A DNA stretch of 64,000 nt from Planctomycetota bacterium (GTDB taxonomy: Bacteria; Planctomycetota; PLA2; JAEUHO01), in assembly GCA_965222115.1 (NCBI GenBank), contig CBDCTJ010000007.1, positions 1,856,001-1,920,000 of the forward strand, in the 5' to 3' direction. The notes beneath the pieces were generated by a model, which was not told where the DNA came from, ran no database searches, and saw only the letters and a list, made by a program, of their open reading frames with translations. Below are positions 1 through 64,000 of the stretch, one piece after another. Positions within the stretch are counted from its first letter, which is position 1. Every line of letters starts with the position of its first letter. The position numbers and the translations under genes are program-made.

Positions 1-1
1 T

Positions 2-433
2 GATCCACTTACGGACCGCAATCCCCAAACTTTGAATCTTCTTCCTGCCAACCCATACGCCCGTGCCGCGCTCCGACCGTTCGCCCTCGATCCCGAACTC
101 GGCCAGTGTGCGAATGCCAATCTCTTCGAGATCGCGTTGAAACGCGTGCAGGTCTTTGCGGCTCTCCGTGAGATGCACAATCGGATAGGCCACCAGTTGA
201 CCCGGTCCGTGAAACGTGGCTTCTCCGCCGCGCTCGATGGCCACCACGGGAATATCGCCATCGTAGGCATCGGTACTCGGTGTTTTTCGCCCCAGCGTGA
301 TCACGGGCGGGTGTTCGCCCGTGAGCAAGACGTTGGGAATCTCGTCTTGAGCCCGTTGTTGAACGAGTTCCTGCTGCCAGGTGTGCATGTCGGCGTAGTC
401 GCGCATGCCCCAGTGAATATGGATGCCACTCAT
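2..433 (-). CDS. lipB: lipoyl(octanoyl) transferase LipB (runs off window edge; absent from ORF track)
   Basis: Manual translation from the ATG at 433: ...LLTGEHPPVITLGRK...VAIERGGEATFHGPGQLVAYPIVHL...GVWVGRKKIQSLGIAVRKWI, the LipB signature motifs. Confidence 0.92.
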   Translation of the reverse strand, partial: MSGIHIHWGMRDYADMHTWQQELVQQRAQDEIPNVLLTGEHPPVITLGRKTPSTDAYDGDIPVVAIERGGEATFHGPGQLVAYPIVHLTESRKDLHAFQRDLEEIGIRTLAEFGIEGERSERGTGVWVGRKKIQSLGIAVRKWI

Positions 434-445
434 GCGGGTTTCACG

Positions 446-1522
446 CTACGCAAGCACACGCTGTTCAAGCGATCGGCCGTGGGGGAACGCCACGCGTTCG
501 ACTTCGGTTACAAATTCATCGGCGAACGTGCGCGCATTGCCCGCCGCAACACCCAACGTGTCGCGCACATAGCGCATGCCCACTTGGTTGTCTGTGGCAG
601 GCCCGGCGATCACGTCAGGCTCCACGTCTCGCGCGCGCATCCATTCCAGACCGCCCCACGCCGCCACCAAGTCATTGGCGGTCAGGACGTGTGCACGAAT
701 CCAAGAGCGAAACTCGGCGTCTGTAAGGATCGATTCAACGCCATAGCGACCAATAATGCCATCACCCATTTCGACAACGATGGCATCCAACCGTTCGCCT
801 GCTTCGCGTTCTACGCAACGCAAGACCTTCTTGGCGACGGGTGCAAGATTCTCCACGCCCGCGGTACTTGGAAGCCCACAATCCAAGAAGGTGAGCGTTA
901 CAAGAGCGCCGTGATCATCCATGTTTAGCGGATCGCGTACCGCGGCGACTCCTGTGAGCTTGGCTGCGCCCAACCGATACCCGCGCTGAGTCAATCGAGC
1001 GATGATCTCGCACGCAGCCACGGTCTTTCCCGAGTCCATACATGTACCGGAAACGACGATCACGGGCGGTAGCGGCGTGTCGTCGGGCGCATCGGCCATG
1101 GCGGCATCGGCAATATTCACGCCCTTTCCATCACGGGTGACCATCCCGATCACTTCAACGCGAAGCGGATGGCCCACGTCGCGGTTCTCGCTGACCGCGT
1201 TGCCAAGCACACCGCCCAAATTAAGCAGGTGAATCACGTCGCCCGCATGCAGCGACTCCGGAACGCGACCGACAAACCCGCGCAGTGCGTCGCGGCGCCC
1301 GAGCGCGCCTACAAGCATGTCGCCCTTACCAACGTGGGCCATGCGTCCCGTAGTGAGTTCCACGACGTCGTATACGCGCTTCTGTTCCAATGCCTTGACG
1401 ACCAAGACTTGCCCGCTTCGGCACTCGATGGTCGTTGAATAATTGACATCGGGGCCCAAGGCCAAGCGACTCACCACACTTGAAATTTTGTGGGGGCGTA
1501 CGGAGTCAAATGTCTGCGTCAC
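446..1522 (-). CDS. DUF1611/DgcN-like P-loop protein
   Basis: GTCMDSGKT P-loop, AAKLTG, VVEMGDG motifs; GTG start overlaps the argG stop. Confidence 0.75.
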   Translation of the reverse strand: MTQTFDSVRPHKISSVVSRLALGPDVNYSTTIECRSGQVLVVKALEQKRVYDVVELTTGRMAHVGKGDMLVGALGRRDALRGFVGRVPESLHAGDVIHLLNLGGVLGNAVSENRDVGHPLRVEVIGMVTRDGKGVNIADAAMADAPDDTPLPPVIVVSGTCMDSGKTVAACEIIARLTQRGYRLGAAKLTGVAAVRDPLNMDDHGALVTLTFLDCGLPSTAGVENLAPVAKKVLRCVEREAGERLDAIVVEMGDGIIGRYGVESILTDAEFRSWIRAHVLTANDLVAAWGGLEWMRARDVEPDVIAGPATDNQVGMRYVRDTLGVAAGNARTFADEFVTEVERVAFPHGRSLEQRVLA

Positions 1523-2769
1523 TTTGCATCTCCCGCTGAGGCATCGGCTCGTTCGCGCGCGCGGTTGGCCAATGCGGCACCCATGCCGTAGAGCTTGGCA
1601 AACCCGGCCGCGTCATTACCGGACCATGCCCCGGCCTCTTCGCCGTACACCGCGACGTCACTGTCCATCAACGAATGCGGTGAACGCGTTCCGACCGTTG
1701 TTACAGCGCCTCGCGACAACCGCAGACGCACCTCGCCGGTAACGCGTTCGTTGACGCTATCCAAAAATGCTTCCAAGTCGCGCATGACAGGATCGTAGTA
1801 AAGGCCTTCATGCATGAAGTTGCCGTAAAACGTTCCCAACATCTGTCGCCAATAGGCCTGCCAGCGTGACTGCACCAGTTTTTCGAGATCGCGATGCGCT
1901 TGAATCAACATGAGCGGACCGGGTGCTTCGAAGGCGAGCCGACCTTTGACGCCCAAAATCGTGTCGCCAATGTGCATACCGCGTCCCACGCCGTGGGGTC
2001 GTGCACGCTTATTGAGTGCACGCACAATGTCAACACCCTTCATGGAAGAGCCGTCGAGTGCAACCGGCAAACCATGTTCGAAACCGATGGTGACCTCTTC
2101 GGGCGCGGCCGTTGCTTCCTCGGGCGACGTCGTCATGGTGTAGGCCTCTTCGGGAGGCATGGCCCATGGATCGTGCGTTTCCTTGCCACCAATTGTTGTG
2201 CCGAAGAGTCCCTCGTTGACGCTGTACGCCACAGTCTTCGGATCAATCTTGATACCGTGCTCGGCGAGCCAGTCGGACTCTTGTTCGCGCGACCAATTCA
2301 GCGATCGAATGGGTGCATGAATCGCAAGGTCGGGTGCCAACGCTCGAACAGCGACATCGAATCGGATTTGATCGTTGCCCGCACCGGTGGAGCCGTGTGC
2401 GATTGCAGTTGCACCCACCTCACGCGCCACACGTACGACCGCTTCTGCCTGCGCAGTACGTTCCGCGCCTACGGACACGGGATAGGTGCCGCCACGCAAG
2501 CAGTTGCCCTTAATGAGGTAGGCGACGAAGCGATCCCATACATCATCGCGCGCGTCGATGTGGCGATGATCCTTGATGCCCAACTCGGCCGCGCGGGCGG
2601 CAATGGCCTTCACTTCCTCATCGCGAAACCCGCCGGTATCCACAAATGCCGTGACGACTTCGGCGCCCAACTGTTCGCGCAACCAAATCGCACAAAACGA
2701 TGTATCCAGTCCACCGGAGAACGCAAGCACGACCTTCGCGTCACTAGTCTTTGTTACTTCACGTGTCAA
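1519..2769 (-). CDS. argG: argininosuccinate synthase
   Basis: AFSGGLDTS, AHGSTGAGNDQIRF, GVKGRLAFEAP motifs; AGGAG upstream. Confidence 0.96.
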   Translation of the reverse strand: MTREVTKTSDAKVVLAFSGGLDTSFCAIWLREQLGAEVVTAFVDTGGFRDEEVKAIAARAAELGIKDHRHIDARDDVWDRFVAYLIKGNCLRGGTYPVSVGAERTAQAEAVVRVAREVGATAIAHGSTGAGNDQIRFDVAVRALAPDLAIHAPIRSLNWSREQESDWLAEHGIKIDPKTVAYSVNEGLFGTTIGGKETHDPWAMPPEEAYTMTTSPEEATAAPEEVTIGFEHGLPVALDGSSMKGVDIVRALNKRARPHGVGRGMHIGDTILGVKGRLAFEAPGPLMLIQAHRDLEKLVQSRWQAYWRQMLGTFYGNFMHEGLYYDPVMRDLEAFLDSVNERVTGEVRLRLSRGAVTTVGTRSPHSLMDSDVAVYGEEAGAWSGNDAAGFAKLYGMGAALANRARERADASAGDAK

Positions 2770-2922
2770 TCGACGATCTCCTCGCGCACCGAAACCAGGA
2801 ATGGGCGCGTGCAGCGCGGCGCATCTTACGCGCGACGGACCGATGACGACTCAACACTCGAACCAATTCGGCACTGGCGGTGGAATCAATGCGTTGAAGA
2901 TGTCGCGGCGCGAAACGAACAG

Positions 2923-3519
2923 CTAACGCGTGCGCCGCCAATAAAGACGAATCACCGCGCCGCGGGGTGCTGAGCTGCCGGGCTTTCGCGACTGGTGGTT
3001 AACGGTGGCAAGTACGCCCCGCGCAGGAACGCCGGTGGGAAACTGCGCGCTGAGGCCGCGGGCACGTAGCAGATTCTGCGCGACGTGGGGGGCCAGCCCA
3101 ATGAGATTGGGTACGACGACGCGCCGGGGCTGTTGCCTAGGCGGAGGTAGTTGGCGAGGCGGTTGAGCCCCGTGAGATGGTGGAATCACACGACGTGGAT
3201 TTTTGGGGGCCTGGACGTAGCGAAAGCTCAGCCGAATCTGGGCGCCCCGAACCATAAGCGTGCCGGCCGCTGGGTGTTGGCCGTGAACGTATCGCTGGCC
3301 GTGCCCCCGCGTCTTGCCCACCAATCGCGCGCGAAGGCCTACCCGGTGAAGCACTTGCGTGGCTTGGTGAACCGGTTGCCCTACCACGGACGGTACGCGC
3401 ACCTTTTTTCGGCGATTCTTTGCTTCTGCGGTCGCGCTTCCGAAAACACCGCTCGCGCAGAAAACAAGCGTGGCGATCAAGGTCACGAAAACCGACGTGC
3501 TACGGAAACGGCTGTTCAT
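2923..3519 (-). CDS. secreted protein with two PASTA domains
   Basis: Signal peptide; VPSVVGQP...Q.PAAG and VPNLIGL...Q.RKPG repeats. Confidence 0.8.
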   Translation of the reverse strand: MNSRFRSTSVFVTLIATLVFCASGVFGSATAEAKNRRKKVRVPSVVGQPVHQATQVLHRVGLRARLVGKTRGHGQRYVHGQHPAAGTLMVRGAQIRLSFRYVQAPKNPRRVIPPSHGAQPPRQLPPPRQQPRRVVVPNLIGLAPHVAQNLLRARGLSAQFPTGVPARGVLATVNHQSRKPGSSAPRGAVIRLYWRRTR

Positions 3520-3593
3520 GCGGCCATACTATCATCCTCTCAGCATCCGACTGCGCGTCGCAGTCGAGAGCGCTTTGAAGGGATTTCAGTGCC

Positions 3594-4523
3594 TTGACGC
3601 AAACGGATACCGCTTCATCATCGTCGCCTGAAAGCGGCAGGACGAGCACGTCGCGGAGTATAGGCCTGCTTGTTGTTCGCCTCGCTGGGCTGTGGATCTT
3701 CCTCGGCGGCGTAGCGAAATGGTTATTCGGCGCTCCCGGAGATCTTCCCCGCTTTCTGTGGGATCTGCCCATCGAGCGCGCCACGCTCTTTCCACTTGTG
3801 ATCTCATTTGAGATGGCGCTGGGACTCTTCGCGTTTCTTCGACCTACGCGCGGCTGGTTGCCGATCATTCCGGTGTACCTAGCATTTGTCGCTGTGCTTC
3901 TTACGCAGATTGCGTCGGGTGCCACGTCGTGTGGCTGTATTGGAAGTCAAATCCCGGTGCCGCCATGGCTGATGTTGTCCATTGACCTCGTTTGGCTCGG
4001 ATTGATTTTATTCGTTGCGCGGCCGTGGCGGTGGGGGCGACGCGCGCTTCGGCCACTGCCCCTATTGCTCCCGCTCGTTCTATTGGCGGCCGCATGTCCT
4101 TGGATCTATTCGCGCACCGCGAGCGCCGACGATCCATCCAAGGCGGGTATTGCGTGGGTGGAACCCTCGACGTGGAAAGGCAAGCGTTTCGAAGAGATTG
4201 ACATCTACAAGTGGTTCGACAAGCAAGACATTGAACCCACGGCACTGTACCTGCTCTATGTCGAGAGCTGCGAAGTGTGCGCCGAGCACTTGGATTTGCT
4301 CTACATGCGCGAGCAGGGCGAACGCACGGTGTACCTCATGAAAGTCTGGGAAAAAGATGCGTCCGAGGCCACGCGCAAGGTGCATAAACTACCTAGCGCG
4401 CCCTACATCGAGCCGCGTGAACTGCGCGAGGGCGTCCCCTTTTCTGTTACACCACCTGTCGAGATCGACGTGCGCGACGGCAAAGTCGTGCGGGTCATGG
4501 AGGCGGGGGAGGAGCTTCCATGA
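3594..4523 (+). CDS. MauE/DoxX-family redox membrane protein fused to a thioredoxin-like CxxC domain
   Basis: About 5 TM helices, SCGCIG motif, C-terminal ESCEVC...TPP; stop overlaps the next ATG (ATGA). Confidence 0.78.
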   Translation: MTQTDTASSSSPESGRTSTSRSIGLLVVRLAGLWIFLGGVAKWLFGAPGDLPRFLWDLPIERATLFPLVISFEMALGLFAFLRPTRGWLPIIPVYLAFVAVLLTQIASGATSCGCIGSQIPVPPWLMLSIDLVWLGLILFVARPWRWGRRALRPLPLLLPLVLLAAACPWIYSRTASADDPSKAGIAWVEPSTWKGKRFEEIDIYKWFDKQDIEPTALYLLYVESCEVCAEHLDLLYMREQGERTVYLMKVWEKDASEATRKVHKLPSAPYIEPRELREGVPFSVTPPVEIDVRDGKVVRVMEAGEELP

Positions 4524-5863
4524 AACGCATTTCCTCTCGATCTGTCGTATCCTCTCGATCAAAGTACGTCCCGATTGCAACACTTGCGGTCGTGGCGTTT
4601 GGACTCGCCTTGGCTCTTGCCAAAGAAGATCCCTCGACGAACAGAAAGAAGGGAGGAGCGGAAGCGAATCCCCTCGTGTGGCATGCCGATCTCTATGAAG
4701 CCCACGCGCTGGCGGCAAAGCACCAACAAGCGCTATTTGTCGTCTTTACTTGACAGCCCTGAAAGGACTGCAAGCAGTTTGCCGAGCAGTTTGTTCGGCC
4801 CACGCCCGAGGTCACGAAGCTTCTCTCCGATATGGTGTGCGTGCGCGTCACGAATATGCGCGGCGTCGATCTCTCGGTTTACCACTTCAACTATGATCTT
4901 ACATTCGTGTCGCTGGTCATGCGGGCTGACGGACACATCTACTGCACCTATGGCGACCGCAACGCGCATTCGCCCGATGCCCATTTGAGTATGGAGACAT
5001 TGGCGGCCGCGCTAAAGGCTGCGAAGGCCCTTCACGATGCTTCGCCGATCGCGGATCGAAGCAAGCCCCTCAAGAGGGATCCCAAGACGCACGTCGAGTC
5101 CTTGTCTTCATACGCTAAGACGTTCGCGCCGAAGAAGCGAAACGAATGTGTCCATTGCCACACAGTCAACGATCTTCAGCGGACCCACTTCGAGGCCAAG
5201 GGCACGTGGAAGCGCATTGACAACTTCAAGTGGCCCGATCTCGCCCAGCTTGGCCTCGAGATGAGCACGCGTGATTCACTGGAAGTCACGCGCGTATCTC
5301 CGAAGTCCATCGCATCGAGAGCAGGCGTGAAAATTGGCGACCGACTTGTGAAGGTTGGCGAGCGCGAGCCGCAGAGCTACGGCGATCTCAAGCGAGCCCT
5401 AGATGAGCTTCCGAAGCGTACGGGAACAGCCACCATCGCCGTCAATCGATCTGGGACAACGAAGACGCTCACGGCGAGACTCAACAAGAACTGGCGAATC
5501 CCCAATGCGGCGACCTTTGCGTGGCGCGGCATGAAGTGGCGCATGGTGCCGCAACCGGGATTTGGCGGTCGTCCTCTATCCGTGGTCCAAAAGCGGAAAC
5601 AGGGCATCGACACCAAGAACTTTGCCTTTCGCGTGGGCTACATCGTGAACTGGGGGCCGCGCGCACACGTAGGTCGAGCGGTTGCCGTTGCGGGGCTGCG
5701 AAAGCACGACGTGGTTGTCGCCGTGGACGGAAAGCAGGATTTCGGAAGCGTTTCCGAGTTCCACGCATGGGTGAGACTCAACAAGAAGGTGGGTGAGACG
5801 TTGCGTGTGGACGTACTGCGCAAGGGACAGCCAAAAACGTTTCGCATCCCCATGGTCAAGTAG
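4520..5863 (+). CDS. Trx7/PDZ (seleno)protein with two in-frame UGA codons (U78-Q-P-U81-K-D-C84), a CxxCH motif and two PDZ domains
   Basis: ORFs 4520..4753 and 4832..5863 are in the same frame and separated only by TGA 4751-4753 and TGA 4760-4762. Read-through gives signal peptide, W..DL..A.A.A...LFVVFT-UQPUKDC, CVHCH and PDZ repeats (447 aa). Confidence 0.85.
4765..4799 (+). promoter_or_regulatory. candidate bacterial SECIS hairpin(s)
   Basis: GGACUG-CAAG-CAGUUU (4765-4780), starting 11 nt after UGA1; GCCGAGCA-GUU-UGUUCGGC (4781-4799) with a G-first loop after UGA2. Confidence 0.5.
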
Positions 5864-5866
5864 CCG

Positions 5867-6889
5867 ATGTCAGAGGCATCGTCCCAGCCCCAACGTACGT
5901 GGCTTGCGCCGGGTCAAATCGAGACGCGAAAATTTCCGGTTACCGGCGAGTCTGCGCCATCGGTAGAGGCCCTTGACCTCGCTTCATGGCGCTTAGTCGT
6001 TGAGGGCGATGTCGAGAATCCCATCTCGTGGACCTACGACGCCCTGTTGGCGTTGCCGCAAGAGACGATCGTGTGCGACATTCATTGCGTTACGGGGTGG
6101 TCGCAGCGCGCCATGTCCTTTCAAGGCGTCCGGTTGTCGCGCGTGCTCGAACAATCTGTGCCTACGCCAGATGCTGCGTTTGTGCTGCTTCGCGCCTATT
6201 CCGATCGCGGGCACGCAACCTCGTTGCCGCTGTCACTTGCATTGGACGACACATGGCTCGTCCATTCGAAGGATGGGAAACCGCTTGCTGTCGAACACGG
6301 GTATCCGCTACGCACGCTTACGCCGTCTCGCTTTTTCTTCAAGAGCCTCAAGTGGGTCCATGAAGTGGTTCTGGCGTCAGACGACCAGCTCGGGTACTGG
6401 GAATCGGAGTTCGGTTACCACAACGATGCCGATCCGTGGCAAGAGCAACGCTTCGTTACCGGCGATGTCAATCGCAACAAGGCCGAAGCGTTCTTTCAAG
6501 CACGATCCCTTGATGCGTTTCGAGGCAAGACGCTGCTGGGCGTAACGTGCCACGCATGGACGCCGCGTTCAAAGGACTTGCGTGATATTCATCTTCGAGC
6601 CTGCGATCTACGCGGCGCCAATCTGCAGGGTGTCGATTTGCGGGGATCGAATCTCACGCGCTGTGACCTTCGAGGCGCCAATCTCACTGGGGCGGATCTT
6701 CGGGGCTGCGATATCGAAGGCGCCAACTTGGGAGGTGCAGTGTTGCGTGACTGCGATTTGCGCGGCGCATTGTTATACGCAGTTCAATTGGAACCGGGCG
6801 CCGACGTTGCCGGCGCCCGATGGGATAATTCAACGCAGTTGCTTGAAGGGGCGCGGCGTTACATGGAACGCCACGCACCACTTGATTGA
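5867..6889 (+). CDS. sulfite-oxidase-family molybdopterin oxidoreductase fused to pentapeptide repeats
   Basis: DIHCVTGWS, EHGYPLR, KSLKWV, GYWE motifs; C-terminal (D/N)LRG(A/S/C) pentapeptide repeats; no signal peptide. Confidence 0.88.
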   Translation: MSEASSQPQRTWLAPGQIETRKFPVTGESAPSVEALDLASWRLVVEGDVENPISWTYDALLALPQETIVCDIHCVTGWSQRAMSFQGVRLSRVLEQSVPTPDAAFVLLRAYSDRGHATSLPLSLALDDTWLVHSKDGKPLAVEHGYPLRTLTPSRFFFKSLKWVHEVVLASDDQLGYWESEFGYHNDADPWQEQRFVTGDVNRNKAEAFFQARSLDAFRGKTLLGVTCHAWTPRSKDLRDIHLRACDLRGANLQGVDLRGSNLTRCDLRGANLTGADLRGCDIEGANLGGAVLRDCDLRGALLYAVQLEPGADVAGARWDNSTQLLEGARRYMERHAPLD

Positions 6890-6927
6890 CGACTACCTTG
6901 CGTGACGACTACTTTTTTGATTGAAGA

Positions 6928-7557
6928 CTATGGCGTTGGATTCCGGAAGAACATGGCCGTCCAGTACACGTTGCCGCCACCCGCGTCACACACGCCAATG
7001 GTGCAGTGTGTCCATGCCGGGCTGGAACTTCCCGCCACCTGATTGGGGGCCACGATTTGGCGCAAGTGGCCATCGGAGGCCACCCAGCCGTTCATGATGC
7101 CCTGATCCGAGGTGTTGAGGCCCCATGCAACGTTCTCGCCCACAAACGGGTGGGCCGACGTCGTGCACGTGAATCCACCAGGGTCGTTGCTGATGCCCGC
7201 ATCAAACGCTCGCGTGCATGAGTCTTTGCCCGTGACGGGATCCACGTGAAAGATATTGCCTTCTGCGGCCTGACGACCGCTGTGCGCAAAGGCGACGTCC
7301 GCGGCCGGGGCATACCACTGCAACGCAGGTAGCGGAACTGCCAGGCCGGCTCGGTAGCTGTTGTGGAGCGCAAGCATATTTTGCGCGCGTTGAAGCTCGG
7401 CTGCTGACATGGACGTGCCCGCGTGATTGCCACCTCCACCACCGCCACCACCAACGATACCGTCGCTCCCGCCGCCACCACCACCACACGACGAGAGCAT
7501 GAGCGCCGCCGCTAACGATAGACACGCGGACACCAATTTGTTTGTCAAGACTTTCAC
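6928..7557 (-). CDS. CAP/SCP-domain lipoprotein
   Basis: Lipobox LSSC plus Gly linker; HNSYR, GENVAWG, WVASDGH, YWTAMF. Confidence 0.88.
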   Translation of the reverse strand: MKVLTNKLVSACLSLAAALMLSSCGGGGGGSDGIVGGGGGGGGNHAGTSMSAAELQRAQNMLALHNSYRAGLAVPLPALQWYAPAADVAFAHSGRQAAEGNIFHVDPVTGKDSCTRAFDAGISNDPGGFTCTTSAHPFVGENVAWGLNTSDQGIMNGWVASDGHLRQIVAPNQVAGSSSPAWTHCTIGVCDAGGGNVYWTAMFFRNPTP

Positions 7558-7778
7558 GGCGGCTACCTCCCGAACGGCTGGTACGGCATACCAGGCTGTT
7601 CAACGTTGTGTTTTCTCAGTCTTCAATCTACCTCGGACGACACATCCGGCAACCCTTGGGTATCGGTTCCAGTACGCAGGATCTATGAATCGCCCATTGC
7701 GAGAGGCGTCATACCCAATCGGCTTCGGACGATTCTCCCTCCATCGCGGTGTCGAGCCATTCGCGCTACCCTGACGCC

Positions 7779-8999
7779 ATGAGTGACTTCGATCCTGTCC
7801 GTTCTCTGGCCGATATGCGACACGAATTTGGGGAGCATGGCGGCGTCAATATGTCGATTGAAACCAGCACCACCTTCACGGTGATGGATTCCGACACGAT
7901 GCCGGAGATTTTCACCGGCTCGCGCGGACCCGACTTGGGCGGCTGCTATCTTTACGGACGCCACTTCAATCCGACCGTGTATGTCCTGGGGCGCCAAATC
8001 GCGGCACTTGAAGGGGCGGAAGCGGGTTATTGCACAGCCAGTGGCATGAGCGCCATCAGTGCGGCCGTACTGCACTATTGTTCGAGTGGCGATCACATTG
8101 TTTCGGGGACAACGATCTACGGCGGGACGTTTGCGCTCTTTCACGAGTACTTACCGGCAAAGACCGGCATTCGTGTTGACTTCGTCGACACATCCGATCT
8201 CGATGCGGTACGCGCGGCATGTACCGAGAAAACGCGCGTGCTGTACGTCGAATCGATGGCGAACCCCACGTTACGTGTGGCCGACATTCCTGCGCTCGCC
8301 GACATCGCTCACGAATGCGGTGCAGTGCTGATCGTGGACAACACGTTCTGTCCGCTCATCCTTTCGCCCATTCAGCTTGGCGCTGATGTTGTCGTACACA
8401 GCCTTACGAAGTTCATGAGTGGTGCATCGGATTACATTGCGGGCGCGATTTGCGGGACGTCGGAATTCGTCACAGGTCTCATGGACCTCCATATGGGCTC
8501 GCTCATGATGTTGGGGCCAACGATGGATCCACGTTCGGCCTACGAGATCAGTGTACGCTTGCCGCATCTTGCGCTTCGGATGAAAGAACACGCACGCCGC
8601 GCGTCGGTGTTTGCGAAACGGCTGGCCGATCGCGGATTGGACGTGACCTACCCGGGCCTGAGCACGCATGAAGACTATGCACTTTTGAGTCGCCAAATGA
8701 ACGACGGCTACGGGTATGGCGGGCTCATCTGTGTGGATCTACAAACAACGGATCGCGCGGGGCTCTTTATGGAGACGCTGCAGAATCGAGATCGATTCGG
8801 TCTGATGGCCGTAAGTCTCGGCTACTTCGAAACATTGATGTCGTGCTCCGCTTCATCGACGTCAAGCGAGATGAGTGAGGACGATCTCAAGCGCGCGGGC
8901 ATTCGCCCCGGCCTCGTGCGTCTTTCGATTGGCTACACCGGCACCCTCGAGCAGCGATGGGACCAGTTGGAACGGGCGCTATCGGATATGGGGCTCTAG
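7779..8999 (+). CDS. methionine gamma-lyase (Cys/Met metabolism PLP enzyme)
   Basis: YLYGRHFNPT, SGMSAI, VDNTF, HSLTKF (PLP lysine), AVSLG, GLVRLSIG. Confidence 0.85.
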   Translation: MSDFDPVRSLADMRHEFGEHGGVNMSIETSTTFTVMDSDTMPEIFTGSRGPDLGGCYLYGRHFNPTVYVLGRQIAALEGAEAGYCTASGMSAISAAVLHYCSSGDHIVSGTTIYGGTFALFHEYLPAKTGIRVDFVDTSDLDAVRAACTEKTRVLYVESMANPTLRVADIPALADIAHECGAVLIVDNTFCPLILSPIQLGADVVVHSLTKFMSGASDYIAGAICGTSEFVTGLMDLHMGSLMMLGPTMDPRSAYEISVRLPHLALRMKEHARRASVFAKRLADRGLDVTYPGLSTHEDYALLSRQMNDGYGYGGLICVDLQTTDRAGLFMETLQNRDRFGLMAVSLGYFETLMSCSASSTSSEMSEDDLKRAGIRPGLVRLSIGYTGTLEQRWDQLERALSDMGL

Positions 9000-9166
9000 T
9001 TCCTCCAAACCGCTCTCAGAGTCTGGGCTTACGTCCCAAAGCGTGAGATCTCGCGGCTTACGGTTACGAGGACTATTTTGGGGGGGCGCCTGGCGGTTGA
9101 GGGCGTCTTGGGATAGACTCCCTGTGTCGACAAGTCTGAAGTGCCCTCGATGAATGGGAGTCCCGT

Positions 9167-11062
9167 ATGCGCAACCTTGCACTGGCCACACTTACGATTT
9201 GCTCACTCACGATCGCTGGCTGTGGCGGTGGCGGAGGAGGCGGAGGCGGCGACACCACAGCACCGGGCACCATTGCCAACTTCCTGGCAACCGACTTGGC
9301 GGAAGCGATTGGATTGACCTGGACCAACCCGGGGGATGCCGACCTTGCAGGCATTCTCGTCGTTGTTGGCGAAGACGCGCCGGTCACATTCACACCCACC
9401 AACGGTATGGCCTACGCCGCGATGGATGTTGTCGGGCCGAATCAAACGGTGCTGTCCTCGGGTCCCGGCGCGGGCGGCATGTTGCCCGATATTATTCCCG
9501 GACTTGAGTACACAGTTTGCGCGTTCGCGTATGACGCAGCGCTCAACTACAGCGCGCCTACATGCGTGGTTCACACCAACAACAATCTTGGTGCGCAAGC
9601 GGGAACGATTTCTGTCGATCTTGGGTCAGGCGCAGTAACCGTCAACAGCCAGCCCGACAATCTCATGTTGTCCTCTCCGATTGCCGCTGTCTACAACGCC
9701 GGTGCGCAAACGCTCACGATCGATCTCGATGTGTTGAACAACGCGAATCGCCTCCTATTCAATCTTAAGGCCCTTGGCGTCGCGGTAAACGAAGGGACCG
9801 TCGCTGGACCCACGATGCCCTTTGGCGGCCAGCCCTACACCTACTATGGTCCGGAATCGCTTGATGTGGGTGCCAACCGTACTGAGCAGATTGTGATTAA
9901 TGGCGTTACGGGAGCTGTGGATCCCATCAACCTTGGTCTCAACTTCGTTGACGCCCCGATGTTGTATGGCGGCAGCTCAGGTGGCGATCTCACCTGCACC
10001 GACTCGTCGCTGAGTGGGGAGACTACTAAGTTTGATCTGACCGGGCCGTTTGATTCGTTAAACGCGTGGCGTCAAGGCGCAATGAGTCCCGATGGGAAGT
10101 TTATCTTTAGCGGCGGTAAGGACGCAACCGCCTTGGGGGCTGTCGATACACGTACGTATACAACAGCGGCAACCGTGGACTTGTCGGCAGGCGGAGGCCT
10201 CGGCAGCGTAGGCGGCGTGGCGGTGTCGCCCGATGGCACTCACGTGTACGCCCTCTACAACGACGGCGCTCATTATCATGGAGGTGATGACAATTCCAAT
10301 GGTGCGGTGTCGGCGGAATCCGACGTGCATCTCATCGAATTTGACGCGGTCACGCTCGTCGAAACAAGGCGGCTGACATTGATTGCAATGGACGGCACGT
10401 TCCGTTCGGGTTGCAGCATGGCGTTGTCCCCCGATGGGTCAGAGATCGCAGCGATCACGGCCGCCGGTGACACGTCGCACAATAGTTGTTGGTTCGTTGA
10501 TGTGGCGTCATTCACGGTCATCGACGCCGACGCGGTGACAGCGGGCGATCAGCCTGTCGAACTCCCCACTGGCGACGGATTCTCAGACCAAATCGTGTGG
10601 TCAGATGATGGGACGACGGTCTATTTGGGGCAGATGTCGGATAACAAAGGAAGTGACACATCGATGCCTGTCGATGTCATCGATCGTGCGACGTTTGCGG
10701 CAACCACACTCGTACCTACGGGGCACGGCGAGAATGCCGGAGTCATGGCCTTTCATGACGGCAAGCTCTATTATCCATCTCGTGAGAATTCAACATCACC
10801 TTGCACGGTATTCGACATTGCCGGAGCAACTCAGGTGCAGCCTGCAATGGAAACTGGCGGCACTGCCGAAGAAGAAGGAAATGGAGTTCTGATTGATCCC
10901 AATGGAACGCGCTACTACGTCATGTTCCAGGAAGAGATCTATGTCATGGACATGGCGACGGACACGCAAATCGATGCCGACAACAATGGTGGAAACGGTA
11001 TGTCAGCGATTGTCGCTGACGACGACTATCGCGCGCACATGATTCTCATTTCGCCCTTCTAG
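9167..11062 (+). CDS. acidic surface lipoprotein (FN3/Ig-like N-terminal half plus beta-propeller), copy 1
   Basis: Lipobox IAGC plus Gly linker; LTWTNP...Y...AYD...NYS FN3-like segment; SPDG propeller repeats; GGGAG upstream. Confidence 0.8.
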   Translation: MRNLALATLTICSLTIAGCGGGGGGGGGDTTAPGTIANFLATDLAEAIGLTWTNPGDADLAGILVVVGEDAPVTFTPTNGMAYAAMDVVGPNQTVLSSGPGAGGMLPDIIPGLEYTVCAFAYDAALNYSAPTCVVHTNNNLGAQAGTISVDLGSGAVTVNSQPDNLMLSSPIAAVYNAGAQTLTIDLDVLNNANRLLFNLKALGVAVNEGTVAGPTMPFGGQPYTYYGPESLDVGANRTEQIVINGVTGAVDPINLGLNFVDAPMLYGGSSGGDLTCTDSSLSGETTKFDLTGPFDSLNAWRQGAMSPDGKFIFSGGKDATALGAVDTRTYTTAATVDLSAGGGLGSVGGVAVSPDGTHVYALYNDGAHYHGGDDNSNGAVSAESDVHLIEFDAVTLVETRRLTLIAMDGTFRSGCSMALSPDGSEIAAITAAGDTSHNSCWFVDVASFTVIDADAVTAGDQPVELPTGDGFSDQIVWSDDGTTVYLGQMSDNKGSDTSMPVDVIDRATFAATTLVPTGHGENAGVMAFHDGKLYYPSRENSTSPCTVFDIAGATQVQPAMETGGTAEEEGNGVLIDPNGTRYYVMFQEEIYVMDMATDTQIDADNNGGNGMSAIVADDDYRAHMILISPF

Positions 11063-11941
11063 ACTCTCGTATTCAAGGCAGTACGACTCGACGGGGACGT
11101 CTCCGAGTTCTCCGTGAGTGTCACCGAGGAACCCTTTTGGGGGTAGAGGCTGGCGCGTGAAGGCGTCATGAGGTAGGCTCTCATGCCCGTGGCGCACTAT
11201 CGCCACGAGATCATGGAGTCTCCAATGCGCCTACTCGCACTTTCCGCGCTAGCAATTTGTTCGCTCTTCGTCGCCGGTTGCGGCGGGGGGGGTGGTGGCG
11301 GAGGAGCCGGCGACACCACAGCACCGGGCACCATTGCCAACTTCCTGGCAGCCGACTTGGCGGAAGCGATTGGATTGACCTGGACCAACCCAGGGGATGC
11401 CGACCTTGCAGGCATTCTCGTCGTTGTTGGCGAAGACGCGCCGGTCACGTTCACTCCCACCAATGGTATGGCCTACGCCGCGATGGATGTTGTCGGGCCG
11501 AATCAAACGGTGCTGTCCTCGGGTCCCGGCGCGGGCGGCATGTTGCCCGATATTGTTCCCGGACTTGAGTACACGGTTTGCGCGTTTGCGTACGACGCGG
11601 CGCTCAACTACAGCGCACCCACATGTGTGGTTCACACCAACGACAATCTTGGTGCGCAAGCGGGAACGATTTCAGTCGATCTTGGGTCAGGCGCAGTAAC
11701 CGTCAACAGCCAGCCCGACAATCTCATGTTGTCCTCGCCGATTGCTGCTGTCTACAACGCCGGTGCGCAAACGCTCACGATCGATCTCGATGTGTTGAAC
11801 AACGCGAATCGCCTCTTGTTCAATCTGAAGGCCCTTGGCGTTGCGGTAAACGAAGGGACCGTCGCTGGACCCACGATGCCCTTTGGTGGTGAGCCCTACA
11901 CCTACTATGGCCCGGAATCGCTTGATGTGGGTGCCAACCGC
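9251..11941 (+). repeat. near-identical ~630-bp direct repeat (9251-~9880 and 11312-~11941) encoding the N-terminal halves of two tandem lipoproteins
   Basis: Direct comparison: offset 2061 nt, only scattered substitutions. Confidence 0.92.
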
Positions 11942-13117
11942 ACGGAACAGATCGTAATCAATGGCGTAACGGGCGCTACAGACCCAATCAACTTGGACCT
12001 AAACTTTGTAGACGCGCCAATGGTGTTCGGAGGCAACTACGGAGGAGACTTTACGGGATTCGACACGTCGTTGAGTGGTGAGACGTTCGATATCCAGTTT
12101 GCTGAAGCGAATGATGCGGCGGAGCAGGTTCGGCAGGCCGTGATTCACCCCGACGGCACATTCATCTACTTGGCCGAAAAGCGGTCGCCGTTTCTAGCGG
12201 CGATCGATACCCGCACGCACACGGTTACGTCCGGCCCCGATCTGTCGGGCGGTGGAGGTCTCGGAAACATTGGGGGCGTAGCCATATCGCCGGATGGTCG
12301 TTTTGTGTACGGTGTGTATAGCGACGGAGCCCATTATCACGGTGGCGATGGCGCAAGCGGCGACGTGGTGTCGGCACCTGCCGATGTTTCGTTGATTGAA
12401 TTCGACTCCACGACGTTGGCAGAGACTCGGCGCGTCGATCTTCTCATTGCGGACGCACGTACCGGGTGCGAGATTGCGTTGTCGCCGGATGGAGCCGAAC
12501 TCGCCGTACTGACATCTGCGGGGGACTCGTCCTCGAATAGTTGCTGGTTTATCGATGTCGCGTCGATGAGTATCATCGATGCCGATCCCGTTACGGCGGG
12601 TGACCAGCCGGTCGATCTTGCAAATGGTGATGGCTTTGCGCAGTACGTGGTCTGGGCCACGGATGGAGCGTCTGTCTTTGTCAGTTCAAACACGTACAAC
12701 AAGGGGACGGGTACGCCTCTTGACGTCGAGGTCATCAATCGCGCAACATTCGCGACGACTACGCTTACGCCCACTGGGCACGGCGAATCATCGTCTATCA
12801 TGGCTACACACGACGGGAAGCTCTACTACACGACCCGCAATAGCTCCACGTCGCCGCTAACCGTGTTCGACATTGCAGGCGCCACGCAGTCACAGCCCCC
12901 TATGGAGAACAACGGGGTTGCGGAAGACGAGGCATCAGCTGTTGTGTTCGATCCTGTTCAAGCGAGGTACTACGTCATGGATGACGACAGTGTCCACGTT
13001 ATGGACGTGGCAACCGACGCCCAAATCGACGCCGACAACAATGGGGGCAACGGCATGTCGATCCTCGACTTGCCCGAAGATATTCGTGCCCATTTCGTTA
13101 CGGTTTCGCCGTTCTAG
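11225..13117 (+). CDS. acidic surface lipoprotein (FN3/Ig-like plus beta-propeller), copy 2
   Basis: Tandem paralog of 9167..11062; lipobox VAGC; GGAG upstream of ATG 11225. Confidence 0.8.
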   Translation: MRLLALSALAICSLFVAGCGGGGGGGGAGDTTAPGTIANFLAADLAEAIGLTWTNPGDADLAGILVVVGEDAPVTFTPTNGMAYAAMDVVGPNQTVLSSGPGAGGMLPDIVPGLEYTVCAFAYDAALNYSAPTCVVHTNDNLGAQAGTISVDLGSGAVTVNSQPDNLMLSSPIAAVYNAGAQTLTIDLDVLNNANRLLFNLKALGVAVNEGTVAGPTMPFGGEPYTYYGPESLDVGANRTEQIVINGVTGATDPINLDLNFVDAPMVFGGNYGGDFTGFDTSLSGETFDIQFAEANDAAEQVRQAVIHPDGTFIYLAEKRSPFLAAIDTRTHTVTSGPDLSGGGGLGNIGGVAISPDGRFVYGVYSDGAHYHGGDGASGDVVSAPADVSLIEFDSTTLAETRRVDLLIADARTGCEIALSPDGAELAVLTSAGDSSSNSCWFIDVASMSIIDADPVTAGDQPVDLANGDGFAQYVVWATDGASVFVSSNTYNKGTGTPLDVEVINRATFATTTLTPTGHGESSSIMATHDGKLYYTTRNSSTSPLTVFDIAGATQSQPPMENNGVAEDEASAVVFDPVQARYYVMDDDSVHVMDVATDAQIDADNNGGNGMSILDLPEDIRAHFVTVSPF

Positions 13118-13169
13118 CTACGAGGTCTTGAATCGAAGTGGTCTAGCACCGAAGCACCCGAGTAGCTTT

Positions 13170-14039
13170 GTGCGAACTCTGTGCCTTTGCCTTGCCGCGG
13201 CGTTCCTATGGTTTGCAGCCGGCTGTGGAAGTGACCAGCGGGCGGTAACCGCACCCGCCACCGTAACTGTCCGTCTCGACGGGCAGGAGATTGGGAAAAT
13301 CACCGGCGGCGAGGCATCGAATCGACCCGACATTCGCTCGCTGATCGGCGATCGCGCACCCGCCTTCGAGTCGTGGTTACGGGTCGAGTTTGGATCCGCA
13401 ACCCGTAGCATTGGCGTTGACAAGCCCGCTGAGAAGCTAAGGGGTCAGGACCTGACGCTGTATCGATCCGACGAGGGCGTTCCTACGTTTGCGGCATTTC
13501 GTCGCCCCCGCGAAGGCATGGCGCCTCATGTGCTGCGCCACATTAAGCAGCCCACCATGATCGTTGTCGATATCGACGAAATTCGAATCCGGACGAAGGC
13601 CGTGCCCAAACAGGACGCGAGCGAGCGTCTTCCCGCCTTCTTGGTTTCAGTGGATGGAGGCGATCTGGTGACGATTCCCGGAACATCGATCGGAGCGCTG
13701 AAGGCCGTTCGCTTCCTCCGGTCGGGCAAGCGTGGGGCAACAATGGATCGTTCAACGAAAAAGGGCGGCCGTCGTTTCATGAGTGGCTATGCGCTTGCCG
13801 ACATCATCGCGCTTGCGACCTCCGAACAGATCGAGTCTGCCCGTGCCCGCGGTCCCAACAAGGCCGTGCGTGAGATTCCCAAGACCGCTCTCGCAGCGGG
13901 CGCCGACAAGCGATTCGTGGTTCGTGCCAACAAGCGTGATCAGTGGGTGCTCCAGGAAATCGAAGGGGATCCAGGTCGTCCTCTCAAGGGGCGACTGCGC
14001 GGCATTCTTCGAGTCGAGGTAACGACGTCAGGGAAGTAG
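13170..14039 (+). CDS. lipoprotein of unknown function with two degenerate Moco-binding-fold-like domains
   Basis: GTG start gives lipobox AAGC; resembles 20474..21415 (RANKRDQW vs RTNRKAEH; terminal LRGILRVEV). Confidence 0.6.
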   Translation: MRTLCLCLAAAFLWFAAGCGSDQRAVTAPATVTVRLDGQEIGKITGGEASNRPDIRSLIGDRAPAFESWLRVEFGSATRSIGVDKPAEKLRGQDLTLYRSDEGVPTFAAFRRPREGMAPHVLRHIKQPTMIVVDIDEIRIRTKAVPKQDASERLPAFLVSVDGGDLVTIPGTSIGALKAVRFLRSGKRGATMDRSTKKGGRRFMSGYALADIIALATSEQIESARARGPNKAVREIPKTALAAGADKRFVVRANKRDQWVLQEIEGDPGRPLKGRLRGILRVEVTTSGK

Positions 14040-14042
14040 CAG

Positions 14043-15038
14043 CTACCGCTTCTTCTTCGGTGCCAGCCGGGTCGGTCGCTCGAGGCCAAAGCGCTTGGCG
14101 ATTCGCTTCCGTGCTTTGTCCACTCGTTTGAGAACGCCGCGCTCCGAAAACTGCGACGACCACGCCCCCAACGTTTCGATGTAGCTCACATCGCCGTGCC
14201 GCCCAATTGCATCAAGGCATGCCTCACGAACTTCCGCGTGGTCTTCGCGGGTCAAGTGCTCGTAGACGACCGCTGCACAATCATCCCATCGCGTAAGGAG
14301 GCCAATGGCCGTTTCACGTACCGACGCAAGTGGGTCGCGGAGTGCCTCTTCAACCAAAATTCGCGCGCGATCGTCCGTTGAAGCACCGACGGCATCCTTT
14401 AGCGCCTTTGAGCGCGCACGCTCATCCGGGGTCGTTCGTTTGGCCTTGCGGCGTCGAGGGCTGGCTGTTGAATTACCGATTACAATGCGAGTTAAGTCGG
14501 CAACGAGAATCTGGCTTGTGGGCGCACTTGCTGATCGAACGACCCACGTCCCATCTCGTTCATAGAACAACGTCGCGCCGTCAAGTCCATCCAATCGCGA
14601 CAACGACCGCGCGACGCCGTTCTCGCCTTGCATCACGACCGTCTGAATATCACTCGGTGGGTGAAGGGTACCAATTGCACGCAGGAGTGGCCACGCGTGT
14701 ACATCGCTCGCCACGTTGCGCAGCGCGCTGACTTGAAGCGTACCAATGCGTCCACGACCCGCGCGTTCGATGGCGATACCTCGTTCCGTGGGTGTTGGAT
14801 GCGCACGTGGCGGTGCGTTCGTCACGGGAGGGGACACGTCGGTTTCGTGGGCCGCGAGGCGCGATCCAATTGTGTTTGTCGCACTTCGCGGCACGTTCGA
14901 TTCGAATCCCTCCGATTCCCCTTCGTTCAAGAGGTTCCATGCGCCAACCAACAGCGCCGCTAGCGCGGCAAGGGGAAGTAGCAAGCGTATGGCCAAGGTG
15001 TTGGGTCCTCGAGGGATGTACCTCTCGAATCCTACCAC
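14043..15038 (-). CDS. membrane-anchored HEAT-repeat protein
   Basis: N-terminal TM; DPLASVRETAIGLL and EDHAEVREACLDAIG HEAT repeats. Confidence 0.72.
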   Translation of the reverse strand: MVGFERYIPRGPNTLAIRLLLPLAALAALLVGAWNLLNEGESEGFESNVPRSATNTIGSRLAAHETDVSPPVTNAPPRAHPTPTERGIAIERAGRGRIGTLQVSALRNVASDVHAWPLLRAIGTLHPPSDIQTVVMQGENGVARSLSRLDGLDGATLFYERDGTWVVRSASAPTSQILVADLTRIVIGNSTASPRRRKAKRTTPDERARSKALKDAVGASTDDRARILVEEALRDPLASVRETAIGLLTRWDDCAAVVYEHLTREDHAEVREACLDAIGRHGDVSYIETLGAWSSQFSERGVLKRVDKARKRIAKRFGLERPTRLAPKKKR

Positions 15039-15180
15039 CTCAGATCGAGTGGATGCGTGGAAGACAAGCCTCGGGGAGGACGGCGTCCTCGTCTACGTGT
15101 CGAGTACCTTGTCGGCCCATGCCGCTCCCGATGTTGCTATCCGCCTTCGACCGCTCACTACGTGGGACTGAGGCATCCCG

Positions 15181-16398
15181 TTGAGCTCGCGCAACGTAGA
15201 TGCGCGCCTGCGTGTGCTTTATGTGCTCATCGTTGCCGTGGGCGTGTTCTTCATACCCTCGCCCCTATGGGTGGGCATCGTGCTGGCAGCGCACATCGCA
15301 TTGTGGTTTGTGGTTGGGTACCGTGCGAAGCGACTTGTACGCCAACTTCGTAAACTCTGGATCTTCTCCGCGATCATATTGTTGAGCTATGCATTTACAT
15401 CGATCGACCCCGATCGCGACGTGTGGAAGACGATTAATCTTTTTGGGTGGCGTCCCGAAGTGAACTTGACCGGCCTATGGGACGGGCTGGCGATGGTCCT
15501 TCGGCTGATCACGGTCGTGCTTGCATCTCAGATTGCGCGCGCCGGTGATCCGCGCGCGATTGCGCAAGGCCTACATCGTTTGGGCCTGCCCAAGATGGCA
15601 TCCGTGGCCATTGACACGGTACTCGCACTGTTCGGTTCAACGGGCCGCAAGCCTGGGGGTGGCCGCGGCAAAGGTCGCGGACGTGGTGATGGGCGCGGTG
15701 GGGGCCGCGGCCGTGTCGATGAACCTGCCGGTGGGTTTTGGGCGTCGATGAAACGCATCATGCGAGGTGATGTGGGGCCGTTGCTCGGACGACTCGAAAC
15801 GCAGATTCAATTCGCGTCCTCTCATGCGTCCAAAGAACTGGGCGATGACAAGCCTGAGCTGGCGCGCGATGTGGGTATTATTGCAGGCTGTGCATTGACG
15901 ATGCTCGGCATCAAGGTCCTCAAGTTGCTCCCGAGTATTCCATTTGCACCCGGACACAAGGGTGTGCTCATGCTGCCGCTCTACATTGCGGCGTCTCGGC
16001 TCACGTCTACGCGCTTCGGCGGCACGGTCACGGGCCTCACCATGGGCACGGTGGCCTTTCTCATGGGGGACGGCCGCTACGGCATATTTGAGATCGTCAA
16101 GCACGTGGCACCCGGCGTGATGTGTGACGTGTTTCTGCCCCTGTTGCTGGGCGGTGGGCGTCGGCCAGGGCCACTGTTTTGGTCGCTATTCGGACTTGTG
16201 TTGGCCGTTGCTCGCTTTGCCATGATTTTCGTCATCACTTTGGCGGTACAGGCTCCCGCGATTGCATACGCGTTCCTTGTCCCCGGCCTTACGATCCACT
16301 CCCTATTCGGATTTCTGTCGGGCTATGTCTCGTTTCACCTCATTCGAGGGCTGGATCGTAGGCACGAATTGGCCAATCAAGAGGAGACGAGCGTATGA
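15181..16398 (+). CDS. EcfT/CbiQ-like domain fused to an ECF S-component-like domain
   Basis: N-half VDARLRV...GLWDGLAMVLRL...DPRAIAQGLHRLGLP (EcfT-like); RG-rich linker; multi-TM C-half with PGHKG...GTVTG...G...D pattern. Confidence 0.65.
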   Translation: MSSRNVDARLRVLYVLIVAVGVFFIPSPLWVGIVLAAHIALWFVVGYRAKRLVRQLRKLWIFSAIILLSYAFTSIDPDRDVWKTINLFGWRPEVNLTGLWDGLAMVLRLITVVLASQIARAGDPRAIAQGLHRLGLPKMASVAIDTVLALFGSTGRKPGGGRGKGRGRGDGRGGGRGRVDEPAGGFWASMKRIMRGDVGPLLGRLETQIQFASSHASKELGDDKPELARDVGIIAGCALTMLGIKVLKLLPSIPFAPGHKGVLMLPLYIAASRLTSTRFGGTVTGLTMGTVAFLMGDGRYGIFEIVKHVAPGVMCDVFLPLLLGGGRRPGPLFWSLFGLVLAVARFAMIFVITLAVQAPAIAYAFLVPGLTIHSLFGFLSGYVSFHLIRGLDRRHELANQEETSV

Positions 16399-17222
16399 GC
16401 GGATTGCTTGCCGACGACGGACGAACCCACGTGCGTTCGACATTGATGAAGGAATCGCTTCAAGACCGCGATGTAACCGCCCAGGCCTTCTCCGAACGCG
16501 AACTTGAAATCATGCCCGACGTCACCATGGTGAGCATCGGCGGGCAGTCGATATTCGATCGCGGGGCGGATGCAATCATGCCGTTGGTCAACGAGCTCGC
16601 GGAAAACATCAAAAAGCACAAGTTGCTCATTGGCGTAGGCGGAGGGACCCGCGTTCGACACACGTGTTCCATCGCGCTCGATCTCGGCCTGCCTACCGGT
16701 GGGGTCGCCCAGTTGGTTGGTGCCATGGAGGAGTGCAACGCCGTGTTCCTCAATGCGCTCTTGGCCAAGCACGGTTCGATTCCCATGCAACGCGATCACT
16801 TCTGGGATCTCCCGCTTTATTACAAGTCGGGACTCACGCCCATCGCGATCAGCGTTCCGCCCTACCATTTCTGGGAACCGCCCACCGACGAAGGGCCGCT
16901 TCCCGCCCACGGTTCCGATTTCGGCTTGTTCATGCACAGCGAGGTGCTCGGCATGGAACGCACCATCTACGTCAAGGACGAAGACGGGCTGTACGACAAA
17001 GACCCAAAGCGTCATGGCGATGCAACCATGATTCCCAAGATCACCCTTTCCGAGCTCAACGCCAACATGCCCGAAGAGATGATTCTCGACAAGCAGGTAT
17101 TTGCTGCTTGGAAGGACACACGTCACGTGAAGCGCATTCAGATCGTCAATGGACTCGTCCCCGGTCAACTCACGCGCGCGCTTGCTGGCGAAGACGTGGG
17201 CACAGTGATCACGAAGGAGTAG
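16395..17222 (+). CDS. mosA: molybdenum storage protein subunit alpha-like (amino-acid/uridylate kinase fold)
   Basis: HVRS.L..ESLQDRD, IGGQSIFDRGADAIMPLV.EL, LDLGLP, PPYH, NGLVPG.LTRALAGE.VGT, recalled as matching Azotobacter MoSto alpha. Confidence 0.8.
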   Translation: MSGLLADDGRTHVRSTLMKESLQDRDVTAQAFSERELEIMPDVTMVSIGGQSIFDRGADAIMPLVNELAENIKKHKLLIGVGGGTRVRHTCSIALDLGLPTGGVAQLVGAMEECNAVFLNALLAKHGSIPMQRDHFWDLPLYYKSGLTPIAISVPPYHFWEPPTDEGPLPAHGSDFGLFMHSEVLGMERTIYVKDEDGLYDKDPKRHGDATMIPKITLSELNANMPEEMILDKQVFAAWKDTRHVKRIQIVNGLVPGQLTRALAGEDVGTVITKE

Positions 17223-17224
17223 TC

Positions 17225-18028
17225 ATGGCTGAACGACGCACCATCGACAGCCCTCTCGCGGGTTCCACCATGACTTCGGGTGGCGCCGAAGGGTTTAACT
17301 ACGATCCAATTTCCATGGATCCCGACGTCAAGGTGATGAAGATTGGCGGTCAGTCGATTCTTGATCGCGGACGTGAAGCGCTCTTTCCGGTGCTCAACGA
17401 GATCGTCGCGGGGCGAGACAAGTACAAGCAGTTGATCATGTGCGGTGGCGGCACGCGTGCGCGCCACATCTATTCCATCGCATCGGAGTTGGAGCTTCCG
17501 ACCGGCGTCCTTGCGGCGCTCGGCGGTTACGTGCCCATGCAAAACGCGCGCATGGTGCAGATGTTGTTGGCCAAACACGGCGGCATTTTCGTATTGCACG
17601 ATGACTTCGAAAAGTTGCCGCTCTACTTCCGTCTAGGCTGCCTGCCGGTCATGACGGGTATGCCGCCCTTTGAATACTGGGAAAAGCCCGTTGAAGGCAC
17701 ACGCATCCCCAGCAACCGCACCGATGCCGGTGTCTACCTATCGGCCGAAGTGATGGGGTGCCCGCGCGCGCTCTACATCAAAGACGAAGAGGGGTTGTAC
17801 GAGCATGACCCCAAGAAGCATCCCGACGCGAAGTTGATCAGGCGAATCAGCCTGAACGAACTCAATGAACGGGACCTACCCGACCTTGTGATTGAGCGAT
17901 CGGTGCTGGGTCACATGGCGAACGCCAAATTCTGCCGTGAGATTCAAATTATCAACGGACTGGTGCCAGGCAACATTACGAAGGCGCTCGCCGGTGAGGA
18001 TGTGGGGACCATCATTTATGCCGATTAG
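17225..18028 (+). CDS. mosB: molybdenum storage protein subunit beta-like
   Basis: KIGGQSILDRGR.A..P...EIVA, GTRARHIYSIA, GMPP, IP..RTDAG, KDEEGLY; GGAG upstream of ATG 17225. Confidence 0.8.
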   Translation: MAERRTIDSPLAGSTMTSGGAEGFNYDPISMDPDVKVMKIGGQSILDRGREALFPVLNEIVAGRDKYKQLIMCGGGTRARHIYSIASELELPTGVLAALGGYVPMQNARMVQMLLAKHGGIFVLHDDFEKLPLYFRLGCLPVMTGMPPFEYWEKPVEGTRIPSNRTDAGVYLSAEVMGCPRALYIKDEEGLYEHDPKKHPDAKLIRRISLNELNERDLPDLVIERSVLGHMANAKFCREIQIINGLVPGNITKALAGEDVGTIIYAD

Positions 18029-18836
18029 GTGCGGGCATTCCGCGCCAGACGTTCGACGTGCGTGTGCCCGTGGTACTCGCTTCCGCATCCTAAGCATCGT
18101 CGTCCTGCTTGCTTCCGTCGTGGGTTGTGGTCGTTCCGGTGACCCTGAGAACGAGGCCCATGTTGCGGCAGCGGCAAGTTTACGGCGCGTACTGCCGCCG
18201 TTGATCAAGGCATTTGAATCATCGTCGCCCGGCGTTCCGCTGGTGGTGAACTACGCAAGTTCCGGCACACTGCGTAGGCAGGTGGAGGCGGGGGCGCCCG
18301 TCGCCGGCGTGTTGTTTGCGAGCGGTGACCATGTGGATCGGCTCATTGAACGTGGGTTGGCTAGTCAGGACTCGCGCCGCGTATTCGCTCGCAACTCGCT
18401 CGTACTCATTACGTCCGATGACGCGACACGAACAACATTTCAATCACTGAAGGACATCGACGTTCGCGCGCGCATTGCGATTGGTGACCCGTCCTACGTA
18501 CCCGCTGGTCGCTACGCAAAGCAAGCGCTGGAGGGTCTCGGTCAATGGGAGCGGCTTCAAGCATCTCTCATTTTTGCTCAAGACGTTGCGGGCGTAGTTA
18601 CGTACGTCCGTCGGCGTGAAGCAGCGCTGGGCATTGCTTACCGGACCGATGTGCGGGCCATCGCGTCGATGCGTACGTTGGATGTGGCCGAGGGGCCATG
18701 GGCGCCGAAGCCGGCCTACGTTGGCGCTGCGATACAACACGATGCCCATGCCGCCCGCTTTTCCGCGTTGTTGAAATTTTTGGTGTCTGACGAGGCGAGA
18801 GCGGTTTGGACCGAACACGGCTTTGCCTCTCCGTAA
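18018..18836 (+). CDS. modA: molybdate ABC transporter substrate-binding lipoprotein (start uncertain)
   Basis: AAASL, ASSGTL..QVEAGAP, FARNSLVL, IAIGDP..VPAGRYA. Confidence 0.9.
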   Translation: MPIRCGHSAPDVRRACARGTRFRILSIVVLLASVVGCGRSGDPENEAHVAAAASLRRVLPPLIKAFESSSPGVPLVVNYASSGTLRRQVEAGAPVAGVLFASGDHVDRLIERGLASQDSRRVFARNSLVLITSDDATRTTFQSLKDIDVRARIAIGDPSYVPAGRYAKQALEGLGQWERLQASLIFAQDVAGVVTYVRRREAALGIAYRTDVRAIASMRTLDVAEGPWAPKPAYVGAAIQHDAHAARFSALLKFLVSDEARAVWTEHGFASP

Positions 18837-18883
18837 CCCTGGCGAGCGTGGCACCACGGCGCGATACGGCGTAGAGTGAAGCC

Positions 18884-19591
18884 GTGAACGAACATATGGT
18901 CACTGTCCTTGCTTCCGGCGCCGTCGATTCGGGCTTTCCGATTCGCTTGTCGTTGGTCGTGTCACTGTGCGCCATGTTGATCGTGACACCGCTCGGTCTT
19001 GCATTGGCATGGCTTCAAGCCAAGCGTCAATACAAGGGCAAGGCGCTTATGGATGGATTGATTCTCCTTCCCCTGGTTTTGCCGCCATCCGTCATTGGGT
19101 TCTTTCTCGTGATGTCGCTCGGTCGCGAAGGAGCTTTGGGCTCCGTACTCGAATCGTGGTTCGATGTGCGATTGATCTTTTCGCCCGCGGGTGCCGTCAT
19201 TGCGTCGGCCCTGGTGGCCTTGCCGCTTTTTGTGAAAACGGTGCAGTCGGCACTTTCAAGCGTGCCCGACGACTTGGAGCGCGTGGGTCGCTCGTTGGGT
19301 CTCGGGCCGCTAGCGCTTTTCCTACGAGTCAGTCTGCCGTCCGCGTGGCCCGGCGTGCTTGCTGGTTTCGTCTTGGCGTTTGCGCGTGCCATCGGTGAGT
19401 TTGGCGCCACGCTCATGTTCGCGGGAAACATTCCTGGACGAACCAACACCATGCCCTTGGAGATATTCGCCGCGTACCAAGCGGGCGACGATGATCGCGC
19501 AATCATGTACGTTGTCGTTCTAACGAGCCTATCGCTTATTGTTGTCGTGATCGCATCCATACTCGATGCACGCAAGAGGCGCTACGCATGA
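18884..19591 (+). CDS. modB: molybdate ABC transporter permease
   Basis: LPLVLPPSVIG, FARAIGEFGATLMFAGNIPGRT.TMPL. Confidence 0.95.
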   Translation: MNEHMVTVLASGAVDSGFPIRLSLVVSLCAMLIVTPLGLALAWLQAKRQYKGKALMDGLILLPLVLPPSVIGFFLVMSLGREGALGSVLESWFDVRLIFSPAGAVIASALVALPLFVKTVQSALSSVPDDLERVGRSLGLGPLALFLRVSLPSAWPGVLAGFVLAFARAIGEFGATLMFAGNIPGRTNTMPLEIFAAYQAGDDDRAIMYVVVLTSLSLIVVVIASILDARKRRYA

Positions 19592-20481
19592 CGTGCCACG
19601 CCTTGGATGCTCAGTTTTCGCTCGCCGTAGGCCGGGGAAGCAGTCGTTTCACCGTGGATGCCGCGCTCACGCTTGAACACGGCGTCTTGGTACTCTTTGG
19701 CCCGTCGGGCAGTGGCAAGTCGCTTACGTTGCAAGCCATTGCAGGCATCCTGCGTCCCCTCGACGGACACATTCGTGTGCGTGGCCAATCGTTGTTTGAT
19801 GCCGCAACGCGTACCCATGTTCCTGCCCACCGCCGTCGTATTGGCTACGTTCCACAGCACGCTTCACTATTTCCCTTTCGGAGCGTTGCCGACAATGTCG
19901 CCTTTGGTCTGCCACGTCGTGCCCGTCGCAAAGGAAACCGCGACGTCGTTCAGCTGCTTCATGAGTTAGGCATCGACCATCTGGCAGAGGCACGACCCAC
20001 CGATTTGTCGGGCGGCGAGCGCCAGCGCGTCGCGCTTGCCCGCGCGTTAATTGTGCGCCCGCATCTGCTTTTGCTCGATGAACCGTTTGCCTCCATCGAT
20101 CACACAGGTCGTCGAGCACTTCGCGACGTTTTGGTTGCAACGCTAAATGCCCACGGCACCCCCGCCGTTTTCGTTACGCATGATCCTGAAGAAGCGCGCC
20201 AATTGGGTACACGCATTGCGCGGTTTGCACGCGGCCGCACGCTGGGGATCGAATCGCCTCAACAGTTTCGTGCGCGCGCGCGAGTTCGCGTGACCGGACG
20301 CACGGAGGGGCGAATGGAGTCATTGGCCGATGGGCGACGGCGGCTGACGGTAACGGAGGCGACGGTTGATGCGCCGTCCGAACTCTTGGACCCTTGCAAT
20401 GGCACCATCGATCTTCGACTTGTCTACGATGGGAACGCCGCGCAGGGCCAGGATACATCAGATGATGGTGACCATGCTTGA
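19588..20481 (+). CDS. modC: molybdate ABC transporter ATP-binding protein
   Basis: GPSGSGKS, RRIGYVPQ, LSGGE, LLLDEP, VTHD; follows modB. Confidence 0.9.
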   Translation: MTCHALDAQFSLAVGRGSSRFTVDAALTLEHGVLVLFGPSGSGKSLTLQAIAGILRPLDGHIRVRGQSLFDAATRTHVPAHRRRIGYVPQHASLFPFRSVADNVAFGLPRRARRKGNRDVVQLLHELGIDHLAEARPTDLSGGERQRVALARALIVRPHLLLLDEPFASIDHTGRRALRDVLVATLNAHGTPAVFVTHDPEEARQLGTRIARFARGRTLGIESPQQFRARARVRVTGRTEGRMESLADGRRRLTVTEATVDAPSELLDPCNGTIDLRLVYDGNAAQGQDTSDDGDHA

Positions 20482-21415
20482 CGCGGCCCGACAATGTTCG
20501 AATCGAATCGTGGCGGTCTGCATCGTCGTGGTTGTGCTGAGTATCGCGTGTGCGTTGCAAGGTTGCGGGGATGACGGCGGCGCCACGCCCATCTCGTTTC
20601 CTTCCATTCCTATTCAGGTTCGAGCAGCCGGCGATCCACCACGAATTCGTACGCTTTCGTTATCCGCCACATTGAAGCCGTCGTATCAGTCCCAAAGCCA
20701 TGTTGCGTGGGGACTGCGAGAAGTGTTTGGTTCCGCGCTAGACAAGCCCGCCACACCTGCGTTCCCGCAATCGAGCTTAAACCGACTTGCGGTACGGCAG
20801 TCCGATGGCAAGGTCGTTGACATTGACCGACCGTTTGTGACGCGCGAAGACGGTCGCGTGTGGATCCTCCGCACCAATCGCAAGGCGGAACACCAACTTG
20901 CACTGATCGATCCCAAGCATCCCTTTCCCGCCTATCACGGGCGGGGCGGCAATCGCGGTCGCGCCAAGGCGATCAACCAACAAGTTCGCCGCGTCGCGGG
21001 CCTCACGCTTTATCTCGGCGATACAGTACGGAAATCAAAGAGGCGGGAGTCCCCTATGCTTGAACTGGCCATCACGGTTGACGGCGAGAAGCGCACGTTA
21101 TCCGACGAGCAATTGCTCGAGTTGCAACCTCTGGAGGTATCCGGCGACAGTGGCAAGGGTGCGCGTGATGCATGGGATCTCCGATCGTTTGCCGAGGCCA
21201 TCGCAGGCGACAACGCGCGCGTGTTATCGGTCAAGAGTCGATCCGGCGACGTGGCGACGATTTCTCCTGAGGAATGGGTACGAGACGATCGCGTTCCTCT
21301 CCTCAAGCTGAATCGACGTGGTGCGTTCAAGTTTCATTGGGCCGATGCGAAGTATGTGCCCATCGAAGACGGCGCGGTGCGAGATGTTGTCGAGTTGGGA
21401 ATTGTGGCGAAGTAG
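20474..21415 (+). CDS. lipoprotein of unknown function with two degenerate Moco-binding-fold-like domains
   Basis: Lipobox LQGC; overlaps the modC stop; internal duplication AWGLREVF / AWDLRSFA and VRRVAGLTL / VRDVVELGI. Confidence 0.65.
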   Translation: MLDAARQCSNRIVAVCIVVVVLSIACALQGCGDDGGATPISFPSIPIQVRAAGDPPRIRTLSLSATLKPSYQSQSHVAWGLREVFGSALDKPATPAFPQSSLNRLAVRQSDGKVVDIDRPFVTREDGRVWILRTNRKAEHQLALIDPKHPFPAYHGRGGNRGRAKAINQQVRRVAGLTLYLGDTVRKSKRRESPMLELAITVDGEKRTLSDEQLLELQPLEVSGDSGKGARDAWDLRSFAEAIAGDNARVLSVKSRSGDVATISPEEWVRDDRVPLLKLNRRGAFKFHWADAKYVPIEDGAVRDVVELGIVAK

Positions 21416-21621
21416 GGGATTGCCGAATCCAACGCTGGGTCTTTCGCCAGTTAGCTGAATGAGCTTCCTCATCCGTATCCGAAGCTGAATCTTTCACCTG
21501 ACCTCGGCCTTCGAAGCCAAGAATGCGCACATCGACATCGGAGCGAGCGTCTGCAGGATAGGGCTGACGAAGAATAGGAGTGAGACAGGAAAGGAATCAG
21601 ATTCAGAAAGGGGAAGCTCTC

Positions 21622-22102
21622 ACGCACGTCGCATGCTGCGCATGCAACTTTGCTACCCCACCAACCCGGTTAGGGGGTCTCCTTTGTGAAGCGGAACACG
21701 GGTACAGAAGTCGTTCGATTATTATGAAGTGGTACGGGCGAGAGGATTCGAACCCCTCTAAACTCCGCGCCAAAGGCGCTACGTTTCTCGGGGTGTACCC
21801 CTCGCCTTTGTCAGGGGAGGTCTGTGTAGACCTCCCCTACGCACGTCGCATGCTGCGCATGCAACTTTGCTACCCCACCAACCCGGTTAGGGATCAACAA
21901 CTGGTTGCGGAACACGGGTACAGAAATCGATCGACAATAGATGGTGGTACGGGCGAGAGGATTCGAACCCCTTCGTTCGTTGTGCCTTCGGCACATCGAG
22001 TCTCGGGGCAACCTCTCGCTTTCGTCAGGGGAGGTCTGTGTAGACCTCCCCTACGCACGCTGCATGCTGCGCATGCAACTTAGCTACCCCTCCAACCCGG
22101 TT
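21622..22102 (-). repeat. tRNA-linked tandem repeat, ~215-bp unit x ~2.2; full units carry the 3' 28 nt of tRNA-Arg
   Basis: tggtacgggcgagaggattcgaacccct at 21730-21757 and 21945-21972 is identical to 24498-24525; unit starts at 21622, 21839 and 22053; perfect 11-bp IRs at 21813-21838 and 22027-22052. Confidence 0.92.
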
Positions 22103-22307
22103 GAGAGGCGGAATACAGGCGCAGATTTGACAAGCTATGTGAGTGCTCACAGCGCGACGGGCGTTTTGGTGGCCCTCTTTTAGCCCTATTCGCGACTTAG
22201 GGCATCTCCGTCGCTATAAGTGATATAGGTGCGTTGTCGGCTTACCCAAGAGTTTGTAAGTAGCGCCTTCTTTGTCCAAACACGTTCCGTATTTTGGGAG
22301 TCACTCC

Positions 22308-23285
22308 ATGGCCCGAATCCTTATTGCACTCCTGGCGCTGCTCACGGCAGGCGCTTTGCTCGAGGACTCACACGCGATGCCCGGCGGTCAGCCACTCAGC
22401 TTTGAAGCACGCGCTGATAAAGACGATGAGCATGAGCGAGAGAAGGAAGAGCGCAAGAAAGCCAAAGAAGCTGAAAAGGAAGCTCGCAAGCGTGAGAAGG
22501 AGGCCGAGAAGGAGCGCCGAGAGCGTGAGCGAGAGGCGCGCAAGGAGCGAGAGGAGTCCGAGAAGGAACGGCGCAAGGACAAGGAAGACAAGAAAGAGAA
22601 GTCTGACAAAGGTGAAGCGAGCGAGACTGAGCGTGCACGAAGTGAGCGCGATCGGGAACTAGCCAAGCTCCAGAAGGAACTCGATCGCGAGATCAAGAAG
22701 GCTCAAGCCGAAGCCGCGCGTGAGAAGAAGCCCGAGAAGGCGGCGGCCAAGGAGGCCAAGCTGCGCGCCAAGTTTCAGTCGAAAAAGATGCATGTGGAGC
22801 GCAAGTACGCGGAGGCTTTAGAAAAGGCTGCGCGTAAGAAGGGTGGAGGAGCCGGAGGAGAGAGCGGCGATAGAGGCAAGCGACCCGGAGGTGGCAATGC
22901 GAAGGGTGGCGGTAAAGGCAAGCACAGGGAACCGACAGAGGAGGAGAAGCGAGCCATGAAGATCGAAGACGAAATCAAGCGCGCTCAAGAAGAGCGAGAT
23001 CGCGAAATGAAGCTGCTCGATGCAGAGTACGAACGTGAAATGAAGCAGGCTGCTGAGGAAGCGAAACGCGAAAACGATCCGGACAAGGTCGAGGCCAAGG
23101 CCGCCAAGCTCCGCGAACGTATCGAAAAGCGTCGATCCGAGATCCTGCGCAAGTATCAGAAGAAAATGGAGAAGCTCAACGCCAAGTTCGAGAAGAAGGG
23201 CGGTAATCAGAATGGAAAGGGCAATGAAGGGAATCGCGGCGGTCGAGACGGACGCGAGAATCGAGGCGGACGAGGGAATCGATAG
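22308..23285 (+). CDS. secreted E/K/R-rich helical protein with an internal duplication
   Basis: GGGAG RBS, signal peptide; ERDRE..L..E..RE.K.A..EA.RE..P.K..AK.AKLR occurs twice. Confidence 0.75.
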   Translation: MARILIALLALLTAGALLEDSHAMPGGQPLSFEARADKDDEHEREKEERKKAKEAEKEARKREKEAEKERREREREARKEREESEKERRKDKEDKKEKSDKGEASETERARSERDRELAKLQKELDREIKKAQAEAAREKKPEKAAAKEAKLRAKFQSKKMHVERKYAEALEKAARKKGGGAGGESGDRGKRPGGGNAKGGGKGKHREPTEEEKRAMKIEDEIKRAQEERDREMKLLDAEYEREMKQAAEEAKRENDPDKVEAKAAKLRERIEKRRSEILRKYQKKMEKLNAKFEKKGGNQNGKGNEGNRGGRDGRENRGGRGNR

Positions 23286-23288
23286 AAC

Positions 23289-23549
23289 ATGGAATTTGAA
23301 CTTTGGACTCTTCTTGTGTGGGCGCTTATCGGAGCGCTCGCCGGAATCTTTCTGGTACGTGGCCTCACCATGGGTTCCACCACCCGTGGATTCCTCGGCG
23401 CTGCTCTGGGCGTTTTGGGGGGCTACATCTTTGCTCTAACGGGTGTAGCAGGTACTTCATCCGTAGCGGTTTCATTCGCCGTTGCTGCATTGGTCGCCTA
23501 CGTAGGTCTCCTCGCGATAGGACGGATCAGACCTGGGAACGCGTCATGA
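23289..23549 (+). CDS. small 3-TM membrane protein (GlsB/YeaQ/YmgE-like)
   Basis: LIGALAG...GAALGVLGG Gly-zipper helices; coupled to its neighbours. Confidence 0.6.
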   Translation: MEFELWTLLVWALIGALAGIFLVRGLTMGSTTRGFLGAALGVLGGYIFALTGVAGTSSVAVSFAVAALVAYVGLLAIGRIRPGNAS

Positions 23550-23872
23550 CTGCCTCCGATGCAGAGCCCAAGAAGCCGGGCTTCCTTGAGCGTGTAATCA
23601 AGATCCTTCGCAGCCCTCTTCCTGGTACCAGTACCGCGGAGAAGCGAAAGGAAGAGGAGCAGCAACGCCGCAAGCACAACGAACGTCAGAGCCAACCCGG
23701 TGACACCGGCGGTGACGTATCGGGTGAAACAGAGGGCCTCTCTCTATCCGACCTACTTGAACGCCAGCGTCGTGAGCGTGATGAGCAAACACAGCGCCAT
23801 CTCAGCGAGCGAAAGGAACTCGACGACCGCCATGAACGCGAGCGTGGGGAAGCGAGGGCGCGGCTTTCGTAA
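23546..23872 (+). CDS. small charged hypothetical protein
   Basis: ATGA overlap with the previous gene; KKPGFLERVIKIL amphipathic start, E/R-rich tail. Confidence 0.6.
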   Translation: MTASDAEPKKPGFLERVIKILRSPLPGTSTAEKRKEEEQQRRKHNERQSQPGDTGGDVSGETEGLSLSDLLERQRRERDEQTQRHLSERKELDDRHERERGEARARLS

Positions 23873-24171
23873 GAGCTGTATGTTCTGAGTTTCCTCTCTT
23901 ACCTACTCATACGAAAGAGGTTGCGCGTCGGTGGCTCGTATGCCTCCGCGTTTATGTTCCATTCGCGCGCTGAGTGTGGGTGACGAGTGTGTCAACTGGC
24001 GCAGTCCTCAGAAGTGTCGCGCAGGCAGGCGTATTTTTTTGTTCTCTGGTGTGGCCACAACAAGCCGTTGAAATGTGCTGGCTTCACTTTGGCGCTTGAA
24101 GCTCATCGCTGGCAGAGGGGTGGATGTGCCAGCACGAGTTGGCTTCCCTTAGCTCTTGGACTTGCCTTCAG

Positions 24172-24378
24172 TCAGCGAGAACTGGGTAGCTCTAAATCCG
24201 AGTCCCGAATGAGTCTTCGAAGCTTCCACCGGTAAACCTTGGACACGCGACGATGACCGTGCTCCCAGCGAGAAAGGGAGAGCCTTGCGACGCCGATTCG
24301 ATGTGCAGCTTCAGTGAGCGTCAGGCCGAGTTGCTTTCTTTGCTGCTGAATCCACGCGCGCTCTTGTTGTGCCGACAT
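24172..24378 (-). CDS. XRE-family helix-turn-helix protein (alternative GTG start at 24468)
   Basis: RKQLGLTLTEAAHRIGVARLSLSRWEHG. Confidence 0.78.
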   Translation of the reverse strand: MSAQQERAWIQQQRKQLGLTLTEAAHRIGVARLSLSRWEHGHRRVSKVYRWKLRRLIRDSDLELPSSR

Positions 24379-24497
24379 CTCTTGAAACGCAGGTATTCGC
24401 TCCCTGAGCGTCGCGTTCCAACAACGCTCCAACCCGGTTAGGGGGTCAACTTTCGTGAAGCGGAACACCGGTGAAGAAATCGATCGATAACAGATAG

Positions 24498-24574
24498 TGG
24501 TACGGGCGAGAGGATTCGAACCCCTAACCTCCTGATCCGTAGTCAGGTGCTCTATCCAGTTGAGCTACGCCCGC
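24498..24574 (-). tRNA. tRNA-Arg(ACG)
   Basis: 77 nt: GCGGGCG acceptor stem, TAGCTCAACTGGATAGAGC D-arm, CCTGA-CT-ACG-GA-TCAGG anticodon arm, GGTTCGAATCC T-arm, encoded CCA. Confidence 0.97.
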
Positions 24575-25216
24575 GGGGAGGGGGGATGATAGGGGCAGTG
24601 CGTGTTGGGTGGGACGGAGAAATGGGACGGTGGAGGAGCCGCGGGCCCATTTGTGGGTGACGAAGGGGTGACATTGCGTGTTAGGCCGTGGAGCAGGGGC
24701 GGCAGTACCGGTACTCTCCGATTTGCCGAATTGGGGAATATGACAGTCTTTCGGGGCTCGGCTCAATTCTGATCCATGTTGAACCAACGGATATCGCAAG
24801 AGATTGGCGATCCGAGCGGGTGGCCGCTAAATCGTATTCAGCGTGACGATGTCTTCAGGCGATGCGTCGCGTGTCATCAATGCAAAGGAAATGTAATCAA
24901 AGCCCATACTTTTGGGCTTTCCGGTCGTCGGGCTGTCACCGGAGGATCTTTACAGATACTCGAATTTCGGGGTCGTTTTGGGGCGACGCCGGAGTAATCT
25001 GTGGCCACGCAACGGCGTCATGAGGGAGCGCGAGGGTCATCCTCGCCGGCGACTAGGTCGCCCGACGTCAACGTGAACATCCATGGCTTGGGCAAACCTA
25101 TCCGTTAGGGGCGCTGGCCGTTGGGAGTGTCGGCGATTCGGCAATCTCAATGAGGCCCAGCAATCTCTGATGGTTAGGACGTTCGTGAGAGCCGAGGAAA
25201 CGCCTGGGAGGGCAGA

Positions 25217-26329
25217 ATGACACGCACTATTCGTACGCGCATTTCGTTTGTATGCGCAGCTGCTTGCATCGTTGTCGCTGGATCCACCGTCAATACATGG
25301 GCCGAAGAAGCCAAGTCCGATGCGCCCAATCGTGCGTCGGCAAAGGTTGAATCTACCGCCGAAACCGAGACCTATAGAGCCAAGCAGTTTGTGCCACCGG
25401 CCGCGCCCACGCTTCCCGGTGAGACCACCGCCCCCGATCGCAAGCCCATGTTCTTGTCCGATCAGTTCGCTCGCCGTACACATCGCGATCGCATTGAAGC
25501 GTTGCGCACCGCGAACATGGCGCCTCGCACGTCAACTGCGAAGACAGGCGCGATGGCAACTCCCACAAGTCGCGCACGTACGAATCGTTCCTCTCGCCGG
25601 TCCGAGCTTGAAGAAGTCGCAACTGGCGGATTCTATGAGCCTGAAGACGTAACGCCGAGCGACGTGGTCAACGAGTCGGCACGCGCCAATACAGGCATCT
25701 ACGAACCCGGTCCCGCAGAGGCCTATCTTCCGGGCGACGACGAACGAGTGGACGACGGCTCCGCACTCCTACCCGCGCCGTTCTCTACCAAGGATGGCCG
25801 CACCGTTCGCATGCGCTCGGAGCGCGAATTGGCTGAAGAGTCGTTGAAGTCCCGTCGCAACTTGGAGTCATTGCCAAACTCCGGTCACAAGCGCGCAGCA
25901 CCACTCAAGTCGTTCCGCGGGCATGAGCGCGACGCCCGCCGTTCCTCGCCTCGTTCGAGCGTGGCGAATCGCACATCACGTTCACCGTCGAACCGCCCAG
26001 CCAACCGTGTCGCCTCAACGCCTGCGCCACATTTCAGTGGTTCGAGCAGTGGGACCATCATTCACCGCAGCTCGCCGATCGATCTTGGTCTTGTGCAGCC
26101 GGCACCACGCGTCATTCGCCATTCAGCACCTACGTATGTTCGTCCCGTACCGGTTCGCCCAGCACCTCGCACGATTTATCGCAGTGGTGGCACCACGTAC
26201 AGCAGTGGTGGTGGCGTGACCTATAGCGGCGGAACCCATAACGCTGGAACCCATAACTCTGGAACAACATGGAGTAGTGGTGGGTCCACGTGGAGCAGTG
26301 GCGGATCGACCTGCTTCACCTGAGGCTAG
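25217..26329 (+). CDS. secreted low-complexity protein, candidate selenoprotein ending C-F-T-U-G-stop (ends at 26323 if UGA is a stop)
   Basis: GGGAGG upstream, signal peptide, disordered S/R/P/G-rich body; tail tgc ttc acc TGA ggc TAG followed by a SECIS-like hairpin. Confidence 0.65.
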
Positions 26330-26335
26330 GACGAT

Positions 26336-26354
26336 CGCTGGCCGGTGGCCAGCG
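26336..26354 (+). promoter_or_regulatory. candidate bacterial SECIS
   Basis: CGCUGGCC-GGU-GGCCAGCG perfect 8-bp stem starting 12 nt after the UGA; GGU loop; no U-tract after it. Confidence 0.6.
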
Positions 26355-26460
26355 CCATAACAATCACGTTTCGCCTTTAGCATTGTCGTCCCAGGAGCGG
26401 GTATGCCCTCATGGGGCTTCCTTCTTGACAAACCTCGTTCTCGCTGCGTTTCACTGCAAC

Positions 26461-26925
26461 TTAGTGAGCGTTCGCATCCTCGCCATCGGACTCTTCGATC
26501 GGTAGCGGGGCGGGTGCATAGCCCACCTCGTAGCCAATCTGGGGAAGCGGCGGGAGTGCATCGGAGGCCATGTCGGCGCCGTTGCTGACATCGAGCCCAT
26601 GCTGAATGAACGGCTCGAGCTGCTTCCGAAATGCGGGCCAATCGATGTGATCCGTTGAGCCCGTATACGGATCACATTTTTCCGTTGCCTGCTGCATGAG
26701 ACGCGCGAAACCTCGCGCATGAAAACCGCGCTTGAAGTGCACGAAGGCGGCCGCGTACTGAATCATGCCCTGGAGCCAGAGCCGATACGGGCCGTCCGCT
26801 TCGAGCCACAACGCTTCCCAGTCCTCATGGGCCTCATAGAACGCGCCCTGATTGAACAGTAGCACCGCACGATCGAAGCGACCTCGGTGCTCGGCTTCAT
26901 CGATGGTCATGTCCATGGGCGCCAT
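26461..26925 (-). CDS. DUF309 domain protein
   Basis: LFNQGAFYEAHEDWEALW...LQGMIQ.AAA..H. Confidence 0.9.
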   Translation of the reverse strand: MAPMDMTIDEAEHRGRFDRAVLLFNQGAFYEAHEDWEALWLEADGPYRLWLQGMIQYAAAFVHFKRGFHARGFARLMQQATEKCDPYTGSTDHIDWPAFRKQLEPFIQHGLDVSNGADMASDALPPLPQIGYEVGYAPAPLPIEESDGEDANAH

Positions 26926-27078
26926 CCTTGCGGGAAAGTGTTGCGGAAGGGGCCGATCGGGCGCTCCCTGCCCCGCGACCTACGGGTACTCGTACTATGA
27001 CACCCGTACTATGACACAGGCTGAACCCCGCGACCGGGGCTGCGTTTGGTCTCCCCGTCACCGTTTGGAGCTTCTCTC

Positions 27079-28449
27079 ATGACCGTCTTCCGCGCACTTT
27101 CCGGTCTCTTTGTCCCTCTGTTTGTGGTTTCGCTAGTTTTCGTTGGTTGTGGCGACTCGGAAACATCGAATGAGACGACCCAGGACGGTGCATCAAACGG
27201 CGTAACGAACGGCGCATCAAGCGGCACTGTAGCCAAGCCCGATGGCGACCAGTCGAAGGCAGCAGGGACGAGCAAGGGGGACGACGGTGGCGCGCGAGCC
27301 GGCGGTCTTGCATCCCATGCCGATCTCGGCGATGCGCTCACCAAGAAAGTTCACGCGGCGCTACGAAAGGCACGTCACGGGCTTGCGCGCGTTCAAGAAG
27401 ACGACGGGTCGTTTGGCGCGCCTTCGCTCGACATGCCGCCAAGTGTTGGTTTTACGGCCATGGTCACGATGGGGCTCATGGCAGCGACCACCAAGACGCA
27501 GGTTGCCAAAGATGAGGCCATCAACGAAGCGCTTGCGTTTATCGCATCCAAGCAGAAGGAAAACGGCGCCATCTTTGGAAACCCTCAACACATTACCTAT
27601 GAGACCAGTGTTGCCGTGGGCGCGTTCGCGCTAGCGCGCATACCCAAGTTTCGTTCGAATCAAATGAAGGCCCGGAACTACCTCGTTGAGAGTCAAATCG
27701 TGGCCGATGAGAGCGACGCGTCGCATGGTGGCTTTCCCTACAAACAAGACAAAGGACAGCCGGCCGATCTGAGCAATGCGCAGATGGCCGCGACCGCGCT
27801 CTACGACGCCGAGCTCGATAAGGACCACGCGCTTTGGAAGCACCTTCGCTCCTTTACCAAGCGCGTTCAAAACGACTCCGAGTCCAATACAACGGAACAG
27901 GAGATCGAGCACGACGGAAAGAAGATAGTTGTCGTGTCGGGACAAGACGGCGGTGGCATCTACGGGCCCGGGCTGGTGAAGGCGGGCGTCGTGAAACGCG
28001 GTGACGGAAAATGGGAGATTCGCAGCTACGGTTCCATGGGGTATGCGCTGCTCAAGTGTCTCCTGTTTGCGGGCGTCAAGCCCGAAGACCGCCGCGTACA
28101 GATCCTGGTGAAGTGGTTGAGTGACCATTGGACCGTCGATAAGAACCCCGGATTCGAAGCGCATGAGAATCCTGAGATGGCCGGTCAACAAGGGCTCTTT
28201 TACTACTACTTCACGTGCGCGCGCGCATTGGCCGAATACGAAAAGCACGCGGGCAAGCCCTTGGTCATTAAAGATCGCGCCGGAAAAGAGCACCACTGGC
28301 GTCGCGAACTTGCGGAGAAGATTCTTTCGCTCCAACAAGAGAACGGCTTGTGGAAAAACAAGGTCGATCGTTGGGGTGAGAGCGCCGAGACATTGGCGTC
28401 CGGGTATGCCATGCAGGCACTCGGATTCATCACAGGGCGGCTTCCGTAA
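27079..28449 (+). CDS. prenyltransferase/squalene-oxidase repeat lipoprotein
   Basis: Lipobox FVGC; QEDDGSF, QKENGAI, GGFPY, ADLSN, YGSM, QQENGLW repeats. Confidence 0.8.
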   Translation: MTVFRALSGLFVPLFVVSLVFVGCGDSETSNETTQDGASNGVTNGASSGTVAKPDGDQSKAAGTSKGDDGGARAGGLASHADLGDALTKKVHAALRKARHGLARVQEDDGSFGAPSLDMPPSVGFTAMVTMGLMAATTKTQVAKDEAINEALAFIASKQKENGAIFGNPQHITYETSVAVGAFALARIPKFRSNQMKARNYLVESQIVADESDASHGGFPYKQDKGQPADLSNAQMAATALYDAELDKDHALWKHLRSFTKRVQNDSESNTTEQEIEHDGKKIVVVSGQDGGGIYGPGLVKAGVVKRGDGKWEIRSYGSMGYALLKCLLFAGVKPEDRRVQILVKWLSDHWTVDKNPGFEAHENPEMAGQQGLFYYYFTCARALAEYEKHAGKPLVIKDRAGKEHHWRRELAEKILSLQQENGLWKNKVDRWGESAETLASGYAMQALGFITGRLP

Positions 28450-28522
28450 GTCCTATTTGCCGCAGCGGCTCCCACCTTCTTTGGCGGATCCTATCGTCTT
28501 CGGCGGATAGGGTACTGACCTC

Positions 28523-29212
28523 ATGAACGCTCGCCATTTACGTACGTGTTTTCCGGCCCTCATTCCGGTGCTTCTTTGGACGATGCTTTACGCCGTTCAG
28601 TTCGCCGGAGGTGAGGACGGGGGGAGCGCGTCGCGCCGTGTCTTTCATGCCGACGTAATCGCGATGATTGCGATCTCGCTGGGTGCCTGTTTTCTTGTAG
28701 GCGCTCTGCGTAGGCGCTTAACCACCATCGCGTTGGCCATACTTCTCGTCACATTGATTCGAATGCTGTTCCTTGGCTTCGATGGGGCGCTCGCCTGGTT
28801 GGCGATCGCGTTCCTCGTGACATGCGTGGCACTTGGGTTGGCGCGTGTTGGATGGTTGGCAGGACTCAGCGCGGTGCAGGCGGGCGTTGCACCGTCGCTG
28901 GTATTGATCATCGCGAGCGTTGGCATCTACGGTATCGACGCCATTGGTGAAACGGCTGACGTGTCGGAACGTTTCCCAATCAAGCAGGCGCTCCTCAATA
29001 TGGATCCGGCGACGACGTGCGCCCACGAGGCATCACAGCACGATCGACTCCATGACCCCCTCATCTACGACCGCGTTGACGTTGCCTCGTCTCTGGTGAC
29101 ACCGCCCACCTTACGAAACTTCGTGTTTGCGTGGGGACCGTGTGCGCTCATTTTGCTCGTGATCGCGCTTCTTCCCGGCCGTCGTTCGGTGGCGAGGCCT
29201 GCTCATGAGTGA
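28523..29212 (+). CDS. hypothetical integral membrane protein
   Basis: About 6 hydrophobic helices; overlaps the next start. Confidence 0.6.
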   Translation: MNARHLRTCFPALIPVLLWTMLYAVQFAGGEDGGSASRRVFHADVIAMIAISLGACFLVGALRRRLTTIALAILLVTLIRMLFLGFDGALAWLAIAFLVTCVALGLARVGWLAGLSAVQAGVAPSLVLIIASVGIYGIDAIGETADVSERFPIKQALLNMDPATTCAHEASQHDRLHDPLIYDRVDVASSLVTPPTLRNFVFAWGPCALILLVIALLPGRRSVARPAHE

Positions 29213-30677
29213 TTCCGACCGACCTCTGGCGCTCGTTGTGGGGGCGGGTGGGATCGGTTGTCCGGCCGCATGGGCACTTGCTCGTTCTGGGCGGTGGCGC
29301 TTGCGACTTATTGACCACGATCGCGTCGAACTCAGCAACCTTCCTCGGCAAGTGCTCTATGGCCCCGACGACGTCGGTCGTCCCAAGGCAAAGGTGGCCG
29401 CGGAACGCTTGCGTACGCTCGCTTCGGTTGAAGGCATTCATGCGCGCCTCGATTCCGACACCATCGACAACGTACTCGATGGTGTCAGCGTCATGATTGA
29501 TGCCACCGACGGTGCGCAAACCAAGGACTGGCTCAATCAACTTGCCGTACGCACCCGCACGCCCTTCGTTCATGCAGCGGGCCTTCGCAGCGAAGCGCGA
29601 CTTATGGCCATCGCCGCGGGTGGCGCGCCGTGTCTTTCGTGTGTTTTTGGGCGACTGGAAGATGATGGCGGTCGATGCAGTGATCTGGGTGTATGGAATG
29701 GCGTCGTTGGCGCGATTGGGTGTCTAGCCGCGCATCGCGCCGACGCGTTGAGGCGCCATGCGTCGCAACCTGCCTATGAAGTGCTCGATATGGCAGCGGG
29801 CCGTGCACTGTCGTTGGGCGCACGTCCGCGCGCCGCGTGCCCTGTATGTGGCGCGTCGAGTGGCGACATGGCGGTGGAGCCCTTCCCCGAATTCGTTGCC
29901 TGCGATGTGCCAAATGGTCAGGCGTCGCCATCACCGACGGCTCCCGGTCCCATTGCACATCGTTTGGACCTATCCAGTGAACGTTGTCCGATGAACTTGC
30001 TTCGCGCCCGTCAAGCACTAGACGCACTCGAACGTGATGAACTGATCGAGTTCACGTTGGGGCAAGAGGGTGCCGCCACCGTTCCCGATGGCGTGCGTAT
30101 GCTCGGGCACGACGTCGTTGAGGTTCGTCGCCGCGCCGAGGACGAGGGCGTTCATGTGGTGGTGCGCGTATCCGCCGCGCCGTCGGCGTCCGAACTGCCG
30201 CGTCTCCCCTCCGAGATCGTGCAACGTTTCGCTCGACAACTTGTGCTCGAAGACGTGGGCAGCGCAGGTCAACAGACACTCTTTCGATCCACGGTTCGCG
30301 TTGTGTCGCAATCCTCGTTGCTTCTCGATACCGCCCTTATCTATCTTGCGGCGGCGGGCGTGGGCCGTTTTCAACTGGCGGCGTCGTATGCAACGAGTTG
30401 CTCTGCGCGTCACCGCACCCATCTTGAGCGAGTCGCTGTTGGCGTCTTCGATGAAGCCGACTCAGGCACCCGTGAGGGGTTCACTCTCGTTGTCGAGAAC
30501 CGTGAGCTTGAAGGCGTCGTGCCCGTCCCCAATGAAACGCGCGACCTCCCGCCGAGCATTGCGATGGCTCGCGGTGCACTTCTGGCGGACCACATTCAAC
30601 GGCGCTTGGTGGACTCTTCGGGAGCGGCACCCGCCTTGATCGGCGTGAGCAATGATGGCGCGCTTCAAAGTGTTTGA
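29205..30677 (+). CDS. MoeB/ThiF adenylyltransferase - TusA sulfur carrier - degenerate second MoeB domain fusion
   Basis: GAGGIG, DRVELSNLPRQ, DATD, CLSC and CPVC; LDL...RCPMN (TusA); then RFARQLVLEDVGSAGQ..L...YLAAAGVG without GxGxxG. Confidence 0.82.
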   Translation: MSDSDRPLALVVGAGGIGCPAAWALARSGRWRLRLIDHDRVELSNLPRQVLYGPDDVGRPKAKVAAERLRTLASVEGIHARLDSDTIDNVLDGVSVMIDATDGAQTKDWLNQLAVRTRTPFVHAAGLRSEARLMAIAAGGAPCLSCVFGRLEDDGGRCSDLGVWNGVVGAIGCLAAHRADALRRHASQPAYEVLDMAAGRALSLGARPRAACPVCGASSGDMAVEPFPEFVACDVPNGQASPSPTAPGPIAHRLDLSSERCPMNLLRARQALDALERDELIEFTLGQEGAATVPDGVRMLGHDVVEVRRRAEDEGVHVVVRVSAAPSASELPRLPSEIVQRFARQLVLEDVGSAGQQTLFRSTVRVVSQSSLLLDTALIYLAAAGVGRFQLAASYATSCSARHRTHLERVAVGVFDEADSGTREGFTLVVENRELEGVVPVPNETRDLPPSIAMARGALLADHIQRRLVDSSGAAPALIGVSNDGALQSV

Positions 30678-30683
30678 GCGTAT

Positions 30684-31604
30684 CTAGCGACCCAGCTTGC
30701 CAAGACCCTGATAGATGCCGCCATAAAACGAGATGACTTCGTAGGCAACAAAGCCACCCACGACCAAAATAAACACGACGGGCAAGATCTGTCGAACCTT
30801 TGATCGGCGCAGGCGCACGCGCTCTTGCAGACCGAGGGCAAGGCGCGTGGCAACGTCGGGAAGATCACCGGCGCGTTCTCCCAGCGTGAGGGAGGTCGCA
30901 TGTTCCGTGGGGACGGCGTGCCACGATTCCTCCAGCGGCCTGCCGGTTGGAAGTTGCCGTCGCGCGGTATGGAGGTCGCTTGCGACGCGCCCCCCCGCAC
31001 CGGCTCGCGCGCTCAGCGAGAGAGTTTCCTCAAGCGGCACGCCCCCTTGTAAGAGATCGCCCATCGCTTGATAGGCCATGGCGTCTCTCGTTTCAATGAG
31101 GTTGCGATTTCCGAACCAAACCGTCGGTGCTTCTACGCTGGTAGTGCCCTTGTCGTAGGAACGTTTGGCGCGCGCGCGAAGAAACAACCAGATGTAGAGC
31201 GGTGCCAGCAACACGCCCGCCATCATGAGGCTGCGAAACGTTGATCCTCGAATCGCACCGAACACAAAGATCAACAGCGAAACAATGTGTGCGAGCAGAA
31301 TGGGATAGACGAGCGCGGCGGCTTCCTCACGACGATGTCGTGCTTCTTCGTCTTTGCGATCCGCGAGTTGAACCAGACGAGACTCCAGTGACCCGCTTGC
31401 CTCGCCCGCGCGAATGAGTGCTCGATCCAGGGGTGACACATGTTGCGCCAATGCATCGCTAAGCGGCGCACCGGCGCGCACCTCGTCCGTCGCCTGCTTG
31501 AGCGGTGCCTTGCCTGCAGCGGCTTGGCCGAGTGCCTCGGCCCACGTGACGCCCGCCCGATGAAAGGAGGCAAGGCTGCGAAAGAACTGCGAAGACACCG
31601 CCAT
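30684..31604 (-). CDS. type II secretion F / PilC-family platform protein
   Basis: LIRAGEASGSLE..L..LA, ALVYP, GERAGDL repeats. Confidence 0.85.
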   Translation of the reverse strand: MAVSSQFFRSLASFHRAGVTWAEALGQAAAGKAPLKQATDEVRAGAPLSDALAQHVSPLDRALIRAGEASGSLESRLVQLADRKDEEARHRREEAAALVYPILLAHIVSLLIFVFGAIRGSTFRSLMMAGVLLAPLYIWLFLRARAKRSYDKGTTSVEAPTVWFGNRNLIETRDAMAYQAMGDLLQGGVPLEETLSLSARAGAGGRVASDLHTARRQLPTGRPLEESWHAVPTEHATSLTLGERAGDLPDVATRLALGLQERVRLRRSKVRQILPVVFILVVGGFVAYEVISFYGGIYQGLGKLGR

Positions 31605-31812
31605 TGGCCCAGCTTACGCGCTAACGTGCGGCGCAAGTCGGCTTTCAACCCGCCCCTCGGTACGAATTCCCTCTGAAACGCGATAGACTGGCGTGGGCGC
31701 GCTGAACCAAGCCGGAATCCCCGCGTTTTTGACGATGTGGAAAGCCGTTCGTGTCTGCCGCCAACCCGCAACCCACGTTAGTTAACACGCCTGTGCCCAA
31801 AGGAATCAAGAG

Positions 31813-33066
31813 ATGAGCGACGCCAACGTCATTGCATGTCCAAGTTGCAATAAGCGCTTCCGGCTTCCTGCACGTCCACCGGCAACCTTCGCCTGCTCCA
31901 ACTGTGGCACCGTCATGGATCTCAGCGCATTTCAAGCAACCGCGCCTGCGATTGCACCGGCTGTCGTATCGGGTGGGCAATCTTCATCCGGAGGCTCGCC
32001 TCGATCGCGTTCGAGTCGTGCGCGTGCGAGCCGCTCGTCGCGCCGTAGTAGCAGTCGTGCCGCCGTGTCCTCCGCCAGTCGCAGCAGTGGAGCACGTCGC
32101 TCATCGCGTTCGTCTCGGGGTCGGCGAGACGACTATGACGACTACGACGATGATCGTGGATACCGCCGCGGCCGTCGGCGACAGAAGAGTAACAACGGCC
32201 TCGTGATTGGCCTTGTTGCAGGTCTCGTTGCCGTTGGGTTGCTCATTGCCTTCGTTGCGTCGCGTAGCGACGACACGACAGAAAGTACAGGCGGCACCGA
32301 TGTTGCCGACAGCAGCACGCCCGGTACGTCCACTCCTTCAACAAGTGCCTCCGGTATGAATCCCACCGGTACCAGCGTGGGCGTGGGCACAGCCGCAACC
32401 GGTACGCCGAGCGCGTCCGGTACAACAGCCGTAGGTGGCGCCACGCCTGCGGGTACAACGCCCGACAAGCCTGCATCCACGGGCGATTCGTCCACGCCCA
32501 AGGCCGATGCACCCGCACCAAGAAGACGACGCACCCGCATGAACGTGCGCAAATACGAAATGAAGGTCTATCCCTGGCACAGGGACGTGCCCGAAGATCT
32601 GAGAGCTCAGGTCGAGGGGTGGATGGACATGTATGTCAATGGCGGTGGGCGGGACAAGATCGAGGCCCAAGAAAAGCTCATCGAAGCCGGCACGAAGAAC
32701 CGCGCCATTTGCGGTCGCATCATCAGCGAGTTCAAGAAGCTCGACGAGTCACCTGGACTCAATAATCCTCTGGGCAAGTCACGCGCGGCGTCCATTGAGC
32801 AGTTGCTCCGTAAAATCGATGGTTGGCAGGAGCGGCATTGGGAAGAGTATCAATCGTTCCATCGCAGTTCGCCCGGTTCGCGGGTGCTCGGTCTCATCAA
32901 GCGTTGGCTCGCGTGGTGGGAGTCCGATCGTTGGAAGAGCCATCCACTTAAGCCTTGGGACGAGTTCACCGAGGGCGCGCTGCGCGAAGACGACGGATCG
33001 GGCGGTACCAAGAAGAAGAAAGAAAAGCCCGCTCCCAAGAAGGGCTTCGACAAACTCGACGACTAG
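31813..33066 (+). CDS. zinc-ribbon membrane-anchored protein
   Basis: CPSC...CSNC, R/S-rich linker, single TM, T/G/P-rich spacer. Confidence 0.75.
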   Translation: MSDANVIACPSCNKRFRLPARPPATFACSNCGTVMDLSAFQATAPAIAPAVVSGGQSSSGGSPRSRSSRARASRSSRRSSSRAAVSSASRSSGARRSSRSSRGRRDDYDDYDDDRGYRRGRRRQKSNNGLVIGLVAGLVAVGLLIAFVASRSDDTTESTGGTDVADSSTPGTSTPSTSASGMNPTGTSVGVGTAATGTPSASGTTAVGGATPAGTTPDKPASTGDSSTPKADAPAPRRRRTRMNVRKYEMKVYPWHRDVPEDLRAQVEGWMDMYVNGGGRDKIEAQEKLIEAGTKNRAICGRIISEFKKLDESPGLNNPLGKSRAASIEQLLRKIDGWQERHWEEYQSFHRSSPGSRVLGLIKRWLAWWESDRWKSHPLKPWDEFTEGALREDDGSGGTKKKKEKPAPKKGFDKLDD

Positions 33067-33098
33067 CGTTTCGAAGAGCGCACCAAAGGACGCGGTAA

Positions 33099-35186
33099 GT
33101 GAACGACACACGACCGGCGCCAATCAGCGCCGCGCTTACTACGCCCGGATTGCCCGCCGGATTCAAGCTCTCAAGCAACTTTGTGCCCTCGGGCGATCAG
33201 GCCACGGCCATCGCGGGCTTGGTGGAGGGCGATACGCGTGGCGCCAAGCACCAGGTATTGCTTGGCGTGACCGGAAGCGGCAAGACATTCACGATGGCCA
33301 ATGTGATTGCAACATTGGATCGCCCGGCGGTGGTGTTGGCGCCCAACAAGACCCTCGCAGCACAGCTCTTTGACGAGTTTACCGATCTCTTCCCCGAAAA
33401 CGCGGTCGAGTACTTCGTTTCATTCTACGACTACTACCAGCCCGAAGCCTATGTGCCGGCACGCGATCTCTACATCGAGAAAGACGCGAGCATCAATGAT
33501 CGCATTGACCGCATGCGTCACGCCGCAACCAAGAGCGCACTCACGCGTCGCGACGTGATTGTTGTCGCCAGCGTGAGCTGCATCTACGGACTGGGTTCAC
33601 CGGAAGAATATCGAAACTTTCATGTGTGGGTGGAGGTCGGCGATCAACTGGATCGCGACGTGTTTTTGAGACGTCTGGCACGCATTCGCTACCAGCGAAA
33701 CGATGTGCAGCCCCAGCGCGGCAGTTACCGCGTGCGCGGCGACGTCGTGGAAGTGGGCCCGGCCGACAGCAGTGACCGCCTGATACGTATTGAGTGGTTT
33801 GGCGATGAGATCGAACGCATTGAGGAAATCGATGCATTGACGGGCGAGATCTACGGGCGCCGTGAATCGACGTCGTTTTTCCCAAGCAGTCACTACATGA
33901 ACAGCGATGACGCACTTGGCCGCGCCATCGATGGCATTGAAAGGGAACTGGCGACGCGCTTGGTGCACTACCGCAAGGAAGGCAAAGTGCTTGAGGCCGA
34001 TCGCCTTGCTCGACGCGTGCGCTACGACTTGGAGCTGTTGCGCGAAACGGGTTTCTGCCCAGGCATTGAAAACTACTCGCGTCATCTTGATGGTCGACAG
34101 CCCGGTGAGGCCCCGGCAACACTGCTCGACTATCTCCCGGAAGACTTCTTGTTGTTGATTGACGAGAGCCATGTGGCAGTACCGCAGGTGGGGGGCATGT
34201 ACGCCGGGGATCGGCGGCGAAAAGAAAACTTGGTCGAGTTTGGATTTCGCTTGCCGTGTGCGTTGGACAACCGTCCGCTTACCTTTGACGAGTTCAAACA
34301 ACGCGTGGATCGCGTGATCTATGTGAGCGCAACGCCGGGGTCCTACGAAAAGGAACAAGCCGGATCCAACATCGTCGAGCAAGTCATTCGACCCACCGGC
34401 CTCGTCGATCCCGACGTGATCGTGCGGCCCGCGCGCGGCCAGGTCGATGATCTCCTGCGCGAGATTCGCGAGCGCATTGAGGACGGCGAGCGCGTGCTCG
34501 TGACAACACTCACCAAGCGCATGGCCGAAGAACTCAGCGAACACTTGGCGGAGATTGGCGTCAAGGCCCGCTACATGCACTCCGACATCTCAACGCTTGA
34601 GCGTGCGGAGATATTGAAAGACCTGCGGCTGGGCGTGTTTGACGTGCTTGTGGGGATCAATCTGCTGCGCGAAGGACTGGATCTGCCGGAAGTCGCCCTT
34701 GTGGCGGTGCTTGATGCCGACAAGGAGGGCTTCCTGCGTTCGGAAACGAGCTTGATTCAGGTCAGTGGTCGCGCGGCGCGCAATGTGGGCGGGCGCGTGA
34801 TCTTTTATGCCGACCGCATCACGGATTCGATGAAGCGCGCCATGGACGAAATGGACCGTCGTCGGGTGATTCAACGGCAGTACAACGAAGACCACGGCGT
34901 TACGCCCAGCTCGGCCACGCGCGGAGTGCGCCACACGGTGACCGAAACCTATGCGGAACGCGACTACGTCGAGCTCGCGCCCCTTGAGAGCGACGGGTTG
35001 AGCGACGCGAAGACACTGCGCGAACGAAAAGAGACGCTTCAGAAAGACATGCTCGCCGCTGCCAAAGAACTTCGCTTTGAGGACGCCGCCTCGCTGCGTG
35101 ATTCGCTGCGTCGTGTAGAGGCTCTGCTCTTGCGCTTGGGTGAAGGCGAAGACACGCCAACTGACGCGACTGAGCCATCGTCATGA
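33099..35186 (+). CDS. uvrB: excinuclease ABC subunit B
   Basis: GVTGSGKT, YDYYQPEAY, IDESH, INLLREGLD. Confidence 0.98.
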   Translation: MNDTRPAPISAALTTPGLPAGFKLSSNFVPSGDQATAIAGLVEGDTRGAKHQVLLGVTGSGKTFTMANVIATLDRPAVVLAPNKTLAAQLFDEFTDLFPENAVEYFVSFYDYYQPEAYVPARDLYIEKDASINDRIDRMRHAATKSALTRRDVIVVASVSCIYGLGSPEEYRNFHVWVEVGDQLDRDVFLRRLARIRYQRNDVQPQRGSYRVRGDVVEVGPADSSDRLIRIEWFGDEIERIEEIDALTGEIYGRRESTSFFPSSHYMNSDDALGRAIDGIERELATRLVHYRKEGKVLEADRLARRVRYDLELLRETGFCPGIENYSRHLDGRQPGEAPATLLDYLPEDFLLLIDESHVAVPQVGGMYAGDRRRKENLVEFGFRLPCALDNRPLTFDEFKQRVDRVIYVSATPGSYEKEQAGSNIVEQVIRPTGLVDPDVIVRPARGQVDDLLREIRERIEDGERVLVTTLTKRMAEELSEHLAEIGVKARYMHSDISTLERAEILKDLRLGVFDVLVGINLLREGLDLPEVALVAVLDADKEGFLRSETSLIQVSGRAARNVGGRVIFYADRITDSMKRAMDEMDRRRVIQRQYNEDHGVTPSSATRGVRHTVTETYAERDYVELAPLESDGLSDAKTLRERKETLQKDMLAAAKELRFEDAASLRDSLRRVEALLLRLGEGEDTPTDATEPSS

Positions 35187-37000
35187 GCGATGCGCAGGCT
35201 GCGCTAGAGGCACGGGTCGCACGCTTGCCCGACGAACCCGGCGTGTACCAATGGCTTGATGATGCGGGGCGCACCCTCTACGTGGGCAAAGCGGCCAGGC
35301 TGCGGTCGCGCGTGCGTAGCTATCTGGGCAAAGGCGATGGTCGGCCCCTCGTTCGATTGCTGATGCGACGCGCGGTGCGCGTGGAAGTCACGACCACGGC
35401 TACTCCCAGCGAGGCGCTGCTGCTTGAGAACACATTGATTAAGCGCGAGCGTCCGCCCTACAACCTGCGCCTCAAGGACGACAAGAGCTACTTGCTGGTG
35501 CGCGTAGATCGATCGCATACATTTCCCCGACTTCGCTTGGTACGCAAGATCAAGAAGGACGGCGCGCAGTACGTGGGTCCATTTGCCAGTGCAAAGGGTG
35601 TACGACGGACGCTGCGATTCTTGGGTACGCTCTACCCGTTGCGCACGTGTTCGGACCGTGAACTCGAAGAGCGCACGAGGCCGTGTCTCTATCATCAGAT
35701 TGGGCGTTGCGCGGCGCCGTGCGTGGACGCGATTTCAGCCAGCGAATACGACTTGTTGCTGCGCGGCGCACTTGCTTTGTTGCGCGGGCGCGACAACGGC
35801 GCAGCGTCTGAACTTCGGCGGGAAATGGAGGCGGCTTCGGAAGCCCAGTTGTTTGAACGCGCGGCGGTCTTCCGCGATCGATTGCACGCGCTTGAGTCCG
35901 CATTGACCAAGCAGGAAGTTGTCACCGTGGATGGCAAAGACCGCGACGTGCTGGCGGTCGTCCAAGCCGGCGGCGTGAGCATGTTGAGCTTGGTCTATGT
36001 GCGCGATGGTCAGGTGGTGGCCACTCGGGCATTGGCGCAACACACAACCGTCCCCGGCGCCGATGTGATTCACGGCTTTCTCGCGCAGTGTTACGCGCGC
36101 GATAAAGTGATTCCCGCCGAGTTCTTGGTGGATCAAGAGCCCACCGATCGCGAAGGCTTGGAAGCCATGCTCTCCGAGCTGCGCGGCACCGCAGTATCGA
36201 TTCGCGTACCCAGGCGAGGCACCGGTCGAGATTTGATCGCCATGGCCGTTCGAAATGCAGAGATGGCCATCAAGGAACACAACGAGCGTGCTCGTCAATC
36301 GTCCGACGCTCTGGCGCGACTCGCCACATTACTTGGCCTACCCACGTCGCCAAGCCGCATTGAGGGTTACGACCTTTCGCACTTGGCGGGCAGTGATCCG
36401 GTTGCCGGATTATCGGTTCTCATTGGCGGCGTGCCCGAACCCAGTAGCTATCGCCATTTCGCTATCCGTGAAGCCGCAGGAGGCGACGACTACGCAGGCA
36501 TGCGCGAAGTCATTGCGCGTCGGTTCGCACGTGGCGTGGAGCTTGGCGTATTGCCCGACTTGGTGCTCGTTGACGGCGGTCGTGGACAAGTCGAAGCCGC
36601 ACGCGCCGCGCTCGATGATCTCGGTGGCATCGACATTCCGCTTGTTGGCTTGGCCAAAGCGCGTACAGCGTTTGGTGAGCGTTCCGACGAACGAATCGTT
36701 CGGCTTGAACATCCCGAACCGTTGATTCTCAAGCCCGATGATCCCGGCTTGCGCTTGCTCGTCACCGTTCGAGACGAAGCGCACCGTTTCGCCGGTCGCT
36801 ACCAACAGAAGCGTCGGCAAAAGACGTTCTCTGCTGGAGCCCTCGACGCTGTATCCGGAATTGGTCCGGCAAAGAAGCGTCGCCTCCTCAAACATTTCGG
36901 TTCTGTTGACGGCATCCGCGACGCCCCCTACGAAGACCTCGCCGCCATCCCCGGCATCGGTCCCCGCCTCGCCCGCCTCATCCGCGACACGCTCGGCTAG
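35183..37000 (+). CDS. uvrC: excinuclease ABC subunit C
   Basis: GVY-YVGKA GIY-YIG, KDDKSY, RIEGYDLSH, DGGRGQ, RDEAHRFA, HhH. Confidence 0.97.
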   Translation: MSDAQAALEARVARLPDEPGVYQWLDDAGRTLYVGKAARLRSRVRSYLGKGDGRPLVRLLMRRAVRVEVTTTATPSEALLLENTLIKRERPPYNLRLKDDKSYLLVRVDRSHTFPRLRLVRKIKKDGAQYVGPFASAKGVRRTLRFLGTLYPLRTCSDRELEERTRPCLYHQIGRCAAPCVDAISASEYDLLLRGALALLRGRDNGAASELRREMEAASEAQLFERAAVFRDRLHALESALTKQEVVTVDGKDRDVLAVVQAGGVSMLSLVYVRDGQVVATRALAQHTTVPGADVIHGFLAQCYARDKVIPAEFLVDQEPTDREGLEAMLSELRGTAVSIRVPRRGTGRDLIAMAVRNAEMAIKEHNERARQSSDALARLATLLGLPTSPSRIEGYDLSHLAGSDPVAGLSVLIGGVPEPSSYRHFAIREAAGGDDYAGMREVIARRFARGVELGVLPDLVLVDGGRGQVEAARAALDDLGGIDIPLVGLAKARTAFGERSDERIVRLEHPEPLILKPDDPGLRLLVTVRDEAHRFAGRYQQKRRQKTFSAGALDAVSGIGPAKKRRLLKHFGSVDGIRDAPYEDLAAIPGIGPRLARLIRDTLG

Positions 37001-37033
37001 GTACATCGCTGTGCCCGGCCCGTGACCGTATGC

Positions 37034-37705
37034 CTATGAAGAAGCGCCCACGGTCTCAGCAGTCTTGGCGCTTTCCCAGTCTTTGAGGAAGGCGGCGAGG
37101 CCTTGGGTGGTGAGGTCGTGGCCGACCATTTTGTCCATGATCTTGGGGGGAATGGTGGCAATGTCGGCGCCGATGAGCGCGGATTGACGGACGTGATCGG
37201 CGTTGCGGATGCTGGCCACGAGTACGTGGGTGGTGAGGTTGGGGTAGTTCACGAAGGTCTGAACGATGTCTTCGATGAGTTCCATGCCACGCGCGCCACG
37301 ATCGTCGAGTCGGCCAATGAAGGGACTTACCATGGTGGCGCCGGCCTTTGCTGCAAGTAGCGCCTGCGTGGCCGAGAAGCAGAGCGTGACGTTTGTGTTG
37401 ATGCCCTTCTTCGAAAACGCTTTGGTGGCTTTGAGTCCCTCGGGAATGAGCGGCACTTTGATGACTACGTTCTTGTGTATTTCAGACAGTCGAACGCCTT
37501 GCGCAATCATGCCGTCGGCATCCATGGCGGTAACTTCGGCCGAGATGGGACCATCAACAATGCCGCAGATTTCTTCGATGACCTCTTCGAAGACGCGACC
37601 GGACTTGGCGATCAAACTCGGGTTGGTTGTGACGCCATCCACGACGCCCCAGGATGCGTACTTGCGAATCTGATCGACGTCCGCGCTATCGAGAAAAATG
37701 CGCAT
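37034..37705 (-). CDS. fsa: transaldolase / fructose-6-phosphate aldolase
   Basis: [30 protein letters not shown]; GGAGG RBS. Confidence 0.92.
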
Positions 37706-37762
37706 GAGCACCTCCAACGACTGGATCGAAAGAGAGTACCCGCGCCCGACCCCACCTGGAGG

Positions 37763-39082
37763 TCAGTCGAAGATGACGAAATAGCGCAGCGTCTCGGGCT
37801 TCTTGTCGGCGGTGGCGATGCCGGAGATCGTGATGTAGCAGGCCGATCCGCGACGTGTATCCACGAGACGCGGGAGGAAGCGAATCGCCCGAAGATGAGG
37901 GTGAGTCCCCGGATGCCATGCGTGTACGCGGTCCACGACGACGTTTTCACCCAGGTGTAGGTGTCTGGCCGACTTGGGGGCATGTTTAAACACCACGGCC
38001 GTCACGCTCAGGGCGTCGGGATCCAGGGGCGCAAAGCGCTTGGCGCATAGAAACACACTCCAGAGCGCGTTGCGGGTGAAGTGTGTGCGTAAGTTTTGCC
38101 CGCGCGGGGGCCAGTAGATGGCGCTCGGTGTTGGGGTCGCCCCCTCGTTCTTGCCCGCTTCGTTCTTACCCTCCTCAGCAAGGGTTCGAAGCGATACGAA
38201 CGGTCCGGCCTTGGCGATGGCGGCACTTGTCGCCAGCGGGTCCAGGCAGACCAAGCGCGAACGTAATGTTTCATCACCCTTCGAGGCCACCATGCGATCC
38301 ACGCTAAACCACAGCGGCAGACCGCGACCCCGGTGGGCGGGAAACGAGGTGATGCTTGGACCGTCGGTGTGGGCCGGTGTGTCCATTGCCGAGGTACGGA
38401 TCGCTTCCAGCGCCGACGTTACGTCCTTGGGCGCTGCCGATTCAATGGTCGGCGTGGCCGACGCATCGGGGATGGCGTCGAGCTCTTTACATAGCGAAGC
38501 CGCTTGCATGGCCACCGTCGCAGCCGCGTCACTCCATCGAAGTCGAAAGGGCACACCCGCCATCGCGCGGTATCCCTGAAGGCGCGAGATCGCCTGTTGC
38601 CCGTCGCTCGCATGGCTTCGCTTTCGATACGGGTCGCGCGCGCGGTTGAGCATGCGCAGGAGTCCATCGCGCGACTCGGGTTGCAGCAGCAGGCCGTCGA
38701 TCCAGGTCTCTTCGATTTCCGTCAATGCATCGGGGCGTTTCCATACGCGACCCGTAAACACGTCGTCTTCGTATTGCCCGTCGCGCGTGGGCATTCCGTC
38801 TTGATCCCACTCTTTCCAGACACCGTGCTTCTTGCCCGAGTTGTAGCTCCCTTTGATGGCGGCGGTGCCATTCGCATGCCAAGAAAGATAGGCACCTTCG
38901 TAGCCGTGTTCACTTTCGTCGTACTGGCGTTTGATTTGACCGCTGGGGTAGCGCTCAACCTTGGCATCGGACGTCAAGTCCAGCGTTTCCGATCCAGCGG
39001 TACCCGAGATCAACAACACCAAGAGGCACGCGAAGCCACACGTCGACATCGCGCTTTTGATCGATAGCCATGCGTAGGTCAA
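37763..39082 (-). CDS. secreted hypothetical protein with MORN-variant repeats and a CAP-like domain
   Basis: EGAYLSWHANG...GSY..GKKHGVWKEWDQDG repeats; AISRLQGYRAMAGVP. Confidence 0.6.
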   Translation of the reverse strand: MTYAWLSIKSAMSTCGFACLLVLLISGTAGSETLDLTSDAKVERYPSGQIKRQYDESEHGYEGAYLSWHANGTAAIKGSYNSGKKHGVWKEWDQDGMPTRDGQYEDDVFTGRVWKRPDALTEIEETWIDGLLLQPESRDGLLRMLNRARDPYRKRSHASDGQQAISRLQGYRAMAGVPFRLRWSDAAATVAMQAASLCKELDAIPDASATPTIESAAPKDVTSALEAIRTSAMDTPAHTDGPSITSFPAHRGRGLPLWFSVDRMVASKGDETLRSRLVCLDPLATSAAIAKAGPFVSLRTLAEEGKNEAGKNEGATPTPSAIYWPPRGQNLRTHFTRNALWSVFLCAKRFAPLDPDALSVTAVVFKHAPKSARHLHLGENVVVDRVHAWHPGTHPHLRAIRFLPRLVDTRRGSACYITISGIATADKKPETLRYFVIFD

Positions 39083-39250
39083 AATGGGGCCCTTCGTACG
39101 CGGGTATCGCCCGCAGTCCGTGTTTCGCGCCTCGGTACGGACACCTCTCTGTCGAACAGATCGCCGCCGTTTGTGAGGCGTTTGTCGGAATCGACCGCGG
39201 GTCCATCAATTGAGTGGATTTTCGCCCTCGAAGGGCCGCTAATTCAGTGT

Positions 39251-40186
39251 GTGACCCTACGCGTACCCACCACACCCCTCGGCGTGCTCGATGCATGGCT
39301 CGACCACATGCGCGTGGAACGCGGTGCATCGCGCCATACGATTTTTGCGTATCGTCGCGATGTCTTGGATGTGCTTCGCGCCGTGGGCATCCATGGGACA
39401 AAGCTCGAACGCGATCAGGCGTTGCAAGGCATCCGCTCGTCTCAGATCGCAACGTGGATGCGAGGCGAGCGGACACGCGGTGCCGCACCAAGTTCCAGCA
39501 CGCGCCGTCTTTCGTCCTTTCGTGGGTATATGCGCTTTGCGTTGTCGCTTGGCGTGGCAGCGAGTGATCCCACCGATGGCATTCGCGTGCCCGCTATGTG
39601 GAAGCGACTTCCCAAGTCGTGGAGCAAAGCACAGGTCGACGCGCTCTTGGCTACTGCCAACGACACGACGCCGCTTGGCATGCGCGATCGCGCCATGGTG
39701 GAAGTGCTTTACGCGTGCGGGGCGCGCGTTCAAGAACTGTGCGATGTTGCCGTGGACGATGTGCGCTTGAACGACGGTGTGGCGCGCTTCGTTGGAAAAG
39801 GTGGTAAGGAACGCTGGGTGCCACTCGGTGAACCGGCCGCCAATGCCATTCGCGACTACCTCGAACACGTGCGCCCGGACCTTGTGGTTAAGTCGCGCAA
39901 CAGGTCTTCGCGTCAACTGTTTCTGTCCAAGTCGGGCCGCGCACTCGATCGCCACATGGTGTTTCGCATGATTCGTACGCGGGCCCTCAAGGCCGGATTG
40001 GACGCCTCCATCAGTCCCCACACCCTGCGCCATTCGTTTGCAACCCACCTACTCGAGGGCGGTGCGGATCTCCGCGTCGTGCAGGAACTTCTCGGCCACG
40101 CCAATGTTCAGACGACCGAGATCTACACGCATGTGGACCGCGAGAAGCTCAAACGGGTTCATCGTCGCTTCCATCCACGGGCGTAA
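39251..40186 (+). CDS. xerD: tyrosine recombinase XerD
   Basis: RDRAMVEVLYACGARVQEL, GKGGKER, SPHTLRHSFATHLL.GGADLRVVQELLGH...TTEIYTHV...HPRA. Confidence 0.88.
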   Translation: MTLRVPTTPLGVLDAWLDHMRVERGASRHTIFAYRRDVLDVLRAVGIHGTKLERDQALQGIRSSQIATWMRGERTRGAAPSSSTRRLSSFRGYMRFALSLGVAASDPTDGIRVPAMWKRLPKSWSKAQVDALLATANDTTPLGMRDRAMVEVLYACGARVQELCDVAVDDVRLNDGVARFVGKGGKERWVPLGEPAANAIRDYLEHVRPDLVVKSRNRSSRQLFLSKSGRALDRHMVFRMIRTRALKAGLDASISPHTLRHSFATHLLEGGADLRVVQELLGHANVQTTEIYTHVDREKLKRVHRRFHPRA

Positions 40187-40271
40187 CCGTCCGTAGACGC
40201 GGAAGTTTGCCGGAAAAGTACAACGCCCTACGGTGCGGCGCGTACCATCCGCCTTTCGCCAGGAGACCCGC

Positions 40272-40886
40272 GTGGACCCCAGTCCTTCCCCAGCCACGAC
40301 CACGGCCGCACCTGCCCCGCAGACTAGCGTGGCGCAGCTAAATGCAGGCTCGACGAAGTCGCTCAAACTGTGGGGGCTGGGCATCATCATTGTTGGCCTG
40401 ATCGCAGATCTATGGTCCAAGGCCTACTTTGAGAAGCTCCTGGGTATGAACGTTGAGACGGGTCTATCGGCGCGTCGCATTCAAGTCATCGACGGCTTCT
40501 TCGCGTGGGAAGGTGTTTACAACCCCGGCATTACGTTCGGGCTTGCCGCACACCAAACGGTGCTCATTTTGGCGCTTACCGGACTTGCCACCGTGGGCCT
40601 GTTCATTTGGTTCCTTGCCACCCAGCGTCCGAGTCGTTGTCTACACATCGGTCTTGCCATGATCATTGGGGGCGCGCTTGGCAATCTCTACGATCGCTTT
40701 CATTGGCACAAGGTGCGCGACTTTATCAGTTTCTATATCGGTGAACATCGCTGGCCCAACTTCAACGTGGCCGACATGCTCATCGTCGTGGGGGTGGGAT
40801 TGATCATGTGGGATGCGCTGTTTGGTCATGGCGCAAAAGTGGCGCGAGCGCAGACCGAAGCCGCGCGCCGCGCCAAGAAGGCGTAG
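40272..40886 (+). CDS. lspA: lipoprotein signal peptidase II
   Basis: NPGITFG, GALGNLYDR, VRDFI, WPNFNVAD; AGGAG RBS. Confidence 0.95.
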   Translation: MDPSPSPATTTAAPAPQTSVAQLNAGSTKSLKLWGLGIIIVGLIADLWSKAYFEKLLGMNVETGLSARRIQVIDGFFAWEGVYNPGITFGLAAHQTVLILALTGLATVGLFIWFLATQRPSRCLHIGLAMIIGGALGNLYDRFHWHKVRDFISFYIGEHRWPNFNVADMLIVVGVGLIMWDALFGHGAKVARAQTEAARRAKKA

Positions 40887-40892
40887 ATCGCT

Positions 40893-41858
40893 ATGGGTGG
40901 CGTCGCGCCCGAACCGTTGCCCGAACCCAAAGGGCCTATCGACCTTTCGTTTCGCATTGGCAATACCGTCTTTCCCAATCCCGTGGGGACGGGCTCGGGT
41001 ACTTTTGGAAAGGGGCTTGAGTTTCGCTCGTTCTTTGACGTGTCGCGACTTGGGTGTGTCGTTGTAAAAACGATTACGACGGAGCCACGCGCCGGTAATC
41101 CGCCGCCGCGTTTGCACGAAACGCCGGCCGGGATGCTTAACTCCATTGGGCTTGCCAACGAAGGCGTCGACAGCTATATCGTCAACCGACTGCCGCTCTT
41201 GCGCGAGTTGGGCGCACCGCTCGTAATAAACATTGCAGGCCACAGCGTTGAGGACTTTGGCTATCTCGCCAAGCGATTTGCGGCCGAGCCCGGCATCGCC
41301 GCACTCGAACTAAACATGTCGTGTCCCAACGTGTCGAAGGGGCTCGATTTTTCGACCAATGAGGATGTGGCACGGCGCGTGGTTCAGGCCGTTCGAAACG
41401 AAACCGACCTTCCGCTCATCGCGAAGCTCAGTCCCAACGTGACCGACATTCGACCGATTGCCGAGGCGGCGGTGTATGGCGGCGCGGACGCGATCTCGGC
41501 CATCAATACGTTGGTGGGCATGGCCATCGATTGGCGCAAACAGAAAGCGCTGCTCGGTCGTGGCGTGGGGGGGCTCAGCGGTCCGTGCATTAAGCCCGTG
41601 GCGCTCCGCATTGTTCGTCAACTCTACGAGACGGTGGACGTTCCAATCATTGGTATCGGGGGTATCGAGAATGCCGACGACGCAATGGAGTTCATCGTAG
41701 CGGGCGCGAGTGGTATCCAAGTGGGGACGGCCAACTTCTACAACCCGCGGGCCACCATCGACATTCTTGAGGGTCTTCCCGCGCGGATCGCGGCCCTCGG
41801 CAAGGCCAGTCTGCGCGAGGTGGTGGGCAGCCTCAACTGGACGCTCTATCCCGCATAA
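40893..41858 (+). CDS. pyrD: dihydroorotate dehydrogenase (class 1B catalytic subunit)
   Basis: SGTFG, GNPPPR, MLNSIGL.N, NMSCPN, KLSPNVTD, GGLSG..IKP. Confidence 0.95.
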   Translation: MGGVAPEPLPEPKGPIDLSFRIGNTVFPNPVGTGSGTFGKGLEFRSFFDVSRLGCVVVKTITTEPRAGNPPPRLHETPAGMLNSIGLANEGVDSYIVNRLPLLRELGAPLVINIAGHSVEDFGYLAKRFAAEPGIAALELNMSCPNVSKGLDFSTNEDVARRVVQAVRNETDLPLIAKLSPNVTDIRPIAEAAVYGGADAISAINTLVGMAIDWRKQKALLGRGVGGLSGPCIKPVALRIVRQLYETVDVPIIGIGGIENADDAMEFIVAGASGIQVGTANFYNPRATIDILEGLPARIAALGKASLREVVGSLNWTLYPA

Positions 41859-42062
41859 CGCCGGAGCGTCCAGCAGCGCCCCAGAGATGGCCCTCGCATT
41901 GGATTAGGGATCTCGCGGGTATTCGAAATGGTCGATGCCGGGTGTCCGCGTTACCTTCTCCCAACTATGGGCTTCTTCCGCCGCACATTCTCGCCGATTG
42001 CGCGTTTTTTGCGGTGGGCTTGGCCTGGTAGGCGGCGCAAATCCGGAGCAAATCAAGAACCG

Positions 42063-44645
42063 ATGATTACCAAGGCGATCAACAAAGTGTTCGGCTCCCG
42101 CAACGACCGCGTCATCAAGTCGGCGCTAACCATTATCGAGAAAGTCAATCGCCTTGAGCCCGACATGCAGGCGCTGTCGGATGCGGACTTGAAGGGCAAG
42201 ACCAAGGAGTTTCGAGATCGTCTGGAGCGCGACGAAACGCTCGATGACTTGCTACCCGAGGCGTTTGCGGCGGTGCGCGAATCGGCCAAGCGCACCCTCG
42301 GCATGCGCCACTTCGATGTGCAGATTCTTGGCGGTTGGTGTCTCCATACGGGGTCGATCGCCGAGATGGTTACGGGCGAGGGTAAGACGCTCGTGGCAAC
42401 GTTGGCCGTGTATCTAAATGCGTTGCGCGGCACGGGCGTACACCTCGTCACAGTCAATGACTATCTCGCCAAGCGCGACGCCATTGGCGTGCGACCGATT
42501 TACGAAGCGCTGGACATGACGGTGGGTTTTATTCAGGCCAACATGCATGCCCACGATCGCATTCCCGCCTACGAGTGCGACGTCACCTACGGCACCAACA
42601 GTGAGTTCGGCTTTGACTACTTGCGCGACAATATGAAGGTCGACAAGGAGCTCAAAGCACAGCGCGAACTCAAGTATGCGGTGATCGACGAGGTGGACTC
42701 GATTCTGATCGATGAGGCGCGAACGCCGCTGATCATTAGCGGTCCTGCCGAAGACGATCGCGTGGATTACCAGGAGGCCGACGAAGTTGTGCGTAAGCTC
42801 CGTCGCGACGTCGACTTCGAAGTTAACGAAAAAGATCAACGCTGCGATATCACCGAAGAAGGTGAAGACCGCGCCCAAGAGCTTGCCGGCCTCGACTTTG
42901 ATGACGCAGCCAACTCTCACTGGCGTCACTTGCTGTCGCAGGCCTTGCGGGCGCACTACATCTACAAGCTCGACAAGGATTACGTCGTCAAGGACGGCGA
43001 GATCATCATTGTCGATGAATTCACCGGTCGTTTGATGGATGGTCGGCGATGGTCGGACGGGCTTCACCAGGCCGTGGAGGCCAAGGAGCGACTCAAGCCG
43101 CGCCCCGAAAACCAAACACTCGCAACCATTACGTACCAGAACTTCTTCAAGCTCTACGACAAGCTCGCGGGTATGACGGGTACGGCGCTTACCGAAGCGG
43201 GTGAGTTTTGGCAGATCTATAAGCTCGACGTCGTGAGCATTCCCACCAATCGCCCGCTGATTCGTATTGAGGGCGACGATCAAATTTACGCGACGGAGAA
43301 GGACAAGTTTGGCGCGGTCGTGGATGAGATCGTGCGCGTCAATCACACAGGACGTCCCATCCTTGTGGGTACGACCAGTATTGAAAAGAGCGAGCGCGTT
43401 GCGGGCATGCTTGGTCGTCGCGGCGTGGATCACGTCGTCCTCAATGCAAAGCACCACGAACGTGAGGCTGCCATTGTGGCTGCCGCCGGTCAGCAGAATG
43501 CCGTGACCATAGCCACGAACATGGCGGGTCGTGGTACCGACATTGTGCTTGGGGATGGTGTGATCGATCGAGGCGGTCTGCACATCATTGGTACTGAGCG
43601 CCACGAGTCGCGACGGGTAGACAATCAGTTGCGCGGTCGTGCCGGTCGTCAGGGTGACCCGGGCTCCAGTCAGTTCTTCTTGAGTCTCGAAGACGATTTG
43701 ATGCGGATTTTCGCGCCCGATTGGGTCGCTAAGATCCTTCAACGCATGGGCCTCAAAGACGGCGAGGCCATCCAACACAAGATGGTGACCAATGCCATCA
43801 CGCGCGCACAAAAGAAAGTCGAAAACCGCAACTTTGAGATTCGCAAGAATCTTCTCGAATACGACGAAGTCATGGACATCCAGCGCAAGGAAGTCTATGG
43901 CATGCGCGACATTCTTTTGGATGAGGACTACGACGAACAGTGCGCCATTATTGAGTCGTTTATTGAGCACGTGGTCAATCAAGAGACGGAGATGGCGTTT
44001 GGCGCCAACACCGCGGCGGGCGAACGCGATCCCGAGAGTCTCGCACGCTGGTTCCGGCGTCACTTCGGGGTAAGTGTTGAGGCGTCGTCCCTTGACACCA
44101 ACGACGTGGAGGAGTCCGCAGAAACGTTGATCGAAACCGCTGTACAAGCGTGGAAGAAGCGCGAAGACGAGATGGGCGAACGCGAGATGCGCGCCCTTGA
44201 GCGCCTGCTCATGCTCGATGCCATCGATTCACGCTGGAAAGACCACCTCCATGCCATGGATAGCCTCAAGACTGGAATTGGTCTGCGCGGGTACGGTCAG
44301 GTGGATCCAAAGATCGCCTACAAGATCGAAGGACACCGCATGTTTCGTGACATGCTGCAAGGCATTCGCGAAGAGGTGACCGACAATCTGCTGAAGGTGC
44401 GCTTTAGTCAAGAGGCTGAAGAACAACTTGCCGAGCGCTGGGCCAATGCGCAGGAAAACGAAATGCCCGATGCGACGACGGGCGTGATGGGGGGGCAACA
44501 CGCCGGTCGTGACGGGGCGCCCATTGGCTCTACCCCGGACGCGGCACCAGAACCCATTCGACGCGACACGCCCAAGGTTGGGCGCAATGACCCGTGTCCG
44601 TGCGGTTCCGGCAAGAAGTACAAGAAGTGCCATGGGGCGGCCTAG
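42063..44645 (+). CDS. secA: preprotein translocase ATPase SecA (alternative start at 41967)
   Basis: [68 protein letters not shown]. Confidence 0.98.
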
Positions 44646-44745
44646 TCGAAGTCGGTTGAAGACCCAATCGATGGCACCCTCGCGCCGTTTCGGTAGGTTT
44701 CGCGAACGTGACGGCGCGGTGCCGACACGCGTGCTGCACTGGGGC

Positions 44746-46094
44746 ATGGACGCGGTTTACATTGGACTTGCGAGCGCACTGCCCGTCTACGCGGCCACGC
44801 GCATGGTGAGTGACGCCAAGACGCGCGCGCGGTGGGGGGCTTATGTTCGCGACATCCCTGCGCGTTTCGGTAGACGATTGCCACGTCAACGTGAGCGCCC
44901 GGGAATCTGGATCCACGGCGTATCGGTGGGGGAGGTCAAGGCGGCAGCGCGGTTGATCGAAGAAATCGAACGCCGCGTGCCGAACGTTGAGGTCGTGATT
45001 TCTGTCACCACCGACACGGGCAATCGCGTGGCGCGCAAACGTTATCCCCACCATCGGATTGAGTTTTACCCGCCCGACATCTCATGGATCGTGCGCGACA
45101 GCCTGCGCGCGCTGCGACCCGATCTCGTGATTCTTGTGGAGAGCGAGTTTTGGCCCAACTTTCTCTGTGCCGCCAACGACCAAGACATTCCGGTGGTGCT
45201 CGTCAATGGGCGCATGAGCGAACGTTCGGCGCGGCGCTTTAAGAGCCTGAGCGCGTTTTTCACGACCCATGCTCCAAAGCCTGCATCATGTGTTTGCTCA
45301 ACTTCCGGCCTACGCGGATCGCTTCGAAGCCTTGGGGGTACCCAAGTCACAAATCTCGGTTACCGGCAATATGAAGTTCGACAACATTCCCTTTGGCCAA
45401 GACGACGGTCGGCGGGCGTACTTCAATCACTTGCTGGCCATCGCCGACGGCGAGCCCACGATTGTGGCCGGGAGCACACATCCTGGTGAGGAGCGAGCGT
45501 TGGCTCGCCTTCACCGTCGTCTCAATGAAGCCGGGCATGCCCATCGAGTGATTGTGGCCCCACGTCATCCCGCGCGACGTGAGTCGGTCGAAGCCGACAT
45601 TCGGCGCGAAGGCGTTTCATCGTCGCGTCGCAGTGAAGTTGCTGAGGGACAGCAAGTATCCGGCTCGTTTGTGTTGTTGGATACGGTGGGTGAGTTGGAA
45701 CAGGTATATGGACTCGCCGATATCGTCTTCGTCGGTGGAACACTGGTGCCCCACGGTGGGCAAAATGTGATGGAGCCCGCGAGTTTGGGCAAGCCCGTCA
45801 TTGTGGGACCGCACGTTGGCAACTTCCGCGGTGAAGTCGCGATGTTGGTGCAGGCCGGGGGGTGTGCGCGTCGTGCAAAATGAAGATGCGCTTTTCACGG
45901 TGTTGTCGGAGTGGCTCGCCGATTCAACCATTCCGCGCGACATGGGTCATGCCTCGCTGCGTGCGATTTCGGATAGCAAAGGCGCCACCGATCGAAATGT
46001 GGCTGGCATTGTGCCGTTACTCGATCAGCTAGCGGCTGCCTATCGCCCCGATGCGTTGTCACCTTCGGCGGTGGACGTGCGCGTCACGAGCTGA
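44746..46094 (+). CDS. waaA: Kdo transferase WaaA/KdtA, interrupted by two +1 homopolymer frameshifts (~45256 and ~45857)
   Basis: IWIHGVSVGE, ESEFWPN, NGRMS; then TGNMKFD, AGSTH.GE, PRHP, GGQNVMEPA; then GAT tail, in three successive frames. Confidence 0.85.
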
Positions 46095-48706
46095 ATCAAC
46101 GCGTCTGCTGTGGAGCCCTTCGTCACGTCGACCTGTGCACTTCCGCGTTTGCCACCGGGACCGCGTGCCGTGACGCGAATGCGTCCTACCGGCAGGCCCG
46201 TTCGCGTGACTTCTCCTTGTGCGTTCGTCATGTCGGGACGGCGACTGCGAACTACCGCGCCTTCGGCACGAAAGAGGCACACGGCGCCCGGCACGGGCTT
46301 ATTGGATTCGTCCACGACCCGCACGCGTGCGGCGCCCGACGGAAGCAGTGTCAACGTAAGCGGCGCCACCTCGCCTACCGTGACAAGAATGGTGGCTTGC
46401 GTGGGGGCGCCACCTCGTCCACGCACCAAAACGTCGTAGGGGCCGTCCGAGAGGTCATAGGCGAAAAACGCACCGTTGTTGTCGGTCGTGAGCTTGCGCG
46501 AACCAAGGTCCGAGCGAACCTCTACATCGGCGTCGGCCACCGACGCGCCCCCTGCATCGAGTACGCGTCCTTCGAGGGTTGCACGCTTGGTCAAGTCAAC
46601 CGTCAACGTGGCAACCTCATCGGGTGTCAGTGTGATGGACTCGCGTGCGCCTACGCCACTTGGCGTCGTCAAATCAACCAAGTAGCTCCCAGGTGGTACG
46701 TCCGAAAGCAATCCCTTTCCTGCGCGAACGACGATGCTCTGTTGGAATGCACGTTTACCGCGGTTCCTAGCAATGAGCGCTACGCGTAGTGGCCCGCGAT
46801 ACACATCGGATGCGTGTCGGATATCTAGCTCAAGCGATGCGCCCGAGGGCATGTCGAGTCGGACGTCGGTTGACAAGGTTGTGTCAACGGTTGCAGAGCG
46901 GCGACCGCCGAGATCGGCGCGTAGACGATAGTCACCGGGCGCGAGTCCCAGAATCGAGAACTCGCCATTTGCGTCGGTGATGGTGCGTCCACGTTGACGT
47001 GCGTCGCGATCTAATCCGGTAGCCGTAACGATTGCGCCAACTGCCGGCGAACCATTGCTTTGAAGCACACGTCCCGCCATTGGCGAACCTGTATCCACCG
47101 TGACGGTGCCCATGTTGAGTCCGTCGGTCGGAATTGTGATGGGCTCCGGCGACCAGAATGTTCCACCGGGCCAACGCGCGCTCACACGATAGGAACTGGC
47201 CGGAACTTGTTCGAGGCGCCACCAGCCCGCGTTGTCGGTCGCGGTACTCAGTGTTTGTAGTCCTTCTTCGTTCGCGAGCCGCAGTCGATCCGTTGCTGGT
47301 GTGCTGGGCGCACGTAGGAGGTCGCGCCAATTGGGTACAAGTCGAATCTGCGCACCCTGCAGCGGCTTGCCATCGGAGCCCACAAAGCGACCCGCAACGA
47401 CACCGCCTGAACGCAACGTGAGCGCGAGTGGATCTGGCGGGTTCGCATTCGGACGTAGCGCCAGCACGGCCATTGCACCCGTGGTTGGATCCTCCGCGGC
47501 GAGACACACACGGTGTCCAGGTAGGGGGTCGGGTGGGGGCGGCAGCACAAATTGCCCCTGCGCGTCGGTTACGGTCTCAATGTCTGGCGCGTTGGCAAGG
47601 CCCGGATTGCTGTAGCGAACAGGTATGCCAACCGCGGCATCGCCATTCATGCGATGCACGGAGCCCTTCCAGTCCTGTCCCGCTTCCAGAAAGATCGTTA
47701 CGTCTTTGGCTCCTGCGCCGCGGGTGCGTTTGGCATCGAGGGAAATCGCTTGAAGGCGCGGGCGAAAGCCGTTCGCGATGACATAGGCGAACACGCGATC
47801 TCGTTCGCTCCCAAGCGCGGGAGCGGAAAACCGTCCATGGGCATCGGTCGTGCCGGCCTCCACGCTGCGACCGTCTTTGGCGATCCATACACGTGCGTCG
47901 GCAATGGGCCGATCGTTTGTAGTGTCAACGACGAAGCCACTGATGGCCACGGCTCGATCCAGCACCATGGTGATGCGCGTTTCGCGGTCCGGATGTAGCG
48001 CGTTGATGCGTGCATTGGCGCGACCGACGTTTCGGAGTTCAGCATCGATTTGACAGGCACCGGGTGGTAGGTCTGCCCGCGATACGACGCCGTTCGCATC
48101 TGTAGCTGCTACAGCAACCAACTCGCCGCTTCGAATCGTTACACCCGCACCCGCGGCCGGCGCACCGTCAGGCAACACTACATCAATCGTCAAGTCACAT
48201 GCGCGCGCCATACGGATGGTTAGAAACGCGCCGCGTGACGCCGTACGTACGGCGGTGCGCGCAAACCCGCGATGGCTGGCCGTGACCCGCAACCACGTTT
48301 CACCGGGCACATCCACCTCGAAGCGACCGTCAACATCACACGACGCGTTGCCGACATCGGGCCCGTCGGGAAATTCGAATCCACGCACGCTTCGCGGGTC
48401 CATCGTGGCGACCACAACCTCTGCCGCGATGGGCGCTCCTGCCTCATCCGTCACTACGCCCCGCAACGTTTTCGCAAGCTGTACCTTCACTGTTCGCGCG
48501 TCTACATCGTCGGCATCGGTTCCGCCCCGCGTGTCCACATCCCCTTGCAGCGCCTCATTCGTCTCGTCTGTTTCCCCGCCACCATCGCCCTCGACGACCG
48601 TCTCCCCTTCACCGCCCCCCTCCGGCTCGCGCACCAACAACCAAATCACCCCAGCCGCCACCGCAGCCAACAGTCCCATCCAAATCCATCGCCGCCAATC
48701 ACTCAT
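46040..48706 (-). CDS. membrane-anchored carboxypeptidase-regulatory-like repeat protein
   Basis: N-terminal TM; repeated G.V.D..G.P..GA.V...TD..G.F....L.PG.Y units. Confidence 0.85.
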   Translation of the reverse strand: MSDWRRWIWMGLLAAVAAGVIWLLVREPEGGGEGETVVEGDGGGETDETNEALQGDVDTRGGTDADDVDARTVKVQLAKTLRGVVTDEAGAPIAAEVVVATMDPRSVRGFEFPDGPDVGNASCDVDGRFEVDVPGETWLRVTASHRGFARTAVRTASRGAFLTIRMARACDLTIDVVLPDGAPAAGAGVTIRSGELVAVAATDANGVVSRADLPPGACQIDAELRNVGRANARINALHPDRETRITMVLDRAVAISGFVVDTTNDRPIADARVWIAKDGRSVEAGTTDAHGRFSAPALGSERDRVFAYVIANGFRPRLQAISLDAKRTRGAGAKDVTIFLEAGQDWKGSVHRMNGDAAVGIPVRYSNPGLANAPDIETVTDAQGQFVLPPPPDPLPGHRVCLAAEDPTTGAMAVLALRPNANPPDPLALTLRSGGVVAGRFVGSDGKPLQGAQIRLVPNWRDLLRAPSTPATDRLRLANEEGLQTLSTATDNAGWWRLEQVPASSYRVSARWPGGTFWSPEPITIPTDGLNMGTVTVDTGSPMAGRVLQSNGSPAVGAIVTATGLDRDARQRGRTITDANGEFSILGLAPGDYRLRADLGGRRSATVDTTLSTDVRLDMPSGASLELDIRHASDVYRGPLRVALIARNRGKRAFQQSIVVRAGKGLLSDVPPGSYLVDLTTPSGVGARESITLTPDEVATLTVDLTKRATLEGRVLDAGGASVADADVEVRSDLGSRKLTTDNNGAFFAYDLSDGPYDVLVRGRGGAPTQATILVTVGEVAPLTLTLLPSGAARVRVVDESNKPVPGAVCLFRAEGAVVRSRRPDMTNAQGEVTRTGLPVGRIRVTARGPGGKRGSAQVDVTKGSTADALIQLVTRTSTAEGDNASGR

Positions 48707-48780
48707 ACGCGCCGAACAACCTCCAATGACTTGCCAAAACGAACTTCCATCCTACTCACCCTTCCCAGCGATCACACGTC

Positions 48781-48877
48781 GAACGTTCCACCACCAACCC
48801 GCACCAATTCCAAGCCGACATACCTTGAACGTCCCATCACCAACTCGCTCCCATTCCAATCCGACACGCCTTGAACG
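48781..48877. repeat. 46-bp imperfect tandem repeat x2
   Basis: gaacg at 48781, 48827 and 48873, with conserved caccaac...ttccaa.ccgaca..ccttgaacg. Confidence 0.75.
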
Positions 48878-49065
48878 CCCCGACTCCAAGAGGTACTCCT
48901 ACCCGAGTTCTTAAGATCGTCCGCTCGCAACCGGATCGTTGGGGCGAAGGGATTGTGCGCATGAGGAGGACGCCGCGTAGTCTTCTACGCAAGGACGACG
49001 AATGCGTGCAGGACCGAGCATCCAACGATCAGCACCCCCGCCCGAAACAGTAACCCACAAAACGT

Positions 49066-49155
49066 AAAAAGTCCCCGCGGAGTGGGCTCCTATGTCACCG
49101 TGTCACGCGACACGGTGTCCGGCACATAGGAGAACTTCCCATCATCCGCGGGGAC
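49066..49155 (-). terminator. long nested hairpin with U-tract (terminator-like) downstream of 49209..49622
   Basis: gtccccgcgga/tccgcggggac, ctcctatgt/acataggag and caccgtgtc/gacacggtg stems; A5 at 49066-49070. Confidence 0.7.
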
Positions 49156-49208
49156 AAAGTTGTTCTTCTCGGTTGACTGTTGATCCGACCGAGTATTTTC
49201 GTGTCGGT

Positions 49209-49622
49209 CTAGACGATGTATCCGTCGTCGATGTCGGCGGCGAACTCGTTGTCAACGAACGCCTCGACAAAGGCGTCGAAGAACGGCACGATGTAGTCAA
49301 AGTCAACGTCATAGCCGTAGGCTTCGGCGTCGTAAAAGTCCTCGTAGTAATCACCGAAGAACTTGACCTCGTCAAACGCCAAGGCGGGGACGAAGATGTC
49401 GCTATCCCAATCGTCGTAACCTGCAGGTGTAATCGCAAATTCGTCAATCAGGCCGGCGCCCACATTCGAGACATCAACGCCGCCAACGAGGTCGTCTTCG
49501 TAGTAGCCACCGCCACCGGCACCACAACCGGCGGTGAAAAGTAGCGTTGCGGCGAGCAAGGCGCTCGCGCCCAGCGAATAGAGGCGGTTTGTGCGGTTGG
49601 TTGAGAACGCGGAATACGTCAT
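49209..49622 (-). CDS. small highly acidic lipoprotein
   Basis: AGGAG RBS, lipobox TAGC; D/E/Y/F-rich; similar to 53268..53645. Confidence 0.72.
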   Translation of the reverse strand: MTYSAFSTNRTNRLYSLGASALLAATLLFTAGCGAGGGGYYEDDLVGGVDVSNVGAGLIDEFAITPAGYDDWDSDIFVPALAFDEVKFFGDYYEDFYDAEAYGYDVDFDYIVPFFDAFVEAFVDNEFAADIDDGYIV

Positions 49623-49811
49623 GTCAACTCCTGAGGGTCTTCCAAGCCCTTGCGGGCCGACTCTCAGATGGCAACCGGAGTGCCAAACGCATCTAAAAAT
49701 CTTAAGTCATTTGTTTTCAGCGACTTACATCGTTTCCTGTGCTGGCTGGCAATCTCGTGTGTCCCCTGCTGGACGCGCCAAGTGGCGCCCCGAGAGACAC
49801 CGCACCGCGAA

Positions 49812-50663
49812 CTACTTGCTGGGTGTAGTCGCGCCCATGAACTCGCCAAAGAAGCGCTCCGTTGCCTTCCAAGCTCTATCGGCAGCGGTTTTCGAGTAGG
49901 CCGCGCCCCTCGAGGGGTCGTCTCCTGCCGACCGGTCTGTAAAGGAGTGCACCGCGTCGCTGAGAATGAGAATCTGGTGGTCGGCCTTTGCCGCGCGCAT
50001 TTCCTTCCAGAAAGCGGTTAGCTCTTCCACTGGAACGAAGGGATCGTCTCCGCCATGGGCGACCAGGATGCGCGCCTTGACCGCATTGGCGGTGGCGGCT
50101 TTCCCTGTCTTGAGGCCTCCGTGAAAGCTCACCACGCCACCGATGTCGGCACCCGAGCGGGCGAGCTCGAGGACGGCAGTTCCGCCAAAGCAAAAGCCTA
50201 CCGCTGCGACGCGCTTGGGATCGACCCCCTTTTGCTTGAGCATTGTCTCTAGGCCCGCACCCACGCGACCTCGCATGAGTGGAGTGTCACTCTTGAATCT
50301 TCCAGCGAGCGCGGCGGCCTCTTTGTTGTTGGCGGCGTATACGCCCTTGCCGTACATGTCGGCCGCGAAGGCGATATATCCCTTCTTCGCCAGCATGGTC
50401 GCGTGATCTCGAACACCTTCTCCCTGTCCGCGCCACGCATGCACGAGCATGACCGCGCCACGTATGTGGTGGCCCTTCGCGGGTTGCGCCAAGAATCCCT
50501 GAAGTTTCGCGCCATCGTGTTCATAGGGAATGAACGTGGTGGTAATCGCAGTCTCGTTAGATGTGCCTTCTGCCGTCGCCGACCTGGCGGAAAGCCAGCC
50601 GAAAGCAAGGCCCACGGCGGTTAGCCCTAGTACGAGTGAGCTGATGAGGCGTTGATGTGTCAT
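49812..50663 (-). CDS. dienelactone hydrolase family protein, secreted
   Basis: GFCFGG, VSFHG, HG.DDP, HSFT; signal peptide. Confidence 0.92.
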   Translation of the reverse strand: MTHQRLISSLVLGLTAVGLAFGWLSARSATAEGTSNETAITTTFIPYEHDGAKLQGFLAQPAKGHHIRGAVMLVHAWRGQGEGVRDHATMLAKKGYIAFAADMYGKGVYAANNKEAAALAGRFKSDTPLMRGRVGAGLETMLKQKGVDPKRVAAVGFCFGGTAVLELARSGADIGGVVSFHGGLKTGKAATANAVKARILVAHGGDDPFVPVEELTAFWKEMRAAKADHQILILSDAVHSFTDRSAGDDPSRGAAYSKTAADRAWKATERFFGEFMGATTPSK

Positions 50664-50744
50664 GTGTGCTCCGTCACTGGCCCAAAATCGACAAGAGCCT
50701 CCGATATCTCGGAGGCTCTTGATCTTCGTGCAGCGGAATGCTGC

Positions 50745-51443
50745 TTATTGGCTGGAGATCTTCCGTAGCAAGTCATTGTCGGAGTCATCGCCGAGGAAGG
50801 GCTCTGGATTATCCGGGTCTTCCGGTACGGGCAACTCAAGTTCGTGCCAGGGCTTGAATGAGGCCGAACCATTGAGCGTTCCAACGATGATGCCATCGGG
50901 ATGATGGAGGGGGCCCTGGTCATCGTCCGTAATAACGTATTCCCCCTTTTGTAGTGCAGCGGGTGTTACACGCATGTCTGACTTTTCGCCGCGGCCATTT
51001 CGACGACCGGCGTAGCTTGTGTATTGCGAGTTGTCCTGATTCTGCTTAAGCGTGGCCAAAGTGATTCCCTTGTAGTACTCGGGGTCAATACGCTCAAATC
51101 CAAATTCCGTGTCACCGGGGCTGAACAACATTTGAAGCTGTTCTATGTTGTGAGGGTTGATCTTGTTCGTGGCCACCAGCGACATGATGAAGTTCTTGCC
51201 AGAGAATGGAGGCCACTTATTCGCGCGACCCGCGGAGTCGGCCATATAAAACGTGAGCATCGACTTGACGTTGTCGGACGACTTGGTCTGCGCCGCCTTT
51301 TCATTGATGGTGGGAATCACGACCACCACCATGCTCACGAGTACCGAGATGATGCCCATGACCACCAGGATCTCAATGAAGGAGAACCCTCGCTGAACGC
51401 GGGTTGCGGCATGGTTTGCGGATACGCCATTGAGCGTGTTCAT
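50745..51443 (-). CDS. type IV prepilin/pseudopilin-like protein
   Basis: RG|FSFIEILVVMGII class III signal; GAGGAG RBS. Confidence 0.88.
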   Translation of the reverse strand: MNTLNGVSANHAATRVQRGFSFIEILVVMGIISVLVSMVVVVIPTINEKAAQTKSSDNVKSMLTFYMADSAGRANKWPPFSGKNFIMSLVATNKINPHNIEQLQMLFSPGDTEFGFERIDPEYYKGITLATLKQNQDNSQYTSYAGRRNGRGEKSDMRVTPAALQKGEYVITDDDQGPLHHPDGIIVGTLNGSASFKPWHELELPVPEDPDNPEPFLGDDSDNDLLRKISSQ

Positions 51444-51760
51444 TTGTTCTCCTCAATAGAGAGATGGGCGTGGGGGGCTTGAGGCGTTTGCGCACGGCAA
51501 ACGGCTGGATAGGGTCCCATTGCGCTTGACTCCATCTTGCGCTGGGAATGAGCATCTATCAATCCCCGTGCCGACCATAGGCGGCGAGCATCCGAGAGAC
51601 AGCCCGAAGCAATGGGGCTCGAAGCCCCAGGCGTGCTGAAAATCCCGCGGATAATCCTGCTCCTGGTGGTTTCCCGATAACCAGTTTGTCGTGCTGATCA
51701 TGAGAACCGCAGCTGGCTCCGAAGGGCGACTTCCCGAAGGGCAACCATGCGAGTCGTTGG

Positions 51761-52930
51761 CTACGAGTGGCTAGCCGCTGCCGCTACGGCTTCCTTCAAG
51801 GCTTCCACCTTGTCGGTGGCCTCCCACGGGAGATGGGCGCGCCCAAAGTGACCGCCGGAGGCCGTGTCTTGATAGATGGGCCGGGTGAGATCCAGGTCAC
51901 GGATGATGCCGTTGGGCGTGAGACGAAACACCTTGCGAACGGCTTCCACCAGCACGTGATTGGGCACGGCTTCGCCTTCCCAGCTTTCGGCACGCACGCG
52001 CAGCGATACGGGTTCGGCGACACCGATTGCATACGCCAGTTGGACTTCGCAGGCATCGGCGAGTTCGGCTGCCACGATGTTCTTGGCTACGTAGCGCGCC
52101 ATGTAGCACGCGGAGCGGTCCACTTTGCTCGGGTCCTTACCACTGAAGGCGCCGCCGCCGTGCGGGGCCCAACCGCCATAGGTATCCACAATGATCTTGC
52201 GACCCGTCAGGCCGGTGTCGCCCTTGGGGCCACCAATGGTGAAGCTGCCGGTGGGATTGACGAGCAACCGCGTGCGACTGTCGAGCATCTCTTGGGGCAG
52301 TAGCGGGAAGAGGTGCTGCTTGATGTCTTCACGAATTTGCTCTTGGGAGGTGCCCACGGCGTGTTGCGTCGAAACCACCACGGTATCCAGTCGCATGGGT
52401 CGATCGTTGTCGTTGTATTCAACGGTGACTTGCGTCTTTCCATCGGGCAGTAGGTAATCGAGCGTGCCGTCTTGACGGAGACGCGTGAGTCCGCGCACCA
52501 ACTCATGGGCGAGGTGAATGGGCAGCGGCATGAGTACGTCGGTGTCGCGGCACGCGTAGCCAAACATGAGCCCTTGATCGCCTGCGCCTTGTTCTTCCGG
52601 CGAACTGCGATCCACCCCTTGTGCGATTTCGGGCGACTGCGCGCCCACCGTGACCATGACGCCCACGTCGTCGGCCGGGAAGCCCGCGCGGACGTCGTCG
52701 TAGCCGATGGATTTCATTGCGGTTCTCGCAACGGAAGCAATGTCTACGTTGGCATTGGCGCGAACTTCGCCGCCAATCAGGCAAAGACCATTGGTCACGT
52801 AAGTCTCTACGGCAACACGAGCACTTGGATCGGATGTGAGGTAGGCGTCGAGCACAGCGTCGCTAATGGTGTCGGCGAGCTTGTCGGGATGGCCGCACGT
52901 GACCGCTTCGGATGTAAAGAGAAATGACAT
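51761..52930 (-). CDS. metK: S-adenosylmethionine synthetase
   Basis: [53 protein letters not shown]. Confidence 0.98.
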
Positions 52931-53267
52931 ATCCGCCTCCGCCGTTCTTATGGGGACTGCATTGATGGGGACTGAACGAGGGGCCTATCGAAAGAGTAAG
53001 GCGCCGCGGGCGGGATTCTGAACCCAGACGGGGACAGTGGCCTCATTTGCGAGATTCGCGCATGGGTCACGAACGGGTCGCCGCCATCACGCAAGTCGGC
53101 CAGCACGGTTCGTCCCGGTCGAAAAGCGCGGATTGGTCGGGTCCATACTGCCGAATTGGCGTTCGCCGAGAAATTCTCGATTCGGCGTCCCCTCGGTCAT
53201 GGGTACCCTTCGATGGTTCCCAGAGCGTTTCGATCCACCGGCAGATCGAGGATCGGAGAGTAGACCC

Positions 53268-53645
53268 ATGAAGATTGAATCCAAGACGAATAGCTTGCCT
53301 AACCGAGCACGCCTCCCACTCACGTTGGCAGCGATCTGTTTCGTTGGTGCGGCCCTCGTAGGCTGCGGCGGCGGCTACCGCGACTATGAAGGCGACATTT
53401 TTGTAGAGAACGCCACCGACCTCACAGCCCCCGACGACTTGATTTCATTCCAACTCGCGGCCGTTGGGGAGGGCTTTTCGCCGGACTTACTGAGTGCCGA
53501 CCTGCCACCCGGAACCAGCGAGTTCATCGGCACCTTCGATGAGGACTACTACTACGCCACGGGTGAACTCTTCGGCGGCGACATAATCGATTGGCCCGCC
53601 GACTACGTGGGCTACGAGCGCTCCACGGTCTTTGAAGCGCGATAA
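53268..53645 (+). CDS. small acidic lipoprotein
   Basis: GGAG upstream, lipobox LVGC; similar to 49209..49622. Confidence 0.72.
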   Translation: MKIESKTNSLPNRARLPLTLAAICFVGAALVGCGGGYRDYEGDIFVENATDLTAPDDLISFQLAAVGEGFSPDLLSADLPPGTSEFIGTFDEDYYYATGELFGGDIIDWPADYVGYERSTVFEAR

Positions 53646-53787
53646 CCGTTCGCTCACGAACAACCCGTAGTGCTTCGTTAGTCCTTCTTCTCGCATATGT
53701 GGGCTACGAGCGCTCCACGGTCTATGAAGCACGCTGACCGTTCGCTCACGAAGTACCCGTAGGGCTTCGTTAGTCCTTCTTCTCGCA
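53604..53787 (+). repeat. 92-bp tandem duplication of a gene 3' end plus downstream hairpin
   Basis: Copies at 53604-53695 and 53696-53787. Confidence 0.9.
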
Positions 53788-53952
53788 CGGGGCTCGGGTG
53801 CAGCCCGCATAAGGTTCGCCCGCGAGGCAGCTTCTTGCCTCGAAGGGGCCCCGGGCGGTATGTTTGGGGGCCGCTGCAGCCCGATGTGGCGTCGGAGCTC
53901 CTGCCATCGCGGACCAATTCGATCCGCGAGGGCCACAGAATAGGAACGGACT

Positions 53953-54726
53953 ATGACTCAGCTTTCGCGTTTCTTCGGCATACGGCAGATTGCCTTCGCT
54001 GCGATCCTCCTCGGCGCCCTGGTGATGGCAATCCCGGAGTCGTCTCACGCCAAGTTGAAAGAGGGGGAACGCTGGACCTATGACGTCGAGCACAGCCCAC
54101 TAAAGACCATTGGCGTTCGCGGTCGTGGCGGTGAGCGCATTGCCTACCACTACATGACGTTCAAGGTCACCAACAACACGGGGTTTGCCCGTGCGTGGTA
54201 CCCGCTGGTCATGGCGGTGACCGATACGAAGAAAACGACGATTGCGAGCGGCTTTACTGAGGCGCTAGATCCCATTCGACGCGTTGAGAAAAACGCCAAG
54301 CTTCAGCCCGTGGGACTCAAGTTGGGCAAGATCAAGAACGGTGAAACGCTTCATGTGGTGGCAATCTTCGGACCGCTGGATCCCCTCTATGACCGTGTGG
54401 ACATTCAGTTCTTTGGCTTGATCAACCCGATCACGGTGTTGGCCTACGATAAGTACGGCGACAAAGAGATCATCGCGGATGCCGCCTATCGTGCGCGCAA
54501 TGCCAAAGTCATGAAGTTGATCGAGAAAGAGGCCCGTCGCGCAGGCACCGACGTAGGCAAACCCGAGCGCGAGTATCGCGAGGTTAACGAAACCCGTTAC
54601 CTAAATATGCAGTATGAGCGTCTCGGCGACGAGTTCGGTGCCGACGACGATCTCATTCGCTTCCGCCGTGAAGGGTGGAAGGTTGACGGCGACCCCGAGG
54701 TGCTTCGCACCGTCAAGCTCGATTAG
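53953..54726 (+). CDS. secreted hypothetical protein
   Basis: Signal peptide (SHA|K), 257-aa ORF, AGGA upstream. Confidence 0.7.
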   Translation: MTQLSRFFGIRQIAFAAILLGALVMAIPESSHAKLKEGERWTYDVEHSPLKTIGVRGRGGERIAYHYMTFKVTNNTGFARAWYPLVMAVTDTKKTTIASGFTEALDPIRRVEKNAKLQPVGLKLGKIKNGETLHVVAIFGPLDPLYDRVDIQFFGLINPITVLAYDKYGDKEIIADAAYRARNAKVMKLIEKEARRAGTDVGKPEREYREVNETRYLNMQYERLGDEFGADDDLIRFRREGWKVDGDPEVLRTVKLD

Positions 54727-54730
54727 CAAG

Positions 54731-54782
54731 GGGTCGCGCGAGAGATTACGAGTCGCGCGAGAGATTACGGGTCGCGCGAGAG
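54731..54782. repeat. 19-bp tandem repeat x~2.7 including the dnaE stop codon
   Basis: g(g/a)gtcgcgcgagagattac at 54731 and 54750, partial copy at 54769. Confidence 0.88.
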
Positions 54783-57700
54783 GTAGCGCGCGGAAGAAAC
54801 GCTCGGCACAGCGTTTTCAATGGCTTCAAGGAGTCCAAGGTCTGCTTGGACGGACCAAGTGGCACCGGCACGCACACACGCCACTCGATTCGCGGTGGGC
54901 TGAAATTGAAGCACGACCGGGAGCGGGCCCGCGTGGGCCGTGAGTACGGATTCCAGCCGGTCCAAGGTCTCGTCTTCCGTCGTTTGAAGTTCGATGAGCA
55001 AGCCGCGGGCATAACTGCGACCTGCCTCCTCGATGGGAACCAATGAATCCACGCCCACGCTGATCTCATCGCGTGACGTATTAATGCGTCCTTCGAGCAC
55101 CACAACCAAGTCTTCCTGAAGAATGGGCTCCAGCTTCGCAAATGTATCGGCGAAACACACGCACTCAACGGTACCCATGAAGTCTTCGAGATTGAACGCC
55201 GCCATGCGACGCCCGGCGTTCTTGCCACGCGATACCGTCATGGTGCGGAGTTCACGGATCATGCCACCCAGTCGTACTTCTTGCCGGCTCATCGACTCGG
55301 TGAGATCCGTGGTGTTGCGCTGCACGATGGTGCGCAACTTTCGTTCGTGTTGTGCCAAAGGATGGTTGGTGGCGTAGTAGCCAATCGACTCCCGCTCCCA
55401 TTGCATCTTGTCTTTGGGTGACCACGGGGGTGTGTCGGGATAGGTCGCCTCCGGCGGCCTCGCATCTTCGCTTGGCTCCGCAAACAGATTGAACTGGCCC
55501 GACGCGCGATCCTCCGCCGCCGTAGAACCCAACGACAGCGCGCGAGGAATGACTACCGCAATCTGCGCGCGCGTTGCGCCCGTTTCGTCGAACGCGCCTG
55601 CCCGATTGAGCGCTTCAAGTGTGCTGCGATTCGCGCGACCGGGGTCCACCCGTTCACAGAGGTCAAAGATGCTGGCGTAGCCCTCATTGGGACGCGATGT
55701 GCGAATCGCCGTCGCCGCACTTCGGCCAACACTCTTAATGGCCGCCAGCCCATACCGGATGTTCTCGCCCTCCACCGCAAAGTCCTCGTTGGAACGGTTG
55801 ATATTGGGCGGCAACACGTCGATTCCCATGCGGCGCGCTTCACCGATGTACTGGGTGAGCTTGTCCATATCGCCCATTTCACATGTGAGTAGGGCGGCCA
55901 TGTACTGACGCGGAAAGTGACGCTTGAGGTAGGCGGTTTGATACGTGATGAGGCCATAGGCAACCGTATGGGCTTTGTTGAATCCATACGCCGCAAACTC
56001 TGCCAGTTGATCCCAAATGACCTGGGCCTCGTCGCGCGGCACGTTCGAAATCCGCTCGCAGCCCTCCAAAAACTTCTCATTGAACTTGGCCAGAATCTCG
56101 GGCTTTTTCTTGCCCATGGCTTTGCGCAAGTTGTCGGCATCCGACATGGGAAAGTCCGCCAGAATGCCCGCGATCTGCATCACCTGGTCCTGATACACCA
56201 CGACGCCGTAGGACTCTTTGAGCACCGGTTCGAGGGATGGATGCGGATAGGTCACCGGCGCGCGGCCATTCTTGCGCTCGATATACATGTCCATCATGCC
56301 GGAGTTCATGGGACCCGGTCGATAGAGCGCCAACACAGTGGAGAGGTCCTCAAATACGCTTGGGCGAATCTGCTTAAGAATCGAGCGCATGCCCGATCCC
56401 TCGACTTGAAAGACACCAAGTGCATCGCCGCGGCTGAGCATTTCAAAAGTGGGGGCGTCGTCGAGGGGGATGTCGTCGGGCTCGAGTACCACAAGGCCGT
56501 CGCGGCGAATGTACTCAACGGCCTTCGCGATAATCGTGAGCGTGCGCAGGCCCAAGAAGTCCATCTTCAACAAACCCACGTGGGGATCTTCCAAGAGATC
56601 CATCGACCACTGCGTGGCGTAGTCGTCGCCCACGCGATAGAGCGGTGCGTATTGTTCCAGCGGTCCGTCGGATACCACAACGCCCGCCGCGTGTTTGCCG
56701 GCGTGGCGCTTCATGCCTTCCAAGACTTTGGCCGCGTCCATGAGTTCACTGAACTGTTTGTTTTCCGCAATCATGGAACGAAGGTCGGCATCGCCTTCAA
56801 GGGCGCCACGTAGCGTGTCGCCCGGTCCATTGGGAATGCGTTTAGCAAGGCGATCTACATCGGATAGTTGCACTTCCATCACGCGGCCGATGTCGCGCAC
56901 TACAGCGCGTGCCGCCATACGTCCGAACGTAATGATCTGACTTACACACTCGGCGCCGCCGTATTTCTCCTGGACGTAGCGAATAACTTTTTCGCGTCCG
57001 TCTTTGCAGAAGTCAATGTCGATATCCGGCAGCGACACGCGATCGGGATTGAGAAAGCGCTCAAAGATCAAATCGTAGGCCAATGGATCTACATTGGTGA
57101 TGCCAAGGCAATAGGCCACGATCGATCCTGCGGCACTTCCTCGGCCGGGGCCCACGGGGATGTTGTTGCGCCGGGCATAGTCAACGAAGTCCCACGTAAT
57201 GAGGAAATAGGCGATATAGCCCATGTTCTCAATGACGCGCTGTTCCATGGCGAGGCGTTCGGTGACGGCGTCGGACAACGTCTCGCCATAGCGCTTGTGG
57301 GCGCCCTCTTTACAGAGCTTCATAAAATAGGAGCGCTCGTCGTGGCCTTCGGGTGGAACAAAGCGCGGGAGGTGCATACCCTGTGGCAGCTCAACATCGC
57401 AGCGGTTGGCAATGTCTACGGTGGCTTGCAGTGCATCCGGCAAGTCCTTGAACGTGTTCATCATGGCGTCGCGCGTGCAGAACGACACGTCGCCGCGATC
57501 CCGGAGGTTGTTGCTGTTGAGTGTGTAGTTCCAACGGATGCAACGGTGTATGGTGTTGGCGTGGGCGTGGTCCGGCGATGCATAGGCAATACCGCGTGTA
57601 GCCACCAACGGAACCTTCTCGTCGCGCGCGAGCTGTAGGAGCGTTTCGCTAATCTCGCGTTCACCGGCTGCACCGTTGCGCTGGATTTCTATGTAGTAGT

Positions 57701-58205
57701 CGTCTCCAAACAGATCGCGCATACGACCGACGGCGTGGCGGGCGCGATCGGGATCATTGCGATACGCGTAGTAGGCAGGCTCGCCGATTTGACAACCACT
57801 TAGCGCGATCAATCCCTCGCGATGCGACGCAAGGAGCTCCAAATCGAGTCGCGGAAAGTGATAGAACCCCTCGGTGAAGCTCTTGGTCGAGAGCTTAATG
57901 AGGTTGCGGTAGCCCGTTTCGCTGGTCGCCAACAAGTTGAGCTGATGACCGGCCACGGGATTGCGTTCGCGGTCCAGACGCGACTTGGGGGCCAGCCATG
58001 CACCGGTGCCGAGGATGGGCTTGATACCGGCTTGCCGGCACGCCTTATAGAACTCAATGACGCCGCAGAGGTTGCCGTGGTCCGTGATGGCCATGGCGGG
58101 CTGCTCGTCCTTCGCCGCCAGACTGACCAGATCCGGAATGCGGATCATGCCATCGAGCAAGCTGTAGTCGCTGTGGGTGTGAAGATGGACGAACGTTGAT
58201 CCCAT
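54765..58205 (-). CDS. dnaE: DNA polymerase III subunit alpha
   Basis: FVHLHTHSDYSLLDG, TDHG, GPGRGSAAGS, PDIDIDF, KMDFLGL, YGFNKAH; GGAGG RBS. Confidence 0.98.
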   Translation of the reverse strand: MGSTFVHLHTHSDYSLLDGMIRIPDLVSLAAKDEQPAMAITDHGNLCGVIEFYKACRQAGIKPILGTGAWLAPKSRLDRERNPVAGHQLNLLATSETGYRNLIKLSTKSFTEGFYHFPRLDLELLASHREGLIALSGCQIGEPAYYAYRNDPDRARHAVGRMRDLFGDDYYIEIQRNGAAGEREISETLLQLARDEKVPLVATRGIAYASPDHAHANTIHRCIRWNYTLNSNNLRDRGDVSFCTRDAMMNTFKDLPDALQATVDIANRCDVELPQGMHLPRFVPPEGHDERSYFMKLCKEGAHKRYGETLSDAVTERLAMEQRVIENMGYIAYFLITWDFVDYARRNNIPVGPGRGSAAGSIVAYCLGITNVDPLAYDLIFERFLNPDRVSLPDIDIDFCKDGREKVIRYVQEKYGGAECVSQIITFGRMAARAVVRDIGRVMEVQLSDVDRLAKRIPNGPGDTLRGALEGDADLRSMIAENKQFSELMDAAKVLEGMKRHAGKHAAGVVVSDGPLEQYAPLYRVGDDYATQWSMDLLEDPHVGLLKMDFLGLRTLTIIAKAVEYIRRDGLVVLEPDDIPLDDAPTFEMLSRGDALGVFQVEGSGMRSILKQIRPSVFEDLSTVLALYRPGPMNSGMMDMYIERKNGRAPVTYPHPSLEPVLKESYGVVVYQDQVMQIAGILADFPMSDADNLRKAMGKKKPEILAKFNEKFLEGCERISNVPRDEAQVIWDQLAEFAAYGFNKAHTVAYGLITYQTAYLKRHFPRQYMAALLTCEMGDMDKLTQYIGEARRMGIDVLPPNINRSNEDFAVEGENIRYGLAAIKSVGRSAATAIRTSRPNEGYASIFDLCERVDPGRANRSTLEALNRAGAFDETGATRAQIAVVIPRALSLGSTAAEDRASGQFNLFAEPSEDARPPEATYPDTPPWSPKDKMQWERESIGYYATNHPLAQHERKLRTIVQRNTTDLTESMSRQEVRLGGMIRELRTMTVSRGKNAGRRMAAFNLEDFMGTVECVCFADTFAKLEPILQEDLVVVLEGRINTSRDEISVGVDSLVPIEEAGRSYARGLLIELQTTEDETLDRLESVLTAHAGPLPVVLQFQPTANRVACVRAGATWSVQADLGLLEAIENAVPSVSSARYLSRDP

Positions 58206-58327
58206 GCGGTCGGGTCCTCCAAACAACACGTTACGCTCGACCACCCACGACCGCTTCCTGCGCCTCGCCCCAAACGACTGGCGCGGATTGACGCACGGGT
58301 GACGTTGGGCCTCTACGCTTTCGGCCT

Positions 58328-59314
58328 ATGTGTTCCCGGCTTTCCCACCACCGGATTCCCCTGCTCGCGATTGTTGCGGCGATGGCCTTCTTTGCATTGG
58401 CTGCGGGTGGGTGTAGCAGCAGTCCTACGGGCGATCGCGATGACAGCGACCGTTCGCGCGATCGCGCGGACCGCGATGACGATGGCCCCCGTCGGCGCTC
58501 CAATCGTAGAGATCGTCGTCGGCGCGATCGCGACGAGCGAGAACGCCCTCGCGAAGAACGCGATATGGGCGCCAAAGTCGGCGATCGCCGCGTCGTGCAA
58601 GGGAGCAAGCTCGGCGCCCGTGACATGGCCGCGTTCAAACGCGCATGGAAACTCTTCCTCGCCAAGTCGCCTCGTTGGGAAGACAGCCGCGACGACTGGC
58701 TCGAGCGCGGTGGCGCAGCGCCGTATGTGCTCTCTGAGAACTTGTTCCGCTACTTCTGGAGTGCTTCGCTGCACGGCAAGACCAAAGAGGTCGATCGTGT
58801 CGTCGAAAACGCCGCCATCATCGGTGAGCCCGCCGTGGCCTATTTCGCCAAGCCCCTTGCCACCGACAAAGTCGAGTTGCCGCGTCCGGTTGAAGTCGAA
58901 GAAGAAGATCCCGACGATCATCGAAAAATGCGCACGCGCACCATTCGTCACATGCAGATCGACGACACCACGCGACGCGATGCGGCGCGAGTACTTGTCG
59001 CCATTGGTCCGCCTGCGCTCGCTGAGTTGCAGCGTCCCGCCATATTGCGGCGCGGTCGTCCCGCAGCACGTCGCTATGCCGCCATTGCGATGGGCAAAAT
59101 CGGTACGCCCGAAGCCGTTGAGGTATTGACCGATCTCGTTCGCACGGAAGACGACTTCCAAATCCGCGCCGCAGCCGTGAAGGGTTTGGGCGCCGCATTG
59201 AAAAACAACGAATCGGCCCGCGCCCCCCTCGAAGAAGCCACGCGCGACAAAGACCGCTTTGTGCGCCGCAAGGCAGAAGAAGCGTTGGCCGGTAAGTCGA
59301 AGTTGCCCTTCTAA
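58328..59314 (+). CDS. HEAT-repeat lipoprotein
   Basis: Lipobox AGGC, R/D-rich linker, HEAT repeats (RRYAAIAMGKIG, IRAAAVKGLG, FVRRKAEEAL). Confidence 0.78.
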   Translation: MCSRLSHHRIPLLAIVAAMAFFALAAGGCSSSPTGDRDDSDRSRDRADRDDDGPRRRSNRRDRRRRDRDERERPREERDMGAKVGDRRVVQGSKLGARDMAAFKRAWKLFLAKSPRWEDSRDDWLERGGAAPYVLSENLFRYFWSASLHGKTKEVDRVVENAAIIGEPAVAYFAKPLATDKVELPRPVEVEEEDPDDHRKMRTRTIRHMQIDDTTRRDAARVLVAIGPPALAELQRPAILRRGRPAARRYAAIAMGKIGTPEAVEVLTDLVRTEDDFQIRAAAVKGLGAALKNNESARAPLEEATRDKDRFVRRKAEEALAGKSKLPF

Positions 59315-59598
59315 CTAGAGGTGGCTTCATAAGAGGATCCTGCTGCGTGCACAGATCCTCTTGCTACGAGCCGCGTCCGTTCAAAATTGGCTCCTCGACG
59401 TGAATGCAACATCGGAATCTGGCCACGCCTGCGGGCCCCAACCACTCGGCAGACGCGGCTTCGTCCATCGTCTCTCGCTGCGGTCTCTGCACACTCGCGA
59501 CGAACCCTTATGCAACCACCTCTACACATTCCGCCCGCCTCGTTCTCAACCAGTAATTGGTTCTTGTGTGCCCCAGAACCCGCACGCAGAATCCCGCC

Positions 59599-60120
59599 AT
59601 GGCAGCCGTAAAACGTCCCGCATGGAAAGTCGCAAAGCTGGCGCAGGGTTCGAGCCTCACAGGTGAACCGTTTGCGCCCGACACGCCCATTGTGACCGCG
59701 CTCTTCGGCGAAGAAACGGAAGTGGGCGAAGATGGGGTGAAGGGCATTGGCTTTGTTCGCAAAGACTTCCTCGAATCGGAAGCTACGGATGAAATCCTCG
59801 CCGACGCCTACTGCCAATGGCGCACACGCACACCGCCCGCCGATCCCGCCAAGGAGAGGCGTCTTGATTTGGGAATGGCGCGTCAGTTTCTTGAGCGACT
59901 GCTTGCGGAGGGCGATCCCGAAAAGGCAGCCGTGTGCTTGACGCTTGCGTTGCTGCTTTTGCGCAAACGCAAATTGACGCTCGTGGAAGAGACGGGCGAA
60001 GCGATGAAGATGCGTTGGCCACGCGAAAAAGAGACGTTCCTGGTCCCCGCCCCCGTCGTCACCGCCGCCGAAGCCGAGGTGTTGCAGCAGGATCTGCAAA
60101 GGCTCTTCGAAATCGGTTAA
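59599..60120 (+). CDS. hypothetical protein
   Basis: Long ORF with host-like codon use; FVRKD, LALLLLRKRKL. Confidence 0.65.
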   Translation: MAAVKRPAWKVAKLAQGSSLTGEPFAPDTPIVTALFGEETEVGEDGVKGIGFVRKDFLESEATDEILADAYCQWRTRTPPADPAKERRLDLGMARQFLERLLAEGDPEKAAVCLTLALLLLRKRKLTLVEETGEAMKMRWPREKETFLVPAPVVTAAEAEVLQQDLQRLFEIG

Positions 60121-60626
60121 GTCCGCTCCAACCATTCCGTCCCTGAACCTGAATCTCAATCTGTCGCCTGAACTTGTTCTTCTTCCTGCTCCGTATTCGT
60201 ATCCGTATCTGTGTCGATGTCCTTATCCGTTCCTGAATCCCTTTCCCATTGGCCGCAGGATTTCGCTCAAATTGCTCACACGAAGGGAACGAAGAAACGA
60301 AGCGCAAGGCGTTGGTGGACGCGTTTATGCAGATGGGGGCTGCCGGTTGCGGGACGCTGCTTGGATAAGAGGCTCTCACCAAGGGCACCAAGACCACCAA
60401 GCGCGGCTAGTGAATTGGGAACTGCGTTCCATTGGAATTGGGGTTGGGTATGGCCCCGAAGGGGCCAAAGTTGATAGCCCAGGATGGAGCATAGCGAAGC
60501 GTCGCGTAATCCTGGGTAGAGATACAAAAAATGACTCGGCGCCCTGCAAGGGCGCAAGTCTACTTTAGGTTGACCTACCTATTGCGATTGAGCGAAGTCG
60601 CCGATCTCTAGGATACAAGTCCTCTC

Positions 60627-61031
60627 ATGAAGTACGTATCGATCCGTGATTCGGATAGTCAAGGCAATCTCATGTTCGACGTGGCGGATGTGATTCATGC
60701 GTTGGGTGATACAGCGAGACAACTTGTGTGGCGCGCGACGTGTGTCGAAGCCTTTGGACGAGCGAAACAGCAACTCGAAGGGTGGGGAGACGCAGGATCG
60801 TTGAAGTCTGGCGAGGAATTCGCCAAACTGGCCGACGACATAGACCAAATCGTCGAAGGCGAATTCATCGGCAGAGTAAGTCCGGAAGGACGAATACTGT
60901 TGATCATACGCGCGGTTGACAGTTCGTACTTTGACGTGCTGTTTCTCTCAGATTTTGCCGTTGAAGACGCGCTTCGAGACGCGTTCACGGACGTCTCGGA
61001 CACAGAGGAGTGGCCAAACTCGCCCCCGTAG
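60627..61031 (+). CDS. hypothetical acidic protein (possible immunity-like protein)
   Basis: 134-aa ORF; LIIRAVDSSYFDV motif. Confidence 0.55.
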   Translation: MKYVSIRDSDSQGNLMFDVADVIHALGDTARQLVWRATCVEAFGRAKQQLEGWGDAGSLKSGEEFAKLADDIDQIVEGEFIGRVSPEGRILLIIRAVDSSYFDVLFLSDFAVEDALRDAFTDVSDTEEWPNSPP

Positions 61032-61075
61032 ATGAGCGGGTCTGATTGTGCTCGAATTCCAGCTAGCATCACCCC

Positions 61076-61492
61076 ATGCCCCTCGGTCGCCTCGAACCCA
61101 GATTTGTAGTCGTTTGGTTTATCGCCACCGCATTGTGTGCGTGGGTTTACGTGCTGCGTGTGCGTCGGGCACGCCAGGAAGGTATGTTTACGTTATTGGA
61201 GAGTTTGCCGCTCTTCGTGTCACTCTTGGCCGTTGCCCTTGCACTCTACGCGTTTGCCGGTGGGGGGCATCCGCTTGCGCAATACAATGCCCCCGATCGA
61301 ATGCGCGGTGTGGCTGTGTGGGCATTGGGCTGGCTGCCACTACTCGGTACGTCTGTGTTTTGCGCGCTCATGAGCCTCGTTCGACTCTTCATGCCGATGC
61401 GCTCTTCATACGACGCCAGATTTCGAATGGCCTCCCTCCTCGCTTCCCTGTTCACGTTTGGCGCAGTAATGAAGAACTTTCCGTCCGCGTGA
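61076..61492 (+). CDS. hypothetical 4-TM membrane protein
   Basis: Four hydrophobic segments. Confidence 0.55.
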   Translation: MPLGRLEPRFVVVWFIATALCAWVYVLRVRRARQEGMFTLLESLPLFVSLLAVALALYAFAGGGHPLAQYNAPDRMRGVAVWALGWLPLLGTSVFCALMSLVRLFMPMRSSYDARFRMASLLASLFTFGAVMKNFPSA

Positions 61493-61565
61493 TCTCTATT
61501 CCTCGACGTATATCTGGTGAAACGTGCCGTTGATTGCTAAGCCAAAGAGTTCGCTCCAACTCGCT

Positions 61566-63002
61566 TTAGCGCGAGAGTTCGATTGCCTCTTCCCCGGTTC
61601 CGAGACGACATCCGTTTGGCGTGAGCTCGTAGGGCAAGGTCTTGCCTTCAGGCGAATTCGTACGCCGTGTCGACTGCGGGGGCGGGTCGAGTTGGTTCAG
61701 CGACGGAGGAAAGGTGCCGTGGCGGATAAAGTGAAGACGTAGCGCGAGCGCAATTAGCACACGATTCAACTGGGAATCGCAACGTTCTTTTCTGTGCGCA
61801 GCAATCGGGAGCGGCACCAGCAACATGGTGGCGAGGATCAACCCAAGTTGGCGTCCAGTTTCGCTAGCGCGGGACGTGCTGGATTCGGTGAACGCTCCAA
61901 TTATTTTCTTGAGCGAGAGTGACTTCAAATCTTTGTTCAGCTTCTTGACTCGATCGCTCAGTTGATCGACACGTCGTTTTGTCTTCTCCACGTTTTCAGC
62001 GGTCAGAGTGCCAATCAAAGGCACAACCTCATCGAGAATACGATTGAACTCTGCCAATGTTGAATTGAGCAACGCGTATCCGTCGCGTCGTGCCTTGGTA
62101 CTCTTCTGACGCTTCAATTCAGCAGTCACGTTGCCAATGAACGACCCAAGAACCATATAGCGATCGAACACGCCGGTGTGTCGGCTTAGGTCCTCCCGCA
62201 TGGGTGGCAACTCGCGGAGTACCGCAATAGCCTGCTTGCAGCCTGCTTCACTGATCGAAGATGACCCGACGGCGCTTTGTATGACATCCAATGCCCTTTG
62301 GCGACGGGACAGCGCAATGAAATACCACAGGAGTCCGCCCTGCTGATCTAGCAGGGTATGGAGGCGAAAGAGCGCCTTCACGTCCTCCAATCCCTCTTCC
62401 CACTTTCCGGTAAACACTCTCACCTCGGCCCGATCACCTAGGCAATCACAGAGCTCGCCAAGCCGGTCGATCGGGAAGGGGTCGCTCAGTTGGCCGTCCG
62501 AGTTGCCAATCACCATAGGCGACCAGAGTCTTGGCTTCCGCGATGCATGTACCAAACCATCGATCTCTTTCTGGAGCCTCTGAAGGACCTCAACCAACAG
62601 AGCGCGTTCGGCCTCCTCTAGGTCCGAAAAATCTGAGTAAATCCCAAAGTAGTCTTCGGGAAGTTGGAAGCTCCCCTTGGTTGGCAGATCGTCGGGTGCG
62701 CCAAGTAGCGCGAGCACCTCGGCTCTATTCCCGTTGATCGTATCCGTTCCGAGGATACGTAACAGTGGGATTGCAGCGTTGTCCTCCGGCGGTGGCGCTC
62801 GTTCAGCGTTGATGGCCGCCACGTAGTCAATGCTGCCATCCTTGGCGAGCGGCTCAACAATGCGTGTCGTGGCGTGGCCGCGCATGAGTGTGGTCGTATC
62901 GGGTTCAAAAGTGGCTACAGAAGACTGCCTGCCGTTCAGTACCAGCACCACCACGAGTGCGGCAACCACGAAGCCCAAAATCATGGTCCTAGACATTGAC
63001 AC
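61566..63002 (-). CDS. membrane-anchored helical hypothetical protein
   Basis: N-terminal TM; PL..DG.IDYVAAIN, C-terminal ALAL..H...HG.FP.SL..L. Confidence 0.7.
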   Translation of the reverse strand: MSMSRTMILGFVVAALVVVLVLNGRQSSVATFEPDTTTLMRGHATTRIVEPLAKDGSIDYVAAINAERAPPPEDNAAIPLLRILGTDTINGNRAEVLALLGAPDDLPTKGSFQLPEDYFGIYSDFSDLEEAERALLVEVLQRLQKEIDGLVHASRKPRLWSPMVIGNSDGQLSDPFPIDRLGELCDCLGDRAEVRVFTGKWEEGLEDVKALFRLHTLLDQQGGLLWYFIALSRRQRALDVIQSAVGSSSISEAGCKQAIAVLRELPPMREDLSRHTGVFDRYMVLGSFIGNVTAELKRQKSTKARRDGYALLNSTLAEFNRILDEVVPLIGTLTAENVEKTKRRVDQLSDRVKKLNKDLKSLSLKKIIGAFTESSTSRASETGRQLGLILATMLLVPLPIAAHRKERCDSQLNRVLIALALRLHFIRHGTFPPSLNQLDPPPQSTRRTNSPEGKTLPYELTPNGCRLGTGEEAIELSR

Positions 63003-63252
63003 ACAACAATACTACATGCCTGCCAACCAATCCGGATTCCTCGCAATCCGCTCCAATCTTTACTAACGACCTTTGCCCAGATCTGTTTCGAATCCACGTC
63101 CCCACGACGAATTCCGTGGCTCATCGCGCCGGAGCAAGCGAATCAACCACGCCTCGCCTTGCGGGACCCCGCGACGTGCCGATACTGCGCCCTTCGAGGC
63201 CGCCCGAGATTCATGGGTCGCTTCCTGATTCCTAAGCAATGTGGAGAGACCC

Positions 63253-64000
63253 ATGTCCGGCAGCAACGCACGCTTCGTTTGGTACGAACTCATGAGCAAA
63301 GATCCCGACGGCAGCAAAGAGTTTTACTCAAAGCTCATGAACTGGAGTGCAGCCCCCTGGGAAGGCGAAATGCCCTACACCATGTGGATGAACGGCGAGA
63401 GCCCCGTTGGCGGATTGATGGAACTTCCAGAAGACGCCGCCAAGGCGGGTGCGCCCACCCATTGGATGGGTTACGTCGGTGTGGACGATGTCGATGCTAC
63501 GGCAAAGAAGGCTGATGAGATTGGTGGCAAGACGCTCGTTGGTCCGCGCGACATTCCCGGTGCCGGCCGCTTTGCCGTGCTCTGTGATCCCACGGGCGCC
63601 ACGATTGCGATTTATAAGTCTGAAAAGGACGAGCAGCCGAGCAACGATGATCCCAAGGCCGGCGAAGTGTCGTGGCACGAACTTATGTCGGAGAATTTCG
63701 AAGAAGCGTTCTCCTTTTACAACCAACTTTTTGGTTGGACGAAGCACGACGACATGGACATGGGTGAGGCGGGTGTGTATCGCCTCTACGGCGCGGGCGA
63801 GCGTACGCTTGGTGGCATGTTTAACAAGCCCGCCGAAGTGCCGATGTCGGCGTGGATGTATTACTTCGAGGTGCCTGAAATTCAGGCAGCCGTCAACACG
63901 GCGAAGACGCTCGGCGGGAATCTGCTTCACGGGCCCATGGAAGTTCCCGGTGGCACCTACATTGCGCAGATGATCGATCCCCAGGGCGGTGCCTTTGCGC
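63253..64000 (+). CDS. VOC/glyoxalase family protein with two domains (runs off window edge; absent from ORF track)
   Basis: Manual translation: FVWYELM, HWMGYVGVDDVDA, GRFAVLCDPTGA; second domain VSWHELM...AWMYYFEV...DPQGG; GGAG upstream. Confidence 0.9.
   Translation, partial: MSGSNARFVWYELMSKDPDGSKEFYSKLMNWSAAPWEGEMPYTMWMNGESPVGGLMELPEDAAKAGAPTHWMGYVGVDDVDATAKKADEIGGKTLVGPRDIPGAGRFAVLCDPTGATIAIYKSEKDEQPSNDDPKAGEVSWHELMSENFEEAFSFYNQLFGWTKHDDMDMGEAGVYRLYGAGERTLGGMFNKPAEVPMSAWMYYFEVPEIQAAVNTAKTLGGNLLHGPMEVPGGTYIAQMIDPQGGAFA

Follow-up and report, generated by a model that had tools for sequence, protein, structure and literature searches.

The Trx7/PDZ domain-containing (seleno)proteins of NCBIfam NF041199 are an already known family, which corresponds to the 'putative secreted serine protease MucD' selenoprotein in the text of the GOS survey (PMC2398784) and to the 'PDZ domain-containing protein, pfam13899' of a 2022 review. 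In the passages that treat the family, two reviews give it as CxxU, with one selenocysteine (Sec) (PMC13188914, PMC9312934), and the survey text likewise gives CxxU with one Sec (PMC2398784). UxxU motifs are described for the Prx-like 2 proteins of marine bacteria in the same survey text (PMC2398784) and for Group 4 [NiFeSe] hydrogenases, where the decoding of close UGA pairs was raised explicitly in 2026 and where the authors, in the passages concerned, propose one downstream SECIS for the UXXU forms (PMC13582414). The bacterial SECIS model, as set out in one review passage, has a loop of 3-9 nt with G in the first two loop positions, a spacing of 16-37 nt and a folding energy of <= -7.5 kcal/mol (PMC13188914). 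The two-Sec form of the Trx7/PDZ family and the RNA signals that accompany it are barely described; our literature search found nothing joining planctomycete selenoproteins with a diselenide, and for bacterial SECIS elements with two UGA codons only archaeal and eukaryotic work surfaced. Here, we describe such a two-Sec gene in a 64,000-nt stretch of Planctomycetota DNA, the whole of which is called the window below; all features given are on the + strand.

The gene (4520..5863) is a single frame of 447 codons from ATG 4520 to TAG 5861-5863, open except for two TGAs at 4751-4753 (codon 78) and 4760-4762 (codon 81), around which the peptide reads ...FVVFT-U-QP-U-KD-C-KQF.... Under translation table 11 it is split into an ORF of 77 aa (4520-4753) and one of 343 aa (4832-5863). 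A Shine-Dalgarno-like AGGAG (4510..4514), as read from the sequence, lies 5 nt before the ATG. An earlier note on this DNA had proposed one hidden gene in this frame, with both UGAs at CxxC positions and a third Cys at equal spacing, and the family comparison bears this out. The product is a full-length equivalog of NF041199 (352.1 bits, cut-off 300; residues 53-444 on profile positions 2-389 of 390), a genome-level search with the same model scores the gene at 335.8 bits, and the UGAs align with both Cys of CxxC in the 32 all-Cys homologues listed. Pfam, the alignment and the structural model all give the family architecture, a Thioredoxin_7 domain with C/U-x-x-C/U followed by two PDZ domains. 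Cys84 (TGC, 4769..4771) follows Sec81 at the spacing that separates Sec78 from Sec81. It is thus confirmed that this is one real gene for a redox protein, exported by prediction, in which both active-site cysteines are written UGA.

The layout of the protein can be followed from end to end. The export proposed in the earlier note seems right from the N-terminus, where a signal peptide (residues 1-34, 4520..4621) is predicted by eye from a charged, K/R-rich start, an 18-residue hydrophobic stretch (VPIATLAVVAFGLALALA) and A-L-A before K35. The thioredoxin-fold domain (Thioredoxin_7, DsbD-gamma/DsbH-like) covers about residues 54-175 (4679..5044), with both TGAs inside the Pfam match (residues 54-115, 3.1e-08). 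In the full-length model (pLDDT 89, pTM 0.84; residues 1-42 with pLDDT < 50) a helix at residues 213-226 begins at a CxHCH motif, C210-V-H212-C213-H214 (5147..5161), which stands between the thioredoxin and PDZ domains and is found in 148 of the 149 listed family rows, a criterion itself taken from the alignment. PDZ domain 1 (about residues 246-325, 5255..5494) is matched by PDZ_6 at 1.8e-11 and PDZ domain 2 (about residues 345-444, 5552..5851) by PDZ_2 at 2.3e-15, with the best stretch at 389-443 and support from the model.

Homologues were gathered by profile search with the family model: 401 genomes of the phylum were searched, 118 had a hit over the cut-off, and all 149 listed hits of that strength were fetched and aligned. 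A single-protein search of genome contigs for related loci gave 40 pattern matches, none of them confirmed. Among the 149 listed matches the motif is UxxU in 73, CxxU in 44, CxxC in 32 and UxxC in none, and in all 73 listed rows with two TGAs these stand in the same two columns. The column of UGA 1 (4751..4753; Sec78, position 1 of the CxxC-type motif) therefore holds U in 73 and C in 76 listed rows, and that of UGA 2 (4760..4762; Sec81, position 2) U in 117 and C in 32. Cys pairs with both UGAs in the homologues, as befits a selenoprotein: both columns are Cys in 32 listed rows and the first column is Cys in 44 more, which suggests Sec at both codons. The Cys84 column is Cys in 136 of the 149 listed rows, and all 13 exceptions are Sec forms. 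The earlier note held UxxU to be rare; inside this family it is the commonest state, since 73 of the 149 listed matches carry it, and the family has passed between UxxU and CxxU at least about a dozen times. All 54 database homologues that were retrieved, two of them named Trx7/PDZ domain-containing (seleno)protein, are 318-381 aa long and match no more than 71-82% of the query, which means that gene callers stop at the TGAs. Annotation wrongly divides this gene into two ORFs, both in the window and in each of the 54 retrieved homologues, so that a widespread planctomycete selenoprotein is routinely truncated.

Just downstream of the UGAs the earlier note had seen two small hairpins, at 4765-4780 (hairpin A) and 4781-4799 (hairpin B), and both exist; its suggestion of overlapping in-frame SECIS elements does not hold, as the two are adjacent and only B fits the published model. 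Hairpin B (GCCGAGCA-GUU-UGUUCGGC) has an 8-bp stem, a GUU loop and a folding energy of -11.6 kcal/mol. Its stem is separated from UGA2 by an 18-nt spacer, and the spacings to UGA2 and UGA1 are 26 and 35 nt, so that loop, G, spacing for both UGAs and energy agree with the model as given in the review passage (PMC13188914). The mean folding energy over positions 29-53 in the 149 listed rows is -11.6 kcal/mol for UxxU, -10.4 for CxxU and -4.4 for CxxC, and a value of <= -7.5 kcal/mol is reached at hairpin B in 68 of 73 UxxU, 36 of 44 CxxU and 3 of 32 CxxC listed rows; the hairpin is found in the Sec forms and is absent from most Cys forms. In the alignment 90.2% of cells are paired, compensatory changes occur at five of the eight pairs, and the apical loop carries G-U in all 94 Sec forms among the first 111 rows. 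Where consensus and window copy differ, the changes are paired (GACGGGCA/UGUCCGUC versus GCCGAGCA/UGUUCGGC). The support for the hairpins comes from the homologues, because the window stretch folded alone is unremarkable (z = -1.71; 12 of 200 shuffles fold equally well). At gathering thresholds Rfam, which is not expected to hold an element of this type, reports only a tRNA in the window. Judged by sequence and predicted fold, hairpin B is the SECIS of the family. The SECIS of E. coli fdhF has a short stem, a loop with G-G-U or G-U, and C-G and A-U closing pairs, and lies 11 nt from UGA to stem; hairpin B resembles it in loop and closing pairs (GCA-GGU-UGU here), with a longer UGA-to-stem distance of 18 nt.

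Hairpin A is a different matter. In the window (4765..4780) it is weak, with 6 bp of which two are G-U, a CAAG loop and -3.7 kcal/mol; in the family register it forms four of the seven pairs, and its energy lies close to the mean for CxxU members, -3.2. It corresponds to a family helix that covaries in UxxU members only. In 55 UxxU sequences 74.0% of the cells of this helix are paired, against 26-55% in slid controls, and its covariation score of 0.308 (shuffle mean 0.203) was reached by none of 500 shuffles, while in 39 CxxU sequences 50.2% are paired (slid controls 25-54%) and there is no excess covariation. Among the 149 listed rows a hairpin A of <= -4.5 kcal/mol is present in 61 of 73 UxxU, 12 of 44 CxxU and 6 of 32 CxxC. 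The strongest hairpin A of all belongs to a CxxU sequence (L069). When sister groups are contrasted, the UxxU side has the more stable helix A in 9 of 12 cases (sign test p = 0.15, Wilcoxon p = 0.08), or in 9 of 11 on the 111-row tree (p = 0.065), and binary independent-pairs tests of hairpin A against UxxU gave a median p of 0.22; with relatedness taken into account, the association of hairpin A with the first UGA is not statistically significant.

From these observations we favor, with a probability of roughly 0.55, the following reading. The gene product would belong to the Trx7/PDZ family and act, after export to the periplasm, as a thiol/selenol oxidoreductase, built of a signal peptide, a DsbD-gamma/DsbH-like fold with U-Q-P-U, a helical CxHCH linker and a DegP-like PDZ tandem that probably holds client proteins or peptides. 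SelB and tRNA-Sec would read both UGAs as selenocysteine, with hairpin B, whose distance to either codon agrees with the published UGA-to-loop spacing, as the SelB-binding signal shared with the one-Sec (CxxU) members. The small helix A would have arisen, in members with two Sec, within the 18 nt that separate UGA2 from hairpin B, and it may assist the upstream UGA, for example by folding the spacer and bringing hairpin B nearer to a ribosome paused at UGA1. The redox couple would then be selenol/diselenide, and we infer from the two neighboring Sec residues that a diselenide may form.

The most serious alternative, which we consider rather unlikely, is that hairpin B serves both UGAs on its own and hairpin A has no part in decoding, being a chance fold in the window and a by-product of something else in the family. 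The spacings of hairpin B agree with this, as 26 and 35 nt are both in the 16-37 nt range of the review passage (PMC13188914), and so does the proposal of one downstream SECIS by the Group 4 hydrogenase authors, in the passages on UXXU (PMC13582414). The sister contrasts, which are not significant, and the window's own hairpin A, which is no stronger than in one-Sec members, point the same way. Against it stand the paired changes of helix A, which in UxxU members occur across differing amino-acid contexts and in CxxU members do not rise above the controls, and the excess of stable hairpins A in listed UxxU over listed CxxU rows.

It is more doubtful still that the two hairpins act in tandem, hairpin A as the SelB signal for UGA1 and hairpin B for UGA2. 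From UGA1 it is 9 nt to the start of hairpin A and 16 nt to the start of its loop, the latter being the lower limit in the published passage (PMC13188914), and by hand count G occupies loop position 1 or 2 in 41 of 51 sequences. This G is not independent evidence, because it comes from the conserved codon of Cys84, which lies in or beside the hairpin A loop. Further, the loop has G-U in only 6 of 51 sequences and <= -7.5 kcal/mol is reached in only 21 of the 73 listed UxxU rows, so by sequence hairpin A mostly falls outside the SECIS model, and in the window, with its CAAG loop and -3.7 kcal/mol, it does not fit the model as published in that passage (PMC13188914).

The machinery for Sec insertion is present in the genome, intact apart from selD. 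The genes selA (480.7 bits) and selB (346.6 bits) are over the cut-off and intact, as is tRNA-Sec (71.6 bits, anticodon UCA); selD was found over the cut-off (150.6 bits), carries a Sec codon of its own, and is frameshifted in the assembly, where it has many indels. Two samples yielded contigs that share the same indels relative to the assembly, and when three listed indels inside selD are applied the match to the SelD of a relative rises from 189 to 242 bits, with 40 further indel places in existence, a partial repair argument by which the broken selD probably reflects contig-end indel errors of the assembly. In the approximately 90% complete assembly ARAGORN finds one tRNA-Sec (UCA, 99 nt) and one ordinary 74-nt tRNA-Cys (GCA) among 50 tRNAs, and the sub-threshold RF01852 hits that were compared all coincide with ordinary tRNA calls, e.g. 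Ser, Leu, and Gly. These counts make it very unlikely that only one of the UGAs is selenocysteine and that a SECIS-dependent tRNA of the selC*/tRNA-ReC type inserts Cys at the other, even though such tRNAs are reported, in the passages on UXXU hydrogenases, as enriched in the genomes concerned (PMC13582414). An 87-nt 'tRNA-Ala(cgc)' called by ARAGORN (contig C7:756756-756842) was dismissed as an unusual tRNA, its acceptor stem being mismatched.

That the gene is broken or split, with translation ending at the first TGA and ATG 4832 opening a 343-aa PDZ protein of its own, or that the TGAs are assembly errors, can be set aside as highly improbable: gene callers do annotate it so and the assembly does have indel errors elsewhere, but the TGAs recur in the same two columns in 73 listed rows from many genera, the thioredoxin domain is conserved on both sides, a matching SECIS hairpin is present, the assembly errors seen are contig-end indels and not substitutions, and two runs (X1 and X2), which may be the source of the assembly, contain all 570 (1.00) of the 31-mers sampled from window positions 3500-9000.

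The CVHCH motif had been taken for a heme c site in the earlier note. The CxxCH heme-attachment motif is indeed present (C210-V-H-C213-H214), behind a signal peptide read by eye, whereas no cytochrome Pfam family matches residues 174-248 or 46-248 at E <= 10. The structural matches span model residues 4-135 only and not the linker, and the alignment columns of at least 90% include no conserved Met or His in distal position. Heme-attachment genes of the CcsA/ResC type (PF01578, 88.5 bits) and ResB (PF05140, 33.8 bits) lie side by side on contig C7; these permit heme c and are not diagnostic. Heme c at CxHCH is unproven, the CxxCH motif being the one feature that suggests it, and the motif next to the redox center might bind a heme or metal connected to the diselenide.

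The neighborhood gives no hint of a substrate in the form of a conserved neighbor, in a tblastn search of nine window neighbors against 110 family loci (one weak hit) and in Pfam searches of 85 adjacent same-strand ORFs at 50 loci, which yielded clade-specific neighbors only. One clade has PQQ_2 with PSCyt2/PSD1 as neighbors, and another FAD_binding_3. The upstream gene (3594..4523), whose TGA stop overlaps the ATG (ATGA), has a MauE-like membrane part with SCGC, matched below the cut-off (22.2 vs 27 bits), and a C-terminal part with SCEVC; it is specific to this window and is not kept beside other family members. On these searches MauE-like or molybdopterin genes are rejected as partners of the family, not being conserved at its loci.

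The listed family members form a natural experiment, with 73 UxxU, 44 CxxU and 32 CxxC versions of one protein, and pose two questions: why Sec takes the second position first (UxxC in none of the 149 listed), and by what means a pair of close UGAs is decoded in bacteria, for which the UxxU-specific covarying helix is a testable handle. We suggest, tentatively and with less assurance than for the reading favored above, that the gain of a second Sec three codons upstream repeatedly came with an extra helix, either a helper or a second minimal SECIS, so that one SelB system would serve UGAs 9 nt apart and a periplasmic diselenide would result.

In comparison with the published CxxU form of its own family, the window gene shares the Trx7 domain, the two PDZ domains and Sec at the second CxxC position; unlike it, the first position is also Sec, here and in 73 of the 149 listed rows. 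The best structural matches of the modeled N-domain (residues 48-176) are 3f9u_B (Z 13.6, rmsd 2.4 over 119 residues), DsbH (2ju5, Z 9.6) and DsbD-gamma (1vrs_D, Z 8.8), in line with Pfam Thioredoxin_7. These are Cys proteins, DsbD-gamma being fused to a membrane electron conduit where a PDZ fusion is found here, and the modeled likeness is one of shared fold only. The C-terminal half resembles the PDZ tandem of DegQ/DegP/RseP by profile and fold (DegP/DegQ: sequence profile 2.5e-19, Foldseek 1e-9), but DegP and DegQ have a protease domain, in place of which the window protein has the thioredoxin domain. SelL and Prx-like 2 proteins also have two Sec two residues apart at a thioredoxin-fold redox motif, and a diselenide, reportedly shown for SelL by Shchedrina et al. 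in 2007, is the oxidized state to be expected there as in the window protein. They are peroxiredoxin-like and have neither PDZ domains nor CxHCH; membership of the window protein among them is ruled out, as it has no Pfam match to a peroxiredoxin-like domain (AhpC/TSA, SelP-N-like) and its domain is Thioredoxin_7. The Group 4 [NiFeSe] hydrogenases come closest in their coding problem, with UGA-N6-UGA, one conserved downstream SECIS and a tree in which CXXU and UXXU forms intermingle, although their residues are metal ligands of a cytoplasmic enzyme, UXXC forms exist, and the passages on these forms report no extra hairpin (PMC13582414). How both UGAs are decoded is the same question in both, and if a helix did come with the second Sec in the Trx7/PDZ family, this would give a testable answer to the question left for bacterial UXXU proteins.

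The gene at 4520-5863 (+) reads as one frame of 447 codons from ATG 4520 to TAG 5861-5863, broken solely by TGA 4751-4753 (codon 78, UGA1) and TGA 4760-4762 (codon 81, UGA2) within the peptide ...ALFVVFT-U-QP-U-KD-C-KQFAEQF..., so that translation with table 11 cuts it into ORFs of 77 and 343 aa. AGGAG lies 5 nt upstream of the ATG, which shares bases with the stop TGA of the upstream gene (ATGA); this genome therefore also uses TGA as a normal stop codon. The whole protein matches the NCBIfam equivalog NF041199, 'Trx7/PDZ domain-containing (seleno)protein', with 352.1 bits (cut-off 300), and Pfam places Thioredoxin_7 at residues 54-115 together with two PDZ domains. All 54 database homologues found are short (318-381 aa, covering just 71-82% of the query) and are therefore annotated from a Met 3' of the TGAs, like the 343-aa ORF of the window; two of them carry an NCBI selenoprotein name. 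The open frame and the family match bear out the earlier note's proposal of a hidden single gene with two in-frame UGAs, and the gene is confirmed as a real member of a known selenoprotein family, wrongly split in annotation and present in its two-selenocysteine (Sec) form.

A profile search with NF041199 in 401 genomes of the same phylum gave matches over the cut-off in 118 genomes, and all 149 listed matches were fetched and aligned. TGAs occur solely in the two motif columns, with counts equal to the search labels '2 TGA', '1 TGA' and 'none': 73 listed rows have UxxU (U, Sec; C, Cys), 44 CxxU and 32 CxxC, and none UxxC. Sec is thus nested, being possible at the second position alone and at the first only with the second. 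The 32 CxxC rows supply the Cys opposite both UGAs that the earlier note proposed to seek in homologues, while its statement that UxxU is rare is overturned within this family, where UxxU is the commonest state of the phylum sample. The third Cys (C84) is retained in 136 of the 149 listed rows, and the 13 losses all fall in Sec forms (9 UxxU, 4 CxxU, 0/32 CxxC). In these 13 of the 117 Sec-containing members column 84 holds A, S, G, N or F, a substitution seen in none of the 32 all-Cys members. UxxU and CxxU are interleaved in a quick maximum-likelihood tree with the motif columns excluded, and the all-Cys forms make up two clades; the best topology requires 21 state changes, and the starred branches of an earlier 111-row tree alone demand 12-13. 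The nearest rows to the window gene are L066 (CxxU) and L067 (UxxU), each with ~40% identity.

The genome holds selA (480.7 bits), a full-length selB (346.6 bits) and a tRNA-Sec of 99 nt with anticodon UCA (71.6 bits), as the earlier note's reading calls for; selD is present with a Sec codon of its own but frameshifted in the assembly. selA occupies the first bases of contig C7 (C7:1-1329) and its tail closes contig C1, so these contig ends adjoin. The remaining RF01852 matches coincide with ordinary tRNAs, the assembly has one normal tRNA-Cys, and no tRNA-ReC-like gene was seen among RF01852 matches and tRNA calls of the ~90% complete assembly. An 87-nt tRNA-Ala(cgc) called by ARAGORN at C7:756756-756842 has a mismatched acceptor stem and is probably a false positive. 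selD (C1:654443-655201; 1501-2259 of fetched locus L011) falls within the last 1.2 kb of C1, and 18 relatives from its family-level group ('1 TGA') likewise have the Sec codon (GG-U-AAK). Its frame is repeatedly lost and regained through many 1-2 nt indels, and the gene beside it is likewise split into overlapping ORFs. Contigs of public runs on two samples from a single study differ from this stretch by no or few substitutions and many 1-2 nt gaps, and the indels agree between the samples (12 listed, with 40 more beyond the listing). Once the three listed indels inside selD are applied, its score against a relative's SelD goes from 189 to 242 bits, and identity from 50% to 58%. Assembly errors near the contig end are thus the probable cause of the frameshifts, as is in part shown by these contigs. 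The last ~3.5 kb of C1 appears poorly polished.

Two small helices lie 3' of UGA2; the earlier note had pointed out both and raised the question of overlapping SECIS elements. Counted from the U of UGA1 (position 1; UGA2 at 10-12), hairpin B occupies positions 31-49 (window 4781-4799). Its family consensus is GACGGGCA-GGU-UGUCCGUC, and the window copy, GCCGAGCA-GUU-UGUUCGGC, forms the same helix with paired changes. In a 55-sequence UxxU alignment 90.2% of cells are paired, with changes on both sides in five of eight pairs; G39, U41 and G43 are invariant, and the loop G-U is found in 94/94 Sec-form hairpins of the first 111 rows. Mean energies over positions 29-53 are -11.6 kcal/mol for UxxU, -10.4 for CxxU and -4.4 for CxxC, and values <= -7.5 kcal/mol are reached by 68/73, 36/44 and 3/32 members, respectively. 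The bacterial SECIS model, in the available text of its description, has a loop of 3-9 nt, a G within the first two positions of that loop and mostly followed by G/U, a UGA-to-loop distance of 16-37 nt and an energy <= -7.5 kcal/mol (PMC13188914). Hairpin B agrees with all four points for both UGAs, at distances of 26 nt (UGA2) and 35 nt (UGA1). Judged from sequence, we read it as a SelB-binding SECIS that would serve both codons.

Hairpin A spans family positions 13-29 and is shifted in the window (4765-4780). It usually reads AAGGACU-GCA-AGUCCUU, so that the loop contains the codon of Cys84; in other clades the helix is GGCGACU/AGUCGUU, GCGUCCU/AGGGCGU, CAUGCCU/AGGCAUU or AAGGCUU/AAGCCUU, and the amino acids differ too. 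Among UxxU members 74.0% of cells are paired, versus 26-55% with the partner slid, and covariation is 0.308 versus a shuffle mean of 0.203 (reached by 0/500 shuffles; slid <= 0.162). The same columns in CxxU are 50.2% paired, within the slid controls (25-54%), and their covariation shows no excess. Local energies <= -4.5 kcal/mol are found in 61/73 UxxU, 12/44 CxxU and 6/32 CxxC members of the 149 rows (UxxU versus CxxU, uncorrected Mann-Whitney p = 1.5e-9). These comparisons suggest to us that hairpin A has been selected as an accessory to the two-Sec state, and it could be a helper that compacts the spacer. Another option is that it has no role: in sister contrasts, which control for relatedness, UxxU has the stabler hairpin A in just 9/12 (sign p = 0.15, Wilcoxon p = 0.08) and, on the 111-row tree, in 9/11. 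A second minimal SECIS fits least, since the G-U loop is found in just 6/51 and energies <= -7.5 kcal/mol in just 21/73 UxxU. The SECIS model is fitted by hairpin B and seldom by hairpin A, which is weak in the window (-3.7 kcal/mol, loop CAAG, 4/7 pairs in the family register). The window gene has a textbook SECIS in range of both UGAs plus this weak UxxU-specific helix, and a single-SECIS mechanism may be enough for it. The strongest hairpin A of all belongs to a CxxU sequence (L069, -12.4 kcal/mol), and its UxxU sister L095 has a weak one (-2.4 kcal/mol), an exception that may reflect a recent switch at codon 78.

The AlphaFold2 model of the full protein is confident (66-sequence alignment, pLDDT 89, pTM 0.84), with residues 1-42 disordered. 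Judged by eye, the K/R-rich N-terminus, which continues with VPIATLAVVAFGLALALA and K-E-D, looks like a Sec-type signal peptide, and the C-terminal half is similar to the PDZ tandems known from DegQ/DegP and RseP. A second model, of residues 45-245 alone (pLDDT 87.9), is matched through model residues 4-135 by 3f9u_B, an exported DsbD-like C-terminal domain, with Z 13.6 and an rmsd of 2.4 across 119 residues, and by a Thermus thioredoxin (Z 11.2), AGR3 (Z 10.1), DsbH (Z 9.6) and DsbD-gamma (Z 8.8). The exported-looking protein combines a DsbD-gamma/DsbH-like thioredoxin fold, its redox motif at the canonical place, with a DegP-like PDZ tandem. It would act as a periplasmic selenol/diselenide (or selenenylsulfide) oxidoreductase, whose PDZ domains may hold client proteins by their unfolded or C-terminal segments.

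The linker bears C210-V-H-C-H214 at the start of helix 213-226 and has no structural match in the comparison of the 45-245 model. CxHCH is kept in 148/149 listed rows; the lone deviant has CxECH. This near-invariant motif is compatible with the covalent heme c proposed in the earlier note, and the genome has ResB/CcsA-type maturation genes, but a metal site is equally possible, because the middle His is conserved, the domain search of the linker region gave no cytochrome-domain match and the family alignment contains no conserved distal ligand. We regard heme c at CxHCH as less likely than not.

No neighbour gene is conserved across the family loci compared. The upstream gene (3594-4523, +), translationally coupled through the ATGA overlap, encodes a MauE-like membrane part (below the Pfam cut-off) with SCGC and a soluble C-terminal part with SCEVC (CxxC); it may serve the Trx7/PDZ protein as a thiol-disulfide relay anchored in the membrane, and it is not conserved beside other family members. 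Four bases past the selenoprotein gene, the downstream gene (5867-6889, +) joins a molybdopterin oxidoreductase domain (MsrP/sulfite-oxidase type, 3.9e-33) to pentapeptide repeats (1.9e-30), a fusion of unusual architecture. Both neighbours may form a local redox relay, which is not a family trait. In the clade L023-L042 the family gene is flanked by a PQQ_2/BamB-like beta-propeller gene on one side and a PSCyt2/PSD1 (DUF1549/DUF1553) gene on the other, and in the clade of L034, L046, L050 and L052 a FAD_binding_3 monooxygenase-like gene lies upstream.

The family first appeared in the GOS survey as the 'putative secreted serine protease MucD' selenoprotein, given in the available text as CxxU with 2 Sec sequences and 12 Cys homologues in the sample (PMC2398784), and the available parts of reviews of 2022 and 2026 likewise list CxxU with one Sec (PMC9312934, PMC13188914). 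NF041199 is named in just one paper of the literature searched. In the main texts covered by the search, no description was found of UxxU in this family or of an additional hairpin associated with UGA1. Shchedrina 2007 reportedly describes UxxU in SelL. Elsewhere, UxxU is documented in Prx-like 2/SelL proteins (PMC2398784, available text), and the visible part of a review table adds two further bacterial families. Group 4 [NiFeSe] hydrogenases have UxxU like the window gene, and their authors, in the text available, propose a single SECIS and leave the decoding open (PMC13582414). The two-Sec form is the commonest in the phylum sample, although the family listings in the available literature do not include it.

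Follow-up and report, generated by a model that had tools for sequence, protein, structure and literature searches.

Prokaryotic selenoproteins comprise more than 110 families according to a 2026 review, which describes bacterial SECIS elements as "typically" located within coding regions and whose Table 1 includes UXX-star, KCU-star, and SaoC as families with selenocysteine (Sec) at or next to the C-terminus (PMC13188914). Where no more than two residues separate Sec from the stop codon, the SECIS can only lie downstream of the coding region. SaoC proteins, as described in a preprint, have a signal peptide or are lipoproteins, count as "dark matter", and end in Cys-Cys-COOH, whereas three members end in Cys-Sec, with a UGA-UAG tandem and a 7-bp stem carrying a GGU loop (Haft & Gwadz, bioRxiv 10.1101/2022.07.06.499078). 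Here, we describe a candidate of comparable layout in a Planctomycetota genome (G000; 4.55 Mb, 59% G+C, seven contigs). The window, i.e., the whole stretch of DNA analysed, is 64,000 nt long and corresponds to C7:1856001-1920000. Based on comparison of sequences among related genomes, the TGA at 26321 very probably encodes Sec, and the protein would end in ...S-T-C-F-T-U-G-COOH.

The open reading frame (25217-26323) starts with the ATG at 25217 and closes with ACC TGC TTC ACC (T365 C366 F367 T368), and the TGA is directly followed by GGC (26324-26326) and an in-frame TAG. The codon of C366 occupies 26312-26314; the only other Cys residues, C13 and C17, lie inside the signal-peptide-like N-terminus. 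The initial annotation had pointed to a TGA three codons past the sole Cys of the mature region, followed by GGC TAG, and to a perfect hairpin 12 nt past the UGA with a GGU loop at positions 24 to 26 and no U-tract; both statements are confirmed from the sequence. All features of the locus are collected in the table below.

Features of the candidate gene and its 3' flank, in window coordinates (T of the TGA counted as +1)
Feature	Position	Strand	Detail
Full coding sequence as proposed	25217..26329	+	368 sense codons, Sec codon, Gly, TAG; 370-residue precursor
Signal-peptide-like N-terminus, M1-A29	25217..25303	+	Read by eye
Gly/Ser/Thr-rich tail with aromatics (T[YW]SSGG-type units), running into S-T-C-F-T	26186..26320	+	
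C-terminal motif as proposed, C366-F-T-U369-G370 (C-x-x-U-G-COOH)	26312..26326	+	5-sequence alignment A3
TGA, proposed selenocysteine codon	26321..26323	+	Kept in 4/4 TCFT-ending sequences with DNA; Cys-aligned in G021
TAG, proposed true stop	26327..26329	+	+7 to +9 in G000
Proposed bacterial-type SECIS hairpin, 3'UTR	26336..26354	+	8-bp perfect stem, GGT loop at 26344-26346
Terminator-like site: 5-bp stem, then T-rich tail	26405..26427	+	Consensus scan

The predicted protein has few recognizable parts. Read by eye, its N-terminus consists of a basic n-region, a hydrophobic core, and T-W-A ahead of E30, suggesting that the protein is probably exported. The body is rich in Arg, Ser, Thr, Pro, and Ala and leads into tail units of the types TTYSSGGG, VTYSGG, TTWSSGG, and STWSSGG; the last unit, S-T-C-F-T-U-G, counts seven residues, as does the S-T-W-S-S-G-G before it. 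This repeat-unit tail is specific to G000; in the other orthologues, its place is taken by a short ...[TS]Y[ST]S... segment. A single-sequence AlphaFold2 model reached a pLDDT of 48.4 and a pTM of 0.19, too weak for use; its low confidence, together with the composition, is consistent with a largely unstructured protein. The gene neighbours are a tRNA-Arg gene and genes for an HTH_3 protein, a DUF309 protein, and a protein with a weak TED-domain match. A Pfam match of the candidate to zf-C2H2_STOP2 (E 0.17) was rejected as chance level.

Is the open reading frame a gene at all, or do its features merely coincide? The codon score backs the frame weakly, with a margin of 0.060 compared to 0.184 ± 0.069 for long ORFs, and falls to about 0 across the final 500 nt; Pfam and NCBIfam scans returned no family match (NCBIfam release 20.0, read-through protein, E ≤ 0.01), and the full-length searches described below yielded no homologue, all of which, like the low-confidence fold, would suit a spurious frame. 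Chance, on the other hand, does not account for the open frames found at the same place in four other genomes, which encode signal peptides and share the C-terminal motif, nor for the homology of the G015, G041, and G021 proteins over their whole length, and no long competing ORF overlaps the region. We consider it extremely improbable that the candidate is not a real gene.

The hairpin downstream of the TGA, CGCTGGCC-GGT-GGCCAGCG, spans +16 to +34 and places its loop at +24 to +26; CCATAACAATCA follows it directly. Its sequence occurs once in the 4.55-Mb genome. The hairpin forms in 63-nt and 101-nt folds of the G000 sequence; in a 50-nt fold, the hairpin is replaced by a minimum-energy structure in which GGCTAG (+4 to +9) is bound to a portion of its 5' arm. 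With the UGA held in the A site, a hairpin starting after a 12-nt spacer would sit just outside the ribosome, where SelB with GTP and Sec-tRNA(Sec) would be expected to bind the G-U-bearing apical loop; Sec would then be inserted, one Gly added, and translation terminated at the TAG. Binding of SelB to an apical G-U is known from the E. coli and Moorella systems.

The same structure can be given a more ordinary role. If the TGA were a plain stop and the protein ended in ...STCFT-COOH, the hairpin could be a terminator lacking a T-tract or a stem that stabilises RNA and serves the convergent DUF309 gene as well, and it does lie between these two convergent genes. To this reading the chance level within the genome is favourable. 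Our gene set for stop statistics held 3,330 ORFs of at least 120 amino acids with a codon-score margin above 0.06, which the candidate (0.060) barely passes. Hairpins without a T-tract follow all three stops at similar rates: perfect hairpins of at least 8 bp within 30 nt were found after 6/1019 TGA, 13/1570 TAG, and 13/741 TAA codons and at 9/3215 positions inside genes. SECIS-like hairpins of at least 5 bp follow 49/1019 TGA, 64/1570 TAG, and 23/741 TAA codons (140/2918 inside genes), and those of at least 8 bp follow 5/1019, 8/1570, and 2/741, respectively (2/2918 inside genes). They are thus no commoner after TGA than after the other two stops, so that the hairpin alone would fit a terminator. 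A Cys within four residues combined with a hairpin occurs at 5/1019 TGA, 1/1570 TAG, and 1/741 TAA codons, and an extension of at most 3 codons combined with a stem of at least 6 bp occurs at 3/1019, 1/1570, and 0/741. These single-genome statistics are suggestive at best and not decisive for the candidate, and a scan over many windows would meet such TGA-hairpin coincidences by chance. It is conservation across genomes, not the statistics of G000, that puts the candidate Sec codon beyond chance. At the locus itself, the consensus scan did not flag the hairpin as terminator-like and marked a separate terminator-like site about 50 nt past it, which speaks against a terminator role for the hairpin; this second site is possibly the real terminator of the candidate gene, a weak lead from a scan that gave 3 sites compared to 1.5 ± 1.2 in shuffled sequences. 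No promoter-like site was found in the same scan of the locus.

How can relatives be found for a low-complexity protein whose UGA precedes no more than one or two residues? With so short an extension, homology is untraceable beyond the UGA. The full-length candidate recovered only itself among 5.8 billion proteins and only itself among 40 relatives, although G015, G021, and G022 were included; against 1.84 billion representatives, it gave one weak repetitive match (P0002, 2e-8, residues 171 to 206). The G015 protein as a query detected neither G000 nor G022, and the G021 protein as a query for related loci gave no match. Gene order was more informative. The neighbour gene at 27046-28449 is present in 29/29 genomes of the family and adjoins a DUF309 gene in 7 of the 19 loci examined, the same as in the window; among five DUF309-adjacent loci that were extended, G015 carries an orthologue, and the other four hold a different gene there. 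The orthologues of G015 and G041 were found through this synteny (tRNA gene, candidate gene, DUF309, and the gene at 27046), and that of G022 was found by a C-terminal pattern search over the order. Pattern scans of wider scope added no further genome: 35 of 401 phylum genomes had a match, and among the 30 loci inspected, only those of G000, G015, and G022 were real, the five matches left out of inspection all being TGY forms; 2 of 17 matches in 185,579 species genomes were real, both contigs of G015 and G022; and none of 26 matches in metagenome contigs was real. A Cys form ending in C-F-T-C-G-TAG was absent from all of these scans (phylum, species genomes, and metagenome contigs). The candidate family seems to be rare and restricted to one planctomycete family.

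Three database proteins related to the G015 protein, P0003, P0004, and P0005 (the last 54% identical), are all annotated as ending in ...TCFT. P0004 is a "hypothetical protein" at NCBI, and the NCBI record of one homologue is 219 amino acids long, cut at ...TCFT; P0006 diverges close to its end, on a 927-nt contig, and is uninformative. Taken literally, these records favour an ordinary stop; they also agree with the expectation, voiced in the initial annotation, that automated annotation would miss a gene of this kind.

The UGA-form set comprises four sequences (G000, G015, G041, and G022) from three genera, since the other three Planctomycetota genomes belong to the same family as G000 but to two further genera; G015 and G041 share a genus, so that the sequences are not all independent. 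The three orthologues have a common ending, ACC TGC TTC AC[CG] TGA GGC (CAC) TAG. In G015, a secreted, low-complexity protein of 219 amino acids, convergent with DUF309, ends in ...G-T-C-F-T, TGA, GGC, TAG, and the hairpin has 7 bp and a GTC loop; in G041, the ending is ...S-T-C-F-T, TGA, GGC, CAC, TAG, and the hairpin has 8 bp and a GTT loop; in G022, a lipoprotein-like protein of about 125 amino acids ends in ...G-S-T-C-F-T, TGA, GGC, TAG, and the hairpin has 7 bp and a GTT loop. The N-termini of the G015, G041, and G021 proteins read M-R-[TS]-[IF]-R-A-L and continue into an Ala-rich core, and that of G022 is lipoprotein-like (...MAAG-C). Homologues with the predicted C-x-x-U-G ending and a hairpin at the same distance had been proposed as a check, and they were found; none of them has TAA or TAG at the Sec codon. 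In the five-sequence alignment A3, T365, C366, T368, and the U/C column do not vary.

The ordinary-stop reading leaves much of this pattern unexplained. The TGA, the GGC after it, and an in-frame stop one or two codons further on are kept in 4/4 sequences, despite protein identities of about 27%. The final TAG lies at +7 to +9 in G000, G015, and G022 and at +10 to +12 in G041, and the hairpins start at +16, +16, +15, and +16 in G000, G015, G041, and G022, respectively, with loops GGT, GTC, GTT, and GTT at +23 to +26. In G041, the stop comes 3 nt later while the hairpin keeps its position, indicating that its distance is fixed relative to the TGA rather than to the terminal stop. Across the stems (CGCTGGCC, GGCGGCC, TGACGGCC, and ACCGACC in the same order), 5 of 8 pairs changed on both sides, 93.8% of cells remain paired, and the covariation score was reached by 0 of 500 shuffles; sliding the 3' partners by 1 to 3 columns abolishes the pairing. 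In G022, a script tolerant of G-T pairs also detects a longer stem, downstream of the hairpin, as an alternative. All UGA-form hairpins keep G-T at one or the other end of the loop, a persistence for which an ordinary stop offers no explanation either. On the side of the decoding machinery, tRNA-Sec is above the cut-off in G015, G022, and G041, and selB is above the cut-off in all four genomes with orthologues.

A Sec/Cys pair is provided by G021, which belongs to the genus of G015 and G041 and has an orthologue at the same gene-order position, homologous to the G015 protein with an E value of 4.9e-27 and 44% identity over residues 1 to 218 of 219. This protein ends in ...T-G-T-C-T-T-C-R-N-R-A-R, with a genuine TGC codon in the TGA column, and no Watson-Crick hairpin of at least 5 bp was found in the 50 nt 3' of the site, nor was tRNA-Sec found above the cut-off in this genome. 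Thus, the search for Cys homologues that had been suggested for this locus yields C-x-x-C at the site, without the hairpin, in a single example. The accepted computational criteria for a selenoprotein are conservation of the UGA, a homologue with Cys, and a SECIS found in the UGA forms only (PMC13188914). For an ordinary stop, an orthologue that reads on through a Cys codon and lacks the hairpin is a further unexplained observation, and with the conservation described above we judge that reading to be quite improbable.

Alternatively, the UGA might be read through without Sec, by a near-cognate Trp or Cys tRNA, or be subject to occasional, functionless read-through. A G directly after UGA does not make for strong termination, and the extension is so short that leaky read-through would be harmless. 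The covarying hairpin at SECIS distance, the G-T of its loop, and genomes with tRNA-Sec and selB point instead to SelB-dependent decoding, and a Cys codon aligned with the UGA, as in G021, is the usual signature of Sec; read-through of this other kind is therefore scarcely credible. We retain Sec as the reading of the TGA.

The host genome has what Sec decoding would need. In G000, tRNA-Sec scores 71.6 bits (anticodon tca by ARAGORN), and selB (346.6 bits), selA (480.7 bits), and selD (150.6 bits) all exceed their curated cut-offs, so that the sel genes to be looked for according to the initial annotation are present. The selD match lies at the end of contig C1, with internal stops and a second frame, likely an assembly problem rather than a truly broken gene. 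A screen of G000 for in-frame TGA codons flanked by coding-like sequence gave 78 raw candidates, 14 of which were checked against Pfam and NCBIfam. The selenoproteins of this genome include three deiodinase-like proteins (F-G-S-[YH]-T-U), one AhpD/CMD-like protein (C-R-F-U), and one Trx7/PDZ protein in the window; several uncatalogued in-frame-TGA candidates bear C-U, U-C, or W-U-P-G motifs. In the Trx7/PDZ gene (4520-5863), which matches NF041199 (Trx7/PDZ (seleno)protein) with 352 bits at a cut-off of 300, the two in-frame TGA codons belong to a U-x-x-U motif of the thioredoxin type; this is the double-UGA gene that had been invoked as support for Sec use in this organism, and it does lend that support. 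Among the internal candidate Sec sites of G000, 10 of 11 have a stem of at least 5 bp with G-T in a 3- to 7-nt loop at +21 to +31, the loops including AGGTC, GGTC, GTC, and GTT. The candidate hairpin fits this local SECIS style.

A screen of G000 for a Cys combined with a hairpin also caught C7:1198372-1199688, which encodes a 438-amino-acid CAP-domain lipoprotein (PF00188) ending in ...E-C-K-T, TGA, AGT, CGC, TAA; its hairpin has 7 bp, and the GTT loop stands at +21 to +23. Among the best 11 loci of this family from relatives, 8 end in ...G-[SGF]-G, TGA, GG[CG], NNN, stop, 1 runs off its contig, and 2 stop just past the CAP domain, at a different place. Including the G000 copy, 7 of 9 CAP tails have 7- to 8-bp stems with loops starting with G-T (GTT or GTC) at +21 to +30; of the other two, one has a GGC loop and one only a weak hairpin. 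NCBIfam places the CAP lipoproteins in no selenoprotein family. Putative C-terminal Sec with a predicted SECIS in the 3'UTR is a recurring device in this lineage, and a second family of the same design raises the prior for the gene in the window.

Two unrelated protein families with this Sec tail have been found, and a lineage-wide set may exist.

What would a Sec residue do at the tip of such a protein? T-C-x-T-[U/C] is the sole conserved element, and the function would thus reside in a C-x-x-U pair on a tether. On a flexible tail, this pair may act as a thiol/selenol redox couple, forming a selenenylsulfide, or as a ligand for a soft metal; the initial annotation had proposed a swinging selenylsulfide tail. 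A bolder proposal, which we regard as rather unlikely, is that the U-G-stop or U-G-x-stop tail on lipoproteins and on secreted proteins with long disordered linkers is a recurring module, a selenium-tipped envelope tether. Such a module might serve as a mobile arm for redox exchange or, through a selenenylsulfide bond, as a covalent tag for docking or sorting, and not as the active site of an enzyme; to these roles we likewise assign a low probability.

The candidate would add a selenoprotein family that is catalogued in no HMM library. Gene callers and homology-based selenoprotein finders miss read-through of one or two residues on proteins too divergent to align. Together with the CAP lipoproteins, it suggests that Planctomycetota put Sec at the tips of exported flexible tails, a use of selenium that has hardly been explored. 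The hairpins of the 3'UTR, small-looped and constant in spacing, would be compact natural SECIS elements outside the coding sequence, the layout wanted for recombinant selenoprotein production.

Several known systems share part of this design. The SECIS of E. coli fdhF, whose TGA is codon 140, presents G-G-U in its apical loop at +22 to +24, as the initial annotation had stated, compared to +24 to +26 in the candidate; the fdhF element is intra-coding, its stem interrupted and its loop 4 nt long, whereas that of the candidate combines an 8-bp perfect stem with a 3-nt loop and lies wholly in the 3'UTR. Mammalian thioredoxin reductase, a flavoenzyme decoded with a eukaryotic SECIS, ends in G-C-U-G-COOH on a flexible tail. 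It resembles the candidate in a penultimate Sec followed by Gly, a nearby Cys, and a flexible C-terminal tail but differs in that Cys and Sec are adjacent and borne by a flavoenzyme, whereas the candidate has C-x-x-U, no recognizable domain, and a bacterial SelB-type hairpin. KCU-star (DUF466, NF033934) and UXX-star families 1 and 2 (NF041114 and NF041211), compared here by names and motifs alone, have Sec zero to two residues before the stop, like the candidate, but differ from it in their motifs (K-C-U; U-x-x-T; G-x-G-U) and host lineages.

The candidate has no HMM match to NF040734, NF033934, NF041114, or NF041211 in NCBIfam release 20.0, and the motif C-F-T-U-G has no occurrence in the searchable literature, although supplementary tables (e.g., S9 of PMC4807772) may list planctomycete selenoproteins. 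The most extensive likeness is with SaoC (CD2366-family, NF040734): both have a signal peptide (often of the lipoprotein type in SaoC), no known domain, a Sec at the extreme C-terminus, a close second stop after the UGA, and a perfect stem with a GGU loop in the 3'UTR, and Cys stands at the Sec site in most SaoC members as it does in G021. The two differ in that SaoC ends in C-U-COOH, with adjacent residues, and the candidate in C-x-x-U-G-COOH; and SaoC proteins, of about 158 amino acids, belong to a nine-gene SAO neighbourhood in anaerobes, whereas the candidate lies between tRNA-Arg and DUF309 genes in Planctomycetota, a setting that is not SAO-like as judged by gene neighbours only. The absence of an HMM match, the different motif, neighbourhood, and phylum, and the absence of the motif from the searchable literature suggest a new selenoprotein family. 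Of the original proposal of a new selenoprotein, the part that stands is an uncatalogued family; the arrangement of a C-terminal Sec with a 3'UTR hairpin, although rare, was known already from SaoC, KCU-star, and UXX-star, and SaoC is the closest precedent of the candidate in architecture.

The genome holding the window, G000, carries a gene of an established selenoprotein family within the window itself. The Trx7/PDZ gene contains two in-frame TGA codons, giving F-T-U-Q-P-U, and is a member of the known selenoprotein family NF041199, here with two selenocysteine (Sec) residues. The Sec machinery gene selD also has a match in this genome (L019), whose N-terminus reads ...A-G-G-U-A-A-K, suggesting that SelD of G000 itself contains Sec. 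The selA gene is split, with one part at the end of contig C1 and the other at the start of C7 (C7:4-1329), and the two contigs therefore probably adjoin.

Features in the window and elsewhere in G000
Feature	Location	Strand	Remarks
Trx7/PDZ (seleno)protein	window 4520-5863	+	NF041199, 352 bits
337-aa protein	window 22272-23285	+	signal-peptide-like start; repetitive body, extremely Lys/Glu/Arg-rich
selD match (L019)	C1:654443-655201 (end of contig C1)		interrupted by stops, continuing in a second frame
CAP-domain (PF00188) lipoprotein with Pro-rich tail (L039)	C7:1198372-1199700		tail E-C-K-T-U-S-R

The CAP-domain lipoproteins seem to make up a second family that carries C-terminal Sec and is not yet catalogued. 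Orthologues of L039 (L044-L048 and L050-L052) share the PF00188 domain and the Pro-rich tail, which ends in G-x-G, TGA, GG[CG], NNN and a stop, followed by a hairpin in the 3'UTR; the hairpin loop starts with G-T in seven of the nine loci. Outside the window, G000 encodes further secreted proteins with an in-frame TGA (L025, L026, L027, L030, L032, L033, and L035), in the motifs C-U, U-C, W-U-P-G, W-U-C, or C-T-U-G, and all except L033 have SECIS-like hairpins. Searches of Pfam and NCBIfam matched none of the seven to a selenoprotein family: L026 gave weak HEAT-repeat matches and L035 FG-GAP matches, while L025, L027, L030, L032, and L033 gave no match of any kind. L025/L027 and L026/L030 look like two paralogue pairs, and the seven proteins may represent further new selenoprotein families.

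In another genome, G412, a 93-codon open frame on contig C3 (L102) is followed by T-C-F-T, TGA, GG and then 35 more open codons; this T-C-F-T-TGA-GG could be a chance occurrence or an unrelated Sec site.

Within the candidate protein, residues 171-206 (window 25727-25834; F-S-T-K-D-G-R-T-V-R-M-R-S-E...) resemble a unit repeated nine times in the 1124-aa database protein P0002 (E value, 2e-8), and AlphaFold2 predicts a helix at residues 202-217. The 337-aa protein had no Pfam match.

Contig C6 of G000 (48,116 bp) has a G+C content of 39.7%, compared to 55-59% in the other six contigs, which could mark it as a foreign or mobile element or as a contaminant introduced in binning. On several G000 contigs, stop codons are directly followed by a recurring palindrome of 14 bp (TGCGCCACAAAAGC, then a 3-nt loop and the complement). 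Of the 32 post-stop hairpins listed in this genome it makes up 6, and it resembles a REP-type element.
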